Assembly (NCBI GenBank): GCA_947164155.1
Contig: CAMUVS010000004.1
Span: 603 to 64,602 of the forward strand
From: an uncultured Bacillales bacterium
Lineage (GTDB): Bacteria; Bacillota_I; Bacilli_A; RFN20; CAG-826
Direction of reading: 5' to 3'
Length of the DNA stretch: 64,000 bases
Shown piece after piece: positions 1 to 64,000 of this stretch. Numbering within the stretch: position 1 is the first letter of the stretch; each line of letters begins with the position of its first letter. The notes below the pieces were generated by a model. The model made no database searches. It was not told where the DNA came from and worked only from the letters and a program-made list of their open reading frames with translations. The translations under genes and the position numbers were made by a program.

Positions 1-191
1 CTGCATTAGAGTATATTTCTAACGATAAGAATGGTTATATAGTCGATATAAATAATATTGAAGAAATTAAATCTTCTATGTCTAAAGCGTTAAAATTAGA
101 AAAAGATAAAATTAGAGAATCTATTTCTAACAATACATTTGAAAAATCAGCAGAAGCTATCTATAAAATTTTAAAAGAGATTTATGAGTAG
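1..191 (+). CDS. 3' end of a glycosyltransferase-like gene (start lies upstream of the window)
   Basis: Frame 3 is open from the window edge to TAG at 189-191 (...NGYIVDINNIEEIKSSMSKAL...KILKEIYE*). The stop overlaps the ATG of the next glycosyltransferase ORF. Context is a glycan locus. Confidence 0.5.
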   Translation, partial: ALEYISNDKNGYIVDINNIEEIKSSMSKALKLEKDKIRESISNNTFEKSAEAIYKILKEIYE

Positions 192-1323
192 AGTACTATA
201 TTTAACAAACGCTGTTAGTCAATCAATGTTTAAGGAATACTTAAAAAAATGGAAAGTGTCTCCTAATTTAAGTAACCAAAATTTTCATAATAAATTGATT
301 AGAGCCATTGCAAAGTTTGATAAGGTAGACGTTATTTCTATTAGACCAATTAATTCTAATTTTACGGATAAAAAACTACCTCAATTAGTGGAAGATGAAT
401 TTAACATCTCCTGGAGATATCCAAAAGTTTCTACTAGTAGAGTTGCAAAGTACTTATTTTTAAATAATAGAATTAAAAAAGTTTTACCTAATAACGAGAA
501 AATTGAGGCGATATTAGTTGATACTTTAAACATGTCTTTATTAAAGTCTGCGATTAGAATTAAAAAGACTTATAAATGCAAAATAATAGGGATCTGTACG
601 GATAATCCAAATAATATATCTTTTACATCAAGTTCTTACAAAAACAAATTAATCAAGTTAGGGCAATCTCTAGATGGCTATATTTGTTTAACTTCTGCGA
701 TCTCTAATTTATATAACAAAGCTAATAAACCAGTACTACAAATTGATGGAGTATCAGAAGAATATGAATCTACTTCCAAGCCTATAATCAACGAACAATA
801 TATCTACTTCGGTGGTTCTTTAATGGAAGAATATGGAGTCTATTCTTTAATTGAGGCATATAAATGTATTAATTCAAAAGATATCAAATTAGTGTTATGC
901 GGACATCATGTAAATATTAATAAGCTTAATTCTGCTATAAAGGATAATAAAAACATTATTTATCTTGGCCCTGTCAGTTATGAAGATAATTTAAATCTTA
1001 TTAAGAATTCATTATTCTCAATTAACCCTAGACCTATAAATCCAAAAATTGATGAATATTCGATTCCAAGTAAAACCTTGGAGTGTATCTCTTTAGGTGT
1101 TTTAAATATCACTGTTAATAACATGTTATTAAAAGAACACTATGATGATTGCATTATTTGGGCCAAATCATCTAGTAAAGAAGATTTAATTGACGCAATA
1201 AATAAAGCTTTAACTCTTTCTAAAATGGAAACGGATAGAATCATTAAAACCGCAAAAGAAAAAGTCATGGAACGTACTTCTTTAGAAATTATTGGAAAGC
1301 AAGTCCACGACTTAATTATTTGA
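184..1323 (+). CDS. Glycosyltransferase (GT1/GT4-like fold)
   Basis: 379-aa ORF. The C-terminal half has a GT-B-like pattern (YIYFGGSLMEEYGV...LVLCGH...PSKTLE). It overlaps the upstream glycosyltransferase stop and sits in a glycan locus. Confidence 0.6.
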   Translation: MSRVLYLTNAVSQSMFKEYLKKWKVSPNLSNQNFHNKLIRAIAKFDKVDVISIRPINSNFTDKKLPQLVEDEFNISWRYPKVSTSRVAKYLFLNNRIKKVLPNNEKIEAILVDTLNMSLLKSAIRIKKTYKCKIIGICTDNPNNISFTSSSYKNKLIKLGQSLDGYICLTSAISNLYNKANKPVLQIDGVSEEYESTSKPIINEQYIYFGGSLMEEYGVYSLIEAYKCINSKDIKLVLCGHHVNINKLNSAIKDNKNIIYLGPVSYEDNLNLIKNSLFSINPRPINPKIDEYSIPSKTLECISLGVLNITVNNMLLKEHYDDCIIWAKSSSKEDLIDAINKALTLSKMETDRIIKTAKEKVMERTSLEIIGKQVHDLII

Positions 1324-2491
1324 ATTCTTTTTCTATTTTGTCAGTCACAGTTCTTAAAGAGAAATGCGAATCATAATACATCTTATTAAGCTTGCCAAGA
1401 CGAGCTTTTTCTTTTTCACTCAAATTAGAAATTGCTAATAAAGCATTTTTAACTGATTCAGGGTTTTCATCTGCTAAGAAAGCGCCACCAGAATCCTCTA
1501 ATACATCTTTCCCGTCTCCTTTAAGCACTCCAACTATTGGTCGAGCAAAGGCCAAGGACATCATTAATTTACTAGGAATAGTCTTGCCAACAGTGCCTTC
1601 TCCTTTTAAAGAGATATATAACGCATCTGCACGCTTAAAATATGCAGCGGCAAGTTTAGCAACAATAGGGCCGTGATAAATAACCTTATTTTCTAACCCT
1701 CTTTCCTTAATTGAGTTAATTAAATATTCACTCATTGGTCCCATTCCTATAACATGGAAATAGATATCTTCATCTTTTAATAAGCTCATCGCTTCAATAA
1801 TTAGAGGAATTTGTTGAATTAATCCTAAATTTCCACAATAAAGGATGTGAGTCCCTGTCCCATAATCAAAAGCGGCTATATCACTATCTTCCACCAAAGA
1901 ACATTGAGGGACATACTTAATATTATTTACTGGCAATTTGAGGGTATTTTCGAAATAATCCTTAAAACTTGGCGAGGAAATTAAAATCTTATCAGCCTTA
2001 GAGTAAATTGATCTACTCCAATGGTATAATCGACGATAAATAAATGAATTTTTCCTAACAGCATGGGTCACAACTGTACTTTCTGGCCATAAATCCAAGC
2101 AGTGGATTATATGTTTAACTCCATGCTTTTTAGCATATAAATTACCTGCGCAACAAATAGTAACAGGAGATAAACTCATTGAGTAAACATAGTCAAATTC
2201 AAGTTTTGTCTTTCTAACCCACTTCTTTGAATTTCTCCAAAAAGATAAATAATTTCTAATAATTGATATTCTATTCTTTTTTCGTGGATATAACTTAACT
2301 CTATGAATATTTACTCCATTCACTACTTCTTCAGAGATATTTTTATAAGCGGGGAGAATATAACCATAACCATAATTTGGTTTGCCAGTTAAAACATGAA
2401 CTTCATATCCATCCATCACCATTTGCTCAGCAATTTTGGTGATAATGAAGTTCTCAGGATAGTAATACTGACAAACAATTAAGATTTTCAT
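1316..2491 (-). CDS. Glycosyltransferase family 4 (WcaI-like)
   Basis: 391-aa ORF. N-terminus MKILIVCQYYYPENF...GYEVHVLTGKPNY is typical of WcaI-type GT4 enzymes. The C-terminal GT-B half is present. Confidence 0.8.
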   Translation of the reverse strand: MKILIVCQYYYPENFIITKIAEQMVMDGYEVHVLTGKPNYGYGYILPAYKNISEEVVNGVNIHRVKLYPRKKNRISIIRNYLSFWRNSKKWVRKTKLEFDYVYSMSLSPVTICCAGNLYAKKHGVKHIIHCLDLWPESTVVTHAVRKNSFIYRRLYHWSRSIYSKADKILISSPSFKDYFENTLKLPVNNIKYVPQCSLVEDSDIAAFDYGTGTHILYCGNLGLIQQIPLIIEAMSLLKDEDIYFHVIGMGPMSEYLINSIKERGLENKVIYHGPIVAKLAAAYFKRADALYISLKGEGTVGKTIPSKLMMSLAFARPIVGVLKGDGKDVLEDSGGAFLADENPESVKNALLAISNLSEKEKARLGKLNKMYYDSHFSLRTVTDKIEKEFK

Positions 2492-2530
2492 ATTTTTAAT
2501 TTTAACAAAGTTAATAGCCTTAATAAATAA

Positions 2531-3337
2531 TTAGAATTGAATACAATCTAGTAACATCATCACAACAAATCCAATAATAAAAGCCCATACACCAAGATGA
2601 TCATGTTCATTTTCTTTGATTTCAGGAATCATTTCTTCTGCTACAACATAAATCATACATCCAGCAGCAAAGGCTAATGCCCAAGGCATAACTTCTTGAA
2701 TTTGCATAGCAAAGAATAAACCAATAACCGCCGCAATTGGTTCTACAATTCCTGAGAACATTCCAAATAAGAATGCTTTCATTGATTTTCCTGTGTCAGC
2801 TTTAATAGGTAAAGATACAGCAGCTCCTTCGGTAACATTTTGTATACCGATACCAACCGCTAAAAATAAAGCGCCCATTAATAAAGTGTGATTGTTAGGA
2901 TTTGCTAAAGCAACTCCAAATGCCACTCCAACAGATAAACCTTCAGGAATATTATGAATAGTGACCGCTAAGAACATCTTTTGGTCTTTATTTAAGTGTC
3001 TAGTTTTAATACCTTCTTCGTTATTATTTGCTACGTGTAGGTGAGGTACTAACTTATCAATACCCCATAAGAACAAAGCTCCAACAATAACTGATATACC
3101 AGCAATAACGGATGGAGGCATATATGTAACATTAGATTCAAATATAGCGGGTTTTAATAATCCGAAAAATGATGCAGATAGCATCACTCCGGAAGCAAAT
3201 CCTGTAAAGATTCTTCCAATCCTTTTAGTTAAACCTTTTTTACCAAAGAAGAATACTAATCCAGAACCGATTGTTGTAGCCGCAAAGATAACTGCAGTAC
3301 CAATAATTGCATAAACATAATCAGGCATATTTTCCAA
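2531..3337 (-). CDS. ZIP family divalent metal (zinc) transporter, ZupT-like
   Basis: 268-aa polytopic ORF with the ZIP signature HNIPEGLSVGVAFG and a His-rich loop (HLHVANNNEEG). Confidence 0.85.
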   Translation of the reverse strand: MENMPDYVYAIIGTAVIFAATTIGSGLVFFFGKKGLTKRIGRIFTGFASGVMLSASFFGLLKPAIFESNVTYMPPSVIAGISVIVGALFLWGIDKLVPHLHVANNNEEGIKTRHLNKDQKMFLAVTIHNIPEGLSVGVAFGVALANPNNHTLLMGALFLAVGIGIQNVTEGAAVSLPIKADTGKSMKAFLFGMFSGIVEPIAAVIGLFFAMQIQEVMPWALAFAAGCMIYVVAEEMIPEIKENEHDHLGVWAFIIGFVVMMLLDCIQF

Positions 3338-3423
3338 AACCTCGCTGTATATTATATAGTAGAGTACTACATATTTGAAAAATTATTTTCAAAAGTCGTA
3401 GTATCAAGTTTATAATTAAACTC

Positions 3424-4938
3424 ATGAACGATAGAACACGTACTAATGTCATCATTAATATCTCTCGTACTTTAATATTAACGATATTATCCTTTATGAC
3501 ATTCCCATGGGTTTGTCGATATTTAGGATCCGCTCAAGTTGGTATTTATACTTGGTGCAATACCTTTGTTTTATATTTTCTAGTTTTAGCTAAAGTTGGT
3601 ATTCCTAATTTAGCTATTAGAGAATGCGTTAAAGTCAAAGATGATAAGGAAAAGCTATCTAATAAAGTACAAACATTCTTCTTAATTCAAATGATAACTA
3701 CATTATTATCTTTTGGATTAATGTGCTCATTAGTGTTTACTGTTCCTGATTTAAAAAACAATAATGAAGTAATCTTCCTTTTATCAATCAACTTCCTTTC
3801 AGGAGCGTTCTCTTTTGAATGGCTATTTATTGCTTTAGAAAAACAGTTCTATATGTCTGTTAGAAGTATTGCAGTACTAGCCTTATCAACTTTATTAATT
3901 ATTATCTTTGTCACCAATCCAGGTGATATATATATCTACGCTTTAATTACTGCTTCTGTTACATTAGTAACCACAGTGGCAAACTTAATATATTCTAGGA
4001 AATTTATTTCCTATAAAAAGACTATGCCCTATGAATTTAAGCAATATATCAAACCACTTTTAGTGTTATTCTCTATTACTCTTATCATCTCTTTTTATAA
4101 CCAAACTGATACATTCATCTTAGGATTTATTGATAAAGGAAAAGGCGAAGTTGCTTCTTATTCAGTAGGTGTTAAAGGAATTGATATTATTATTGGTATT
4201 ATCACCGCTTTAAGCACTGTCTTTATTCCTCGAGCAGCAATATGCTACGCTCAAGAAGATAAGAAATACTTTAATAGACTAAATAAATACTCCATAAACA
4301 TTTGTCTATTTATTGTCTTGCCTGCAATAGCGACAATGACTATGCTCGCCTCTCCTATTACTGCTTTAATTTCTGGTAACTATGATTTCTCAGAAGGCTT
4401 AGGATATGTTAACGCTCCAGCAGTTTTAATCATCCTTTGTAGCATGATGGTTACCTACTCAATAAGCGATATCATATATGGACAAATTCTTCTTCCGATG
4501 AAAAAAGAAAGATATTATCTATACGCTTTATTAGGCGGAACTATATTAAACATTGCCTTATCAATCGTATTTGGTGCGGTGGTATTTAAAGATAAACCTG
4601 CAATTGGGGTTGCTATTGGCACTGCTGTTACCGACTTATTTATTCTTGTTTATTTACTTGCAGTTACTTGGAAGTGGATTTCTAAAGCAGTCTTTAATTT
4701 TAATTCGTTAAAAATATTAATCGCCACTGTATTAGTATTAATGATGACATTTATTATTAGAGATCCAATGCATAACTTATTAGTTGGGAACGGTATTAGT
4801 ATGGCTACTAGTTACATCATCGAATTAGTGAGCATTGTTTTAATTGATGCCATTATCTATATCGGAGTGTTAATTCTATTAAAAGAAGATTTAGTGTGTT
4901 CGTTTTCTAGAAAAAGGAGAGCAAATAACAATGTCTAA
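3424..4938 (+). CDS. Polysaccharide flippase (Wzx-like, MOP/PST superfamily)
   Basis: 504-aa ORF with about 12-14 hydrophobic segments, located next to glycosyltransferases. Confidence 0.7.
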   Translation: MNDRTRTNVIINISRTLILTILSFMTFPWVCRYLGSAQVGIYTWCNTFVLYFLVLAKVGIPNLAIRECVKVKDDKEKLSNKVQTFFLIQMITTLLSFGLMCSLVFTVPDLKNNNEVIFLLSINFLSGAFSFEWLFIALEKQFYMSVRSIAVLALSTLLIIIFVTNPGDIYIYALITASVTLVTTVANLIYSRKFISYKKTMPYEFKQYIKPLLVLFSITLIISFYNQTDTFILGFIDKGKGEVASYSVGVKGIDIIIGIITALSTVFIPRAAICYAQEDKKYFNRLNKYSINICLFIVLPAIATMTMLASPITALISGNYDFSEGLGYVNAPAVLIILCSMMVTYSISDIIYGQILLPMKKERYYLYALLGGTILNIALSIVFGAVVFKDKPAIGVAIGTAVTDLFILVYLLAVTWKWISKAVFNFNSLKILIATVLVLMMTFIIRDPMHNLLVGNGISMATSYIIELVSIVLIDAIIYIGVLILLKEDLVCSFSRKRRANNNV

Positions 4939-5836
4939 TCCTAATTTAAAAGAAAACAAATTTAAACGTGCTTTAGTTTCTCCTTTTAGAGGCTTAGTTA
5001 AAAGTATCTCTAAAAAAGGATATATCTCTTACCAATATAAATATATCACTCATCATAAGCTTGATTGGAAAGGGTTAAACCGCTATACAGAAAAACTCCA
5101 ATATCTACGTTTATATGTCTATCCAAAAAATGATTTAGTAAGTAAATGCGCTGGTCGAGTTGGAGTTAGAGAATATGTAAAAGAGCAGGGTTTTGACGAA
5201 TTATTAATCAAAACCTATGGGGTTTTTGATAGATTTGAAGATATTGATTTTTCTAAACTCCCAAATCAATTTGTCTTAAAGTGTAGTCATGGCTGTGCAA
5301 TGAATTATATATGCTATGATAAAAGTAAAATAAACTATGAGGAACTTAAAAAGAAATTTAATAAGTGGCTGAAAACAAATTATGGTAAGAAGACTTTAGA
5401 GCTCCACTACTCAAAAATTAAGCCACAAATCATTATCGAGGAGTTAATGCTTGAAAATGGTAAACTACCTACTGAATATAAGATTCATGTCTTTAATGGT
5501 AAAGCAAGAAATCTTTATGTAGTTACTTCTAGAGGAGTAGATATCCGTTATAACAACTACTATATTGATTGGACTCCATTTGATGGATCTCAATTTAATG
5601 GATGGAAAAAGACCGACTATCCTTTAAAAAAACCATCTAATTTTGAGAAGATGGTTGAAGTCGCAGAGAAATTAGCCTCTAAATTTCCGTTTGTGAGAGT
5701 AGATTTATATAACATTAATGGAAAGATTTATTTTTCAGAGATGACCTTCACCCCTGCTAAAGGAACATTAATATTAGATGATGATAAGTGTGACTTTGAA
5801 ATGGGTAAATGGCTCGATATATCTAAATATCGTTAA
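4931..5836 (+). CDS. TupA-like ATP-grasp family protein (glycan/teichuronopeptide-type modification)
   Basis: 301-aa ORF with EYKIHVFNGKARNLYVV...RVDLYNINGKIYFSEMTFTPAKG, characteristic of the TupA-like ATP-grasp family. It overlaps the flippase stop. Confidence 0.65.
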   Translation: MSNPNLKENKFKRALVSPFRGLVKSISKKGYISYQYKYITHHKLDWKGLNRYTEKLQYLRLYVYPKNDLVSKCAGRVGVREYVKEQGFDELLIKTYGVFDRFEDIDFSKLPNQFVLKCSHGCAMNYICYDKSKINYEELKKKFNKWLKTNYGKKTLELHYSKIKPQIIIEELMLENGKLPTEYKIHVFNGKARNLYVVTSRGVDIRYNNYYIDWTPFDGSQFNGWKKTDYPLKKPSNFEKMVEVAEKLASKFPFVRVDLYNINGKIYFSEMTFTPAKGTLILDDDKCDFEMGKWLDISKYR

Positions 5837-6753
5837 TTCCAACTAGTGTAAGGGAAGAATAATTCATATAAGAATAAAGCGTAGTCATCAATTGTGAGGT
5901 CTACGTTTTTTGTTTCTCCGCCTTCTTGATATGTCTTACCTTCATTATAGGAAATTAAAGCGTCTTCTAAGACTGTGAATTCTAAAGACACTCCTACTAA
6001 ACGTGATAATTCATAATCCTCTAAATCAAAGGCGATAAAGGTGTAATAATGACCATCATTAGTGTGTTTATTATCAAATTCAACATTTAATGCAAATGGG
6101 TAACCTTCAATGCCGTTTAAAGTTTTATTATATAAAGTAATAGTTAAATTAATCTTTGAGTCATGGAAAAGTTGTGTGTCTGTGCTCGCTAAAGCAGTTC
6201 CATCAACTGGATAACATTTTTTAGTGTTATCGGTAGATGCTTTTAAATTTAAAGCAAAATAATGTAAATCAGTACTTTCTTTAGAAAACCTTATAGAGAA
6301 TCCGTTTCTATTAATTTGCACTCTTCCAAGTTGATATGCATATTCTGGACGTCCGTTTTGTCCGCCGCACACCATTTGTCCATCGAATAATTTAGATTGA
6401 TAACCATAATTAAATGAATCGTCAACACTATTCATTTTAAAATCACTAGCGAACTCTTCTAAGCCTGGATCAGCTTCAAAATAATTTGGATCAATTTCTC
6501 CTAATCCAGTAATCGTGTTATCTCCAAAATAACTATAGTTAATTCCAGTTATTAAAGCTTCATTAGTAACATCAATAACTTCTTTTTTATGAGCGGATTT
6601 TAACTCATTATCCCAGTGAGTATAATAATTTTCAGAAAACTTTGCAGAAGTATATTTATTACCTTCCACCAAATAAGAAGAACTATAACCACATGAAACA
6701 ATCGCAGTTAGAGGTAAAAATAATAAGTATTTCATTTTTTTACTCATTAACAA
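5833..6753 (-). CDS. Lipoprotein of unknown function
   Basis: 306-aa ORF with a signal peptide and lipobox (LTAIVSC-G). The start may be one of the internal Met residues (MSKKMKY...). Confidence 0.5.
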   Translation of the reverse strand: MLMSKKMKYLLFLPLTAIVSCGYSSSYLVEGNKYTSAKFSENYYTHWDNELKSAHKKEVIDVTNEALITGINYSYFGDNTITGLGEIDPNYFEADPGLEEFASDFKMNSVDDSFNYGYQSKLFDGQMVCGGQNGRPEYAYQLGRVQINRNGFSIRFSKESTDLHYFALNLKASTDNTKKCYPVDGTALASTDTQLFHDSKINLTITLYNKTLNGIEGYPFALNVEFDNKHTNDGHYYTFIAFDLEDYELSRLVGVSLEFTVLEDALISYNEGKTYQEGGETKNVDLTIDDYALFLYELFFPYTSWN

Positions 6754-8113
6754 TTTCCTCCTTTGGTGTTTCTATTTCCACTCTTGATTTACAAATAACA
6801 TAAGAAAGCATAAAGATCATTAAGATAAATGGAGAAGTTAAATATAACGGCTTATAAACGTTATAGTATAACGTATATTCTCCTTCATTAAAGAAAGCAC
6901 TATAGCCAACAAAAACAATTAAAAATAGTAACATTGTAGCCTGCAATCTAAATTCATCTTTATGCGAATAAAAATATTTTTTGAATGATTTAAAGCCAAG
7001 GAATATAAAAGTAAAGATGGCAAATGCTCCAATCACCCCGCTAGTCATGAAGCTATCAAAGATAAAGAAACCTGATAAACTCACTTCATCAATGACGCTA
7101 GGTGCGACTTGATTGCCATAGAATCCTAAAAATTTACTACTTGAGAATAAATTAATTAATATTGGATTAACCCTTCTAGCGTATCTATTAGAGTTAAATA
7201 TTCTATCTAAAATACCGGTAAAGGAATTACTCATTCCAGTAGCGACTGCAATTACATAAAATAAATATCCTAATAAGGCTAAGCCTAATAGAATAAATAA
7301 AATAATCTTAAAGACTTTTCTAGTTTTAACATAAGTCTTACCTAGATAAATCACTAAGACTAATAATGCAGTAGCGATAATTCCACCTAGCGATAATAAG
7401 GAAGGAATAAACGCTAGAGCAAATAAGGCTAATAAAGTAAAAACTGAATAAGTAATGAAATATCCTTTTTCTTTTTTAGGTGAGGTGAATAATAACATCA
7501 CACTGCTAGATAATAAAAGTAATGGGAATAAAACATAATGAGCCATCTTTACTTCAACAAATTTAAACCCTTCTAATACATAGGCAAATTCGTTTACCGG
7601 AAGCTCGCTTTTAATGCCAGAGTAATATAAGTAATATCCTTTATAAACGATTGGATAAAACGCTCCAAAACTAATTAAGTTATAAATAAAGTTTATAAGA
7701 ACATAAACCGCTAAAGCAGAAAATATCACTGTGATAAATGTCTTTAATTTGAAGTTCTTATCAATGCTTAATAAATATCCATTAAAGGCCATAGCTAATA
7801 AGCCTAAAGGAATAAAGACTGTTTCAGCCCAAGAAAAATGGCCAAACACTTTAGTGTGCACCGTGTTATAGTTACCAACTGCAGTTAATAAAACAAATAA
7901 GAATAAAGGAATAAAAAATAAAGCAACACTAGAAAGACCTTTAGTTTTAATCTCTGCAATATTAAATAAGACTAACAAAAGGCATAACGCTAAAGATAAA
8001 GAACCAAATAAAACAAATGATCCACTATAGTTAAAAGCAATTAAAGCAAAGAATTCAAAAGCTAAAAAAGTAATTGCAGCACTATATTTGCCAAGAAGCT
8101 TCAATTTATTCAT
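6740..8113 (-). CDS. Polytopic membrane protein, possibly an O-antigen polymerase/ligase-like (Wzy/WaaL-type) enzyme
   Basis: 457-aa ORF with more than 10 hydrophobic segments, near the glycan locus. No diagnostic motif was recognised. Confidence 0.35.
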   Translation of the reverse strand: MNKLKLLGKYSAAITFLAFEFFALIAFNYSGSFVLFGSLSLALCLLLVLFNIAEIKTKGLSSVALFFIPLFLFVLLTAVGNYNTVHTKVFGHFSWAETVFIPLGLLAMAFNGYLLSIDKNFKLKTFITVIFSALAVYVLINFIYNLISFGAFYPIVYKGYYLYYSGIKSELPVNEFAYVLEGFKFVEVKMAHYVLFPLLLLSSSVMLLFTSPKKEKGYFITYSVFTLLALFALAFIPSLLSLGGIIATALLVLVIYLGKTYVKTRKVFKIILFILLGLALLGYLFYVIAVATGMSNSFTGILDRIFNSNRYARRVNPILINLFSSSKFLGFYGNQVAPSVIDEVSLSGFFIFDSFMTSGVIGAFAIFTFIFLGFKSFKKYFYSHKDEFRLQATMLLFLIVFVGYSAFFNEGEYTLYYNVYKPLYLTSPFILMIFMLSYVICKSRVEIETPKEEIVNE

Positions 8114-8170
8114 ATGAATAATGATAATACATTTTTAAATAAATAAAAATAGCGATATATTTCGCTATTT

Positions 8171-8317
8171 CTAGAATAATAATTCATCAAGGTCAATTAT
8201 TTCGTCTACATCATCGATATCTGAATAATCGTTGTAGTTTTCAATGACTTCGATGACTTCAACAGTCTCTTCATCATTATTCATCACTTTATCATTTGGT
8301 CCAAGATATAGATTCAT
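8171..8317 (-). CDS. Small, highly acidic protein (48 aa), unknown function
   Basis: An internal ATG at 8317 is preceded by AGGGGAAATT. Product is MNLYLGPNDKVMNNDEETVEVIEVIENYNDYSDIDDVDEIIDLDELLF. The longer track ORF (to 8380) has no RBS. Confidence 0.35.
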   Translation of the reverse strand: MNLYLGPNDKVMNNDEETVEVIEVIENYNDYSDIDDVDEIIDLDELLF

Positions 8318-8442
8318 AATTTCCCCTACGCGAAAAAGAATAACATACTTATATAAATATAAAAAAACTGTTTTTCTCAATTATTGGACACTGTCCAAAT
8401 AATGTGGAAAACTCAGTTTTTCTATTTTTTAAATTAAATTAA

Positions 8443-9492
8443 CTATTCAGCTTTTGGAGCTTCTTCTTTAGAGGCAGCTTTACCAGCTAAGACTTTATTA
8501 ACGATAGCGCATCCTAAAGTTAAAGCAACAAAGACAAATGTCATGATGCCGCCAATACCAATACCGTAGTCTTTATTAGCGACAAAGCAAAGAATAACGC
8601 CAACTACAGAAAGTCCTAACCAAACAGAAGACTTAACGATTGATGATTTTGCATAATCAACATCTTTCTTTTCTGAAAGTTTGAAGCCATTAGTAAGAAC
8701 CATTTTGCCAAATCCAAGACCGACAAATAACATGGCAGCGCCCAAGAAGGCCATAATAACAGGAACGTAGTCTGGAGTTAATCCGGAACCAGCAGAAGCA
8801 GCAACACCACCGATTAAGCCGCAAAGATAAGCAACTAATCCACCTTTAGAATATTCTGAAGCAACTGGAGCGAAGAACATGAGCATAATAGCAACAACAG
8901 CTAATGCAGAAGTGCCAACACCAAGAATTCTTGTGAGAAGTGGTTCTTCTTTTCTAGTAACTACAACATATGCACCTGCAGCGCATAATGCGAGTAAGCC
9001 ACTAATTAAGACCATGACAGCACCAGCGCCTAAGCTTGTAGTAAGCGCCGCACCATATCCTAAATTTGTTTTAGAGTAGAAAATCGCTAAAACGAGAGTA
9101 GCGTAAGTTAAACACATAGCTCCAAATGAAACTAATTGTTTAATGGCTGGTTTGTTATCTTCAGGTTTAGAAATAGATTTGATTGATTTAACAAGAAGAA
9201 TAATCGATTTCACTAAACCCATGATTGCAAAGACTGCAAACACGACAACGAATGTGAGTAAGTTCAACATTCTACCAATTAAAGTACCTAATTGACCACC
9301 TTGAGCTTGACCCATTTGTTTGAATAAGTCAAATAAGTCGCTAATGATGCTATAGGCACTAGCGCTTTCTGATGCGCCGGCAGCAGATGCACTAATTGGT
9401 GGAAGAGCAAACATACCAACAATGAATAAAACGATAACTAAAAATGCAGTACAGTTAACGATAATATTCATTACTTTGTTTGATTTTTCCAT
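8443..9492 (-). CDS. Ala/Gly-rich polytopic membrane protein, unknown function
   Basis: 349-aa ORF with an N-terminal hydrophobic segment and about 9 predicted TM stretches. Confidence 0.5.
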   Translation of the reverse strand: MEKSNKVMNIIVNCTAFLVIVLFIVGMFALPPISASAAGASESASAYSIISDLFDLFKQMGQAQGGQLGTLIGRMLNLLTFVVVFAVFAIMGLVKSIILLVKSIKSISKPEDNKPAIKQLVSFGAMCLTYATLVLAIFYSKTNLGYGAALTTSLGAGAVMVLISGLLALCAAGAYVVVTRKEEPLLTRILGVGTSALAVVAIMLMFFAPVASEYSKGGLVAYLCGLIGGVAASAGSGLTPDYVPVIMAFLGAAMLFVGLGFGKMVLTNGFKLSEKKDVDYAKSSIVKSSVWLGLSVVGVILCFVANKDYGIGIGGIMTFVFVALTLGCAIVNKVLAGKAASKEEAPKAE

Positions 9493-9584
9493 ATATAAAA
9501 AATCCCCTTTCTACTTTTAGAATAATGAAAAAAGTGATACCAGTCAAAGACCAATATCACTTGTATAGATTGCATCAAAACTTT

Positions 9585-10433
9585 TTATTTTTGTTCCCCA
9601 TCATTGAAATACAAAATTCCAATGCACTTTGGACCACAGTGAGAAGAAATAGTTGCTCCTGCTTTAGTTTCAATAATACGTTTAAATCCTCTAGCTTCAC
9701 ATTCTTTTTTGCAGGCTTCTACCATTTCTGGAGTGGCCATAGAGTGAGTGATAAAGACTAAACTCTTATCTGGGTTGTTGAATTGATCTAATGTATCTTT
9801 AGCGTAGCTTTCAACACATCCAAGTTGTTTGCCCATATATTTCTTTCCTGGGCTCATCTTGCCTTGTGCCATAATGATTTGAGGTCTAATTCTAAATAGC
9901 ATTGCGCCTAATTTAGCTAAACCAGAACATCTTCCACCTTTATATAAATAATCAACAGTGGCAAGTACAAAGCTAGTTTGATTATATGGAATTCTCGCTT
10001 CAACTTTCTTAACGATTTCTTCTGGAGATAATCCTTCTTTAGCAAGTTGAGAAGCATAGATTGCTTCTAGAGCAATACCGGTAGATAAGCTTCTAGAATC
10101 TACTACAAAGACATTTTTTAATCCTCTAGCAACGTTTACTGCATTATGGCACGCACTAGAGATTTCACTACTTAAAGCAAAGTGAATAACCGCGTCATAT
10201 TCTTTTAATAAGCCAGTAAAATATTCTTCATATTGTGCTTCGTTAATCGCGCTGGTTTTTGGTAAAACACCAGTTTTATCAACATAATCAAAAATCTCAG
10301 TTGGAGTAATGACTCCATCAAATTTAGGATCAGCACCTAATAAAACAGTAAATGGAATAGTACGAATACCAAATTCATCGAGTTGTTCTTTTTGTAAATC
10401 AATAGTAGATTCAGCAGAGATACAAATCTTCAT
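9585..10433 (-). CDS. DegV family fatty-acid-binding protein
   Basis: Typical DegV sequence begins MKICISAESTIDL... The ATG at 10433 is preceded by AAGGAGAAT. The longer track ORF (to 10508) runs into the tmRNA 3' end and is rejected. Confidence 0.9.
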   Translation of the reverse strand: MKICISAESTIDLQKEQLDEFGIRTIPFTVLLGADPKFDGVITPTEIFDYVDKTGVLPKTSAINEAQYEEYFTGLLKEYDAVIHFALSSEISSACHNAVNVARGLKNVFVVDSRSLSTGIALEAIYASQLAKEGLSPEEIVKKVEARIPYNQTSFVLATVDYLYKGGRCSGLAKLGAMLFRIRPQIIMAQGKMSPGKKYMGKQLGCVESYAKDTLDQFNNPDKSLVFITHSMATPEMVEACKKECEARGFKRIIETKAGATISSHCGPKCIGILYFNDGEQK

Positions 10434-10481
10434 AATAATTAAATTCTCCTTAATATATATAAATATAGATAATAGATAATT

Positions 10482-10870
10482 TGGTGGAGCCGGTGGTGTC
10501 GAAACCACGTCCGAAGATGGCCATACAATAACGTCTACAGCTTAGACGATATTTGTATTTAACATAGCTTTGTATATCGACTAACTACACTACGCGAGAC
10601 GAACTAAGATTCATGAACTAGTAACTCATCTACTCTAGTCCACTATTCTTTTGTTATGACACCTACTTTAAGCGTGAAAGAACTAAAACCTTAAAGGGCG
10701 CTCTGCCCCAACAATTGTCGGGGCCCTATATCGGGTAAATTAAGCTAAGCAGAGAGATTGAGCTCTAGGAGCTCTCATATAACTGTTGTCAGTTATTTTG
10801 TTTTTGGTTTAAGGTTACCAACCGCTGCAATTAATGCCCTGCACATCTCCGTCGAATCCAATACGACCCC
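10482..10870 (-). ncRNA. ssrA: tmRNA (SsrA)
   Basis: The 5' end GGGGTCGTATTGGATTCGACGG pairs with the 3' end ...CTTCGGACGTGGTTTCGACACCACCGGCTCCACCA, giving an acceptor stem with a G3:U pair, a T-arm and CCA. An internal tag frame ends ...TCT CTC TGC TTA GCT TAA. Confidence 0.9.
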
Positions 10871-10897
10871 ATGTACGCTCCCTAGAAGAGCAAAAAA

Positions 10898-10925
10898 ATT
10901 TTATCACAGGTTATATAATTGTCAA
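10898..10925 (-). promoter_or_regulatory. Likely ssrA promoter (TTGACA - 16 nt - TGaTAAAAT extended -10)
   Basis: Hexamers read directly on the minus strand. The predicted TSS lies about 20 nt upstream of the mature 5' end. Confidence 0.5.
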
Positions 10926-10960
10926 ATTATATCGGTCAGTTTCAAACAAACTTTTTAATA

Positions 10961-11004
10961 TTTTTTTGCAAAAAAATTGAAAAATCACCCTCTTATTTAT
11001 AGTG
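10961..11004 (+). repeat. Copy A of a conserved upstream cassette (TTTTTTGCAAAAAA palindrome ... CTCTTATTTATAGTG)
   Basis: About three quarters identical by eye to the reverse complement of 35263-35305 and 59595-59637. It lies directly upstream of the small gene at 11018. Confidence 0.6.
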
Positions 11005-11017
11005 AGAGGAGGTTTTT

Positions 11018-11392
11018 ATGCTTCAAGAAAAGAAAGATAATAAGAAATATCATTTTCGCTATTATCGGGTCAGCAAAGGTCATCCCTTTTTAGTTGTTCT
11101 AGTAACTGAGAGCAAAAACAAAAAAGGGAAGATTGTTTATTCTGGTTTTAATATGACACATTCAGTCATTGCGGTCTTAAAAAATCCGCATAATTATATA
11201 AAACTAAGTATAAACCCTAATCCACAAGATGATTGTGATAGCTATTTAAAAACTACTTTAATTAGAGAAAAAGCTGCACAACTATTTTCATCGCCAATTG
11301 AAGGATGGGAATTATCTAATGAAGATGAAAAAACAATTGATGATCTCATTAAGAAAAAGTATCCAGAAATAGCAAAAGAAAAGGGAGACTAA
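11018..11392 (+). CDS. Small basic protein, unknown function; distant paralogue of 59151..59531
   Basis: 124-aa ORF with a strong RBS (GAGAGGAGG). It shares the pattern HFR.Y...HP..[IV]V....[FY]..[VM]THS....N..K..NP with the 126-aa ORF at 59151-59531. Confidence 0.5.
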   Translation: MLQEKKDNKKYHFRYYRVSKGHPFLVVLVTESKNKKGKIVYSGFNMTHSVIAVLKNPHNYIKLSINPNPQDDCDSYLKTTLIREKAAQLFSSPIEGWELSNEDEKTIDDLIKKKYPEIAKEKGD

Positions 11393-11531
11393 CATCTCCC
11401 TCTTTTCGTAAATCAGCCGCCTATCCTAATAAGCATAGCTACTGCCGTGAATACTCTCTTGGCCGAATTACCATGTGGGCAATCATAATAGGAGTCGCCC
11501 TTAATCAGAGATGGAGTATCACCCCTGAACG
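11375..11531 (-). ncRNA. Candidate structured small RNA (about 155 nt), class unknown
   Basis: Minus-strand promoter TTGATA (11566-11561), 17-nt spacer, TATACT (11543-11538). The stretch is locally GC-enriched with long-range helices (GTAATTCGGCC / GGCTGATTTAC; GGGCGA / TTGCCC). It ends at the 11383-11400 hairpin plus TTTTCTTTT. No ORF with an RBS. Confidence 0.35.
11383..11400. terminator. Bidirectional hairpin terminator (GGGAGA-CTAACA-TCTCCC with T/A tracts on both sides)
   Basis: Perfect 6-bp GC-rich stem overlapping the stop codon of the 11018 gene. A-tract upstream and T-tract downstream. Confidence 0.6.
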
Positions 11532-11667
11532 TGTAATAGTATACAAATAGTTATCCTTATTATCAATAGATAAATAAAAAAGCCTTCATAGTGAAGGCGC
11601 ACGATTTCTCGTGGGTCTAGCTTAATTAAAAGCTGGGATGACCTTTTTTAAATTATATTGGTACAGA

Positions 11668-11892
11668 CTAATAAAGTCTAGTAGCGGTTTGCTTAATATT
11701 CTCTGTTAATGTCTTGCTTAAGATATTAAGTTCCATATCTCCTTCTGGGAAAGAGAATGAAGGTAATTGTCCTAACTGTTTATATAGCTGAGCAAATAAA
11801 GGGATATTAAGTTCACTAATAGGGGCTTCCTTACCGTTATAACGGTACCAAACAGATCCATCGTCTTTTTTAAATAATTCAATCTTATGCAT
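11668..11892 (-). CDS. Small cytoplasmic protein (74 aa) co-oriented 5 nt downstream of the giant nuclease gene
   Basis: ORF with no signal peptide. Followed by a hairpin terminator (GCCTTCACTATGAAGGC + T-tract). Confidence 0.45.
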   Translation of the reverse strand: MHKIELFKKDDGSVWYRYNGKEAPISELNIPLFAQLYKQLGQLPSFSFPEGDMELNILSKTLTENIKQTATRLY

Positions 11893-11897
11893 AAATA

Positions 11898-14800
11898 TTA
11901 ATCCTTCTTTCTACGGAAATAGAAATATCCTGCGATAGCGATCAAACTAGTAGCGGAGACTACAATGATAATGATCGCATTAGAACTATTTTTTACACTC
12001 ACTTGAATTGGATTAATAGCAATCTTAGATAAACTCACTAATTCCGACATAAATGGAGTTTGTCCGTGTTTTTGAACGCACACTTGATATGTCATCATCA
12101 TTCTTTCAATACAGGCTTCTCCAGAATCATCAGTGTATTGTTTAGTGGCATTAGCAATTAAACTCTTTGCATATGCTTCTTCAGTCTCTCCTAAAGCAGC
12201 TGCCTCAGTTAAGAATGTATCATATGCACTACTACAAGTAGACCACGCACTAGATAAGTTAGTGGTACAACCACTAGTGGTATCCATAGCAGCATTAAAT
12301 GCATTAGCGAATTTGACTGCCACTCTTTGAGCAGCGATATGATTAACGTTATTTGAAATAACTGTCGAACTACCAGGTACATTATTAGTAACCACTACTG
12401 ATTTACAGTAGATAGCTTTTACAGCTGCAGAAGCTTTATAAATTCTAACAACAATTCTTCCAGCGCTAGCAGTACCTGTAAATGTTTTATCACTGGCAGT
12501 AGAGTTAAATGATTGCACCTCACCAAAAGCATTACCACCAACAGTAACGGAAACACTGCCAGTAACTCCGGAAGCACCAGAAGCATTAACAACTACTTGA
12601 GTAATCGTTCCAGTTGTAAATGAATCAGACACCAATTGAATATATTCGACTGCAGCACTTCCTGTACCATAATGAATACCTTTTGTGGAATCATATGTTG
12701 ATTCTGCAGCATCAGAAGTAACTGTCCAAGTTGCTCCATCATCAGCAGCACCACTTCCTCCACAAGCCGCAGTAAACGTTAATTCTGACGTGACTGTGGA
12801 TGATTCGTTTGTTTGAGTAATTGTATTAACACTTTGTGTAACTTGTACCACACTAGATTCACTTGTAGTTAATGAATTATATGTAGCGGTTAATGTCTTT
12901 CCATCATCACTTGCACTCCAAGTATGTGGAATAGAAATTGCTGATTCACCTAGTTTCACTGTTAATTGATTATAAGTCAAAACAGTTTGATGTCCTGCTC
13001 CATCATTATATGTAACAGCCCAGGCATTTACATCGCTTCCACTTAATGTGGAGCCAGAATAAACGTTAATGGTTGGCGCAGTCCAGTTAATTGATGGGTT
13101 AGCGGTAACTGTAATTGTATAGTTTGCAGTCTTTGCAACATCATTTTCTGTATATGTAACAGTAACACTCTTATCCCCAGTAGTTGCTGTACTTGGAGTA
13201 GAAACACTACTTGGAGTAACTGTCTTTGAAGATGAATCGGTATAGTGAGCGGTAACAACTAAACCAGTATAGTTAAATGTATCACCAACACTGAATGTGG
13301 TTTGTACATTTGTTGTATCTAGAGTTATAGAAGATAAAGAGGCTTGTGGAGTATAGGAGTAGTTAACAACAACAGAAGTACCACCTATAGTTCCTCCATG
13401 AACTCCATAGAATTCTTGAGATCCATCTGTTGGAGTAATTGTTACAGCTGTTTCTGAAACAGAAGCTGTAGCATTTGTCCAATTCGTATCTTTAAGCGCA
13501 TTTGCGTAATTAGTTGATGTTGCAGTAAAAACAACACTTGTAATTTCATAATTTGATGCAGGAGTAAAACGCATAGTGTTTCCGCTATAGAATCTAGAAG
13601 ATGTTCTAGCATTAGAATCACCACCTAAATAGTTATTTGCAGCAGTCTTACCTTCTGCTCGTTCTGCTGTCATTGTTGCACATTCGCTAGACCAAGTAAC
13701 TAATGCAGCAGATGTCGGAGTCTCATATGATGCAATTGATAAATCCCATGTGTATGAGCCTGTCTCAGATCCACCACTTTCTAGAACAGTAATTGCATAA
13801 TTAGCAGTTTTTGTAGTGCCGCCATAAGTGTATGAAACAGTGACTGTTTTTTGTCCAGTTGTCGACATATTTGGAGTAGTAACGCTAGTTGGAGTGACGG
13901 TACTACTAGTTGAATCGGTATAGTGAGCCGTAACAACTAAACCTGTGTAGTTGAACGTGTCATTAACAGTAAACGACTTTTGAACGTTTGTTGTGTCTAA
14001 TGTAATTGACGATAACGTCTTAGGTGTATTTGTAACAGTGATTGTGCATGTGCCTGAATAATTGCTGTCTGCAACAGAAGTTGCTTTAACAGTAGCTGAA
14101 CCAGCACTAACAGCGGTTACTACACCACCACTATTAACGGTTACGCAGCCAGATGGATTGGATGCAGAAACAGTCCATGTAACAGCCTGTGATGGATTAT
14201 TTGTGCCGTTAACAACAGCAGTTAAATTAGCGGTAGGATTCGTAGTAACATCTAATGAAGTACTATTAGGAGTGACAGTAACTCCTGTGACAGTCGGGTC
14301 TCCGCTAGGAGTGACACTATTAGATACTGTGATCAATGAAGTTCCTGTCTTGCCGCTTCCGTCACTCGCGGTGGCAGTAATGGTTGCAGAGCCAACCGAA
14401 ATCGCTCTAACTAAACCATATTTTGTAACGGTCGCAACGCTTGTATTTGAAGATGACCATGTATTTGTTTTTAATGTTGTATTAGATGGTGAAAAATTTG
14501 TAGTTAAAATGTTATCTTCTCCAGGAGTCATTGATATTGAAGATGGAGAGACAGAAATAGAAGAAGCTTTTGTTACTGTTCTCTCAGTATAGTCGATAAT
14601 TGCTTTTTCAAAGAAAAAAGACTTAACAGTAACAGAAATTGTTATAACAATCGTACCTGTTTTTTTGCTAGCTGAACTATTTGTCATATCAATAGGGACA
14701 TACGATTCACTGTAGGATCCGTTGATAGAGGCAAACGTCCCAGATTTAGAAGAATAACTAGAACCACCAACAGTAACAGTGATTGTTCCTGTTCCAGCAG

Positions 14801-16175
14801 ATTTATTAGAATGCATTGATAAAATAATGCTCTTTATTGTGCCTGGAAAATTATTAATGGTTAAAATTGCAGTTTTATTATCAGTTATTTGAGTGTGATA
14901 TTTAGCGGTTGTATATGTATTACTGAATGTTACTGTTTCACTGCCAATAGTCTCGCTCGCCCTAGCAGAAGAGGAAGAAATTGGTGTATACACTATGCCA
15001 CTGGCATTCATTGTGTATTTTGGAGTGTAACCACTACCAACCACAACAAAATGATAAGAAATTCTAGAGACATTGTTTATTGTTGCTCTAGCTTTAATTC
15101 TAGCAACACCATTTGAAACACCAGTAACTTGCCCAGTTGAGGAATTAACTGATGCAATTTCTGGGTTATCAGATGTATATACGATAGAATCACTAGATGT
15201 TACATTTCCGTAAGCACTAGCTGTATTTGCGTAGTTGCTACCAACATTTACTGTTTTATAACTTGTTTGAAAAAACAAACCAGCTTGTTGGGAAGAAGTA
15301 TCATCCCAAATCATTCTTGCAAACTCTGGGTGATCGATAAACGGATTGTAATTCCCGGTATAATAGCAAGCTTTGTTGTTTCTTATAATCTCAGAATAGT
15401 CAACAGGATCTAATTCGTTCCAATCCATAAGTAAATCCCACGCCGCTTGAGGTGTACTTTCATTAACAATATTAGTTATCGATAATGCACCTGATTTTGT
15501 TGATGTACCACTAACTTCAGTGGAATAGTGGGTATACATATACATAATGACACGAGCAACATCACCCTTTAAATAGTCAGCTGGCTCAAAATTTGATGAG
15601 TCCATATAACAATCTGTATCGCCCATCCTATTGCTGCCGATGTGACTTGAAACAACTCCATAAGGAGTGTTTCCTCTTGCAGAATTGTATGCAGTACTAG
15701 CTGGTCTAAGGTGATGGATGTCACTTCCGGCTCCTGTTGTCGTTCCTGAAACCTTAGCATAGAGTCCTCCGGAAAGTGATTTACACCAAACATGTTCTCT
15801 GTTCCATGATGAAGCAGTTGGAGTGCCGTCAATACTTTGTCTAGAATAAAAAAGAACAATATTGTCTGGATTATCTATGTCGTAATCGGTATTTTTGGTT
15901 ATATCCCACAAATCATCATAAGTGTTATACGTGCCATGAGTATCGTAAAGTAACTCATGTAATGTATTTAAAAGTGTAGTCCCATATTGAGAGGAAGTTA
16001 CTTTGTGACTAAAAGCGCTTGTGTAATAAGTCGAAAGATTTCTAGAGTAAGACCCAGTACTAGCAGAAACTAGTTCACTTGTATTTTTATTGGAAAAATT
16101 TAAAAACGACGCACCAAAAATACCAGTCAACAAAAGCGCCGAAAATGGAAGGCAAAATAATGATCTCTTTTTCAT
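11898..16175 (-). CDS. Giant membrane-anchored surface protein with an N-terminal Endonuclease I-family nuclease domain and multiple Ig-like (Big_2/Big_3-type) repeats
   Basis: 1425 aa. Signal peptide present. Endonuclease-I motifs NREHVWCKS and NPFIDHPEFA. Big_2-like modules (SSNTSVATVTKYGLVRAISVGSATITATASDG). Two near-identical Big_3-like modules (LSSITLDTTNVQ...GLVVTAHYTDS...). C-terminal TM segment plus RRKKD, no LPXTG. Confidence 0.8.
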   Translation of the reverse strand: MKKRSLFCLPFSALLLTGIFGASFLNFSNKNTSELVSASTGSYSRNLSTYYTSAFSHKVTSSQYGTTLLNTLHELLYDTHGTYNTYDDLWDITKNTDYDIDNPDNIVLFYSRQSIDGTPTASSWNREHVWCKSLSGGLYAKVSGTTTGAGSDIHHLRPASTAYNSARGNTPYGVVSSHIGSNRMGDTDCYMDSSNFEPADYLKGDVARVIMYMYTHYSTEVSGTSTKSGALSITNIVNESTPQAAWDLLMDWNELDPVDYSEIIRNNKACYYTGNYNPFIDHPEFARMIWDDTSSQQAGLFFQTSYKTVNVGSNYANTASAYGNVTSSDSIVYTSDNPEIASVNSSTGQVTGVSNGVARIKARATINNVSRISYHFVVVGSGYTPKYTMNASGIVYTPISSSSARASETIGSETVTFSNTYTTAKYHTQITDNKTAILTINNFPGTIKSIILSMHSNKSAGTGTITVTVGGSSYSSKSGTFASINGSYSESYVPIDMTNSSASKKTGTIVITISVTVKSFFFEKAIIDYTERTVTKASSISVSPSSISMTPGEDNILTTNFSPSNTTLKTNTWSSSNTSVATVTKYGLVRAISVGSATITATASDGSGKTGTSLITVSNSVTPSGDPTVTGVTVTPNSTSLDVTTNPTANLTAVVNGTNNPSQAVTWTVSASNPSGCVTVNSGGVVTAVSAGSATVKATSVADSNYSGTCTITVTNTPKTLSSITLDTTNVQKSFTVNDTFNYTGLVVTAHYTDSTSSTVTPTSVTTPNMSTTGQKTVTVSYTYGGTTKTANYAITVLESGGSETGSYTWDLSIASYETPTSAALVTWSSECATMTAERAEGKTAANNYLGGDSNARTSSRFYSGNTMRFTPASNYEITSVVFTATSTNYANALKDTNWTNATASVSETAVTITPTDGSQEFYGVHGGTIGGTSVVVNYSYTPQASLSSITLDTTNVQTTFSVGDTFNYTGLVVTAHYTDSSSKTVTPSSVSTPSTATTGDKSVTVTYTENDVAKTANYTITVTANPSINWTAPTINVYSGSTLSGSDVNAWAVTYNDGAGHQTVLTYNQLTVKLGESAISIPHTWSASDDGKTLTATYNSLTTSESSVVQVTQSVNTITQTNESSTVTSELTFTAACGGSGAADDGATWTVTSDAAESTYDSTKGIHYGTGSAAVEYIQLVSDSFTTGTITQVVVNASGASGVTGSVSVTVGGNAFGEVQSFNSTASDKTFTGTASAGRIVVRIYKASAAVKAIYCKSVVVTNNVPGSSTVISNNVNHIAAQRVAVKFANAFNAAMDTTSGCTTNLSSAWSTCSSAYDTFLTEAAALGETEEAYAKSLIANATKQYTDDSGEACIERMMMTYQVCVQKHGQTPFMSELVSLSKIAINPIQVSVKNSSNAIIIIVVSATSLIAIAGYFYFRRKKD

Positions 16176-16265
16176 ATAATATTTTCCACAAGGGAAATTA
16201 CATATTACTATAAATAAATTATTTTTGTAATAATTATTTTAATTACTTTAATTGAATAATTTTAA

Positions 16266-18803
16266 TTATTTACGAAGTTTACGTTTTTTAATAATTAAAA
16301 CCGCTAACAAGGTTAAAGAGCTTACTGATGCTATCAAGATAAATATGATGGATGGGTTGCTATTAAAATTACCGTAATTAGAGTCAAAAACATTCACCTT
16401 ACTTATTTTATAAGTTGTGCTATCAATCTCTTTTCCTTGGTTTTTAAGCCAGGCGGTAAATCTTTCTCTTCCTTTGGAAATAACATAGTTTTCGCTGGTA
16501 TTGAAGACTTCTTTTTCACTATCTGACATTTCATCATAATACCCAATAGCAACATCAGTCTTGGTTGTACATTGTCCGTTAGCGTCTTCAAACATAATGT
16601 AGTTAGAAACATTACTAGCAGTTTGCTTAGCAACATAACTAAATATAATAGAGGACATATAAATCGCTCCTCCGTTTGCACATACACCAACATACAAATA
16701 GTCAGACTTAATCGTAACACTTGTGTTAGAAGCATCTATGGTGCCTATTAATGTTCCTTGTAATGATGAGTCAGATAAATCAGATGGTGAACTATATGCA
16801 GTATTCTTGCCATAAACTTTTAAAAATCTGCCACTTGCTGGTGCAGTGCCCCATGTAACCTCAACACTAGTTACCAGTCCTTCAGAAGTTGTTGTTACAA
16901 TTCCAGCTGTGCCGCTATTAGTTAACTGAATGGAATCGTTACCACCAGCGCTCTTACCGGAATAAACAACATCTGAATTAGTGCCTGAACCCGTCCAATC
17001 TTTATAAGAATTAGTACCTGGGTTGCCGGTATATGCTTTATCAAGAGTATCACTCATTGTGGTCTTATGTTGTTTTCTTTGAACTAGCACAGTTAAAGAA
17101 CATTTGACACCGTTATAATCAATCGCATTAGCGAATGTTTTGTTAGTTAACGTTCCACCACTAGATGCGTCTTCATATTTAAATTGATAACCATCATTAG
17201 CAAAGCTAAAATCAGATAATTCAAAATTATCGTTAGTTGTAACTACTATGTCATCTTTTGAAATTGTTTCTCCAACATAGTAAGTTTTATTTGCAGTAGC
17301 ACTTATTGATGAAGGAATAGCTTTAACGCTACAAGTATCTGTGAACGCACCATCGTTAGTGGTAACGGTAATTGTCGCTTCTCCGTAGTTAGCAGCGGTA
17401 ACTATGCCATTAGAAACTGTTGCAACACTTGTGTTACTACTAGACCACGTCACACCTTTATTTGTAGCGTTATTTGGTTCAACGGTTGCATTTAAAATAG
17501 ACGAACCATTCTTAAGAATGGAAACGGATTTTTCGCTTAAACTAACTCCGGTAACAGGAACAACCTCTCCTTCATTATATCCGTTGACAGTATCTGTAGA
17601 TGGGTTGGCGTATCCGGTTGGGGTTGTACTATATGATTGATATTGTCTTCCATCATATGTTGCTGTACCCCAAATATAATCCACCCATTCTGGGAAATCG
17701 ATGAATGGATTTCTATTATTTGTGTAGTTATTAAACAACAAATTGTTTCTATGAATTTCAAACTCATCTACAGGATCTAGGTGATGCCAGGCAAGTAAAT
17801 CGGTTAAAATACCAATTTTGCCAGTATTTGTTTCATCGGAAACATAAGCGTTAGTTTTTTGAGAATCTTGTACGATTTCTAAGTTTGGGTTATACGCAGT
17901 TATTCCATCTTCGTCTTCTCCAGATAAAAAGTTGTATCTCGCTACCATATAGAAAAGCGCACGAGCAATATCGCCTTTATCACTATCTTGAGGTTCGAAA
18001 ATTTTTTCAACTTTACCAGTGTCTCCCATAGTTAAGGAATAGCCTTGGTAATTACCACCTGTATAAAGCCATTTATTCGCTCCATCAACATAACTTTGTT
18101 CAAAATCAACATATCCATAGAATTGGTCGTTATGGAGAGCACTATTAACATAGCTATCGCCTGCCCAAAGGTGCATTGGATCGCCTCTTGCACCACCCTT
18201 AGTTTCTTGTTCAAAGCCCTGCGACTTTTGCCATAAGTGTTCTCTATCTATGCACCAAAAACCATTGTTACCATGAGACACCTTTCCGTCGTATAGCCAA
18301 GCTCTCATTTCGTTTTCTACGGTTCTATTAACATATAAAGCATGTAGATAAGGGTTATTTTTTGGGTTGTCCTTGCTTGACCCATATTGATAATTGGAAA
18401 TAGTATTTGTTATTGGATCATAATCACCATATTCATCGCTGCCAGCAGGAGATTTTTCCCAATCACGATCGGTGATTTCATACATTTTCCAAATCTTCGC
18501 CCCGCTACTATCAGTGTCATAGGAATAATATTTTTGTCCGTTTTTAAGAATAGGTTTTAAATTCTTAAGCAAATTTGAACCTTGCCTTTCAGAAGCAGAT
18601 AACGATAACAAACTACTATAGTAATTTCTTATTTCAGTTTCTGAATTATCATTCAAGTTAATTGTGGTAGCCAAGTCAGATGTATCATAACCTTCTTCGC
18701 CTTTTGCATTAACAACCTTCGCAGGTACCCTCACTGCATATGCAAAAACACCAACCAACATAGTTGAGGCAAATGAAAGAGAAGTTAATATTTTATTTTT
18801 CAT
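16266..18803 (-). CDS. Second membrane-anchored Endonuclease I-family surface nuclease with an Ig-like domain
   Basis: 845 aa. Signal peptide present. Motifs DREHLWQKS and NRNPFIDFPEWVDYIWG. Big_2-like module (SSNTSVATVSNGIVTAANYGEATITVTTNDG). C-terminal TM segment plus KKRKLRK. Confidence 0.8.
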   Translation of the reverse strand: MKNKILTSLSFASTMLVGVFAYAVRVPAKVVNAKGEEGYDTSDLATTINLNDNSETEIRNYYSSLLSLSASERQGSNLLKNLKPILKNGQKYYSYDTDSSGAKIWKMYEITDRDWEKSPAGSDEYGDYDPITNTISNYQYGSSKDNPKNNPYLHALYVNRTVENEMRAWLYDGKVSHGNNGFWCIDREHLWQKSQGFEQETKGGARGDPMHLWAGDSYVNSALHNDQFYGYVDFEQSYVDGANKWLYTGGNYQGYSLTMGDTGKVEKIFEPQDSDKGDIARALFYMVARYNFLSGEDEDGITAYNPNLEIVQDSQKTNAYVSDETNTGKIGILTDLLAWHHLDPVDEFEIHRNNLLFNNYTNNRNPFIDFPEWVDYIWGTATYDGRQYQSYSTTPTGYANPSTDTVNGYNEGEVVPVTGVSLSEKSVSILKNGSSILNATVEPNNATNKGVTWSSSNTSVATVSNGIVTAANYGEATITVTTNDGAFTDTCSVKAIPSSISATANKTYYVGETISKDDIVVTTNDNFELSDFSFANDGYQFKYEDASSGGTLTNKTFANAIDYNGVKCSLTVLVQRKQHKTTMSDTLDKAYTGNPGTNSYKDWTGSGTNSDVVYSGKSAGGNDSIQLTNSGTAGIVTTTSEGLVTSVEVTWGTAPASGRFLKVYGKNTAYSSPSDLSDSSLQGTLIGTIDASNTSVTIKSDYLYVGVCANGGAIYMSSIIFSYVAKQTASNVSNYIMFEDANGQCTTKTDVAIGYYDEMSDSEKEVFNTSENYVISKGRERFTAWLKNQGKEIDSTTYKISKVNVFDSNYGNFNSNPSIIFILIASVSSLTLLAVLIIKKRKLRK

Positions 18804-18981
18804 AATTTAAAACCATTTATCTAACACATTATATTATGCAATTTATTTATTGAAAATAATTTTCAAATAAATTGAAATCGTTAATCTAAAAATGAGAACG
18901 TATTTTCATAATGTCTTTACATATTTGTAAATTACATTTAAACTTTTATTTGCGTTTTAGAAACAAAAAGGAAGTATTAAT

Positions 18982-20130
18982 ATGGCAAAGAAACTCAAAA
19001 AAGTAAAAAAAGGAATGAACCCAAAAGCAAAGTTTACATTAGTAAACTCTTTTAAGGGTCTTATTTCAAACCAAGCAGTTATTGATGGATCAAAAGGTTC
19101 TCCATGGTGGGTTGCCGCGATTTTCTTTGCTTTCTCTGCGATTCTTCCTTTAATTCCTACCTTTGCTCAATTAAGTAAAATAAATGGAGCGTCTTTTATC
19201 TCTAATCTTAATTATGGCCTAGATGAACAATTAACTCACTTTGCCTTTAAACAAAAATTAGCAGGATATGAATTTAAAGTTGAAGGCGGAAGACTCCACT
19301 ACTATGAAAATTACAATTTTGAAACTCGTACTGGAACTGAAAAACAATTTGTTGAGCCTGATGAAGCTTATTTTGAAAATAGAAAGTATGAATTCGCTAT
19401 TGTGAACACTGTTACAAATCAATTCGATGCTAAATTCTACTTCTGGACTGATAAAAATTTATCCACTAATGTTGAAAGAATCACAAAGCAAACTTATTTA
19501 ATTAACGGCAATAATGGAAGCGACGGACAAAAAATCCCAGAAGTAGACATGAAAGATACAGTTGTCTATTTACCAAATATTATAATCTTAACTCCAACCA
19601 CCATGGCGGTAGCCTTATATAAAGTTAATACTACTACTCCTGCAGGTACCACTAACGGGGGATTAAACTGGTTAAATTCCCGTACTGATATCGGTTTAGT
19701 GGAACGTTTATTAGGTAAAGAAGTTGCTAATGTCACCGCTACTGCTAATGAAAATAAATTTGTTAACGAACATAAAAGCGAAATATTAAATGTCTTTAGA
19801 GATGTTTGTACTGAAACCTATTTAGATCAAAAGAGTAAAACCAAATGGACCAACACCGGAATCTATCTTGGAATTTACGCTGGTGTCATTGTCTTCTTAG
19901 GATTAATGGTCTTTATCTTAACTAGAGGAAAGAATAACCCATATAAGTTCCTAAATATCTGGGAATGTCAAAAAATCTCCTGGTGGGGCGCGGCATCTCC
20001 TGCAATTATCGGAACGCTCCTGTCATTAATCTTCTCAGGAAATGCAATTGGTCAAATGGCCTTCATCTTGGTGGTCTCGCTAAGAATTATGTGGCTATCA
20101 ATGAAGCAACTTAGACCAATGGTTCAATAA
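18982..20130 (+). CDS. Membrane protein, unknown function
   Basis: 382-aa ORF with a basic N-terminus, one N-terminal and three C-terminal hydrophobic segments, and RBS AAAGGAAG. Confidence 0.5.
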   Translation: MAKKLKKVKKGMNPKAKFTLVNSFKGLISNQAVIDGSKGSPWWVAAIFFAFSAILPLIPTFAQLSKINGASFISNLNYGLDEQLTHFAFKQKLAGYEFKVEGGRLHYYENYNFETRTGTEKQFVEPDEAYFENRKYEFAIVNTVTNQFDAKFYFWTDKNLSTNVERITKQTYLINGNNGSDGQKIPEVDMKDTVVYLPNIIILTPTTMAVALYKVNTTTPAGTTNGGLNWLNSRTDIGLVERLLGKEVANVTATANENKFVNEHKSEILNVFRDVCTETYLDQKSKTKWTNTGIYLGIYAGVIVFLGLMVFILTRGKNNPYKFLNIWECQKISWWGAASPAIIGTLLSLIFSGNAIGQMAFILVVSLRIMWLSMKQLRPMVQ

Positions 20131-20132
20131 TC

Positions 20133-20160
20133 AAAAAAAGCTGACTCGTTCAGCTTTTTT
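20133..20160. terminator. Bidirectional rho-independent terminator
   Basis: AAAAAAAGCTGA-CTCGT-TCAGCTTTTTT lies between convergent genes. Confidence 0.7.
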
Positions 20161-20497
20161 AATCCCCATAATCACTACCACGACTTTTATCTTCGACAAA
20201 TATTTGTAAAGGATTAGTGATATCGGTTATTTCTAAATATATATAATTAGGAACCTCAGTGAAATAAGATTCATAGTCCCCAACATAGACAACATGTTTA
20301 TTCTTTTTCACTCTTTCAATCATCGCTTCAATAATTAGATGATATTTATCAGGATGTCTTTCTTTAAAACCTTGTAATTGAGTGTACACGACCGGTTCAA
20401 AATAAAAATCACATTCTTCATTTATAATTACGTGTGGCGAAAAAGGATAATCTTTTTCTATTACAACTTTATAATCTTTAAATTCTTCGTATTTCAT
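20159..20497 (-). CDS. Hypothetical protein (112 aa)
   Basis: ORF overlapping the rlmH stop by 4 nt, which suggests translational coupling. No recognisable motif. Confidence 0.5.
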   Translation of the reverse strand: MKYEEFKDYKVVIEKDYPFSPHVIINEECDFYFEPVVYTQLQGFKERHPDKYHLIIEAMIERVKKNKHVVYVGDYESYFTEVPNYIYLEITDITNPLQIFVEDKSRGSDYGD

Positions 20498-20970
20498 TTG
20501 TGATAAGTCTCGTTATTAAGTATTTTAAACGCTCGATAAATTTGTTCAAGTAGAATAAGTCTAGCAAGTTGATGAGGGAAAGTCATTTTTCCAAAAGAAA
20601 ATGAATCATTTATACGAGCTTTTAGCTCCTCACTAAGGCCATAAGATCCACCGATAACAAAAGAGATATTGCTCCCTGATTGTTCGAGTTTATTCGATAT
20701 ATATCTAGAAAACTCGACTGAGTCCATTTCTTTTTTATTTAGGTCTAAGCCAATTAAATATTCATTATCTTTTAATAAAGACACTACTCTTTTACCTTCA
20801 ATATCAATCGCTTTTTGAATTTCTTTTTCGCTTGGTTTTTCGCTTATAGATTCATCTTTTAGTTCCACTATTTCTATTTTGCAGTATGAGGATAATCTTT
20901 TAACATATTCATCCACTCCAAGCTTATAGAAATCTTTGATTTTACCAATCGCATAAATCTTAATTTTCAT
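20494..20970 (-). CDS. rlmH: 23S rRNA (pseudouridine1915-N3)-methyltransferase RlmH
   Basis: 158 aa. SPOUT-type sequence MKIKIYAIGKIK...GGSYGLSEELK...MTFPHQLARLILLEQIYRA. Confidence 0.9.
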   Translation of the reverse strand: MKIKIYAIGKIKDFYKLGVDEYVKRLSSYCKIEIVELKDESISEKPSEKEIQKAIDIEGKRVVSLLKDNEYLIGLDLNKKEMDSVEFSRYISNKLEQSGSNISFVIGGSYGLSEELKARINDSFSFGKMTFPHQLARLILLEQIYRAFKILNNETYHK

Positions 20971-21712
20971 AATCTCCTCCTATAAGAGGGATATGTTGAT
21001 TAGCGCATCTAACTTTATATTTATTAATATTTACTCCTGCATATTCAAAAACTTTTTTATACGCCTCTAGGGCTAACTCGGGAGTATTAGCCTCTTCAGA
21101 AAGATGGGCAAGCACTATCTCTTTAGTCTTATCTCCGATAATTTCTATAGCAGCAAAAGCACTATCTTCATTACATAGATGTCCATAATCAGACATAATT
21201 CTTTGAATTAATTCCATTGGTCTATTGGTGTGTAATAACTTTTGAATATCGTGATTAGATTCAATAATTAAATAAGTGGGATTTTTAATATAAGGAGTAT
21301 TACTAGATAAATAAGTTCCAGTATCAGTCATATAGACTAAAGTTTCTTCTTCACTTTTTAATAAATAGCCACAGGGATTAGTGGCGTCGTGACTTGTAGG
21401 AAAAGAAGTAATTTCAACATCTTTAATTTTAAAAGGTTTAAAAATATCAATCACATTACTTAATGAACCAGGGATAGTGCCTTCTAAAGAATACATTTTT
21501 TTAGGTGAAAATGTCTTAATATTACGGTAATGGTCTGCGTGATTATGAGTAATCAAAACCGCATCAATATCGGTGATTGATTTGTTAAATTTATTTAGTT
21601 CATCCTCTATTACTTTAATCGGGATTCCCATATCAATTAAAATAGTGGCATCTTTGGTAAAAACAAGAGTTGCATTACCTTTAGAACCACTATTGATGAT
21701 ATCAAAAAACAT
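20960..21712 (-). CDS. MBL-fold metallo-hydrolase (YycJ/WalJ-like)
   Basis: HNHADH motif. The ATG at 21712 (MFFDIINSGSKGN...) avoids overlap with dnaB. The track ORF extends to 21757. Confidence 0.8.
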   Translation of the reverse strand: MFFDIINSGSKGNATLVFTKDATILIDMGIPIKVIEDELNKFNKSITDIDAVLITHNHADHYRNIKTFSPKKMYSLEGTIPGSLSNVIDIFKPFKIKDVEITSFPTSHDATNPCGYLLKSEEETLVYMTDTGTYLSSNTPYIKNPTYLIIESNHDIQKLLHTNRPMELIQRIMSDYGHLCNEDSAFAAIEIIGDKTKEIVLAHLSEEANTPELALEAYKKVFEYAGVNINKYKVRCANQHIPLIGGDYEN

Positions 21713-21720
21713 TGTAAATA

Positions 21721-23229
21721 TTATTCTTCCGCAATGGCGTTCATCGCCGCTTCCCATTCAGGAGTTGGAGCATCAAATCTCACATAGTCTTTATAGAAGA
21801 ATAATCTAGCTGTACCAGTTTGACCACTTCTATTTTTCGCGACAATAACTTCAGTATAAGAGGCATTACCAGGAATTTCACTTCCTAATTCTTTTTCTTT
21901 TTGTTCCTTAGCAAGTTCATATTTTTCTGCACCAGTTAATTTGCCGCCTTTTTTATTAGCAGCGCTACTGGTCTTTTTATCCGCGTAATAGTCTTCTCGA
22001 TAAAGTAGAATGACAATATCCGCGTCTTGCTCGATATTACCGGAATCTCTTAAATCAGACATTACTGGTCTTTGAGAATCACGTTTTTCCACTGCTCTAG
22101 AAAGTTGGCTAACCGCGATAACTGGAATTCTTAAGTCTCTTGCTAAAGCTTTTAAGGCTAAAGAAATTCTTCTAACTTCTTCTTGTCGAGAATCAGGTGC
22201 CTTTCCTTTAGAGGCAATTTGGACCAAACCTAAATAGTCGACAATAATTAAGCCAAGATCAGGTTCATGGGCCTGAAGCTTGGTGGATTTAGTAATAATA
22301 TCGTTAAGTTTAATTGATGGAGTGTCATCAATATATATTTTAGAGTTCGCTAAAATCTTAATAGAATTAAGAACCTTCATCTTATCGCTTGCAGAATTAA
22401 TTCTTCCGCGATTTATATTTTTGGCGTCAACTGTAGAGTCCATCGCAATTAAACGATTGAATAATTGCTCTTTAGACATTTCTAAAGAGAATATGGCGAC
22501 TGCTTTTTTCGCACGAGTAGCAATTCTATGGGCGAAATTTAAACATAAAGCAGTTTTACCAACTGCAGGACGAGCAGCAACAACAATTAATTCACCAGGC
22601 TTAAAACCTTGAGTGATTTGATTAAGTCTTTCGTATCCAGTAGTCACTCCAATAACATCGGATTCATTATCCGCATCTTGAAGTTTCTCTAAATTCTCCT
22701 CAATTTCAGGAGCGATTTCTTTAGTGGTGACAAAGTTAGAAATATGTCTTTTAGCAATACTTTCTTTGAATTTATTTTCACTGTCTAAAATGAAATCATT
22801 AATATTTTCAATCTCTTGAGTTTTATATTCGGCATCAATTCCTCTAATAGTAGTGAGCATTTTTCTTAAAACAGAATTATCTTGGACAATGCCAATATAG
22901 AAAGTTAAGGTGCTGGCTGCGACAACTGTGTTAGTACATTCCGCTAAATAGTTAGCGCCACCAATATTTTCTAATTCTTTTAAATTTTCTAATTCTTGAG
23001 CAACAGTTAAAACATCAATTGTCGCATTTCTTTCACTTAATTGATAAATCGCTCTAAAGATGAGTTGGTGCTTGCCCAAAAAGAAATCTTCTTCCTCTAA
23101 AGAAGTTAAGACATCTAAGCAATAGTCTTTTTTAAGCATGGCGCTACCAAGAACTACTCTTTCGGCATCTTCATTATATGGAAGTTCACTAGATACTTTT
23201 TTTATGACAGTTTTTCTACTAGCAGCCAT
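21721..23229 (-). CDS. dnaB: Replicative DNA helicase DnaB
   Basis: 502 aa. Walker A AARPAVGKT, plus EMS..QL and SQLSR motifs. Canonical rplI-dnaB synteny. Confidence 0.95.
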   Translation of the reverse strand: MAASRKTVIKKVSSELPYNEDAERVVLGSAMLKKDYCLDVLTSLEEEDFFLGKHQLIFRAIYQLSERNATIDVLTVAQELENLKELENIGGANYLAECTNTVVAASTLTFYIGIVQDNSVLRKMLTTIRGIDAEYKTQEIENINDFILDSENKFKESIAKRHISNFVTTKEIAPEIEENLEKLQDADNESDVIGVTTGYERLNQITQGFKPGELIVVAARPAVGKTALCLNFAHRIATRAKKAVAIFSLEMSKEQLFNRLIAMDSTVDAKNINRGRINSASDKMKVLNSIKILANSKIYIDDTPSIKLNDIITKSTKLQAHEPDLGLIIVDYLGLVQIASKGKAPDSRQEEVRRISLALKALARDLRIPVIAVSQLSRAVEKRDSQRPVMSDLRDSGNIEQDADIVILLYREDYYADKKTSSAANKKGGKLTGAEKYELAKEQKEKELGSEIPGNASYTEVIVAKNRSGQTGTARLFFYKDYVRFDAPTPEWEAAMNAIAEE

Positions 23230-23230
23230 C

Positions 23231-23680
23231 TTATTTCCTTTCTGAGATATGGACGTTAACTATGCCTATCACACCTTTATATAGTTCAATTCTTAGCTTA
23301 TGATAACCTAAGATATCTAGAGGCCCTTTATCTAAGAATTTTCTTTTATCGATAATAATATTATGTTTTGCTTTCATTTCTTCTTCGACTTGTTTTAAAG
23401 AAATAGAACCAAATAATTTAGAGTCTTTTCCAACTTTAGCCTCAAATTCTAAAGTGATCCCTTTTAAAGTCTCCACTAACTTAGTGGCGTCTTCTTTTTT
23501 ACGAATTTCTTCTTGTCGAGCGTTTTCTTGTTGAGTTTCTAAAATCTCGACACTTTTTTTACTAACAGGAACAGCGAGTTTCTTTTTAAATAAAAAGTTA
23601 TTAGCAAAACCATCACTAACATTCACTGTCTGATTCTTTTTCCCAACTTTTTTCACATCCGCTAATAAAATTACTTCCAT
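23231..23680 (-). CDS. rplI: 50S ribosomal protein L9
   Basis: 149 aa. MEVILLADVKKVGKKNQTVNVSDGFANNFL is a typical L9 N-terminus. Confidence 0.9.
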   Translation of the reverse strand: MEVILLADVKKVGKKNQTVNVSDGFANNFLFKKKLAVPVSKKSVEILETQQENARQEEIRKKEDATKLVETLKGITLEFEAKVGKDSKLFGSISLKQVEEEMKAKHNIIIDKRKFLDKGPLDILGYHKLRIELYKGVIGIVNVHISERK

Positions 23681-23682
23681 AA

Positions 23683-25719
23683 CTATTCATCCTGATTAAT
23701 TCTTCTTTTCGCGTCAGCTTTCGCGTCTGCTAAGTGCAAGTTAATAACATTAACTAACATATTCTCTACATCTTTTAAATCGCTTTTAAGGAAGGTCGCT
23801 GCGGCACTAGTGAAGTGGCCTCCACCACCAAGTTTTTCACATAGTAGTGAAACATTAATTAAACCATCACTTCTAGCAGATAATTTGGTTTCTCTAGCGC
23901 TAGTTTTACCAATAACAAAGGCAGCGTGAATCCCTTTCATACTTAAGCAAGCATTAGCAGCTTTCGCAATGGCGGCAGTGTCATAAATCTTATTAGGATC
24001 AGCTACTGCGTAAACAACTCCATAGCTAGCGGTAACAACGTTTCTAACAATGTCAGAAGTTTCCATATATTCTTCAAAGTCATCTTTAAGTAAATCATCA
24101 GCAACAGAGTTATCCGCTCCATATTCTTTAAGAATTGTAGAAGCTTCAAAAGTTCTAATGCCAGTGTTCTTACTCTTATAGAATGAACTATCTAAGAAAA
24201 TACCGGAAAGCATAATAGTCGCATAAGTTGGATTTAATTCAATTCGAGGGGTAATAGAAGAGAATCTAATGAATTCAGTAATTAATTCCGAAGCACTACT
24301 AGCGCTTGGATCAATATGGTTAAAGACAGGAGATTCAATATATTCTTCTGCTCTTCTATGGTGGTCAATAACCACGACTTTATTAGTCTTATCTAAAACA
24401 TCTGGAGCCATAACCATATTTGGAATATGAACATCGCAAACAATGACTAAGGTGTCACTACCAATTAAATCTAAAGAATCTTTAGAGGAAACAATTAAAT
24501 TTTCTAATTCTCCTTTATCAAAGCTTGAGGTAATCGCCGCTCTAGTTTTGGCTTCTGTAGCTTTAAGATCAACAACTAATTTGGCAGGTTTTTCTAATCT
24601 TTCGCAAATTGCTTTAACACCTAAACAGCTTCCTAAAGCGTCCATATCCATATTAGTGTGGCCCATAATTAAGACATTAGAGGAGTTATTAATTAAATTA
24701 ATTAAGGAGTCAGCAAGAACTCTAATCTTAACTCTACTACGTTTTTCTTGAGCTTCGGTTTTACCGCCATAGAATTCCATTTCTTTGCCATAAGGAGAGA
24801 CAACAACTTGGTCTCCACCACGAGACATCGCAATACTTAAAGCAGCAATTGCAAGTTCGTTAAGTTTGACAACATCTGGGAAATCTCTAGCGATACCAAT
24901 AGAAAGAGTTAAAGGAATATCTTCCCCAACCGAAACCGCTCTAACTTTATCGATAATAGAGAAATTATCGTCTTTTATTTTGCAATATGTATCATAGTTA
25001 AAAAGCATTAAATAATCGCTATCTTTATATTTACGAAGTAAGATGCCATACTTTTGAGCGTATTCAAAGATTTCGTCTTTAGCTTTAGTAATAGTGTCGT
25101 TATAGTCATCATCACCTTTAATAACTTCATCGTAGTTGTCCATTGAAAGAACACCAACAACTGGAGCTTGTTGCTTGTTATAGTAGTAAACGGTTTCGTA
25201 ATCAGTATTATCTTTAAAGATATATAAGCCCGCATCAGCGAGATATTTGACTTCATAGTTACGGTTATTAATCACCACTTTAATCACTTGATCAGATGAT
25301 GGCTTTTCTTTTAACACTCGTAATTCGTTTTTCCATTCAAAGATATTGCTATCGATAATATCGATGTGTCGATCTTTAAATAAGTCATTATTCCAAATGA
25401 CAATATCGTTTTCATCAGTGACCACTAAACCGATCATCGCAAAGTTATATGCTTCTTGAACATCACTACCAATAACTTCTGCAGCTTGTAAGTCAGTTTT
25501 ATGTCTATACATCGAAATACGAATCGCGCTGATCCACATGCCTAAGATATTTAACGCAATTAAAGAAGCAGCACCGATTACAACATATTCAGGTAAAACG
25601 TATGCTTTAATATTAAAGAGATTAAGGAAATAGAAGATTACAAAAACGCCAATACCAAGAGTCTCTATAAGAATAGTGATAAAGGCAAATAATCTAACTC
25701 TATTAATCTTCTTTTTCAT
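23683..25719 (-). CDS. gdpP: GdpP-like DHH/DHHA1 phosphodiesterase (c-di-AMP phosphodiesterase family)
   Basis: 678 aa. Two N-terminal TM segments, a central PAS / degenerate GGDEF-like region, DHH (VIDHHRR) and GGGGH motifs. Synteny with rplI-dnaB. Confidence 0.85.
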   Translation of the reverse strand: MKKKINRVRLFAFITILIETLGIGVFVIFYFLNLFNIKAYVLPEYVVIGAASLIALNILGMWISAIRISMYRHKTDLQAAEVIGSDVQEAYNFAMIGLVVTDENDIVIWNNDLFKDRHIDIIDSNIFEWKNELRVLKEKPSSDQVIKVVINNRNYEVKYLADAGLYIFKDNTDYETVYYYNKQQAPVVGVLSMDNYDEVIKGDDDYNDTITKAKDEIFEYAQKYGILLRKYKDSDYLMLFNYDTYCKIKDDNFSIIDKVRAVSVGEDIPLTLSIGIARDFPDVVKLNELAIAALSIAMSRGGDQVVVSPYGKEMEFYGGKTEAQEKRSRVKIRVLADSLINLINNSSNVLIMGHTNMDMDALGSCLGVKAICERLEKPAKLVVDLKATEAKTRAAITSSFDKGELENLIVSSKDSLDLIGSDTLVIVCDVHIPNMVMAPDVLDKTNKVVVIDHHRRAEEYIESPVFNHIDPSASSASELITEFIRFSSITPRIELNPTYATIMLSGIFLDSSFYKSKNTGIRTFEASTILKEYGADNSVADDLLKDDFEEYMETSDIVRNVVTASYGVVYAVADPNKIYDTAAIAKAANACLSMKGIHAAFVIGKTSARETKLSARSDGLINVSLLCEKLGGGGHFTSAAATFLKSDLKDVENMLVNVINLHLADAKADAKRRINQDE

Positions 25720-25915
25720 AGTAGATTTATTATATAAATTTTTATATTTAATATAAAGAGCAAACTAGAATTTTTGCAAAAGCATATATAAAAAACACAA
25801 TGTGATTTTTATAATTAAACTCGGTATCTTGACCTAATAATCACTTTAGTCCATAAAACAAAATAATTATGCTTAATGTTTTTATATTGCTATACTTTAT
25901 TTTGGAGTTAAAAAT

Positions 25916-26698
25916 ATGAAAGATATACCAAAATTAGGGCTAGGATTCTGGCAAATAGAGAAAAGTGACGCTAAAAGAGTGTTCTTAGAAGGATATGAAG
26001 TTGGCTATCGTCATTTTGATACTGCAATAATATATGGAAATGAAAGTGAAATAGGTGATGCAATTAAGGAACTTAAACCAAATAGAGAAGAAATATGGTT
26101 AACATCAAAAATTCCAGCAGAAATAAAAAGCTATAAAAAAGCCAAAAAAGCAATTGATGAATCTTTAGAAAGATTAGGGGTAGAGTATTTAGATTTAATG
26201 CTAATTCACGCTCCTAAACCATGGGTCTTTATGTTTATGCCTGGACCTAGATATCATAAAGGCAATAGAGAAGTCTGGAGAGCAATGGTTGACGCTAAAA
26301 AAGAAGGAAAGATTAAAAATCTAGGTGTCTCTAATTTTAATGTTAATGATATAAAAAATATCACTGATTATTCTAATGAACCTATATATGTAAATCAGAT
26401 CTTAATTCATGTTGGAAGAGTGCCAAAAGAAGTCATTAATTATTGTCAAAATAATAATATTCTAGTAGAAGCCTATTCTCCGTTAGGAGTAGGTAAGCTA
26501 CTTAAAAACGAGAAGATTATTGAAATGGCAAAGAAAAATAATGTCTCTCCTGCACAGTTATGTATTAAATATGTAGATAGGTTAGGCACTATCCCTCTTC
26601 CTAGAAGTCGAAGTAAAAAACATATGGAAAATAATTTCCACTTCGACTTTGAATTATCTAAAGATGACAAAGAACAATTAGACAAAATGAAAATATAA
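25916..26698 (+). CDS. Aldo/keto reductase
   Basis: 260 aa. LGLGFWQ...FDTAIIYGNE...LDLMLIHAP pattern. Confidence 0.85.
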   Translation: MKDIPKLGLGFWQIEKSDAKRVFLEGYEVGYRHFDTAIIYGNESEIGDAIKELKPNREEIWLTSKIPAEIKSYKKAKKAIDESLERLGVEYLDLMLIHAPKPWVFMFMPGPRYHKGNREVWRAMVDAKKEGKIKNLGVSNFNVNDIKNITDYSNEPIYVNQILIHVGRVPKEVINYCQNNNILVEAYSPLGVGKLLKNEKIIEMAKKNNVSPAQLCIKYVDRLGTIPLPRSRSKKHMENNFHFDFELSKDDKEQLDKMKI

Positions 26699-26700
26699 AG

Positions 26701-26734
26701 AAAACGTCGGATTTGATTCCGACGTTTATTTTTT
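26701..26734. terminator. Bidirectional rho-independent terminator
   Basis: AAAACGTCGGA-TTTGAT-TCCGACGTTTATTTTTT lies between convergent genes. Confidence 0.7.
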
Positions 26735-26747
26735 GATTAAAAATCAA

Positions 26748-28529
26748 TTAGTTGAATTGAGAGTTATAAATCTCAGAGTATAATCCGCCAAGTTTCATTA
26801 ATGAATCATGGTTACCAGTCTCAACGATGTTACCATCTTTCATAACAAAGATGAGATCGGCGTTTTTAATGGTGGATAATCTATGAGCGATAACAAAGCT
26901 GGTTCTACCTTTAGTTAAGGAGTCCATTGCCTTTTGAATTAAGATTTCGGTTCTAGTATCAACGTTACTAGTTGCTTCATCTAGAATTAGCATTGGAGCG
27001 TTTTCAGTCATTGCTCTAGCAATGGTCACTAATTGTTTTTGTCCAGCAGATAACGCACTTTCCTTTTGAATGACAGTGTCAATTCCTTGTGGGAGAGTAC
27101 TCACAAAGTGTGATAAGTTAGTTTCTTCTAAGATTTCATTAAGTCTATTTTCATCAACATTTTTGAGGTTATAGACAATGTTTTCTCTTAATGTACCATT
27201 AATGACCCAAGTTTCTTGTAAGATCATGCCGAAGATATCACGGAGCTCAGCTCTAGTCATATCTTTAATAGACACGCCATCTACTAAGATGTCACCACTA
27301 GTGAGTTCATAGAATCTCATTAATAAGTTCACTAAAGTAGTTTTACCAGCACCAGTAGGACCAATAATCGCGACTTTCATACCTGGCTTAATCTTGCCAG
27401 AGAAGTGTTTAATGGTGAGTTTATTTGGATCATAACCAAAGCACACATCTTTAAATTCCACTTCTCCTCTAATTTTAGAGTGATCAAGTAAGAATTCTTT
27501 TTGTTCTTCAACAGGTAATTCTTCTTTTTCAAGGAAGTCAAAGACACGGTTACAAGCAGCAGTACCAAGTTGAATAGTAGAGCTAGCTTGACCAATTTGA
27601 GCGAGTGGTTCTTGGAATAAAGAAACATAAACGATAAAGCCAGTGATAATACCCATATCGAATTTGGCTGGATCGCTAGCGATTAATAAGCCCGCAGTAA
27701 TTAAGACTGCCGCATAAGTTAAGTAAGAAACAAATTGCATTGCAGGTTCAATTAATCCACCCCAAGCTTGGGATTTATATAAAATAGAACCAAGTAAATC
27801 GTTTTTCTTCTTAAATTCAGCAATCTTAAGTTTTTCAGCATTAAAGGCTTTAATAACGAGTTGACCGGAATAGTTTTCTTCAACAGTTGCGTTAACTTCA
27901 CCAAGTACTTTTTGGTTCTCATTAAATAATGGTAATGCTTTCTTAAATGTTAATAAGATAATAATTAACATAATTGGTAATGAACATAAGACAACAATTG
28001 CCATTTGCCAGCTTGCGATAAACATCGCAATAATAACACCGACTAACATTACTACTGAGTTAACGAGTAACGAAATAGAGTTTTGTAATGAGGTTGATAA
28101 AGTATCAACATCGTTAGTGATAACAGATAAGATATCACCAAATTGAGTGGTATCGAAATAATTTAAAGGCATCTTGTTGATTTTCGCGGAGATGTCTCTT
28201 CTTAAATCTTTTGAGAATTTTTGAATAATGGTGTTAAGAATAAATCCAGAGGCAAAGCCAGTGATAAAGGAAACACCAACATAAACCACTAATTTAATAG
28301 CGAGCTTAAGTATAAGGTCTAAATCAAGTACAACAACCCCACCAACAACCTTACCCATTGGGTTAATGGCGTTAGTTAATTCTCTAATTGTTCCTGGAGT
28401 AAGAATTGTAAGAACAACAGAGGCGATAAGTAAGGCAATAGAGATAGCAAAAGGAATATAGTATTTGCGGAAGGCTTTAACTAGGCTACCTAATTTATTA
28501 GAGCTCATTTTTTTCTTCATTTTACTCAT
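26748..28529 (-). CDS. ABC transporter permease/ATP-binding protein (exporter half-transporter)
   Basis: 593 aa. Six-TM domain plus NBD (GPTGAGKTT, LSAGQKQ, LILDEATS). No N-terminal C39 peptidase domain. Confidence 0.9.
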   Translation of the reverse strand: MSKMKKKMSSNKLGSLVKAFRKYYIPFAISIALLIASVVLTILTPGTIRELTNAINPMGKVVGGVVVLDLDLILKLAIKLVVYVGVSFITGFASGFILNTIIQKFSKDLRRDISAKINKMPLNYFDTTQFGDILSVITNDVDTLSTSLQNSISLLVNSVVMLVGVIIAMFIASWQMAIVVLCSLPIMLIIILLTFKKALPLFNENQKVLGEVNATVEENYSGQLVIKAFNAEKLKIAEFKKKNDLLGSILYKSQAWGGLIEPAMQFVSYLTYAAVLITAGLLIASDPAKFDMGIITGFIVYVSLFQEPLAQIGQASSTIQLGTAACNRVFDFLEKEELPVEEQKEFLLDHSKIRGEVEFKDVCFGYDPNKLTIKHFSGKIKPGMKVAIIGPTGAGKTTLVNLLMRFYELTSGDILVDGVSIKDMTRAELRDIFGMILQETWVINGTLRENIVYNLKNVDENRLNEILEETNLSHFVSTLPQGIDTVIQKESALSAGQKQLVTIARAMTENAPMLILDEATSNVDTRTEILIQKAMDSLTKGRTSFVIAHRLSTIKNADLIFVMKDGNIVETGNHDSLMKLGGLYSEIYNSQFN

Positions 28530-30283
28530 AATCCTAATTCCTCCTTACTTAATTGAGATAAGGCAATTTCTTGATAGACTGGGCAATTTCTTACTAAGTC
28601 TTTGTGTTTGCCTAAGCCTACAATCTTACCATGGTCTAATACCACGATTTGATCAGCATCCATAATGGTGCCAACACGTTGAGCAATAATGACTCTAGTG
28701 GCTTCTGGAAGTTTTTCGGCAATTCTTCCTCTAACAACTTTATCAGTACGATAGTCTAGAGCAGAGAAAGAGTCATCAAAGATTAAGATTTCTGGTTTAG
28801 GAGCAATCGCTCTAGCGATACAAAGTCTTTGTTTTTGTCCGCCTGAGAAGTTAGTGCCGCCTTGAGCAACTTCAGAATCATAACCATTACTTTTATTCAT
28901 CACAAAGCCATCAGCGTCAGCGATTTCCGCTGCCCATCTGATATCTTTTAAAGTCATACTAGGATTTTTTAAGGCGATATTTTCTTTAATATTACCTTTA
29001 AATAAGAATCCTCTTTGAGGAGCATAGCCAATACGGTCTCTTAAATCGGATTGTAAAACGTCTTTAACATTTACTCCGTCCACTAAAACTTCTCCGCTTG
29101 TGCAGTCTGCCATACGTGGAATTAAATTAATAATTGTGGTTTTACCACTTCCGGTCGCGCCAATAAAGGCAATTGTTTCGCCTTTATTCACTTTGAAGGA
29201 AATATTCGAAACAGCTTCTTTATCACTACCAGGATAAGCAAAGCCGACATTTTTAAATTCAATTGTACCTTTTTCTTTGAATTCCACTGGATGATCAGTA
29301 TCTAAAACAGAAACTGAGTGAGTGATAACTTCATGAATACGTTTCGCACTGACAGAGGCTCTTGGCCAAATAACAATTAAGGTAATCACTAAAATGAATG
29401 ACATAACGATTTGGCTAGCAAGCATGACGAATGAGTTAGTAGAGTTAAAGGCATTTGTAGCCTCAGTAGCACTTAATCCGTTAATAATATAAGCACTAAC
29501 CCATAAAATAGATAAAGATAAGCCCATCATAACCATCATCACAAACGGGGTGAAGAAGGCTAATACACGACCAATAAAGATTTGAGTCTTTGTATATGGA
29601 GCATTAACTTTGTCGAATTTGTCTTCTTGATAAGATTCGGCATTGAATGCTCTAACTACTCTAACACCAGTAAGATTTTCTCTACTTGAAACGTTAAGAG
29701 CATCGGTTAATTTTTGTACAATTCTAAATTTAGGGGTTACCATAAATAATAAAACTGCAACAGCGGCAACTAATAAGACCACCCAAACAACAGTAACAAC
29801 TGTAAGTTTTGCGTTAGCTTGAGTTGCGAGTAAAATAACTGACCAAACCATTGTAACAGGGGCCACGAATGCAGTTTTTAAGAATGTTAACCAAGCAAGG
29901 TGAACATTTTGAATGTCGTTTGTGGTTCTTGTAATTAAAGATTCGGTTGAGAATGAGGCAAAATCAGCAATTGCAAATTCGTTAACTCTTTCATATAACT
30001 TTTGTCTTAATTGAGTCACTGTACTACTAGCAGTCGCACTAGCGATGAATTTAATGATGATATCAACAACCACCATCGCTACAGCACATACAATCATTCC
30101 TAATCCGTTTAACCACACATTAGCAGTGCCATCACTAGCAGCATTACCAACAGCCGCGGTTAACAAACCAATATAGGAGACAATTGTCATCATGAAATAG
30201 ACTTGAGCTAAGGTGAGTAAGAAAATAAATACTACTGCAACCCAATGTCTTGCCTTCATGTTTTTGAAAAGTAATTTAAACAT
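28526..30283 (-). CDS. ABC transporter permease/ATP-binding protein (heterodimer partner)
   Basis: 585 aa. TM domain plus NBD (GATGSGKTT, FSGGQKQ, LIFDDSFS). Overlaps the downstream partner by 4 nt. Confidence 0.9.
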   Translation of the reverse strand: MFKLLFKNMKARHWVAVVFIFLLTLAQVYFMMTIVSYIGLLTAAVGNAASDGTANVWLNGLGMIVCAVAMVVVDIIIKFIASATASSTVTQLRQKLYERVNEFAIADFASFSTESLITRTTNDIQNVHLAWLTFLKTAFVAPVTMVWSVILLATQANAKLTVVTVVWVVLLVAAVAVLLFMVTPKFRIVQKLTDALNVSSRENLTGVRVVRAFNAESYQEDKFDKVNAPYTKTQIFIGRVLAFFTPFVMMVMMGLSLSILWVSAYIINGLSATEATNAFNSTNSFVMLASQIVMSFILVITLIVIWPRASVSAKRIHEVITHSVSVLDTDHPVEFKEKGTIEFKNVGFAYPGSDKEAVSNISFKVNKGETIAFIGATGSGKTTIINLIPRMADCTSGEVLVDGVNVKDVLQSDLRDRIGYAPQRGFLFKGNIKENIALKNPSMTLKDIRWAAEIADADGFVMNKSNGYDSEVAQGGTNFSGGQKQRLCIARAIAPKPEILIFDDSFSALDYRTDKVVRGRIAEKLPEATRVIIAQRVGTIMDADQIVVLDHGKIVGLGKHKDLVRNCPVYQEIALSQLSKEELGL

Positions 30284-30439
30284 AGCTTCTCCCTTTCTAA
30301 AAAATAACAGTAGTCTTAGAAGTCTAGATTACTAATAATCATTTATCCAATAAGCCCACTTGAAGAAATAATACCATAGGTTTAATTTTATTAAAATAAT
30401 GTATTTATATTTTTTGAGTTGTCAGATGTAAGACCATAT

Positions 30440-30464
30440 AAAAAGTCGCCCATGCAGACGACTT
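30440..30464 (-). terminator. Rho-independent terminator after small protein 1; member of a 3-copy terminator family
   Basis: Minus strand reads AAGTCGTC-TGCATG-GGCGACTTTTT. It shares the ATTAAGTCGTC... lead-in with the copies at 32766 and 33509. Confidence 0.6.
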
Positions 30465-30504
30465 AATGTTACAGAAATCCAATTATTGATTATGCTTTTT
30501 TTAA

Positions 30505-30813
30505 TTATAAATCTGCGTTTTTGGAACCTTTCCAAGTATACCCACATTCACACACAAATTCATAGATAAGGCCATAATATGATTTTCGACCAACATAGCG
30601 ACCTTCCACTAATCTACCACATTTTTTACATGTTTTTGAAAGATCAGGTGCGTTAGTGGATAAACAACCACCACCATTGACTGCTTCTAATTGTTCATCA
30701 GTTAAAGTAAATCCTTCTTCTTTAGCTAAAGCGAGCAATTCATCTGTATTTTTGCAGGCACTAACTTTTTTAATTTGTTCTTCTGTTAAACCTTTTAATA
30801 ATTCTTTTTTCAT
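30505..30813 (-). CDS. Small protein: Nif11-like double-glycine leader fused to a Cys-rich zinc-ribbon-like C-terminal module
   Basis: 102 aa with RBS AAAGGAGAA. N-terminus is MKKELLKGLTEEQIKKVSACKNTDELLALAKEEGFTLTDEQLEAVNGGG. It is followed by C...CKKC...CEC. Confidence 0.6.
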   Translation of the reverse strand: MKKELLKGLTEEQIKKVSACKNTDELLALAKEEGFTLTDEQLEAVNGGGCLSTNAPDLSKTCKKCGRLVEGRYVGRKSYYGLIYEFVCECGYTWKGSKNADL

Positions 30814-30854
30814 ATTCGAGTTTCTCCTTTGTTATTTATATGTTATCAAAATAC

Positions 30855-30873
30855 TTGTCACAAATGTGCCACA
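30855..30873 (-). promoter_or_regulatory. Conserved 19-nt box TGTGGCACATTTGTGACAA (minus strand) upstream of small protein 1
   Basis: 18 of 19 nt identical to 31977-31995. Contains a TGTG-N-CACA palindrome and a TTGTGA/GTGACA -35-like element 15-17 nt from TATAAA. Confidence 0.5.
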
Positions 30874-31575
30874 TTATTCAATTAATTGAGGTAACCATTT
30901 ATTAATCTCTTCAATTATGTATTCTTTATTGTGGTTATATTGTGCTTGTAAAGGAAGTAATAACGATCCTTCAAACTCTTTATTTACTTCAATATGAGAT
31001 TGTAGATCAATAAGAGGCAACTTTAACTTCTTTTTAATATTGTTTTTATATGTAAGTAACAAATCTAAATATTTTTTTATATCGTCTTTGCTAATAGAAC
31101 ATCCATCTAACTGAGAAAAGGAGTATAAATCTACAAGATGTTTATATAATGGGGTCTCAATAGAAAACATCGCTATTATTTTCTCGGCAATTTGAAGTTC
31201 AACGCTGACCCCACTAAAGGTAAATTGTCCGATTTGATAAACACTTCTTTTAAACTTCTTAAAAATATCAAATCTTCTTCCTTCAATATGTATAACCTCG
31301 TTATTAATTCTTACAAAACAAGAAAATGATTCTTCAGTAGCCTCATTAGTTAAAGGAAAATATAAGAATCGAACGACATCAAATTCTTTTTTAAATAGTT
31401 CTTCTAACTTATGAAAATCAGTATCACAAATCAGATCAATATCAGATGTTCTTCTAGCGTGATTAGCTAATACTGCGTTACAAATAAGCCCACCAATAAT
31501 AAGGAAATCAAAATCTAAATTATTTAACTTATTAAGGGCTATTTCTAAATTGTTACTAATATTTCTATTATTCAT
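30874..31575 (-). CDS. AbiEii/DUF1814-like nucleotidyltransferase-fold protein
   Basis: 233 aa. IIGGLICNAVLANHARRTSDIDLICD matches the GG...R.S.DID motif of AbiEii-type / pol-beta-fold NTases. A TATAAT hexamer lies 7 nt upstream of the ATG and there is no SD. Confidence 0.5.
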   Translation of the reverse strand: MNNRNISNNLEIALNKLNNLDFDFLIIGGLICNAVLANHARRTSDIDLICDTDFHKLEELFKKEFDVVRFLYFPLTNEATEESFSCFVRINNEVIHIEGRRFDIFKKFKRSVYQIGQFTFSGVSVELQIAEKIIAMFSIETPLYKHLVDLYSFSQLDGCSISKDDIKKYLDLLLTYKNNIKKKLKLPLIDLQSHIEVNKEFEGSLLLPLQAQYNHNKEYIIEEINKWLPQLIE

Positions 31576-31618
31576 TAGGAGTATTATAGCAGTCTTTAAT
31601 TCCGTTAGTGGGCATATT

Positions 31619-31641
31619 AAAAAACCGAGATAAGCTCGGTT
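31619..31641 (-). terminator. Rho-independent terminator after small protein 2
   Basis: Minus strand reads AACCGAGC-TTAT-CTCGGTTTTTT. Confidence 0.65.
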
Positions 31642-31653
31642 ATACTCGTTTGT

Positions 31654-31938
31654 TTAATCGTAATTTTCGATTTTGTAGCCACAGCTTTGGCAGATAAAAT
31701 AGGTGCCTTTATCTTTTAAGTTGTTGCTACCACACCTTGGACAGTCGCTTGGATTGATATAGTCTCCAAAATCTGAAATAACAGTACAAGCGCCACCACC
31801 ACTAACAACGGCTAATTGTTCTTCGGTTAATGAAACGCCTTCTTTTTTAGCGAGTTCCATTAATTCTTCGTGATTTTTACATGATTTAACTTTAGCAATT
31901 TGTTCTTTAGTTAATCCTTTTAATAATTCTTTTTTCAT
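31654..31938 (-). CDS. Small protein: Nif11-like double-glycine leader fused to a zinc-ribbon module (paralogue of 30505..30813)
   Basis: 94 aa from the ATG at 31938 (RBS GGGGGG). N-terminus is MKKELLKGLTKEQIAKVKSCKNHEELMELAKKEGVSLTEEQLAVVSGGG. It is followed by C...CPRC...CQSC. The track ORF start at 31983 has no RBS. Confidence 0.6.
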   Translation of the reverse strand: MKKELLKGLTKEQIAKVKSCKNHEELMELAKKEGVSLTEEQLAVVSGGGACTVISDFGDYINPSDCPRCGSNNLKDKGTYFICQSCGYKIENYD

Positions 31939-31976
31939 AATTGCCCCCCAGGATTGAGTATATTTTATCATGTAGT

Positions 31977-31995
31977 TTGTCACAAATGTGTCACA
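31977..31995 (-). promoter_or_regulatory. Conserved 19-nt box TGTGACACATTTGTGACAA (minus strand) upstream of small protein 2
   Basis: Second copy of the box at 30855-30873. TATACT lies 15-17 nt downstream of the GTGACA/TTGTGA element. Confidence 0.5.
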
Positions 31996-32023
31996 AATAA
32001 GCCGTTACTAAGGACAGCTTAAA

Positions 32024-32695
32024 TTAGATATTAAATACATCTCCAGGAGATACGATTCCTAATACAGGTTCATTTCTTAAACCGTGTTCAGTAATAAATA
32101 TTAAAGCGCATCTTTTGTGTTCTTTGTTATAGCCGATAAAATATTGTTTAGCATCAAACGCAAAGGTGTCTTTTGCTAAGAAAAGGTAATATAGATCTTT
32201 GCTTTTATTAATATCAAATTTATCTTTTAAATCTTCAATAGTGTATGATCTATTTTCGTCATATTCTGCGTTTGCAAGAATTGAGAATATTGTGCGCATA
32301 GAAACAACATATCTAACACACCCTTTCTCATCAAAGATTGGGATATTAGTGATATGTAACTGATCCATATAGCGCATCGCGTGTAATACATCAGTGTCAG
32401 GAGATAATGTTTTAATTTTATCTTTTTTAATCCCAACATCGTAGGCTTTTACCACTAATTTATTTATTATTTCTTCTAGTGTTTCTAAAACATAATCAGC
32501 GACATGAAAAGGAAAATCGCCATTGACTTTTGGAGTATGTGTCAAGCAGTTACGGATATGTCTTAAGGCATTGAATTCGACATAATTCTGTTTTTTTATC
32601 ATCTCAAATCGATGAGGATCATTTTCTTCGATATATTCAAAAGTCTTATACTCATCTAAAAATTTTTGCGTTATTTCTGCATTATATGTAGCCAT
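32024..32695 (-). CDS. HEPN-like (Rx4H) N-terminal domain fused to a CBS-pair-like C-terminal region
   Basis: 223 aa. LRHIRNCLTH (R-x4-H) sits in a helical N-terminal region of about 80 aa. The C-terminus has two CBS-like segments (DTDVLHAMRYMDQLHITNIPIFDEKGCVRYVVSMRTIF; ...ALIFITEHGLRNEPVLGIVSPGDV). Confidence 0.5.
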   Translation of the reverse strand: MATYNAEITQKFLDEYKTFEYIEENDPHRFEMIKKQNYVEFNALRHIRNCLTHTPKVNGDFPFHVADYVLETLEEIINKLVVKAYDVGIKKDKIKTLSPDTDVLHAMRYMDQLHITNIPIFDEKGCVRYVVSMRTIFSILANAEYDENRSYTIEDLKDKFDINKSKDLYYLFLAKDTFAFDAKQYFIGYNKEHKRCALIFITEHGLRNEPVLGIVSPGDVFNI

Positions 32696-32765
32696 AAATC
32701 AACATATCCCTTCTTATTTATGAATTAACACTTATATAGAAATAAATATCTAATTAAATTATATC

Positions 32766-32805
32766 AAAAAAGCCGCACTATGGACGACTTAATTTGATTG
32801 TTTGA
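32766..32805 (-). repeat. Orphan copy of the rpsR terminator (about 40-nt direct repeat of 33509-33549)
   Basis: AAAAAAGCCGCACTATGGACGACTTAATTTGATTGTTTGA versus AAAAAAGCCGCCACTATGGACGACTTAATTTGATTATTTGA. The minus-strand hairpin uses G:U pairs and is followed by a T-tract. No minus-strand gene ends upstream of it. Confidence 0.7.
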
Positions 32806-32955
32806 TGCGTTCGTCTAAACCCGTTTTTCCTGATTCGTCTAAATTCCGCTTTCCCCCGAAAAGAGCCTCCACCAGTTAACTATATTTCCAAGACAGTTAT
32901 GTAGATTTTTATATAATTGCATGTTAATGTATCTATATCAGACGAGGACATTTTT

Positions 32956-33507
32956 ATGAAAAAAGGATTAGCGTTGTTTTGTTTTATTTCAGCACTTTCT
33001 TTAGCGGCCTGTAACAAAAATACTGGTCCAACAAAGGTTGAGTATTCAGAATTTTATCAAAAGATACAAGAAATAGAAGAAAATCATCATTCTCACGCTA
33101 CGATGACTGTTACATATTTTGATGATTTATCTGGAGAAGGTAAAACTATAACGGCAACACTCAATTATTCATGGAGCGATGAGCAAAATAAGTTCGTTCC
33201 TGATGAAGAATATGAATATGACCTTACTGATGAAATAAATAGAACTATAAAAGACGAATTTAAAAAGGCAGAGGAAAGCGAAGATAGTAAAAGTCTTGGA
33301 TATCAATATTTTATAGAACCATTCAAATGCTATGTTGATTATACAGAAACAATAGAAGAAAGAACTATCAGAACCATTGAAAGTCAAACTTATAATAATT
33401 ATGGTTATCTTACTGATTATTTACTTCAGGCTACTGCTAATGGAACATATAAAGGTGAACCGTTCAACGGAACACAAAAAACAACATATTCTATATCATA
33501 TAAATAA
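32956..33507 (+). CDS. Lipoprotein, unknown function
   Basis: The ATG at 32956 gives MKKGLALFCFISALSLAAC-N (lipobox). The track ORF starts 39 nt earlier without a signal peptide. Confidence 0.6.
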   Translation: MKKGLALFCFISALSLAACNKNTGPTKVEYSEFYQKIQEIEENHHSHATMTVTYFDDLSGEGKTITATLNYSWSDEQNKFVPDEEYEYDLTDEINRTIKDEFKKAEESEDSKSLGYQYFIEPFKCYVDYTETIEERTIRTIESQTYNNYGYLTDYLLQATANGTYKGEPFNGTQKTTYSISYK

Positions 33508-33508
33508 T

Positions 33509-33549
33509 AAAAAAGCCGCCACTATGGACGACTTAATTTGATTATTTGA
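33509..33549 (-). terminator. rpsR operon terminator (repeat copy)
   Basis: Minus strand reads AGTCGTCC-ATAG-TGGCGGCTTTTTT, immediately after the rpsR stop. Confidence 0.65.
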
Positions 33550-33555
33550 CTTTAA

Positions 33556-33783
33556 TTAGTCAGCAACATATGGGAGAAGAGCCATGAATCTCGCATTTTT
33601 AATTGCGACAGCTAATTCTCTTTGATGTTTTGCACATGTACCAGTTGTTCTACGTGGAGAAATTTTTCCATTAGAAGCAATAAACATTTTTAATGTTTCA
33701 ACATCTTTATAATCGATGTGGGTAATGTTATTTTTCTTGAAGTAACAGACCTTCTTGTGTGGTCTAACTTTCTTAAACGCCAT
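33556..33783 (-). CDS. rpsR: 30S ribosomal protein S18
   Basis: 75 aa. ...[50 protein letters not shown]. Confidence 0.95.
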
Positions 33784-33800
33784 TATTTTATCTTCCTTTC

Positions 33801-34235
33801 TTAGAATGGGAGATCGTCATCAGCAATTTCAATGCTGTCTAAGCTTTTAGATTCTTCAGTAGGGACAACATCATCAAATGGTGGAATATCCATTTCTTCA
33901 TTAGCGACTTCTTCGTTTCTTCTTTCTAAGAATTGAACAGAGTCACATAATACTTCGATAACACTTGATTTTTGTCCGTCTTGTCGAATAAAGCTTCTTT
34001 GATTAAGACGACCTTCAACTCCAACTAATAATCCCTTACGGGCAAATTTTGAAACTGTTTCCGCGGTGGTTGTAAAGGCTGTACAAGGAATAAAGCTTGT
34101 TCCTTTAGAACCATCTGGATTTTTCATTCTGTTGTCTAGAGCGACTGTGAATGTACAGACAGAGTTTCCGGATGTGGTTTTTCTGAGTTCTGGGTCTCTT
34201 GTTAAGCGACCCACTAAAACGACACGATTAATCAT
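33801..34235 (-). CDS. ssb: Single-stranded DNA-binding protein
   Basis: 144 aa. [20 protein letters not shown]-fold N-terminus and an acidic tail ending DDDLPF. Confidence 0.95.
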
Positions 34236-34249
34236 TTAAATGATCCTCC

Positions 34250-34540
34250 TTATTTGTGTTCTACAACAATAAGATGACGTAGGACACTTGGGTTGATACG
34301 GACTAAACGATTGAATTCATTAATCGCTTTGTTATCCATAGAAACCTTAAGTACAACATAGTAGCCCTTAGATTGTTCCTTAATTGGATAAGCAAGTTCA
34401 CGTAAGCCCATAGCTTCGCTTGTTTCTTCAACTTTACCACCATTGTCAGTGATAATTTTGGCAAGCTTTTCCATGACTTCCTTACGTTGTGCTTCATCTA
34501 AGTCGGCTCTTAAAATGTACATAATTTCGTATTTGCGCAT
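34250..34540 (-). CDS. rpsF: 30S ribosomal protein S6
   Basis: 96 aa. MRKYEIMYILRADLDEA is a typical S6 N-terminus. rpsF-ssb-rpsR synteny. Confidence 0.95.
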   Translation of the reverse strand: MRKYEIMYILRADLDEAQRKEVMEKLAKIITDNGGKVEETSEAMGLRELAYPIKEQSKGYYVVLKVSMDNKAINEFNRLVRINPSVLRHLIVVEHK

Positions 34541-34613
34541 TTTCTTTTCCTCCTTGGTCTAACGGCTATTAAGCATAATTAATAGCAGAGTTTTTGCTAA
34601 CTTTAGCATATGT

Positions 34614-34642
34614 ATTATACATATCGCTCATAGTCTTGTAAA
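34614..34642 (-). promoter_or_regulatory. Likely rpsF-ssb-rpsR promoter (TTTACA - 17 nt - TATAAT)
   Basis: Hexamers read on the minus strand about 75 nt upstream of the rpsF ATG. Confidence 0.5.
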
Positions 34643-34754
34643 GAAAGTTTTCCTACGTCAATTTAGTAGTTCTATTTATCTATAATGGCGAACTAGATAA
34701 ATCTAAACCACTATTAATGTTGACATTAGTAACCACGTGGTCTACATTATAATT

Positions 34755-34795
34755 AGTTGGTTGCCCAAGGTTACTACCTTAGGGCTTTTATTATT
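34755..34795 (+). ncRNA. Candidate antisense (antitoxin-like) RNA of module 1
   Basis: Plus-strand TTGACA (34720-34725), 17-nt spacer, TACATT. Then hairpin GCCCAAGG-TTACTA-CCTTAGGGC plus TTTTATTATT, overlapping the last codons and stop of the 28-aa ORF on the other strand. Confidence 0.3.
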
Positions 34796-34860
34796 ATTGT
34801 AAGTATCGAAATCACTATTTCTAGAATTAAGATAATTACTGTCATCTTATTAGAAGACAT
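34774..34860 (-). CDS. 28-aa hydrophobic peptide, type I toxin-like (Fst/TxpA-style)
   Basis: AGGAGG lies 8 nt before the ATG. Product is MSSNKMTVIILILEIVISILTIIIKALR. A conserved 5' hairpin precedes the RBS. Not in the ORF track because it is too short. Confidence 0.4.
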   Translation of the reverse strand: MSSNKMTVIILILEIVISILTIIIKALR

Positions 34861-35024
34861 AATAACCACCTCCTTCTACCCTTGATACATCACGATAGAT
34901 GATTAAAAGTACAAAGAGACCACGAGACAAACTCCTATTAATAGGCAATAGCCCTATCAAAGGATTTAATCAAGACTCTATTAGAGAACTTGACTTTTAA
35001 GCGCTATTCAGTTATCTTTTAGTT

Positions 35025-35068
35025 GTGGTTGACCAACCTAGCGCTTATCGCTTGGTGGGTCTTTTTTT
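35025..35068 (+). ncRNA. Candidate antisense (antitoxin-like) RNA of module 2
   Basis: Plus-strand TTGACT (34990-34995), 17-nt spacer, TATCTT. Then a strong hairpin (35031-35061, 11 of 13 bp) plus TTTTTTT, overlapping the last 8 codons of the 27-aa ORF on the other strand. Confidence 0.3.
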
Positions 35069-35121
35069 ATAATCAATAAGATTATGATGAACTCAAAAAG
35101 AGTCACGATAATTTCTTTCAT
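35038..35121 (-). CDS. 27-aa hydrophobic peptide with a charged tail, type I toxin-like
   Basis: GGAGGGAG RBS. Product is MKEIIVTLFEFIIILLIIKKDPPSDKR. The 5' leader shares ATCATCTAT...GATG...AGGTAG.AGGAGG with module 1. Confidence 0.45.
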   Translation of the reverse strand: MKEIIVTLFEFIIILLIIKKDPPSDKR

Positions 35122-35262
35122 ATAAAACTCCCTCCTACCTCGACTCATCTAACGCATAGATGATCTAGATAAAAAGAAACTGAAGAAGAAAGAAAATCAC
35201 TAGATTCATCCAAAGTGCGTCTTGGATGAGCCTCGGATTATAGAAACTTAAAAAAGTCCCTA

Positions 35263-35305
35263 CATTATATAAAGAGTGGTTTTTTTCGATTTTTTTGCAA
35301 AAAAA
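35263..35305 (-). repeat. Copy B of the conserved upstream cassette
   Basis: CATTATATAAAGAGTGGTTTTTTTCGATTTTTTTGCAAAAAAA is 41 of 43 nt identical to 59595-59637. It is oriented toward the type I toxin-like ORF at 35121. Confidence 0.65.
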
Positions 35306-35358
35306 GTTTTATAAACTAATTAAAAATTGATGAATAAAAAGAAAACTGGCAAAGCCAG

Positions 35359-36228
35359 TTATTTCATAATGTTTCTATCAGTGGAACTAGGAATATAAAT
35401 TCCTTTTTGTTTAAATGCCAAATAGATTCTTTCGGTTAATTGATTATATAAAGTCCAATAATCATCAGCTTTAGTCCAGCATCTAAGCCTCATGTTAACA
35501 GCATATGGTCCAAAAGATTCAGCGTATACTTGTGTTTTTTCAGGATTGATCACAAGTGGTTCATCTTTAATTACTGACGCTAAAGCTTCTTTAACAACTT
35601 CAAGATCGCTATCATAGCTCACCCCAACATCATAATCGATTCGTCTTTCTCCATTCACAGTGTAGTTGGTGATAACCGCACTAGCCATATTTTTATTAGG
35701 GATGATAATTTTTTGACCTTGGAAGCTAGTTAAAATTGTGGTAAAGAAATGAACTCTTTGAACAATACCTTCGCATTCTCCAAAGGCATTTTTAACTAAG
35801 ATATGGTCACCAGTTCTTATAGTTTTTTGATTAATAATCAATAAACCAGAGAAGAATGATCCCACCAAATCTTGTAATGCTAAACCAAGAGCGACACCAA
35901 CAGAGGCAAGGATTCCGCCCACTCCTGATAAATTAATCTTTAAAACACTACAAACGATAAAACCAATAGTGATCCAAATTAAAAATTTAACTAATCCAAG
36001 AAGAATTAATTTTGCAGATACATCTATATCAGGTCCTTTTTTGACCTTAAATAGTTTTTTAAGTAATGGGTTTAATAATTTAAGAATAAGCCAAGTGAAA
36101 ACGATAATAGCAATAGCTACACCAATACGAGATAGATAGTTAATTCCAGCTTCGTCAGGTTTAAAGAAAAAATCTGCAAACTTTTGCCAGAAATCTACCC
36201 AACCTTGCCAAGCATCTAATATTCTCAT
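35359..36228 (-). CDS. Mechanosensitive ion channel (MscS family)
   Basis: 289 aa. Three TM segments plus the MscS beta-domain pattern (GDHILVKNAFGECEGIVQRVHFFTTIL...IIIPN). Confidence 0.85.
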   Translation of the reverse strand: MRILDAWQGWVDFWQKFADFFFKPDEAGINYLSRIGVAIAIIVFTWLILKLLNPLLKKLFKVKKGPDIDVSAKLILLGLVKFLIWITIGFIVCSVLKINLSGVGGILASVGVALGLALQDLVGSFFSGLLIINQKTIRTGDHILVKNAFGECEGIVQRVHFFTTILTSFQGQKIIIPNKNMASAVITNYTVNGERRIDYDVGVSYDSDLEVVKEALASVIKDEPLVINPEKTQVYAESFGPYAVNMRLRCWTKADDYWTLYNQLTERIYLAFKQKGIYIPSSTDRNIMK

Positions 36229-36308
36229 AGCGTTATTATTATAAAATAAATATATATTTAGGCAATAAAAAAATACGACCTAATGGCCGTATCTTTTGTA
36301 TTAAAGAA

Positions 36309-36848
36309 TTAATAGTTTTTAGCTTGTCTTTCGAAATAGCTTTTTGGATGTTTACAAGTTGGACAGAGCTCTGGAGCTTCTTTTCCAACATGGATATGTC
36401 CGCAGTTACGGCATTTCCAGATGACAACATCATCAGAGACAAAGACTTTGTCTGATTTTACTCTTTCAAGTAACGCTCTATATCTTTCTTCGTGTTCTTT
36501 TTCAATCTTAGCGACTAATTCGAATTTGCAAGCAATTTCAATAAAGCCTTCTTCTCTAGCAACGGCTGCCATTTCTTTATACATGTCAGTCCATTCATAG
36601 TTTTCACCTTCAGCGGCTGCTAATAAGTTTTCTGCTGTAGAAGGAACAGCGCCACCATGAAGATATTTAAACCATAATTCAGCGTGTTCTTTTTCGTTAT
36701 CTGCTGTTTCTAAGAAGATAGCAGCGATTTGTTCAAATCCTTCTTTTTTGGCTTTAGAAGCAAAATATGTGTATTTGTTTCTAGCTTGGCTTTCACCAGC
36801 AAAAGCAATTTCTAAGTTTTTTTCAGTACGACTTCCTTTTAATTCCAT
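36309..36848 (-). CDS. rbr: Rubrerythrin
   Basis: 179 aa. Ferritin-like EX2H motifs plus a C-terminal rubredoxin CRNCG...CPTC. Confidence 0.9.
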
Positions 36849-36863
36849 ATATTAATTTCTCCT

Positions 36864-38033
36864 TCAATTATTATAGATAACTTTTGGTCCACTGTCCCTA
36901 ACAAATATTTCTTGTACATTATTTTCTCCATAGTGTTCTTTCATTTTTACTAAAACTTTTTCTAGTTTAGAAGTAGGGACTAAAGCAATAACGCTTCCCG
37001 CAAAGCCACCACCATTAATTTTGACAGCTCCTTGATTATCGCTATATTTCATTAATAAATCACATGCTTCTAATGGCGAACCTTTGTAGTTAGATCCCAC
37101 CATCATATTTTTTAAATATTTAGTGGAAGACTCTCTTGATTCATTAATCATTTTTAAAAATGTTTCTTGCTCATTATCCTGTAGTGCTTTAAAAGCATTT
37201 CTCACTCGAGAATTTTCTCCATAGTAATGTTTAGCTCTTAAATAAGCCATCTCACTCATCTCACTTTTGTGAGCCTCTACTTCCTCAAAAGTGCCTTCGA
37301 CTAGATAGTTATGTCCACACGCTTTAGCGGCTTCATACATATCACTAGGGATAGAAGAATATAAATCACTAAGAGATGAATGATCTCCACCAGTATTTAC
37401 TAAAACAAAGTGTAAATCTTTAAATGGGAATTCGATTTGTTCGACTAGTGGTTCACTGATATTTTTAAAATCAATTTTTACAACTCCACCAAAGCCAACT
37501 CCAATTTGGTCTAAAAGACCACTTTTCTTTCCAAAATACTCATTTTCTGCATATTTTCCAGCTTTACAAAGTTCTAATTTAGAGATCTTGCCGTTATTAA
37601 ATAAGACATTAAAAATGTGCCCCACTAAAAGTTCGAAAGCAGCAGAGCTAGAGACGCCCGCTCCTTTAAAGATTGTGGATTCGCTATAAGCGTTAAATCC
37701 TCCAACTTTATAGCCAAGTCCTTTTAAATAAGCAGCAACTCCTCTAATTAATCCCTTTGAAGTTGCGTATTCTTTTTCATTCGCGTTTAAATCAGATAAA
37801 TCTACTTTATCTAACTCAAAACCAAGGGATTGAAAAAAGACTTTATTAGAACCGTTTTTACTAACCGAAGCAACAATTTCTAAATTACAAGCACTAGCTA
37901 AACATAGACCGTGGTTATGATCTGTATGATTGCCTAAAATTTCAAAGCGGCCACCACAGGAAAAAACGTGTTCAGCGTCACTAGCAAATACTTTTTTATA
38001 TTTAGATAATAATTTAGAAACGTTATCTTCCAT
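36864..38033 (-). CDS. Galactokinase-family GHMP sugar kinase
   Basis: 389 aa. GGRFEILGNHTDHNHG (galactokinase-like signature) and the GHMP motif GAGVSSSAA. Confidence 0.7.
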   Translation of the reverse strand: MEDNVSKLLSKYKKVFASDAEHVFSCGGRFEILGNHTDHNHGLCLASACNLEIVASVSKNGSNKVFFQSLGFELDKVDLSDLNANEKEYATSKGLIRGVAAYLKGLGYKVGGFNAYSESTIFKGAGVSSSAAFELLVGHIFNVLFNNGKISKLELCKAGKYAENEYFGKKSGLLDQIGVGFGGVVKIDFKNISEPLVEQIEFPFKDLHFVLVNTGGDHSSLSDLYSSIPSDMYEAAKACGHNYLVEGTFEEVEAHKSEMSEMAYLRAKHYYGENSRVRNAFKALQDNEQETFLKMINESRESSTKYLKNMMVGSNYKGSPLEACDLLMKYSDNQGAVKINGGGFAGSVIALVPTSKLEKVLVKMKEHYGENNVQEIFVRDSGPKVIYNN

Positions 38034-38590
38034 TATTTGATTTTTCTTCCTTCTGAAAATGCTTGTCCAACTTTTTTACCCACCACATAATAGCCGTGGT
38101 TAAATGGATCATAAGAAATGATTTGCATCTTTTCTAAATTAACTTTACCGTTTTCATCTAAATATTTATCATCCACTAAAAGTTGAACAATATTGCCAAT
38201 AATTCCATAATCCTCTTTAAAACATTCAAGTGTACATTCTAATGAATATGGTAAGTCATCTAAAATTGGCGCGTCCACTAGTTCACTCTTATGAGCTTTC
38301 CAACCAGTTTTTTCAAACTTCTTTGGATCATTTTTACTAGATACAATACCAACAAAATCCGCTGGAACCATATTGCTAACATCCGCCAAAGAAACAGTAA
38401 ACGCTTTTCTTTTTTTAATATTCTCAGTTGTACGATGAGAATCAGAAATATTAAGTTCAATTTGTTTTGTGTCAAATGCGCATCCCCAAGCCGCGTTCAT
38501 TACGTCGATTGAACCATCATCGTTGTAGGTTGCTATTAAAATTACAGGCATTGGGAATATTGCTGGGCAAATATTCATTTTCTTTTTCAT
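38033..38590 (-). CDS. Flavin reductase-like FMN-binding protein
   Basis: 185 aa. PMPVILIATYNDDGSIDVMNAAW pattern of the flavin reductase-like domain. Confidence 0.75.
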   Translation of the reverse strand: MKKKMNICPAIFPMPVILIATYNDDGSIDVMNAAWGCAFDTKQIELNISDSHRTTENIKKRKAFTVSLADVSNMVPADFVGIVSSKNDPKKFEKTGWKAHKSELVDAPILDDLPYSLECTLECFKEDYGIIGNIVQLLVDDKYLDENGKVNLEKMQIISYDPFNHGYYVVGKKVGQAFSEGRKIK

Positions 38591-38593
38591 AGA

Positions 38594-39757
38594 TTATTCC
38601 TCCACTTTCTCACATATATAATTCATTAATCTATTACATGCATCTATTAAATTATTTCTTGGAGTAGCGATATTTAATCTAATATATCCTTCTCCAGATT
38701 TTCCATAGTTAATTCCAGGCGCAACAACTAAGCCAGTAGATTCTTTTAGTCTTTTGACAAATAGCCTTGAATCTTTACTATAACAAGAAATATCAATCCA
38801 CACTAAATAGGTATAAGTTCCGCTGACAATTTTTAAATTTGGTAGGTTTTTGAGCAAAAATTCAGTCAAAAATGTTCGATTTTCGTTTAAATATGAGTTT
38901 AATTGATCTACATACTCATCCCCATAAGTAAAAGCAGTAATAACTGGATCAACTGCAAAATAATTTGGTTCACCAATATCATCTTGATAAAACCCGTTTT
39001 GTACTGTTTCTTTTAACTCATTATTAGAGATAACCGCTACTGAAGAATGTAATCCAGCAACATTAAATACTTTACTAGGAGATAACAATGCAATTACTTT
39101 TTCGTATTGAGAAACTCCACTATTTAAAATAGAGATATATCTTCCTTTATTTAGGTCAATATCGCCATGAATTTCATCAGAAATAACATAGACATCATTT
39201 TGTTTACAGAGGTTAATTATCCTATTTAATTCTTCTATCGTAAATTTTCTTCCTAGTGGATTATGAGGATTACATAACAAGAAAAATTTAGCCCCTTTTA
39301 ATTGAGCTTCTATTTTTTCCCCATTTATTTTTATTTCGTCTTCTTCAATCATGAATTCACATTCTTTAAGAACTAAATTATTATTTTTGATACAGTTAAA
39401 AAACACATTATAAACAGGGGTGAACATGACAACTTCATCTTTTGGTTTACCTAAATGTTTAAATATAGAATCAATTGAGGCCACGACTGATTTAGAAAAT
39501 ATAAACCAATCTTTTTCTAATTTTGTGTTATGTCGATCTCTCCACCAACGAATATATGCTTGATAATATGAATCAGGGACATATGTATAACCATAGCAAG
39601 CTTGCTCTGCCCGAGCTTTAACAGCTTTTTCGATTTCTGGCATAACCATAAAATCCATGTCGGCAATATCTAAAGGAAGCTCGCCTTCACTTACATTCCA
39701 ACGAATACTACATGATTCTTTTCTATTTATAGAAACATCGAAATTATATTTGCTCAT
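38594..39757 (-). CDS. PatB/MalY-type PLP-dependent aminotransferase (cystathionine beta-lyase family)
   Basis: 387 aa. N-terminus ...FDVSINRKESCSIRWN...DIADMDF, NPHNPLGR, and SPSKVFNVAG (PLP lysine). Confidence 0.8.
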   Translation of the reverse strand: MSKYNFDVSINRKESCSIRWNVSEGELPLDIADMDFMVMPEIEKAVKARAEQACYGYTYVPDSYYQAYIRWWRDRHNTKLEKDWFIFSKSVVASIDSIFKHLGKPKDEVVMFTPVYNVFFNCIKNNNLVLKECEFMIEEDEIKINGEKIEAQLKGAKFFLLCNPHNPLGRKFTIEELNRIINLCKQNDVYVISDEIHGDIDLNKGRYISILNSGVSQYEKVIALLSPSKVFNVAGLHSSVAVISNNELKETVQNGFYQDDIGEPNYFAVDPVITAFTYGDEYVDQLNSYLNENRTFLTEFLLKNLPNLKIVSGTYTYLVWIDISCYSKDSRLFVKRLKESTGLVVAPGINYGKSGEGYIRLNIATPRNNLIDACNRLMNYICEKVEE

Positions 39758-40610
39758 TGATGATTATCTCCGTTTTAGAAACATCAATTTTATCTTTTTC
39801 TAATATTAACTTTTTTATGCCTTTACATTCAATTCTTCCAGAGATTGGATTTTTAACTGAATCAATAACATTCTTGACCTTTATATCTAAGCGAGAGCAA
39901 TATTCAAAACATAAATCAGAATCAATTAGTTCACAATTAATCATTTTAACGTTATCCATATAGCATAAGCCCTGGTGTGAAATGATTTTACAGTTTATAA
40001 ACGTCACATTTTTACTATTCCAGGCTAGATACTCTCCAATAATTGTAGAATCTGTAACAACGACATTTTCTACATTCCAAAATGCATCTTTTGTTTTTAA
40101 AACTGAATTATGGATTTTGATGTTTTTAGCCCCATCAAAGCCATAGTTTCCATCTAAATGTAAATTTTCAATTTCTAACTCTTCAGAATTAAAACCAAAA
40201 TAATCACCTTTAACTTCAACATTAGTCAGTTTAACACCCTTACATTTCCAAAGTGTTTCATCCGCATGTGGTAATTTAACATTTATTAAGGATATAGATT
40301 CACCTCTTCTAAATGTTTTAGGAGCCTCGATTATTGTATCGGTTATTTCAATGTTTTTTGTGTACCATATCCCGCTTCTTGCGGTAAATAAAAATTTGGA
40401 GTTTCTAACCTTAACATTTTGACAGTACCATAATGGGTATTTCCACTGAAAAGTTGATTCAATAATTTGGATATCTTTACTTTCCTTTAAAGGTGATTCT
40501 CCATCATGAAAATAACATTTATGAAAAGTGGCCTCACTAGTCATAAACATCGCTCGCTCACCAGTAAAAGACTGTTCATTATAATATTTCATATTATTTA
40601 CTTTGTTCAA
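39744..40610 (-). CDS. DUF3737-family beta-helix protein
   Basis: 288 aa. ...FTGERAMF...DGESPLKESKDIQIIESTFQWKYPLWY is typical of DUF3737. An alternative start at 40592 (MKYYNEQ) would remove the overlap with hypB. Confidence 0.65.
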   Translation of the reverse strand: MNKVNNMKYYNEQSFTGERAMFMTSEATFHKCYFHDGESPLKESKDIQIIESTFQWKYPLWYCQNVKVRNSKFLFTARSGIWYTKNIEITDTIIEAPKTFRRGESISLINVKLPHADETLWKCKGVKLTNVEVKGDYFGFNSEELEIENLHLDGNYGFDGAKNIKIHNSVLKTKDAFWNVENVVVTDSTIIGEYLAWNSKNVTFINCKIISHQGLCYMDNVKMINCELIDSDLCFEYCSRLDIKVKNVIDSVKNPISGRIECKGIKKLILEKDKIDVSKTEIIINEQI

Positions 40611-41259
40611 TTAAACTATCAAGGTAGTTAATTAGGCTATCAACACCTTGATTCTTTATAGAAGAAAGAGCAAATATTTTTGCTTCAGGATTTCTATACA
40701 ATATATTTGCTTTAGCTTTAGAAAGATCAAAATCAAAAATTTCCGCGACATCCATTTTAGAAATAACCGCGATTTTACTGACTTGGAACATAAGTGGGTA
40801 TTTTAAAGGTTTATCGTGTCCTTCGGAAGTCGATAAAAGCATCATATTGATATTACTACCAGTATCAAATTCAGCAGGGCAAACAAGATTACCGACATTT
40901 TCTAAAATGATTAAATCTAAATCATCCACTCCAAATGCTTTCAAAGCATCTTCCACCATTTGAGCGGTCAAGTGACACGCTCCAGAAGTATGAACTTGAA
41001 TGACTTTTACGCCGGTATTTTGACTAATTCTTTCCGCATCAACATCCCCATCAATATCCGCCTCAAGAACGCCAATACGATATTTGGATTTTAAAGAATT
41101 AATTACTCTAGTTAATAAAGTGGTCTTTCCACTACCAGGAGAGGCCATAACATTAATAAAATAAATGCCTTTTTCTTTTAAAAATGCTCTTAAAGAGTCT
41201 GCTTTCTTATTATTTTCAATTAATATATCTTCTTTGACTTTAACAATTTGAATATCCAT
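40594..41259 (-). CDS. hypB: Hydrogenase/urease-type nickel-insertion GTPase HypB (copy 1)
   Basis: 221 aa. SPGSGKTTLL (G1), GACHL (CH motif), ENVGNLVCPAEFD. No His-rich N-terminus. Confidence 0.85.
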   Translation of the reverse strand: MDIQIVKVKEDILIENNKKADSLRAFLKEKGIYFINVMASPGSGKTTLLTRVINSLKSKYRIGVLEADIDGDVDAERISQNTGVKVIQVHTSGACHLTAQMVEDALKAFGVDDLDLIILENVGNLVCPAEFDTGSNINMMLLSTSEGHDKPLKYPLMFQVSKIAVISKMDVAEIFDFDLSKAKANILYRNPEAKIFALSSIKNQGVDSLINYLDSLIEQSK

Positions 41260-41320
41260 GTGAAATATCTTACCACAAAATAAAATATTTTATTTTAATA
41301 TTTTTAATTTTCTAGATATA

Positions 41321-42004
41321 ATGGTGAAGATGGAAAAAGTAAGAACTATTCTATTGAATCGTTCTGCCTATGCAGATAATGATCAAGAAGCTGATGCGCT
41401 AAGAAGCTATTTAAAAGACCACCAAACATTTGTGGTTAATTTAATGTCTTCCCCAGGAGCGGGTAAGACCACTACACTTATTAAATTAATCAATATTCTT
41501 AAGAAAGATTTTAAAATTGGGGTAATGGAAGCGGATATCGATAGTGATGTTGATGCGGTTAATGTCGCTAAAAGTACTGGAGTGACATCTATTCAATTGC
41601 ATACTAACGGAATGTGTCACTTAGATGCTGGCATGACTAAAACTGGATTAGACGGCATTAACTTCAACGATTTTGATCTAATTTTCTTAGAAAATGTTGG
41701 TAATCTTGTTTGCCCTGCTGAATTTGATACCGGGGCCTCTATGGATATGATGATTCTTTCTGTCCCTGAGGGTGATGATAAACCAATTAAATATCCACTG
41801 GTGTTTGAAAAGTCAAAACTAGTGCTCATAAATAAGATCGATGCTCTTCCATATTTCGATTTTAATATGGAGAAATGTATTTCTAATATTAAATACCGTA
41901 ATAAAAATGCTACAATAATACCGATAAGCGCAAAAACAGGTAAAAATATCGATTTAGTCGCAAAATATTTCAAAGATATAGTTTCAAATTGGAGGAATAA
42001 CTAA
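41321..42004 (+). CDS. hypB: Nickel-insertion GTPase HypB (copy 2)
   Basis: 227 aa. SPGAGKTTTL, GMCHL, ENVGNLVCPAEFD. The stop overlaps the next ATG (TAATG). Confidence 0.85.
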   Translation: MVKMEKVRTILLNRSAYADNDQEADALRSYLKDHQTFVVNLMSSPGAGKTTTLIKLINILKKDFKIGVMEADIDSDVDAVNVAKSTGVTSIQLHTNGMCHLDAGMTKTGLDGINFNDFDLIFLENVGNLVCPAEFDTGASMDMMILSVPEGDDKPIKYPLVFEKSKLVLINKIDALPYFDFNMEKCISNIKYRNKNATIIPISAKTGKNIDLVAKYFKDIVSNWRNN

Positions 42005-44901
42005 TGCCAGAGAAATGTAAGAAACCAGAAGTCACCTCAAAATATCAAGGTGAAAAAGAGTTCCATAAGAACTACGCGAAGTTAGGCAAGAAGATTACCG
42101 ACGTTGTCCCACACAAATTATTTGGAGTAAAAAATACTGATCCAGAATATTGGGGACTAAGAGAAGTTTTAAGTGAAGATCAAGTTAACTTCCTCCTTAA
42201 ACTCAAACAAAGAAAATGGTATCTCTTAGAAGATTTAATTAAGAAATTCAAAGGTCAATTTGATCCTGCTAAGGTTCAACAACTTTTAGACGAACTTTCT
42301 TATATTGGATTTATTGAATATGACTACGGAGATAATTATGCGGATGAACATCCAATTGAAGACGCTCCTAAAATTAAAAGATATAGATTATCTTACTTCG
42401 TTCCTGGTTCAGCTGAATTAATGAACTCCTCATTAGATAGAATTGCAAAGAATCCTGCAGTTGCTAATTTCTTTGAAAGAATGACCTTTATTCCTTTAGC
42501 AGGCGTCACTGAAATGATTGCTGAAGGTGGTAACGGTATTGGCATGCACACCATCCCAGTAGAAAAGGCTATTGAAGGTAATCAAGAAGCTATCTCTGTA
42601 GAAAAGATTTCTCACTGGTTAAATAAATATGAAGGCCATATCTCCGCTGGTATTTGTTCTTGTAGAGCAAGTAGAGCAATGTTAGGTGATGGCTGTATCG
42701 ATGATGTTAATGACTGGTGTATTCAACTTGGTGATATGGCAGACTACACAGTTGAAACCAAACGTGCTCACTATATTACTAAAGAAAGAGCGTTAGAAAT
42801 CATTGCCCTCTCTGAAAAGAACGGATTCGTTCACCAAATTACTAATATTGATGGCAAAGACCATATCTTTGATATTTGTAACTGTGACGTTAAAATCTGT
42901 AACGCTTTAAGGACATCAATGCTATTTAACACTCCTAACTTATCTAGAAGTGCTTACACCGCTAAAGTCACACCTACTAACTGTGTGGCGTGCGGACAAT
43001 GTGTTGCTAACTGTCCTGCTGGAGCCGTTAAACTCGGACAAAAATTATGTAAAGGTGACGGCAAAGAACAAAAATATCCAAGTCAACCATTACCAGATAA
43101 AATCCACTGGGGTAAATATGCCTGGGATGAAAATTATAGAGACACTGCTAGAGCTAGTGATACCTATCCAACTGGTACAGCTCCATGTAAAGTAGCCTGT
43201 CCAGCTCATGTCCCAGTTCAAGGTTATTTAAAGATGGCCCATGAAGGTAGATATAGAGAAGCTTTAGCCTTAATTAAGACACAAAACCCATTCCCAGCAG
43301 TATGTGGTAGAGTTTGTAACAAACGCTGTGAAGATGAATGTACAAGAGGCAAAGTTGATAAAGCCGTTTCTATTGATGCAGTTAAGAAATTCGTTGCTGA
43401 TTTAGAAATTGCTTCTAAAGATAGATATATCCCAGAAAAGATTGTTGCCTCAGTTTATGGTGGCTTCGATGAAAAGATTGCTATTATTGGTGCTGGTCCA
43501 GCTGGTTTATCCGCTGCATATTACTTAGCAGTTGCTGGCTTTAAACCAACAGTCTTTGAGAAAAACGAAAAACCTGGCGGAATGTTAAGATATGGCATTC
43601 CTGCTTATAAATTAGAAAAAGATGTCATCGATGCTGAAATCGAAGTCATCAAAAAGCTTGGTGTAGAAATCAAGTGTGGCGTTGAAGTCGGTAAAGATGT
43701 CACTATTGAATCTTTAAAGAAAGAAGGATACAAAGCCTTCTATATCGCTATTGGCTGCCAAGGTGGAAGAAGGCCAGGTGTTGCTAACGATACTGCCAAA
43801 GGAACCGAAATCGCAGTTTCTTATTTAAGAGATGCACTTGATAAACAAAAAGAATTTAAAGGCAAAGTTGTTGTCGTTGGTGGCGGTAATGTCGCTGTTG
43901 ACTGTGCAAGAACTGCTCATAGATTAAAAGCAAGTTCAGTTTCTATGTACTGTTTAGAAGATCGTGACCATATGCCTGCTAGTAACGAAGAAATTAGAGA
44001 AACCTTAGAAGAAGATATTACTATCAATAATTCTTGGGGACCAAAAGAAGTACTTGTTAGCGAAAAAGGCGAAGTTAAAGGTATTGTCTTTAAGAAATGT
44101 GTGTCTACTTTAGATGAAAACGGTAAGTTCAATCCTAAATACGATGAAAATGAAATCGTTACAGTGGAAGCTGATAAGATTATCTTTGCTATCGGTCAAG
44201 CCATTGAATGGGGCGACTTATTAAAAGGCACTAAAGTTGAATTCTGGCACGGTAATTATCCATTTGCTGACAAAGTTACATATCAAACTAATGATGATGA
44301 TATCTTTGTGGGTGGCGATGTCTTTACTGGACCAAAATTTGTTATCGATGCCATCGCTGCTGGTCACGCCGTTGCTGATGCTTTAGCTAGACATGTTAGA
44401 CCAAATGCTCATCCAACTATCGCCTTTAATAAACGAGGATTTACTCCACTTAATAAAGAAGATATCACTCTTCCAGGATATGATGATGCCGGAAGACAAG
44501 AAGCTGGTATGGATGAATCCATTGATTATAAGAACAGCTTCAAAGATGCTCATAAGACTTTAACTGAAGAACAAGTAAAAATTGAAACTGGTAGATGTTT
44601 ATCTTGTGGTGCTGCGTTTGTTGATCCACATAAATGTATCGGCTGTGGTATTTGTACCACCAAGTGTGAATTTGACGCTATTCACTTAGTTAGAGACCAT
44701 CCAAAAGCTTCAAGAATGAGATTTGCCGAAGACAAAGTCACTGGCTTACTCAAATATGCTGTACCAAGATGGTTCAAGATTATGTTCAATGCTGGTAGTA
44801 AAGAAGCCAGAATGATGAGAAAGAAACGCAAAGCATGGAAGAAACACTACAAAGTAGCGAAGAAGACCATGCCAGATACAGGTAACGCTATCAATGCATG
44901 A
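42004..44901 (+). CDS. Multidomain Fe-S flavoprotein: Cys-rich N-terminal domain, 4Fe-4S, GltD-like NAD(P)H/FAD oxidoreductase, C-terminal 4Fe-4S dicluster
   Basis: 965 aa. CVACGQCVANCP; CKVACPAH...PFPAVCGRVCNKRCEDEC (GltD/DPD-type N-terminus); IAIIGAGPAGLSAAYYL and VVVVGGGNVAVDCA Rossmann motifs; CLSCG...CIGCGICTTKC. Confidence 0.75.
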   Translation: MPEKCKKPEVTSKYQGEKEFHKNYAKLGKKITDVVPHKLFGVKNTDPEYWGLREVLSEDQVNFLLKLKQRKWYLLEDLIKKFKGQFDPAKVQQLLDELSYIGFIEYDYGDNYADEHPIEDAPKIKRYRLSYFVPGSAELMNSSLDRIAKNPAVANFFERMTFIPLAGVTEMIAEGGNGIGMHTIPVEKAIEGNQEAISVEKISHWLNKYEGHISAGICSCRASRAMLGDGCIDDVNDWCIQLGDMADYTVETKRAHYITKERALEIIALSEKNGFVHQITNIDGKDHIFDICNCDVKICNALRTSMLFNTPNLSRSAYTAKVTPTNCVACGQCVANCPAGAVKLGQKLCKGDGKEQKYPSQPLPDKIHWGKYAWDENYRDTARASDTYPTGTAPCKVACPAHVPVQGYLKMAHEGRYREALALIKTQNPFPAVCGRVCNKRCEDECTRGKVDKAVSIDAVKKFVADLEIASKDRYIPEKIVASVYGGFDEKIAIIGAGPAGLSAAYYLAVAGFKPTVFEKNEKPGGMLRYGIPAYKLEKDVIDAEIEVIKKLGVEIKCGVEVGKDVTIESLKKEGYKAFYIAIGCQGGRRPGVANDTAKGTEIAVSYLRDALDKQKEFKGKVVVVGGGNVAVDCARTAHRLKASSVSMYCLEDRDHMPASNEEIRETLEEDITINNSWGPKEVLVSEKGEVKGIVFKKCVSTLDENGKFNPKYDENEIVTVEADKIIFAIGQAIEWGDLLKGTKVEFWHGNYPFADKVTYQTNDDDIFVGGDVFTGPKFVIDAIAAGHAVADALARHVRPNAHPTIAFNKRGFTPLNKEDITLPGYDDAGRQEAGMDESIDYKNSFKDAHKTLTEEQVKIETGRCLSCGAAFVDPHKCIGCGICTTKCEFDAIHLVRDHPKASRMRFAEDKVTGLLKYAVPRWFKIMFNAGSKEARMMRKKRKAWKKHYKVAKKTMPDTGNAINA

Positions 44902-45238
44902 GTTAGGTATCGTTGTTCACGTCATTAAACAAATCGAACAAATTGCCGAAGAAAACAAAGTTAATAAAGTTGTCGAACTTACTCTAGAAGTTGGTGAAGT
45001 TTCTGGAGTTGTAAAAGAATATTTCGTTGATGCATTTAACTGGTCAATAAAAAAGACCAAATACATGAAGGATTGTAAACTCAACTTTATTACTATCAAG
45101 GGTATTACGTATTGCGAAGATTGTGGCAAAACTTACTCCACGACTGAATTCGGTAAAGAATGTCCATATTGTCATTCTGGTAAGACTTATCTAATTACTG
45201 GAAAAGATGTTTCAATAAAAGACATTAAAGTTATCTAG
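44894..45238 (+). CDS. hypA: Nickel metallochaperone HypA
   Basis: 114 aa. MHELGI N-terminus (Ni site) and a CEDCG...CPYC zinc site. The start overlaps the upstream stop by 8 nt. Confidence 0.85.
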   Translation: MHELGIVVHVIKQIEQIAEENKVNKVVELTLEVGEVSGVVKEYFVDAFNWSIKKTKYMKDCKLNFITIKGITYCEDCGKTYSTTEFGKECPYCHSGKTYLITGKDVSIKDIKVI

Positions 45239-45291
45239 ATAATATAAAAGACGTGGTTTCCCGCGTCTTTTTCATACTCACTAATATCTTT

Positions 45292-45852
45292 TTATTCAGC
45301 TTTTTTGTTGAGTAATTTAATGCCGTACACCATAGCGGTAACTCCAACAGCAACTCCGATTGCGCCCATAGTGATATAAACAATTTGAGTGACTGTAGAA
45401 GAGCCTTCATAGACAAAAGCAAGTATACTTAAAGTAATTCCGATTATTGCTAATAAGAAATATAAGAAGATCCAACTCTTTTTATATTTGAATTTAATGC
45501 CAATAAATCCTTTAACAAGAAAGACAGCACTAATTGCGATAACAAATGCGGCCGAGAAAATAATAAAGAAATCACCAAGCATTAAAGGATAGACAATAAA
45601 TACCACGCCTAAGGCAATAGCAATACTGCCAAGTGCTAACGCTCCTTTAAAGAAGTTTTTAGTGTCTTTAATTAAGTTAGCAACGATGTGAAGTAGACCA
45701 ATAACAAACAATCCGCCAGCAATACAGTAACTAACAACCTTAATTGCGGAACCTAAATCCACAATACTTAAAATAAGGTCAACTAGACCAACTGCAAATA
45801 GGATTACTCCATAAACGATAATCATCCATTTTTGTTCTTTAAATGTTTTCAT
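45292..45852 (-). CDS. Membrane protein (HdeD/DUF308-like)
   Basis: 186 aa with six hydrophobic segments. The family assignment is tentative. Confidence 0.4.
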   Translation of the reverse strand: MKTFKEQKWMIIVYGVILFAVGLVDLILSIVDLGSAIKVVSYCIAGGLFVIGLLHIVANLIKDTKNFFKGALALGSIAIALGVVFIVYPLMLGDFFIIFSAAFVIAISAVFLVKGFIGIKFKYKKSWIFLYFLLAIIGITLSILAFVYEGSSTVTQIVYITMGAIGVAVGVTAMVYGIKLLNKKAE

Positions 45853-45939
45853 AATATTTTTGCCTCTTTTAACTACCTTATTATTTTTTCTTTTTTTAAA
45901 AAGATTTACAATAAGAAAGATAAAGAAGAGGAAATTATT

Positions 45940-47163
45940 ATGAAATTAGAAAGATTACAAGAATACGCCGAACTTTTAGCAAAAAGAGGCATTAATGTCC
46001 AAAAGGGAGAAGAAGTCTGGGTTAACTGTCAAACTCATCAAATGGAATTTGTCCGTTTAGTAGTTGAAGAATTATATAAAGCAGGGGCAAAAAAAGTCAG
46101 AGTTAGATTTTCAGATGATGAAATTTCTAAGATTGGCTATAAATATGCTTCAACATCAACTTTAAGCAAAGTTCCTAACTACACAATCGCAGAATATAAG
46201 TATATGGTGAAACATAATCCAAGTATGCTCCATATTATCTCAGATGATCCTGACGCTTTTAAAAGTATTTCACAATCTAAATTAACTAAAGTTACTTTTG
46301 CTTTTAGAAAAAAAGTCAAACCATATAGAGATGAGATGGACGGCAAATACAAATGGTGTATCGCCGCTGTTCCTTCAAAAGCGTGGGCTGAGAAAGTCTT
46401 CCCTAAATTAAAAGGAGAAGAAGCAATTGAAGCACTTTGGGAATCGATTCTATCTTGTTCTAGAGTAGATGGACACGCTATTGATAACTGGGATAAACAT
46501 AATGAAGAATTAATGAAACATAGAAAAGAGCTAGCAGCCTTAGATCTTCAATATTTAGAATATAAAGCCTCTAATGGAACTGATTTAAAAGTTGAACTTA
46601 TAAAAAATGTTTTATGGGGTGGCGGTGTTGAATTCACTGATAAAGGTTTATCCTATAATCCTAATATTCCTAGTGAAGAAGTTTTTACTTCTCCTAAAGC
46701 AGGTTCCATTGAAGGCATTGTCTATTCAAGTAAGCCACTAAGTTATAACGGCCAGATTATTGATGAATTCTGGGTGAAATTTGAAAATGGAAAAGTTAGT
46801 AAAGTAGGTGCTAAAAAGAATCAAAAATTATTAGAACAAATGGTTAACACCGACGAAGGTAGCCATATGCTTGGTGAAGTCGCTTTAGTGCCTTATGATT
46901 CTCCAATACAAAATTCAAAAATCTTATTCTATGAAACATTATTTGATGAAAATGCAGCCTGCCACTTAGCCCTTGGCCAAGGCTTTAAAGAACTCTTTCC
47001 AGAAGGAGCATCTATATCAAATGAAGAAGCGAGAGCTAGAGGATTAAATGATTCAATGATTCACGTTGACTTTATGATCGGAACTAAAGATTTAGAAATT
47101 GTTGGTACTTCATTTAACGGCAAGAAAACCACTATCTTTAAAAATGGAAATTGGGCAATTTAA
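45940..47163 (+). CDS. M29-family aminopeptidase (AmpS/PepS-like)
   Basis: The ATG at 45940 gives MKLERLQEYAELLAKRGINVQKGEEVWV, a typical M29 N-terminus. The track ORF start at 45832 overlaps the divergent gene. Confidence 0.85.
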   Translation: MKLERLQEYAELLAKRGINVQKGEEVWVNCQTHQMEFVRLVVEELYKAGAKKVRVRFSDDEISKIGYKYASTSTLSKVPNYTIAEYKYMVKHNPSMLHIISDDPDAFKSISQSKLTKVTFAFRKKVKPYRDEMDGKYKWCIAAVPSKAWAEKVFPKLKGEEAIEALWESILSCSRVDGHAIDNWDKHNEELMKHRKELAALDLQYLEYKASNGTDLKVELIKNVLWGGGVEFTDKGLSYNPNIPSEEVFTSPKAGSIEGIVYSSKPLSYNGQIIDEFWVKFENGKVSKVGAKKNQKLLEQMVNTDEGSHMLGEVALVPYDSPIQNSKILFYETLFDENAACHLALGQGFKELFPEGASISNEEARARGLNDSMIHVDFMIGTKDLEIVGTSFNGKKTTIFKNGNWAI

Positions 47164-47175
47164 GGGGGATTTGCT

Positions 47176-48372
47176 ATGATTTATGCCTTATTAGCGATAT
47201 TAATTGTAGTTTTTATTGGACTAGTTATTTTAACTGTTCTAGTTATTAAATTTTCTAAAAAACCAGCTTCAAACGAAGTGGAAGTTTCAGATAAAGAATT
47301 AGGAATGTTATCTGAACAAATTAAGTCTTTAGAAGTCATTCTTAAAAAAGATATTGAAGCTTCTTTAGCTAAGGAAATGGTTCAAGTAAATGAAACTAAT
47401 AATCAAAAGTTAGAAAGATTCCAAACCAATATCATCGAAACCATGACTAAACGTTTTGAATCAATCAATCTCCAACTTGGAGAGAAGATGAAAGAGATCA
47501 ATCAAAAAGTTGAAGATAAATTAAAAGAAGGTTTCCAAGGAACTAGTGAAACCATGGCCCAGGTTAGAGAAAGACTTAAGGTTATTGATGAAGCTCAAAA
47601 GAACATGGAATCCTTATCTAAAGATGTTGTTTCTTTAAGAAGCATCATGGAAGGCAATCAAACTCGAGGAGCGTATGGTGAATATCAACTCAATATGGTC
47701 CTTCATAATGTCTTTGGTGACACAGTAGGCTGCTATCAAGAACAATACACTATTAAGAAAGTTAAAGACGGGGATGACGTTAGAGCGGACGCTGTTGTCT
47801 TTATGCCTGAACCAAATAAAATGATTTGTATTGATTCAAAATTCCCATTCCAAGATTATGAAAGATTAATGAAGGAAGAAGACGATACAAATAAAGAAGA
47901 ATATAAACGTTTATTCGCGGGCGCAGTTAAAAAACATATTACAGTGATTAAAGACAAATATATTATCGAAGGAAAAACCGCTCCTGAAGCATTAATGTTT
48001 ATTCCTAATGACGGAGTGTTTGCATATATTCATCAAGAACTATTAGATGTTGTAGATTATGCTAGAGAGAAAAGAGTGATTCTCACTTCTCCTAGTACAC
48101 TTCCTGCTATCTTAGTTACCATTAATATGGTAAGAATTGAGGCAGAACGCGCTAAAAACGTCAAGGAAATATCTAAACAACTAGATGCGTTAGGTAAACA
48201 ATTTACTTTATTCTCAAATGAGTGGACACAGTTATCTAGACAACTTGATACCGCTACTAAAACTAGGGAAAAGTTAGATTCTAGAGTAAGTCGAATAACT
48301 AATAAATTCGATGCGATATCCACTAATAGTGACATCGAAGAGATCGAAGAAAAAGAGGCTAGTGAGAACTAA
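47176..48372 (+). CDS. rmuC: DNA recombination protein RmuC
   Basis: 398 aa. N-terminal TM segment, coiled coil, and an RmuC nuclease-like core (RGAYGEYQL...DAVVFMPE...ICIDSKFP). Confidence 0.85.
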   Translation: MIYALLAILIVVFIGLVILTVLVIKFSKKPASNEVEVSDKELGMLSEQIKSLEVILKKDIEASLAKEMVQVNETNNQKLERFQTNIIETMTKRFESINLQLGEKMKEINQKVEDKLKEGFQGTSETMAQVRERLKVIDEAQKNMESLSKDVVSLRSIMEGNQTRGAYGEYQLNMVLHNVFGDTVGCYQEQYTIKKVKDGDDVRADAVVFMPEPNKMICIDSKFPFQDYERLMKEEDDTNKEEYKRLFAGAVKKHITVIKDKYIIEGKTAPEALMFIPNDGVFAYIHQELLDVVDYAREKRVILTSPSTLPAILVTINMVRIEAERAKNVKEISKQLDALGKQFTLFSNEWTQLSRQLDTATKTREKLDSRVSRITNKFDAISTNSDIEEIEEKEASEN

Positions 48373-48389
48373 CCTCTTCTTTTTTATAA

Positions 48390-49820
48390 CTAACGATTAA
48401 GTTTTTCTAATGAATCGGTAATGGTCTGGCTATTTGCTTCCATACCGTATTTATCAACATCTGCTTTATCTCTAACTTCGTGAGTCAAGCAGCAAGGTCC
48501 ACCAATACATCCACCTGAACAAGCCATACCTTCAATAAAGTTATTATCTCTATTACCGGCTTTAACTTTTAATAAGGCTAATCGGATATTATCAAGTCCA
48601 TCAACCGCAAGTGGCTTATAATCAAAATCAATTTCTCGCTCTTTAAGTGCTTGTCTAACGGCGTCAGAGATACCTCTACTTCTAGCAAATATTCTTCCAA
48701 AATAAGATGCATTATCAAATGGTGATTCTTCTAATTTAGAAGCATCTATTTCTTTAGCGTCGATTAAAGCTTGAAGTTCTTCAAAAGTTAAAGTGATATC
48801 GACATAAGGTTTAACAGATTCTAATTTGATTTCTTGCTTTTTGGAAATACATGGACCAATAAACATAATTTTAGCAGTTGGATAATGTTCTTTGATCCAT
48901 TTAGCAATACTCGCCATAGGCGATAAATTAGAAGAAATATGTTCTGCTAAAGTTGGGAAGTTCTTTTTTATAAAAGAAACAAATGTTGGGCAACAACTTG
49001 AAGTTAAGAATCCTTTTTCTGATAATTCTTTAGCTTCGTTATAAGCGACCATATCTGCTCCTAAAGCAGCTTCCACAATTTCACTAAAACCAAGTTCATG
49101 CATTGCACTAGCAATTTGACCTAGAGTAGCATATTTAAATTGAGTTGCAATACTAGGGGCAACAATCGCTACTACTGGATATTTCTTACCGTGATCTCCA
49201 TCTTTAAGGATATCGATAGCCTCTTTAATATAGGATTTATCAACAATTGCTCCAAAAGGACATTGATAAACACAGGCTCCACATTGAACACACTTTTCAT
49301 CATCAATTTGCGCAGCATTATCACTACCCATACTAATAGCCTTTACTTTACAAGCTTGTTCACATGGTCTTAAGTAGTTTTGGATAGCGTTATATTGACA
49401 TGCTTTCGCACACATTCCACAGTTAATACACTTATCTTTATTAATACGAGCGGTATGACTAACTTCATCAAAGCTAATCGCATCTTTATGACATGCTTTT
49501 TGACATCTATGAGCAATACAGCCTCTACATCTATTAGTGACTTCATATCCACCTAAAGGACATTCATCACACGCTACTTTAATAACTTCAATGACATTAT
49601 CAATTTCCTTTGATCCGCCTAAAGCAAGTTTCATTCTTTCTAAAACAATTGCTCTTTCTTTATAAATGCAACAACGCATTGTTGGTTTTGGGCCAGGAAC
49701 AATTTTAGTAGGAATAGAATTATAATCTTCTAATAATGTGCCATTAAAATACGATTTAGCGATTTCTTTTAATACTTTATATTTGAGTTCTTGTACTCTA
49801 GTGTCAAAAATAGGATTCAT
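48390..49820 (-). CDS. [FeFe]-hydrogenase-like protein with N-terminal ferredoxin-type clusters
   Basis: 476 aa. H-cluster motifs TSSCCP, GPCISKKQE and MACSGGCIGGPC, plus two CxxCxxCxxxCP motifs. Confidence 0.8.
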   Translation of the reverse strand: MNPIFDTRVQELKYKVLKEIAKSYFNGTLLEDYNSIPTKIVPGPKPTMRCCIYKERAIVLERMKLALGGSKEIDNVIEVIKVACDECPLGGYEVTNRCRGCIAHRCQKACHKDAISFDEVSHTARINKDKCINCGMCAKACQYNAIQNYLRPCEQACKVKAISMGSDNAAQIDDEKCVQCGACVYQCPFGAIVDKSYIKEAIDILKDGDHGKKYPVVAIVAPSIATQFKYATLGQIASAMHELGFSEIVEAALGADMVAYNEAKELSEKGFLTSSCCPTFVSFIKKNFPTLAEHISSNLSPMASIAKWIKEHYPTAKIMFIGPCISKKQEIKLESVKPYVDITLTFEELQALIDAKEIDASKLEESPFDNASYFGRIFARSRGISDAVRQALKEREIDFDYKPLAVDGLDNIRLALLKVKAGNRDNNFIEGMACSGGCIGGPCCLTHEVRDKADVDKYGMEANSQTITDSLEKLNR

Positions 49821-49860
49821 ATTAATAGTATTTTATCTATTTTAATAGATATTATCAATA

Positions 49861-49882
49861 AAAAGAAAAGGCCCGAAGGCCT
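49861..49882 (-). terminator. Rho-independent terminator
   Basis: Minus strand reads AGGCC-TTCG-GGCCTTTTCTTTT. Confidence 0.7.
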
Positions 49883-49894
49883 ATTCAAATTTTA

Positions 49895-50134
49895 TTAGTC
49901 TTCTTTGAACCAGAAGATGCGGTTATTGAGGATGATCCAAACAAGATCTAAGACCCAACCGACTGTTCCAGCAGCGATAACCCAAAGGATACCGAGAACC
50001 ATGTGAAGCCAGTTTTGTTTGCTAGCGGCTCTACCGATTCTATAAACAGCCCAAGTGATATCAAGGATCCAGATACATAAGATAATTTTTACTAATCTGG
50101 AATGACCATCCATCCATTTGACATAATTGTCCAT
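49895..50134 (-). CDS. Small membrane protein (79 aa), unknown function
   Basis: ORF with two Trp-rich hydrophobic segments. Confidence 0.4.
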   Translation of the reverse strand: MDNYVKWMDGHSRLVKIILCIWILDITWAVYRIGRAASKQNWLHMVLGILWVIAAGTVGWVLDLVWIILNNRIFWFKED

Positions 50135-50189
50135 CGTTAAACTCCTTTTTTAATAAGATAAGTATAGTATTGTTTAGAAACAATTCAAC

Positions 50190-50220
50190 AAAAAAATCAG
50201 CGAAACCGCTGATTCTTTTT
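50190..50220. terminator. Bidirectional terminator after secG
   Basis: AAAAAAATCAGCG-AAA-CCGCTGATTCTTTTT. Confidence 0.65.
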
Positions 50221-50234
50221 ATATAACCCTTATA

Positions 50235-50471
50235 TTAGGATGCGTAAATAATTTTAATAATAACTGCCACCAAGAAGAAGATTGAGGCAATAATAAGGGT
50301 GAGAATAGAGATAACTTTTTCTGCTCCTCTTTCTTTAGTCTTAACAAAAACGTTAAGTCCACCACCAGTAATCGCACCAGAAGCACCTTCAGATTTACCA
50401 CCTTGAAGTAAGCATAAAACAATAATAATCACACTAGTTGCCATTAATACCCAGTCATACCATGCTAACAT
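50235..50471 (-). CDS. secG: Preprotein translocase subunit SecG
   Basis: 78 aa with two TM segments and the LLQGGKSEGASGAITGGG loop typical of SecG. Confidence 0.8.
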   Translation of the reverse strand: MLAWYDWVLMATSVIIIVLCLLQGGKSEGASGAITGGGLNVFVKTKERGAEKVISILTLIIASIFFLVAVIIKIIYAS

Positions 50472-50557
50472 ATTGTTTTCTCCTTTTGCTTTTTCGCTGT
50501 TATATTTTAAGTAAAATAAATTAATTTATCAATTATTATTTTAGACTAGTTTAAGGA

Positions 50558-52549
50558 TTATTGAATTTGCGCCTTTATTTCTAAAATAATATCTCTAAGT
50601 TCCGCTGCTCTTTCAAAATCATAATTTTTAGCAGCTTCTCGCATTTGTTTTTCTAATTCTTTAACTCGATATTCCATTTCTTTACGACTTCCTTTTTTAG
50701 TTAATTTAATCATTTCAGAAATTTCATCATCACTATTATGGATTGGTGGTCTAATCTCTTTAACAATGGTTCGAGGAACAATGCCGTTCTCTTCATTATA
50801 ATTTTCTTGAATCGCTCTTCTTCGATTAGTTTCATCAATCGCTGCTTTCATTGAATCGGTCATATTATCAGCGTACATAATAACTAATCCGTTTTGGTTA
50901 CGAGACGCTCTACCAATAATTTGAATTAAACTTCTAGTACTTCTTAAGAATCCTTCTTTATCAGCGTCTAAAATTGAAATTAAAGAAACTTCAGGAATAT
51001 CTAATCCTTCTCTAAGAAGATTAATACCCACTAAAACATCATATTTTCCTTTACGAAGTTGATAAATAATCTCACTTCTTTCTAGAGTTTTAGTTTCATG
51101 ATGTAAATAAACGACTTTGATGCCTCGTTCTTTTAAATATTGAGTAAGGTCTTCTGCCATTTTGACAGTTAAAGTAACTAACATCACTCTTTCATTTCGT
51201 TCAGTTCTCTTTTTGATTTCAAAAAGAATATCGTCAATTTGACCTCTTGTTGGTCTAATTTCAATGTGAGGATCAAGTAGTCCTGTAGGTCTAATAATTT
51301 GTTCCGCAATAGGAGCGTCTGTTTTATTTAATTCATAATCTCCAGGAGTCGCACTAGTGCAAATTACTTGAGGAATTAAAGATTCAAATTCATCAAAATT
51401 AAGTGGTCTATTATCTAAGGCACTTGGAAGTCTAAAACCATATTCCACAAGAGTCTCTTTACGACTTCTATCACCGTTATACATTCCTCTAATTTGAGGA
51501 AGTGAAACGTGAGACTCATCCACAAATAAGACAAAATCTTCTGGAAAATAATCTAATAAGCAGAATGGCCTTTGACCTGGTTTTCTTTTATCAATATGTC
51601 TTGAATAGTTTTCAATCCCGGGACACATGCCAAACTCTTCCATGTTCTCGACATCTTGATTAGTTCTCATTTCTAATCTTTCAGCTTCTAGTAGCTTGCC
51701 GTTTTCTTTAAAATATTCTAATCGCTTAGCTAATTCTTCTTTTATGGTTGCACAGGCTTCTTTAATTCTTTCTCTAGTGGAGGCATGGTCATAAGCAGGA
51801 AAAATAGGATAAGTATGATATGAATGTTTAATTTCTCCACTTAATAAATCAACCTCATAAATCTTTTCAATCTCATCTCCAAAAGTATCGATACGAATTA
51901 CTGTATGATCTTCAGCATTTGCAGGAACAATTTCAATAATATCTCCTCTTACTCTAAATGAACCTGGAGGAGTATCTAAATTATTTCTTTTATATTGAGC
52001 GTCAACGAGTGACTTATAAAACTCATTTCTATTAATTTCTTCACCTACTCTAATTTCAAAAACCAAGCGACGATATTCATCTGGATCAGTTAATCCGTAT
52101 ATAGAAGCTACAGAGGCCACTACAATAGTATCTCTTCTTTCTAAGATAGAGTTAATTGCGCTAGTTCTAAGCATTTCAATTTCATCATTCATCACTGCGT
52201 TTTTATCAATATAAGTATCGCTTTTAGGAATATAAGCTTCAGGTTGATAAAAATCGAAGTTAGAAACAAAATATTCCACTCGATTATTTGGAAATAGTTC
52301 TTTAAATTCAGAGTATAATTGACCTGCTAAAGTTTTATTATGCACAAGTATTAATGCTGGACGCTGAACTGACTGAATTATATTGGCCATAGTAAAGGTC
52401 TTTCCAGTACCAGTAGCACCAAGTAATACTTGTAATTTCTTCCCTTCATTTAAGCCCTTCACCAATTGAGCAATTGCAGTAGGCTGGTCACCAGTAGGCT
52501 TAAAGTTAGAAACTATTTCAAATTTATGTGAATTGTCGATAATTTTCAC
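50558..52549 (-). CDS. uvrB: Excinuclease ABC subunit B
   Basis: 663 aa. [12 protein letters not shown], and the C-terminal UVR motif (...[12 protein letters not shown]). Confidence 0.97.
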
Positions 52550-52558
52550 GCAAAACTC

Positions 52559-53473
52559 CTATTTTTTTAATTTTTTACTCTTTTTTGTATGCTTTTTGAA
52601 ACCCTCTCCAAATACGGCATTTGTTTGCGTATAAGTGACAAAAGCTTTAGGGTCAACAGAGGCAATATATTTCTTAATTTTTTCGTATTGGAATCGGTCA
52701 AATACCACTCTTAAAATGACGCGTTCTTCACCTTTATATCCACCTTGAGCATGAATGATTGTTGCACCTCTTTCAAGTTCATCTTGAGCGTATCTTGAGA
52801 TCTCTTCCCATTTATCAGAAATGATGTCAACTTGATAGGCAGTTTGATTTTTAATATAAACAATTTCAATTAACGCTGCAGTTACAAAACTAGACAAAAT
52901 TCCACATAATGATTGAACCCATAATTGCATTGAAAACATACCAACAAGAATAATAATTCCATCGATTATGAAACTAGAAACTGATTCTTTAATTCCAGTA
53001 TATTTCGAAAGCAATAATTGTACTACGTCAACTCCACCACTAGAACCTCCACCTAAGAATGTAATAGCGACACCTCCACCAATAAAGACACCACCGAAAA
53101 TACCACAAAGGATTAAGTTACCAGCTTCTTGATTACCCGCAAATGTAAGAGCTAAATTATCAAAAAATTGCACTCTTTTAAATAAGAATGTAAAGCCAAT
53201 ATATAAAAGTGAAGATAAGGCAGTCTTAAATGCAAAATCCTTACCTAAGAAAATTAGTCCAATAAACCAGAACAAAACAGTAAGAGCAGCAACTAAATAA
53301 TCATAAATTGCAATATCAACAAAGTGTTGAATGATAATAGCGATACCGCTAATTCCACCAGCGACTAATTCTGCTTTGGTTAAGAAAATAACAGAACCAA
53401 ATGATAGTAAGAAAGTGCCTAAAACAATAGCGACATAATTATTAACTAATTTGAGAACTCTTTTCTTATCCAT
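52559..53473 (-). CDS. YitT-family membrane protein (with a DUF2179-like C-terminal domain)
   Basis: 304 aa. Five or six TM segments plus a soluble C-terminal domain. Typical YitT layout. Confidence 0.75.
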
Positions 53474-54570
53474 TTTTCTTAGCCTCCTGTTGTAAATATG
53501 CGTATAAGAAGTTATCTATATTACCATTCATGACAGCATTAACATCAACTTCTTCATAGTTTGTTCTATTATCTTTTACTAAGGTATAAGGGCAGAACAC
53601 ATAGGAGCGGATTTGACTTCCCCACTCAATATTTTTCTTTTCTCCCACAATAGAGTTGAGCTCATTGTTACGTTTTTCGACTTCTAGCAAGTAAAGTTTA
53701 CTTTTGAGCATCGCCATTGCGGTTTCTTTGTTAGATAATTGACTTCTTTCAACTTGGCAAGACACTACTATACCAGTAGGCAAATGAGTAATTCTAACAG
53801 CGGTTTCTACTTTGTTAACATTTTGTCCCCCTGCTCCACCACTACGATATGTATCAACTTTTAAATCAGATTCATTTATTTCGATATTAATTGAATCGTT
53901 TTGAAATTCAGGAATAACATTAACGCTAGCAAAGCTAGTATGTCTTCTTTTATTGGCATCAAAAGGAGAAATTCTTACTAATCTATGAACACCTTTTTCT
54001 CCTTTTAATAAGCCATAAGCGTGTTTTCCGGCAATTTTAATGGTGACACTTTTAATTCCTGCTTCATCTCCAACCTCGTAAGAGATAAGTTGCATCTTAA
54101 AGTGATGAGCTTCAGCGTATAAAACATACATCCTATAAAGCATATCAGCCCAATCTTGTGCTTCTGTGCCACCTGCCCCTGGATGAATTTCAATAATCGC
54201 ATTTAAATTATCAAACTCACCATTAAATAAGCGGTCTACTTCAAATTCATTAACATCTTTTTTTAAGTCATCAAAAGATTCGGATATAGATTCTAATAAT
54301 GAATCATCACCTAAATCTAATAATTCTGTTAAATCAGAATAAGTAGAGGAAATAGATTTATAGGAATCATAAATTGATCGGCATGAATTAAGTCGATTAA
54401 TAACTTCTAATGCTTCACCTCTATTATTCCAAAAATCAGGCGATTCGCTTTTAGCGGACAGTTCACTAATTTCTTTTTCTAATTTATCGAGGTCAAAGAG
54501 AAGACCCGAGTTGACGGATTTTCTCGCCAACAGCACCAAGTTCTTGTTTTAAAGCAACTAGGTCTTTCAT
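53466..54570 (-). CDS. prfB: Peptide chain release factor 2, made by a programmed +1 frameshift: join(54570..54496, 54494..53466)
   Basis: ORF0 [25 protein letters not shown] ends at CTT TGA C. The +1 frame continues DLDKLEKE... with SPF and GGQ motifs. The ATG overlaps the secA stop (TAATG). Confidence 0.9.
54492..54498 (-). promoter_or_regulatory. RF2 programmed +1 frameshift site CTT TGA C
   Basis: Canonical slippery site. A G-rich element (CTCGGG) lies 6 nt upstream. Confidence 0.85.
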
Positions 54571-57026
54571 TATTCTTTCTTCTCCTCGACTTCAGCGTCG
54601 ATTACTTCACCTTTAGCTTCAGCTGGGGCTTCTTCTACAGGTTTCTTTTCAACTTTAACATTAACAAGATTTAAGACAGCATCAACAGAGGCAATATTTA
54701 AGCATTCTCTAAACATCTTATAGCCTTCATTAACGTAATCTTGTAATGGATTAACGTTCGCATAGCTTCTTAAATGAATTCCTTCTCTTAATCTCGCCAT
54801 CGCATCGATATGTTTTGTCCAGTTTTGATCAATACATCTTAAAATGAAGTTTCTTTCAATATTTTGAGCAAGCTCTTCTGGCCATTCTGCTCTTCTTTCT
54901 AAATAGTAATCTTGAATTGCTTCACCTAAATCTGGTCCACATTCTTCAGGATAAGATTCATCAAATGCTACTGCGTTTAAAGTACCAGCTGGTAAGAATC
55001 TTGGTTCAACTTCTTTTAGTAAAAGCTCACCGCTAACTAAATTCGAATTAGATCCGACTGGAACTGCTTTTTGAGATAAAAATTCACCTGTGGTTTTAAA
55101 TACTTCATCAATAATATCTTGAATATTTTTACCTTCGATAATACGGTCACGCTTATCGTAGACAATTTGTCTTTGTTTAGCTAAAACATCATCATATTCA
55201 AGCAAGGATTTACGAGTATCGAAGTTTTGTCCTTCAATACGCTTTTGAGCAGAGGTAATAACTCCGGAGACAAGTTTAGCTTCAAGAGCTTCGTCTCCGA
55301 AGTTCTTTTCAATATAGTTACGCATATTATCTGCGGCAAATCTTACTAATAATTCATCGTCAAAAGACACATAAAATCTTGAAAAGCCTGGATCGCCTTG
55401 ACGTCCACTACGACCACGTAATTGGTTATCAATACGTCTTGATTCGTGTCTTTCTGTGCCTAAAACACACAAGCCTGAGAAGTTATAATATCCTTTTTCT
55501 TTAAGTTCTTTTTTCTTCTCTGCAGAAACTGTAGAATCAAGATTTCTAACTTCATCATCAATCTTAATGTCAGTACCACGACCTGCCATATTAGTAGCAA
55601 GAGTAATAGAGCCTTTTCTTCCAGCGTCTTTAATAATTTCCGCTTCGCGAGCGTGGTTTTTAGCATTTAACATTTCGTGTTGCAAACCAGCAGCGGTCAA
55701 TAAAGCGGATATTTCTTCCGAAGATTCAACAGAAACTGTACCAATTAAGATTGGTTGGCCAATTTCATGTCTAACTTTAACTTCTTCCACTAACGCTTTT
55801 AGCTTAGGTCCCTTGTGCGCATAAATATAATCAAGTGCATCAATACGTGCAATTGGTCTATTTGATGGAACACAAACAACACGCATGTTATAGATTTTTC
55901 TAAATTCTTCTTCTTCAGTTTTAGCGGTACCAGTCATACCTGCCATTTTCTTATATAGACGGAAGAAGTTTTGATATGTAATAGTCGCTAAAGTTGTAGT
56001 CTCTTGTTTGATTTCCACATTTTCTTTAGCTTGAACAGCTTGATGTAAACCATCACTCCATTCTCTTCCAGGAAGAACACGACCAGTAAATTGGTCAATA
56101 ATTTGAACTTGTCCTTCAGCATCAACTAAATAATCAACGTCTCTAGCCATAATATAATTGGCCTTAAGAGCGTTATGAATTCTATGAACTAAATCAGCAA
56201 ATTCAGGATCGTATAAGTTTTTAATGCCAAACATGCGGTCCGCTTTAGCGTTTCCAGCATCGGTTAAGTTAACAGTCTTGTCTTTAACATCAACAACAAA
56301 GTCGACTTCTTTCTTTAGAGCTTTAACAAATCTATCCGCAACTGTATATTGAGAGGCGCTTGCTCTAGCACCACCAGAAATAATAAGTGGAGTTCTGGAT
56401 TCATCGATTAAAATTGAGTCAGCTTCATCAACAATACAGAAGTTTAATCCTCTTAGGACTCTATTTTGCATTGATGTCGCCATGTTATCTCTAAGATAAT
56501 CAAATCCTAATTCAGAGTTAGTGGTATATGTGATATCACATAAATAAGCCTCTTTCTTCTCTGAAGTAGTTTTAGTTCTTAAGTTGACACCAACAGTTAA
56601 ACCTAAGAATCTATAAATTTGGCCCATCCAGTTCGCATCACGTTCTGATAAGTATTCGTTAACAGTAACAACGTGGACACCTTTGCCCGCTAAAGCGTTA
56701 AGATAAACCGCCATTGTTGCAGTTAAAGTTTTACCTTCACCAGTTTTCATTTCAGCAACATCACCTGAATGCAAAACTAAGCTACCAATAATTTGTACTT
56801 TGTATGGAAATTCAGCAAGTGTACGTCTTGCGGCTTCTCTTGCAACCGCAAAAGCTTCAACTTTAATATCATCTAAAGTTTTTCCGTTTGCGAGTAACTC
56901 TTTAAAATATGGAGTCTTAGCTCTTAATTCATCATCACTCAAAGCTTTCATTGTTTCTTCTAAGGCAATAACCTTATCAGCAATCTTTGAATATTTCTTT
57001 AAAGCCATCTTATCAAATAGGCCCAT
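54570..57026 (-). CDS. secA: Preprotein translocase ATPase SecA
   Basis: 818 aa. MKTGEGKTL, DEADSILIDE, TNMAGRGTDI. Confidence 0.97.
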   Translation of the reverse strand: MGLFDKMALKKYSKIADKVIALEETMKALSDDELRAKTPYFKELLANGKTLDDIKVEAFAVAREAARRTLAEFPYKVQIIGSLVLHSGDVAEMKTGEGKTLTATMAVYLNALAGKGVHVVTVNEYLSERDANWMGQIYRFLGLTVGVNLRTKTTSEKKEAYLCDITYTTNSELGFDYLRDNMATSMQNRVLRGLNFCIVDEADSILIDESRTPLIISGGARASASQYTVADRFVKALKKEVDFVVDVKDKTVNLTDAGNAKADRMFGIKNLYDPEFADLVHRIHNALKANYIMARDVDYLVDAEGQVQIIDQFTGRVLPGREWSDGLHQAVQAKENVEIKQETTTLATITYQNFFRLYKKMAGMTGTAKTEEEEFRKIYNMRVVCVPSNRPIARIDALDYIYAHKGPKLKALVEEVKVRHEIGQPILIGTVSVESSEEISALLTAAGLQHEMLNAKNHAREAEIIKDAGRKGSITLATNMAGRGTDIKIDDEVRNLDSTVSAEKKKELKEKGYYNFSGLCVLGTERHESRRIDNQLRGRSGRQGDPGFSRFYVSFDDELLVRFAADNMRNYIEKNFGDEALEAKLVSGVITSAQKRIEGQNFDTRKSLLEYDDVLAKQRQIVYDKRDRIIEGKNIQDIIDEVFKTTGEFLSQKAVPVGSNSNLVSGELLLKEVEPRFLPAGTLNAVAFDESYPEECGPDLGEAIQDYYLERRAEWPEELAQNIERNFILRCIDQNWTKHIDAMARLREGIHLRSYANVNPLQDYVNEGYKMFRECLNIASVDAVLNLVNVKVEKKPVEEAPAEAKGEVIDAEVEEKKE

Positions 57027-57124
57027 AATAACACCTCCTAGTTTTCTTTAATTAATAAAGAATGGATCACACATTCGCTAATTAATATATCATTTATGTA
57101 TTAGTATTTGCTAATACAAATTAT

Positions 57125-57766
57125 TTAATATTCATCTTTCCTTTTCATTTTGGTCTTAGCAATAACCAATATTTCGATTCTTTTTGCACCTACACTCTTT
57201 AATAATTCAATCGAAGTTAATAGAGTGCTCACAGTAGTCATAATATCATCCACTATCAGTATTTTTTTACCCTTCAATGATATTTTATTATCAATCTTTA
57301 ATACGTCTTTTATACTTCTTCTACCTTTAAAAGATTGATCAGATTGTTTATGCGCAGTTTTCTTTTTTAGAATAGGTAATTCTTTTAGTTTTAAGCTTTC
57401 ATAAATCGCCTTAACATGATTAAATCCTCTTCGTTCATCATCTATATAATAGGATGGGACAAATACAATATAATAACTATGGTATTTTAGTCTTAAATAA
57501 GTTAGATACCGATATAAAAATACATCCTTAAGTTCATAGTCGCCACAGCCCTTGAATTTATATATTAATTCTTTTATAAAATCTGTGTATTCATAGATTG
57601 ATATCCCTTTAGTATTACCAATTTTAAAAGATATAAACTTAGCGTCTAATTTAGAGAAACAATCTTCACACAATATATTCTTTTTTCTTATTAGATTATA
57701 TAAAGAATAGTCATTGATTTCTTTAAAGCATATTTTACAAAAATTATTCATTTTCCAAAGCCTCAT
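57125..57766 (-). CDS. comFC: ComF family protein (ComFC; phosphoribosyltransferase-like)
   Basis: 213 aa. N-terminal CKIC...CEDC zinc finger and the PRTase motif ILIVDDIMTT. The start may be MNNFCKIC (57751). Confidence 0.8.
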   Translation of the reverse strand: MRLWKMNNFCKICFKEINDYSLYNLIRKKNILCEDCFSKLDAKFISFKIGNTKGISIYEYTDFIKELIYKFKGCGDYELKDVFLYRYLTYLRLKYHSYYIVFVPSYYIDDERRGFNHVKAIYESLKLKELPILKKKTAHKQSDQSFKGRRSIKDVLKIDNKISLKGKKILIVDDIMTTVSTLLTSIELLKSVGAKRIEILVIAKTKMKRKDEY

Positions 57767-58901
57767 TATTCTTCATTATTTCTTTTATTGAATCCGCCAT
57801 ATCGGTCGTTACTTTTTCACATAGATATATGACTTCTCCAGAAGGTGCATCCTTTTTTCTTCCTACACGGCCTGCAATTTGAATTAATGTACCTTTTTCA
57901 TAAATTTTATGGTCACTTTGACAGATAATTACCTGCAAATCCTTAACAGTTACTCCTCTTTCAAGCACTGAAGTAGTGACTAAAAACGAATACATTTTGT
58001 TTCTAAATTCTTCTATTATTTCAGAACGTCTATTTCGCTTCGAATGAACAAAATTTCCACCCCTAATAAAAATAGAAAGAACCTTATAGATTTTTTCACA
58101 TAATTCGATGGTTGGAGAAAAGATAAATACTGGCTTATTTTGTTTCTTAAATTGTTTAATTTTTCTTATTAGATATAAATATTGTAGCAACTTATTTCTA
58201 TTAACAATTTTAGGAACAGGAAGAGGATGACGATGAAATCTAATTTCTAATCTTAGTATTTCTTTATTTTCTTCCTTAAAATGAGTGATTACCTCTTTAG
58301 ATGGGGTCGCTGACATCATTACATAATGTCCACATAAAGCTTGAAAAAACATTGAGTGCAAAATTGGATCATCTTTAAAGGGAAAAGCATCTATTTCATC
58401 TAGTATTATTAAAGAGAAATACTGTCTATATCTATATAGTTGATGAGTCGTTAATACTACAATATCTCCTTCCTTATCTTTTGTATGGCCTCCATATAGA
58501 CAAATCACTTTATTATATTTAAAAATTTCTTTTAACCTATTATGTAATTCAATTGCGACATCTCTTCTAGGCAATGCAAACGCGACTTTATCTCCACAAT
58601 TAATTGCATATTTAATTAATTGTAAACATATTTCAGTCTTCCCTGAACCGCATACCGCATAAACTAAACTATCTATTCCCTTTTTATAGTTCTCAACAAG
58701 CTTATCCGATAATAATTTCTGCTCTGGAGATAACTCATACTCTAAATAAATAGGCGCTTTCTTTGGATAAGACGGTTTATGTTCTACTTCTTCACCTTTA
58801 AAAGAAATACACCTACGGCAATAATACTTTCCGTTGAGTATTCCAATTGAATGAATATCAGTGTTTCCACAGACTGGACATTTATAGTTTTCTATATTGC
58901 A
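57744..58901 (-). CDS. comFA: ComFA-like DEAD/DEAH-box helicase; the open frame lacks a canonical in-frame start (possible frameshift at codon 2)
   Basis: The frame is open from 58901: CNIENYKCPVCGN...CRRC zinc finger, Walker A AVCGSGKTE, DEID. The track ORF starts only at an internal TTG (58574), after the Walker A. The RBS-associated ATG at 58902 is offset by 1 nt and stops after 6 codons. Confidence 0.7.
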   Translation of the reverse strand, partial: CNIENYKCPVCGNTDIHSIGILNGKYYCRRCISFKGEEVEHKPSYPKKAPIYLEYELSPEQKLLSDKLVENYKKGIDSLVYAVCGSGKTEICLQLIKYAINCGDKVAFALPRRDVAIELHNRLKEIFKYNKVICLYGGHTKDKEGDIVVLTTHQLYRYRQYFSLIILDEIDAFPFKDDPILHSMFFQALCGHYVMMSATPSKEVITHFKEENKEILRLEIRFHRHPLPVPKIVNRNKLLQYLYLIRKIKQFKKQNKPVFIFSPTIELCEKIYKVLSIFIRGGNFVHSKRNRRSEIIEEFRNKMYSFLVTTSVLERGVTVKDLQVIICQSDHKIYEKGTLIQIAGRVGRKKDAPSGEVIYLCEKVTTDMADSIKEIMKNNEALENE

Positions 58902-58931
58902 TTATCTCCTTTCTTTTGATTTAATATAGCC

Positions 58932-59005
58932 ATGGTCGTGGTCATCACTAGTTTGATGCCGACTCACAGGAAACTGTGTAGCTCCATTAACGGGGCTTTT
59001 TTATT
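58932..59005 (+). ncRNA. Candidate small RNA antisense to the comFA upstream region
   Basis: Plus-strand TTGCAT (58897-58902), 17-nt spacer, TTTAAT (58920-58925). Internal CACAG-GAAA-CTGTG hairpin. Terminator GCTCC-ATTAAC-GGGGC plus TTTTTTATTTTTTTT. Confidence 0.3.
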
Positions 59006-59017
59006 TTTTTTGCGCTT

Positions 59018-59158
59018 TTAATAATATGACTCATATATCGGGTTACTATTTTGAACCTTGATACATCTACGTCAGTAAGGTTTGCCATTAAGCATTCCGA
59101 TTGAGTGAATATCTGTATTTCCACAAATTGGGCAAGTAAATGAATTACAATTATCCAT
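59018..59158 (-). pseudogene. Diverged 5' fragment of a comFA-like gene (zinc-finger N-terminus) interrupted by TGA
   Basis: MDNCNSFTCPICGNTDIHSIGMLNGKPY*RRCIKVQ... aligns with CNIENYKCPVCGNTDIHSIGILNGKYYCRRCISFK of comFA. The TGA replaces the Cys codon. The ATG overlaps the stop of the upstream small gene (AAATGGATAA). Confidence 0.55.
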
Positions 59159-59531
59159 TTTTCTTGCCTTTCTTTTTGTGTTTTGATTTAATGATTGTGC
59201 TGGATGTTATTGTTGCACGATCATCATCTTGATGCATCTGTGTCCTTCCGGCTTTTTTTATGTCTGGATAGGATACATCGACACCATCTTTTAATTCAAT
59301 TTCAAAAAGACTAAATCTACCTTTTAAATCTCTCTTCTCTTGTTTAACAATATACAGTGTTTCATTATGTCCTTTGATTGGATTATGTTTAATTTTCCAG
59401 TTCTTTTTACCACCTGATGTTTTTGAGTGAGTAACTCTATGAAATACAAAAGTATTGCCCTCCTCATCAACAATATATGCAGGGTGATTATTTTTAAAAT
59501 ATATTCTAAAGTGCCTTCTAAATTTATTCAT
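59151..59531 (-). CDS. Small basic protein, unknown function; distant paralogue of 11018..11392
   Basis: 126 aa with RBS AAAGGAAAAG. Contains HFRIYFKNNHPAYIV...FHRVTHS...HNP. Lys-rich C-terminus. Confidence 0.5.
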   Translation of the reverse strand: MNKFRRHFRIYFKNNHPAYIVDEEGNTFVFHRVTHSKTSGGKKNWKIKHNPIKGHNETLYIVKQEKRDLKGRFSLFEIELKDGVDVSYPDIKKAGRTQMHQDDDRATITSSTIIKSKHKKKGKKNG

Positions 59532-59594
59532 ATTCTTTTCCTTTCTTAAAATTCTTTTATGATTCTTTTTTAATAGTTTTCATTTAAAACCCTT

Positions 59595-59637
59595 CATTAT
59601 ATAAAGAGTGGTTTTTTTCAAATTTTTTGCAAAAAAA
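59595..59637 (-). repeat. Copy C of the conserved upstream cassette
   Basis: CATTATATAAAGAGTGGTTTTTTTCAAATTTTTTGCAAAAAAA is oriented toward the small gene at 59531. Confidence 0.65.
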
Positions 59638-59660
59638 TATTTTTTCTTTGCACAAGCAAC

Positions 59661-59680
59661 AAAAAAAGGCCTTAAGGCCT
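59661..59680 (-). terminator. rpiB terminator
   Basis: Minus strand reads AGGCCTTAAGGCCTTTTTTT. Confidence 0.7.
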
Positions 59681-59703
59681 TCAACTAAAATAAATTTTAT
59701 AAA

Positions 59704-60141
59704 TTATTTTTCTAATTCGGAAATCATATCAACTCGAGTTTGATGTCTACCACCTTCAAATTCTGTTGATAAGAAAATATCTACTCGTCTAAGAACATCG
59801 TCTAGTTCCATAAACTTTTGGCCAAAAGAAATTACATTAGCGTCATTGTGCTGTCTCATTAATCTAGCAACTTCGTCGTTATATGCAATTCCGCATCTAA
59901 CACCTTTAATTTTATTAGCCGCCATAGAGATACCTTCTCCGCTTGTACAGACAACAACACCAAATCGACATTCTCCACTAGCGACTTTTCTAGCAACTTC
60001 AGCCCCGAATAGAGGATAATGACAGCTATCCAAAGAATATGTACCAACATCAATAACTTCGTGTCCTAATTCTTTTAAATGTTTAGCAATCGCATTTTTA
60101 TAATCTAATCCACCATGATCGCTACCAACTGCAATTTTCAT
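59704..60141 (-). CDS. rpiB: Ribose-5-phosphate isomerase B (RpiB/LacAB family)
   Basis: 145 aa. MKIAVGSDHGG...VVCTSGEGISMAANK. Confidence 0.9.
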   Translation of the reverse strand: MKIAVGSDHGGLDYKNAIAKHLKELGHEVIDVGTYSLDSCHYPLFGAEVARKVASGECRFGVVVCTSGEGISMAANKIKGVRCGIAYNDEVARLMRQHNDANVISFGQKFMELDDVLRRVDIFLSTEFEGGRHQTRVDMISELEK

Positions 60142-60153
60142 TGTTATATCCTC

Positions 60154-60747
60154 CTATAAAACGCTCAAAATATCTTTAATAGATATATGTCCTTCTCTAA
60201 TTATTCTAACTTCTTCTTTAGTTAGGTCAACTATTGTCGAAGGAACTCCTCCTTCACTTTTCCCATTTAAAATATAGCCTAATTCATTTCCAAATATTTC
60301 TTTTACTTCTAGTGAAGTAAGAGCAGGTTTTTGTCCGCTTTTATTCGCAGAAGGGACAAGTAATGGCTTATTCAAATAATTAATTAAATCTTGGACTAAT
60401 TTTAAATTTGGCACTCTGATGCCTATAACACCAGTATTGTGAGTTACATAACCAGGAACATTTTCTTTACTCATAAGTAAAACTGTTATTTCCCCAGGCA
60501 TAAATCTAGAGATGATTTTTTTATCACGAACACTAAGATAAGCGTAGTCTTCAATTTTGTTAGTTGAACCAAGCATTAAAGTGTAAGGTTTATCTTCAGG
60601 ACGTCCCTTAATCTTGTTAAGTAACTTATAAGCGACATAGTCATCATAATAAACCCCTAATCCCATTACTGTTTCAGTTGGAAAAGCGATGACTTTAGAT
60701 TCATCAAGAGCCTTTTTTGCAAGTTCAAATTCTTTAATTAAGCGCAT
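60154..60747 (-). CDS. tsaC: L-threonylcarbamoyladenylate synthase (TsaC/YwlC type)
   Basis: 197 aa. FPTETVMGLG...SANKSGQ pattern. Confidence 0.85.
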   Translation of the reverse strand: MRLIKEFELAKKALDESKVIAFPTETVMGLGVYYDDYVAYKLLNKIKGRPEDKPYTLMLGSTNKIEDYAYLSVRDKKIISRFMPGEITVLLMSKENVPGYVTHNTGVIGIRVPNLKLVQDLINYLNKPLLVPSANKSGQKPALTSLEVKEIFGNELGYILNGKSEGGVPSTIVDLTKEEVRIIREGHISIKDILSVL

Positions 60748-61600
60748 CTAATAATTCCTTGTTATTAATAATATATAAGAATCTTGTCTTCCCATACATA
60801 TCTTTATCAAATCGATAAAATAAACCACTATATTTTTCTTCTAATAAAGTAGTTAATTCTTCTTCCATATCTTCCCCAATTTCATAGGCGATTAAAAACT
60901 TACTATCGTTTAATAATTGTTTATCAATAGAGGTTAATATTTCTTCATAAAATTTAGTGACTGGTGAGGCAAATAACGCTAAGTGTGGTTCGTATTTTAA
61001 TGTCTGTTTACTAACAGTATCTTCGCTTCTAATATATGGTGGATTAGAGACAATTACAGAGATATTATTTTCATCTTTAATTGGCTCTAACATATCACCG
61101 TTTCTAAAGTCAATATCAACGTGATGTTCTTTGGCGTTAATTTTAGCAATTTCAAGCGCATTTGAGGAAATATCAGTGCAAATCACCGTGCTTTTTTGGA
61201 AATACTCTTTTAAATAAATGCCTAATATACCTGAACCAGTGCCAATATCCACTATTTTAATTTTTGGATCTTTTCCAAATAGTTTTATGATTTTAGTCAT
61301 CACTCCGACTGCAAGTTCTTCGGTTTCTTGTCGAGGGATCAAAACATCAGGAGAAACTTTATAATTGCTATTAACAAAATAAGCATATCCTAAAATATAT
61401 TGAAGCGGTTCTCCTGAGGTTAATCTTTCTATTTGATTATTAAGCTTATTTTCATCTTTAATAGACTCATCAAAATGTTTTAATAAATCAAAAAAATCTA
61501 TAAAACCACCATTATCGATTAATAGAGATTTAATAGATGTTTGGTTTAGATATTCGTTGTCTATTTTTTTAAGTTCAAAAAACTTTTCACGGTAAGTCAT
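60734..61600 (-). CDS. prmC: Release factor glutamine N5-methyltransferase PrmC (HemK)
   Basis: 288 aa. DIGTGSG SAM motif and NPPY. prfA-prmC synteny. Confidence 0.9.
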   Translation of the reverse strand: MTYREKFFELKKIDNEYLNQTSIKSLLIDNGGFIDFFDLLKHFDESIKDENKLNNQIERLTSGEPLQYILGYAYFVNSNYKVSPDVLIPRQETEELAVGVMTKIIKLFGKDPKIKIVDIGTGSGILGIYLKEYFQKSTVICTDISSNALEIAKINAKEHHVDIDFRNGDMLEPIKDENNISVIVSNPPYIRSEDTVSKQTLKYEPHLALFASPVTKFYEEILTSIDKQLLNDSKFLIAYEIGEDMEEELTTLLEEKYSGLFYRFDKDMYGKTRFLYIINNKELLDALN

Positions 61601-62676
61601 TAATTCTCACCAGCTAATTTTAAAGATTGGTCATAATGTATCAATGCTTCAATAATGGATTCTAGATCGCCTTCCATTACTCTATCTAGTTGTTGAATAG
61701 TGAATCCAATTCTATGATCAGTCACACGGTTTTGAGGATAGTTATAGGTTCTAATTTTTTCACTACGTTCACCAGTACCAATTTTAAGACGTCTTTCATT
61801 TCCGATTTCTTCTTGTTGTTTTTCAAGCATTGTAGAATACATCTTTGCTCTTAACATTTGCATAGCAATTTCTCTATTTTGAATTTGAGATTTTTCAGTT
61901 TGGCATGCAACCACAATTCCTGTAGGAATGTGAGTAATACGAACCGCGGATTCAGTTTTATTAACATTTTGTCCACCAGCGCCTTGAGAGTGATATGTAT
62001 CTACTTGTAAATCATTTGGATTAATTTCAACATCAATTTCTTCAGCTTCAGGCATAACTAATACGGTCGCGGTAGAGGTATGTATACGTCCACTTGCTTC
62101 TGTTTTAGGAACTCTTTGAACGCGATGCGCACCACTTTCAAACTTCAGTTTGGAATAAACCATTTTACCTTTAATCATAAAGGAAACTTGAGAGAATCCT
62201 CCCGCTTCAGAAGGATATTCATCTAACATTTGAATCTTCCAACCTTGGCTTTCGGCGTATCTGGTATACATTCTAAATAAATCACCAGCAAAAATATTGG
62301 CCTCATCTCCTCCAGCAGCCCCTCTAATTTCAACAATGATATTCTTATCATCATTAGGGTCTTTAGGGATGAGCATAATTTTGAGTTCTTCTTCTATTTG
62401 CTCGTTATCTTTAGTTAATCTTTTTACTTCTTCTTTACCCATTTCAGAGAGTTCTGGGTCAGAGTCATTAGCCATTTCTAATGCGCCTTTAAGATCTTCT
62501 AAATTCTTTTTATAACGATTAAAAGCCTCTACTTGAGGTTCTAAATTCGCTCTTTCCTTAGAAATATCACGAAAATGACGAATATCTTTCATCGTATTTT
62601 CATCTAATAATTCTTGATCAATTTCTTCTAAACGTTTGCAAGCAACGTTTAGTCTTTGAAACATACTTTCTTCCAT
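61600..62676 (-). CDS. prfA: Peptide chain release factor 1
   Basis: 358 aa. GGQ motif ([24 protein letters not shown]), full length with no frameshift. Confidence 0.95.
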   Translation of the reverse strand: MEESMFQRLNVACKRLEEIDQELLDENTMKDIRHFRDISKERANLEPQVEAFNRYKKNLEDLKGALEMANDSDPELSEMGKEEVKRLTKDNEQIEEELKIMLIPKDPNDDKNIIVEIRGAAGGDEANIFAGDLFRMYTRYAESQGWKIQMLDEYPSEAGGFSQVSFMIKGKMVYSKLKFESGAHRVQRVPKTEASGRIHTSTATVLVMPEAEEIDVEINPNDLQVDTYHSQGAGGQNVNKTESAVRITHIPTGIVVACQTEKSQIQNREIAMQMLRAKMYSTMLEKQQEEIGNERRLKIGTGERSEKIRTYNYPQNRVTDHRIGFTIQQLDRVMEGDLESIIEALIHYDQSLKLAGEN

Positions 62677-62799
62677 AATTTTCCTATACCGCGAGTTATT
62701 GTAGCATACTATTTGAAAAACACAAAGATACTTAATATTTATATTAATTCTTCAAACTCAAAGATTATTAAGTTATACTAGAAAAAGGTAATTTAACTT

Positions 62800-64000
62800 A
62801 TGGCATATAAAGCATTATATAGAACATATCGTCCTCAAACATTTGACGAAGTTGCGGGACAAGAACATATCGTCAAAACTTTAAAAAATGCATTAGCAAC
62901 AGGAAAAATTGCTCATGCATATTTATTTGCTGGTCCTAGAGGAACAGGAAAGACCACAATGGCAAAACTCTTCGCTAAAGCGCTTAACTGTGAAGAAGGT
63001 ATTGGCCATCAATGTAATAGTTGTAAAAACTGTGTTTCAATTATGGAAGGTAATCATCCTGACGTATTAGAACTAGACGCAGCGAGTAATAACGGTGTAG
63101 ATGAGATTAGAGAATTAATCGATAAAGTCAAATATGGAACAATCCTAGGTCGATACAAAGTCTATATTATCGATGAAGTTCATATGTTGTCCGCAGGAGC
63201 GTTTAATGCTTTACTTAAAACGCTTGAAGAACCTCCAGAACATGTCATTTTTATTTTAGCGACCACTGAACCTCATAAAATTCTTCCTACGATTCTATCT
63301 AGATGTCAAAGATATGATTTTACTAAAGTAAGTGAAGTTGATATCAAAGAAAGATTAAAGGCAGTTTTACTAAACGAAAATGTTGAATATGTTGAAGATG
63401 CAGTTGAACTTATTGTCTCTTTAGCAGATGGTGGAATGAGAGATGCTTTAAGTATTTTAGAAAAAGTTTTAGCCTATTCTAATAATCGTTTAGTGGTTGA
63501 AGATGTTTTAAATATCTTCGCTCTTGAATCTAAAGAAGAAAAAATTAAATTATTAAAATCTATCATCAATCACGATATGAGTGATGTCTTGTCTAGGCTT
63601 AATAACTATGTTACAAAGGGAACTGATATTAAAAGACTTACCGAGGATCTACTATCTATCTTAAAAGATATAGTGATTTATAACTCATCTAATATTGGTA
63701 ATTATTTAGAGTCATTAAAAGAGGAAGAAGCTTTAGATTTATCTAAATACATATCTAATGAAGTAGCTTTAAAAATGATTGATATCCTTTTAGGAGCAAT
63801 TAAAGATTATAAAAATGTCACTTCGATCAATCCTTTATTTGAAATTACCTTAATTAAACTTACATCTTTAGATGGATCTTCTCCTAAAAAAATAGTTGAA
63901 ACTCCAAAAGTTGAAAAGCCTATTATTAAAGAAGTAATTAAACCAGTTGAAGAGGTAAAAGTAGAGCCAATTATCGAAAATAAAATTGAAGAAGAAAATA
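62800..64000 (+). CDS. dnaX: DNA polymerase III subunit gamma/tau (5' part; continues beyond the window)
   Basis: The ATG at 62800 gives MAYKALYRTYRPQTFDEVAGQEHIVKTLKNAL...GPRGTGKTT...CNSC..C zinc module. The frame is open to the window end. Absent from the track because there is no stop. Confidence 0.95.
   Translation, partial: MAYKALYRTYRPQTFDEVAGQEHIVKTLKNALATGKIAHAYLFAGPRGTGKTTMAKLFAKALNCEEGIGHQCNSCKNCVSIMEGNHPDVLELDAASNNGVDEIRELIDKVKYGTILGRYKVYIIDEVHMLSAGAFNALLKTLEEPPEHVIFILATTEPHKILPTILSRCQRYDFTKVSEVDIKERLKAVLLNENVEYVEDAVELIVSLADGGMRDALSILEKVLAYSNNRLVVEDVLNIFALESKEEKIKLLKSIINHDMSDVLSRLNNYVTKGTDIKRLTEDLLSILKDIVIYNSSNIGNYLESLKEEEALDLSKYISNEVALKMIDILLGAIKDYKNVTSINPLFEITLIKLTSLDGSSPKKIVETPKVEKPIIKEVIKPVEEVKVEPIIENKIEEEN

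Follow-up and report, generated by a model that had tools for sequence, protein, structure and literature searches.

A conserved nucleotidyltransferase gene pair within a family of predicted leader-bearing zinc-ribbon precursors

The window, by which we mean the whole 64-kb stretch of DNA analysed, contains four co-oriented minus-strand genes: one for a CBS protein, one for a nucleotidyltransferase (NTase) and two for small proteins (Table 1). A sequence-only reading of this DNA had described the four genes, a box shared by the two small genes, a common 48-aa leader and two terminators, and all of these are present where it had placed them. The small proteins are alike at their N-termini, with 34 of 49 residues identical in a pairwise comparison (69%, E 1e-21), and both leaders end in GGG. 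On balance, we lean towards a region made of three separable things: the two precursor genes, the NTase module and the CBS protein.

Table 1. Genes and sequence features of the locus (window coordinates).
Feature	Position	Strand	Description
CBS protein, 223 aa	32024..32695	-	ORF; contains LRHIRNCLTH; predicted N-terminal four-helix domain and C-terminal CBS pair
Box 1	31977..31995	-	Two TGTGACA heptads 11 bp apart, TGTGACACATTTGTGACAA; predicted promoter/operator element of small gene 1
TG-extended -10	9 nt downstream of box 1	-	TGATAAAAT
Small protein 1, 94 aa read from MKKELL	31654..31938	-	ORF
Small protein 1 leader	31795-31938	-	Nif11-like, 48 aa, SGG end
Small protein 1 core			Predicted 46-aa zinc ribbon, CPRCG...CQSCG; widespread 'ACxVxSDxGDYINPxDC' subfamily
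Intrinsic terminator hairpin	31623..31641	-	3' of small gene 1
NTase, 233 aa	30874..31575	-	Predicted DUF1814/AbiEii superfamily; contains IIGG...RRTSDIDLICD
Box 2	30855..30873	-	TGTGGCACATTTGTGACAA; directly 3' of the NTase stop codon; predicted promoter/operator element of small gene 2
Small protein 2, 102 aa	30505..30813	-	ORF
Small protein 2 leader	30670-30813	-	Nif11-like, 48 aa, NGG end
Small protein 2 core			Predicted 54-aa zinc ribbon, CKKCG...CECG; subfamily confined to the NTase neighbourhood
Intrinsic terminator hairpin	30443..30464	-	3' of small gene 2

Clustering at 90% identity places the small proteins in a family of more than 490 clusters, none of them named. All 281 confirmed matches in genome contigs come from rumen Bacilli, Erysipelotrichaceae or Lachnospiraceae MAGs, and up to 13 copies stand in tandem in one 20-kb locus. 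Across 227 members the leader is conserved, the core is variable (mean pairwise identity 70% and 31%, respectively) and the double-glycine motif keeps a fixed position: the leader is exactly 48 aa long with an h[STNA]GG end in 225 members, and the Cys at leader position 20 is invariant. For 16 of 22 members the best-scoring family was Nif11/TIGR03798, with every match below the cut-off. Small proteins 2 and 1 reach 24.7 and 13.4 bits, respectively, against TIGR03798 (curated cut-off 32.3), and the two score 23.2 and 21.2 bits against PF07862 (cut-off 23.8). These data support a Nif11-like leader with a double-glycine end, as the sequence-only reading had proposed, at scores below the thresholds of the curated models. 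Its view of the cargo as a predicted zinc ribbon is likewise supported. The cores carry CxxC...CxxC in 218 of 227 members (small protein 2 has CKKC...CEC in its place) and a Cys within the first four core residues in 221, and many Pfam and NCBIfam zinc-ribbon models match at 1e-5 to 1e-7, all under their cut-offs. Both small genes would be self-contained transcription units for Nif11-type double-glycine-leader precursors, whose cargo would be a zinc-ribbon mini-protein, folded and about 47 aa long.

The 19-nt box (TGTGRCACATTTGTGACAA) stands once before each small gene and nowhere else in the 64-kb window. Two matches are not significant alone, as 21 of 100 shuffles reach at least 2 matches at 2 mismatches. 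We nonetheless take the box for a real element because 97 of its 113 matches across 1.19 Mb of related loci lie 40–46 nt upstream of a family start codon (ATG). The family promoter, as predicted, comprises a T-rich tract, two TGTGRCA heptads 11 bp apart, a TG-extended -10 and a conserved Shine-Dalgarno region. By position, the box is a promoter element of the small-protein family, one absent from about half of the NTase-linked small genes. One dedicated heptad-binding regulator would presumably switch the family copies on together.

The 233-aa protein scores 25.3 bits against Pfam PF08843 (AbiEii; gathering score 22.5), and PADLOC AbiEii models match it at 1e-5. In DUF1814/AbiEii proteins, motifs I and II read hG[GS]-x15-DhD with an Arg inside motif II, motif III is a Lys in a hydrophobic context (KLxA...), and motif IV is +DxxD (Dy et al. 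2014, PMC3985639). The alignment of 19 diverse members shows motifs I and II (I27-G28-G29, x15, D45-I-D47, with R41 at D45-4) to be invariant, as is K132 of motif III (EKIIA). The motif IV position reads K145-H146-L-V-D149, with His for the first Asp, and this variant is invariant in the subfamily. Judged by profile and motifs, the protein is a divergent DUF1814/AbiEii-type NTase, predicted to be catalytically intact, in line with its earlier assignment.

A leader gene lies 38–112 nt downstream of the NTase in all 22 genome loci, and a scan seeded with the NTase only found one downstream in 23 of 24 informative metagenome loci. This small gene is the sole conserved neighbour of the NTase. The genes upstream vary by locus (Fic, CBS protein, leader genes and others), and no COG5340 AbiEi or MenA gene was found immediately upstream at the NTase loci examined. 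NTase identity drops to 33% with the pair still intact, partner cores co-diverge with the NTase, and their subfamily is found only by NTase genes, NTase remnants or contig edges. The NTase and one orthologous precursor subfamily, which includes small protein 2, thus form an obligate, co-diverging two-gene module. This module is conserved and previously undescribed; the libraries and literature searched held no system of such composition, as the sequence-only reading had surmised. The bulk of the family stands in arrays without an adjacent enzyme.

The C-terminal half of the CBS protein has a Pfam CBS match at 5e-9, PDB profile matches to AMPK-gamma, MJ0100 and others, and Foldseek matches to CBS pairs at probability 1.00 (lowest E 1e-5); profiles and predicted structure together confirm a CBS pair (Bateman module). 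The modelled N-domain has four helices (pLDDT 86.9) and an Rx4-6H motif, R48-N49-C-L-T-H53, whose R, N and H are its sole invariant residues in 47 family members. The family has only 54 representatives, of which 47 are about 200–250 aa long, i.e. have the same N-domain plus CBS architecture. The HEPN half of the earlier HEPN-CBS assignment fared less well. No HEPN family matches the window protein in Pfam at E ≤ 1, and 4 of 47 relatives have sub-threshold HEPN-clan matches (DUF4145 twice, pEK499_p136 and HEPN_Swt1; E 0.013–0.054). Among PDB sequences, a profile search found a single weak match, to Cas13b HEPN1 around its RNxxxH (E 0.009). Foldseek with the N-domain reached a best E of 2.2 against the PDB, with no HEPN entry, and 0.42 against BFVD; small all-helical domains are hard for this method, so both results are weak negatives. 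The CBS protein is possibly a nucleotide-sensing HEPN-like RNase.

Domain searches detected neither a C39 peptidase nor a radical SAM gene in the 64-kb window, and the adjacent ABC proteins have no peptidase domain, as had been noted before. A maturase and a C39 exporter for the leader family exist at other loci. At L033, a short-core precursor with the family leader and box is directly followed by a radical SAM/SPASM gene, an HlyD-like stub, NHLM_micro_ABC1 with its C39 domain (836 bits) and NHLM_micro_ABC2 (660 bits). The same radical SAM gene adjoins a family array at L057. Because the L033 array stands beside a radical SAM gene and an NHLM-type C39 exporter pair, the leader probably directs export. 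As the window and 78 of the 80 non-redundant loci examined have no C39 exporter or maturase, this reading draws on those two loci and on leader homology, and we consider it reasonably probable for the leader-bearing precursors. Zinc ribbons are typically intracellular nucleic-acid-binding folds, which counts against export.

On this reading, an NHLM-type C39-peptidase ABC exporter of the kind found in L033, with its genes at another site in the genome, would recognise the invariant 48-aa leader. Cleavage behind Gly48 would set the zinc-ribbon domain free outside the cell, perhaps as a bacteriocin-like or signalling peptide, and the near-invariant Cys that follows the GG may have been acted on beforehand by a radical-SAM/SPASM enzyme. 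In orthologue pairs the cores are under purifying selection (dN/dS ~0.17), which is not the arms-race signal expected of toxins and counts against the explanation we prefer, as do the sub-cut-off Nif11 scores, the invariant Cys20 of the leader and the missing box at about half of the NTase-linked small genes.

For the NTase pair, our tentative preference is a toxin/antidote-like relation in which the NTase would be kept in check by the precursor before its processing; a leader-guided nucleotidylation of the peptide is a more doubtful alternative. The reversal of the AbiE/MenAT gene order, and a locus (L103) with an intact NTase and an IS element in the small gene's expected place, count against the toxin/antidote idea, and the lack of any invariant Ser, Thr or Tyr in the NTase-linked cores counts against tailoring. 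Either way the pair could be a two-gene system of a new kind, coupling a DUF1814 NTase to an exportable partner, a proposal that we consider unlikely. As an export-labile antidote, the precursor would neutralise an NTase toxin in the cell while the C39 exporter continually drained it, and blocked gene expression, e.g. in phage infection, would free the toxin. As a nucleotidylated RiPP, it would be the substrate of the first pol-beta-fold enzyme to nucleotidylate a ribosomal peptide, guided by the Nif11-type leader. In both versions the family would give rumen Firmicutes a library of secreted zinc-ribbon mini-proteins, akin to the prochlorosins and governed by one regulon.

The sequence-only reading had instead joined all four genes into one HEPN/NTase conflict module (toxin-antitoxin or defence) of two equivalent units, with the zinc-ribbon proteins as partners and the CBS pair as nucleotide sensor. 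The genes are indeed adjacent and co-oriented, with a common box before each small gene, the RNxxxH is invariant and has its weak Cas13b HEPN1 match, and the NTase is AbiEii-like. In the sister species (L001) the CBS protein's place is taken by Fic/PDC-S72, a candidate defence gene, which makes the slot look like a variable island. The neighbourhood census contradicts such a module. Co-occurrence of the CBS protein with the NTase or small genes is limited to the closest relatives (L009, L010 and L012), and with the NTase to the window, L009 and L010; 19 of 22 NTase loci have no copy of it, nor do any of the 30 metagenome NTase loci outside the closest relatives, and its homologues at ~50% identity adjoin amidohydrolase or Rnf genes with neither NTase nor leader gene. 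Nor are the units equivalent: Fic fills the CBS slot in L001, L009 has no small protein 1, and near-identical small protein 1 orthologues have unrelated upstream neighbours. With a HEPN fold that finds no significant Pfam or Foldseek match and an NTase that is a DUF1814 enzyme rather than a minimal MNT, we regard the joint module as highly improbable. What endures of the four-gene proposal is the NTase with its downstream small gene; small protein 1 falls away, and the CBS protein is an independent neighbour outside the pair. Just as improbable is that this pair reflects shared ancestry in one lineage with no functional coupling. All pairs do come from related rumen Bacilli/Erysipelotrichaceae MAGs, and the small gene has its own promoter, but the pair persists while flanking genes differ between loci, keeps its 38–112-nt gap down to 33% NTase identity, and has a core subfamily exclusive to the NTase.

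A purely intracellular toxin-antitoxin pair is quite unlikely, if less so. The NTase would be a MenT/AbiEii-like tRNA-modifying toxin, the zinc-ribbon protein its antitoxin, the leader a helical protein-binding domain with no export, and the arrays orphan antitoxin-like or anti-toxin decoy genes. The NTase motifs I–III match those required for AbiEii toxicity, most NTase clades have a Thr at D45-2, the MenT phospho-acceptor position (PMC11375011), the pair moves between contexts as a unit, and NTase pseudogenes stand beside an intact small gene at L013, L033 and L041, the decay order expected of such a pair. Against this, the leader and box also stand before a short-core peptide next to a radical SAM gene and C39 exporter, 225 of 227 members have the GG at a fixed position, genomes have dozens of copies that lack an NTase, Lachnospiraceae have arrays and no NTase, and the gene order is opposite to that of AbiE/MenAT. 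The pair might also be a minimal RiPP cluster, a reading we find unlikely, in which the NTase would be a tailoring enzyme of a new kind, guided by the leader to nucleotidylate its cognate precursor before export, with the other copies as substrates of other enzymes or of none. An enzyme gene beside a precursor gene is the usual RiPP layout, and it is found here with conserved partner cores that co-diverge with the NTase, whose catalytic residues are intact. Nif11-type leaders serve many different maturase classes, to go by the passage of PMC6363468 that cites Haft et al. 2010. No hydroxyl residue is invariant in the partner cores, however, their conserved aromatic residue is Phe in 3 of 22, and most family members have no NTase beside them. 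We know of no DUF1814 enzyme that modifies peptides.

If the export reading is true, rumen Bacilli and Lachnospiraceae make large co-regulated sets of secreted zinc-ribbon mini-proteins, the notion of a leader-dependent natural product would widen, and the defined promoter element would be a handle for a regulator search. To our knowledge, zinc-ribbon cargo has no precedent for Nif11-type leaders or PCAT exporters, and the small-protein family is wholly without annotation in current databases. The NTase/precursor pair would be a new partner type for the DUF1814 toxin family and a directly testable link from TA-like enzymes to peptide export or modification. Recognising the HEPN-NTase pairing as an accident of neighbourhood avoids a false defence-system annotation.

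Among known systems, AbiE and MenAT (Dy et al. 2014, PMC3985639; Cai et al. 2020, PMC7450476; PMC11375011) share with the NTase pair a PF08843 enzyme with hGG-x15-DhD, a family-specific Arg and the motif III Lys, in a tight two-gene module in variable contexts. The NTase described here differs in having just 233 aa, KHxxD for the +DxxD of motif IV, no COG5340/AbiEi or MenA gene upstream, and a conserved partner that lies downstream with its own promoter and is a leader-bearing, predicted zinc-ribbon protein. The type VII HEPN-MNT system (HepT-MntA) also places an Rx4H-motif protein near a pol-beta-fold NTase, as in the window. The window departs from that system in that its NTase is of the DUF1814 type rather than a minimal MNT, its RNxxxH domain carries a fused CBS pair and has no HEPN model or structure match above threshold, and the two genes co-occur in the closest relatives only.

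Class II bacteriocin/double-glycine regulons (streptococcal blp, com) likewise have multiple small GG-leader genes behind a direct-repeat promoter element and C39-ABC export, which is probable for the family here. Our heptads are 11 bp apart, not at LytTR-type spacing, the predicted cargo is a zinc ribbon, and no pheromone, LytTR regulator or immunity genes were found. Prochlorosins and LahA (Nif11/N11P leaders, NHLM/PCAT export; Haft et al. 2010; Bobeica et al. 2019, PMC6363468) share a helical leader with a GG end, numerous precursor genes in each genome, dispersed or in tandem, with conserved leaders and diverse cores, and probably a maturase and C39-ABC exporter pair encoded once, elsewhere in the genome (here L033 and L057). 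The present family is distinguished by a short leader (48 aa) that falls below the TIGR03798 and PF07862 cut-offs and has the invariant Cys20, by a lack of LanM or cyclodehydratase, by cores predicted to be folded CPxCG-type zinc ribbons of ~47 aa rather than short Ser/Thr/Cys-rich peptides, by a family-specific promoter box at its copies, and by one subfamily that is paired with a nucleotidyltransferase.

All parts of the layout proposed in the sequence-only reading were found on the minus strand at 30443–32695, a span that holds four ORFs, two boxes and two terminators (see table). The window has a G+C content of 33% and is most closely related to rumen MAGs that bear the labels Bacillales UBA3835 and UBA2450. 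An arm AAGTCGTC...GGCTT/CGACTT is common to terminator hairpins at 32770–32790 and 30443–30464, suggesting that the terminator was duplicated together with the units; a weaker copy of the arm lies between the CBS gene and box 1 (~31998–32024).

Features of the window and of related loci (L numbers denote genomic or metagenome loci fetched for comparison)
Feature	Sequence	Position	Strand
CBS protein, 223-aa ORF	window	32024–32695	minus
Box 1, 19 nt	window	31977–31995	minus
Small protein 1, 94-aa ORF	window	31654–31938	minus
Terminator hairpin 3' of small gene 1	window	31623–31641	minus
NTase, 233-aa ORF	window	30874–31575	minus
Box 2, second copy of the box, begins directly after the NTase stop codon	window	30855–30873	minus
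Small protein 2, 102-aa ORF	window	30505–30813	minus
Second terminator hairpin	window	30443–30464	minus
HipA_C-like/radical SAM/HlyD-like cluster beside array	L033	8440–16192	
HipA_C-like/radical SAM/HlyD-like cluster beside array	L057	16637–20270	
Phd/GNAT pair	L016	9649–10730	
Phd/GNAT pair	L074	3256–4337	
Phd/GNAT pair	L075	7458–8539	
Phd/GNAT pair	L083	949–2030	
Hybrid kinase	L028	13749–17551	
Hybrid kinase	L053	3164–7077	
Hybrid kinase	L071	11190–13736	
Hybrid kinase	L075	15885–19717	
Hybrid kinase	L069	2797–4854	

At their N-termini the two small proteins are identical at 34 of 49 positions, and tblastn found no leader copies in the window besides these two. Outside it they belong to a large family. 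The 102-aa protein matched 492 database clusters, nearly all of 86–105 aa with ~92% query coverage and none with an informative name (one JGI "transposase-like protein", one NCBI "hypothetical protein"). Scanning a single genome for each species yielded 281 confirmed matches, of which the best 80 all belong to Erysipelotrichaceae, "Bacilli" and Lachnospiraceae MAGs from the rumen or gut; single MAGs often carried members on several contigs. No relatives of the small proteins were found in viral contigs, and none of the small proteins or the NTase in plasmids. In the window and 85 fetched loci (86 sequences), a leader HMM identified 249 family genes, with up to 13 in a 20-kb stretch.

Among 231 unique proteins, 227 had a recognisable GG motif. 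In 225 of these 227 the leader is exactly 48 residues long and ends in h[STNA]GG, and equally many have a Cys around leader position 20; a Cys lies among the first four core residues in 221 and CxxC...CxxC is present in 218 cores. The top matches to the leader were Nif11 (PF07862) and TIGR03798, yet under their curated cut-offs, and many zinc-ribbon models matched the cores. Family members are on average 70% identical to one another across the leader and 31% across the core. In alignable orthologue pairs dN/dS is ~0.16 for the leader and ~0.17 for the core, and no positive selection on the cores was found; they are therefore constrained proteins whose diversity resides between old paralogue lineages.

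The regions upstream of both small genes align through TGTGRCACATTTGTGACAA and then a conserved TGATAA-N-ATATA. The box has no further copy in the window, where two are by themselves not significant. In 1.19 Mb of loci, the pattern TGTGRCA-N4-TRTGRCA has 113 occurrences, 97 of them 40–46 nt 5' of a family start codon. The anchored consensus reads, in order, a T-rich tract, TGTGgCAC(a/t)TtTGTGACAa, N6, TGaTAAnAT and AAAGGAGAAC-N6-ATG, where TGaTAAnAT is a TG-extended -10. The box is thus predicted to be a promoter element of the family. Its two heptads lie one helical turn apart over the -35 and spacer region, suggesting a putative site for a dedicated transcription factor. A sigma-54 promoter was considered, as box 2 has TGGCAC, and was rejected for want of the -12 GC; in box 1, moreover, GA replaces GG.

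The NTase scored above the Pfam AbiEii gathering threshold and also matched PADLOC AbiEii models. In an alignment of 19 members, with identities as low as 33%, the invariant residues were G28-G29, followed after 15 residues by D45-x-D47, with R41 four residues ahead of D45, and K132 and K145-H146-x2-D149. These correspond to motifs I–III of DUF1814 in the definition of Dy et al. 2014 (PMC3985639), with motif IV in a KHxxD variant. Upstream of the NTase gene (31576–31600) the sole good -10 is a TATAAT ending 7 nt from the ATG, and a Shine-Dalgarno sequence is absent; the NTase mRNA may be leaderless.

The NTase and the small gene are linked. In neighbour clustering the NTase was the only strongly recurrent neighbour of small genes (26 members at 22 non-redundant loci), and in all 22 loci a family gene came next downstream, after a gap of 38–112 nt; the genes upstream of the NTase differed. 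When metagenome contigs were scanned with only the NTase as seed, which introduces no bias for the small gene, 30 loci were recovered. In 24 of them the sequence extended 190 nt or more downstream, and 23 of the 24 carried a leader gene 50–81 nt 3' of the NTase. In the sole exception (L103, 169–1584) the NTase is intact and a box comes after it, with part of an IS110-type transposase next, in the partner's place. The pairing of an NTase with a leader protein, which the earlier reading had proposed to check by gene neighbourhood, thus recurs. The cores of these partners make up a separate subfamily, which tracks the NTase clades, and close relatives not scored as NTase-linked were seen only at contig edges or beside NTase fragments. 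The box precedes about half of the NTase partners; for the others there is either a plain -10 or co-transcription.

The CBS protein is a different case. The earlier reading had treated it, with box 1 and small gene 1, as a unit equivalent to that of the NTase in a joint HEPN-NTase module, but the CBS gene adjoins the NTase elsewhere only in the closest relatives, L009 and L010. Its ~50% identical homologues adjoin amidohydrolase, Rnf or other genes, where the leader gene and NTase are absent. Small protein 1, for its part, belongs to a widespread core subfamily and has near-identical orthologues with unrelated upstream genes. In L012, an orthologue of small protein 1 lies beside a truncated copy of the CBS gene. 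Because neither context is conserved, this "unit 1" is a chance adjacency. In the sister species (L001) the slot of the CBS gene holds a gene for a Fic + HTH protein (4221–5189) matching PDC-S72, a candidate defence model of PADLOC (E 6e-119), and so this slot, beside the rpsF-ssb-rpsR operon, behaves like a variable island.

As to the proposed HEPN-CBS architecture, the CBS pair in the C-terminal half and the RNxxxH motif held up; the HEPN fold is doubtful. An exhaustive profile search returned only 54 representatives, of which 47, judged by their length of ~200–250 aa, share the N-domain + CBS architecture, and R, N and H are the sole invariant N-domain residues. A confident model places four helices in the N-terminal 85 residues, with R48-N49-x3-H53 closing helix 3. 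The window protein had no Pfam HEPN match, its full-length model matched only CBS pairs, and the N-domain model had no structural neighbours in PDB or BFVD. Sub-threshold HEPN-clan matches in 4 of the 47 relatives and a single PDB sequence match, to the RNxxxH region of Cas13b HEPN1 (E 0.009), hint faintly at a HEPN domain.

No C39 peptidase or radical SAM gene was found in the window by phmmer. The ABC pair beside small gene 2 (26748–30283) was rejected as an exporter: it has no peptidase domain and is missing at the same position in L008, where the small protein is 96% identical. It is a strain-variable insertion outside the system. NHLM-type C39 ABC exporters accompany NHLP and Nif11 leaders, and one locus, L033 from a goat-rumen Bacilli MAG, has such a setting. 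There, three zinc-ribbon family genes precede an NTase remnant, a HipA_C-like protein, a short-core precursor, a radical SAM/SPASM protein, an HlyD-like stub, NHLM_micro_ABC1 (C39 + ABC, 836 bits) and NHLM_micro_ABC2 (660 bits). The short-core precursor (9709–9900) has the family leader and box, with the core ACSNTSTKERPKFES. HipA_C-like (390–399 aa, E 0.002–0.007 in the two loci), radical SAM and HlyD-like (127–137 aa) genes also adjoin an array in L057, where the short-core precursor is absent between them. With this precursor beside an NHLM exporter and a radical SAM/SPASM protein, the latter also in L057, the leader most probably serves as a true handle for export and maturation. The zinc-ribbon proteins probably act in trans as substrates, and would themselves be exported. 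The near-invariant Cys right after the GG occurs in the zinc-ribbon members as well as in the short-core substrate of the radical SAM protein; that it is a candidate radical-SAM thioether site is speculative.

Other genes around the arrays were too infrequent to be partners of the family. Within arrays, a Phd/YefM antitoxin-like gene (82 aa) followed by a TfoX_N + GNAT acetyltransferase (278 aa) looks like a GNAT-type toxin-antitoxin pair (4–6 loci). A GTPase of the COG0523/CobW family, which includes zinc chaperones, is co-oriented with and directly 3' of a leader/zinc-ribbon gene at one locus only (L085, 7157–8509). In five loci a hybrid histidine kinase carrying two receiver domains is encoded just 3' of arrays, and in three of these (L028, L053, L075) a solute-binding protein comes next; the kinase may provide sensory input to the family or reflect mere conserved synteny.

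Taken together, we think it reasonably probable that the small genes encode co-regulated, leader-dependent, exported zinc-ribbon peptides, and the NTase would be functionally coupled to its cognate precursor. For the nature of this coupling we tentatively favour a toxin/antidote-like relation, because the NTase carries the motifs required for AbiEii toxicity and because NTase pseudogenes occur with intact partners in L013, L033 and L041. The main alternative, which we consider rather unlikely, is that the leader guides nucleotidylation of the precursor by the NTase. The partner cores have no invariant hydroxyl residue, and a conserved Tyr, considered as the nucleotidylation site, was rejected since it is Phe in 3 of the 22 partners.

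Neither the leader + zinc-ribbon family nor the NTase/precursor pair is described in Pfam, NCBIfam, PADLOC or the searched literature, in which no paper combining "Nif11" with "zinc ribbon" was found and wider searches gave no account of the family. Every component is assignable to an already known kind, and the zinc-ribbon proteins, as trans substrates, would parallel the prochlorosins, whose many precursors are served by a single ProcM.
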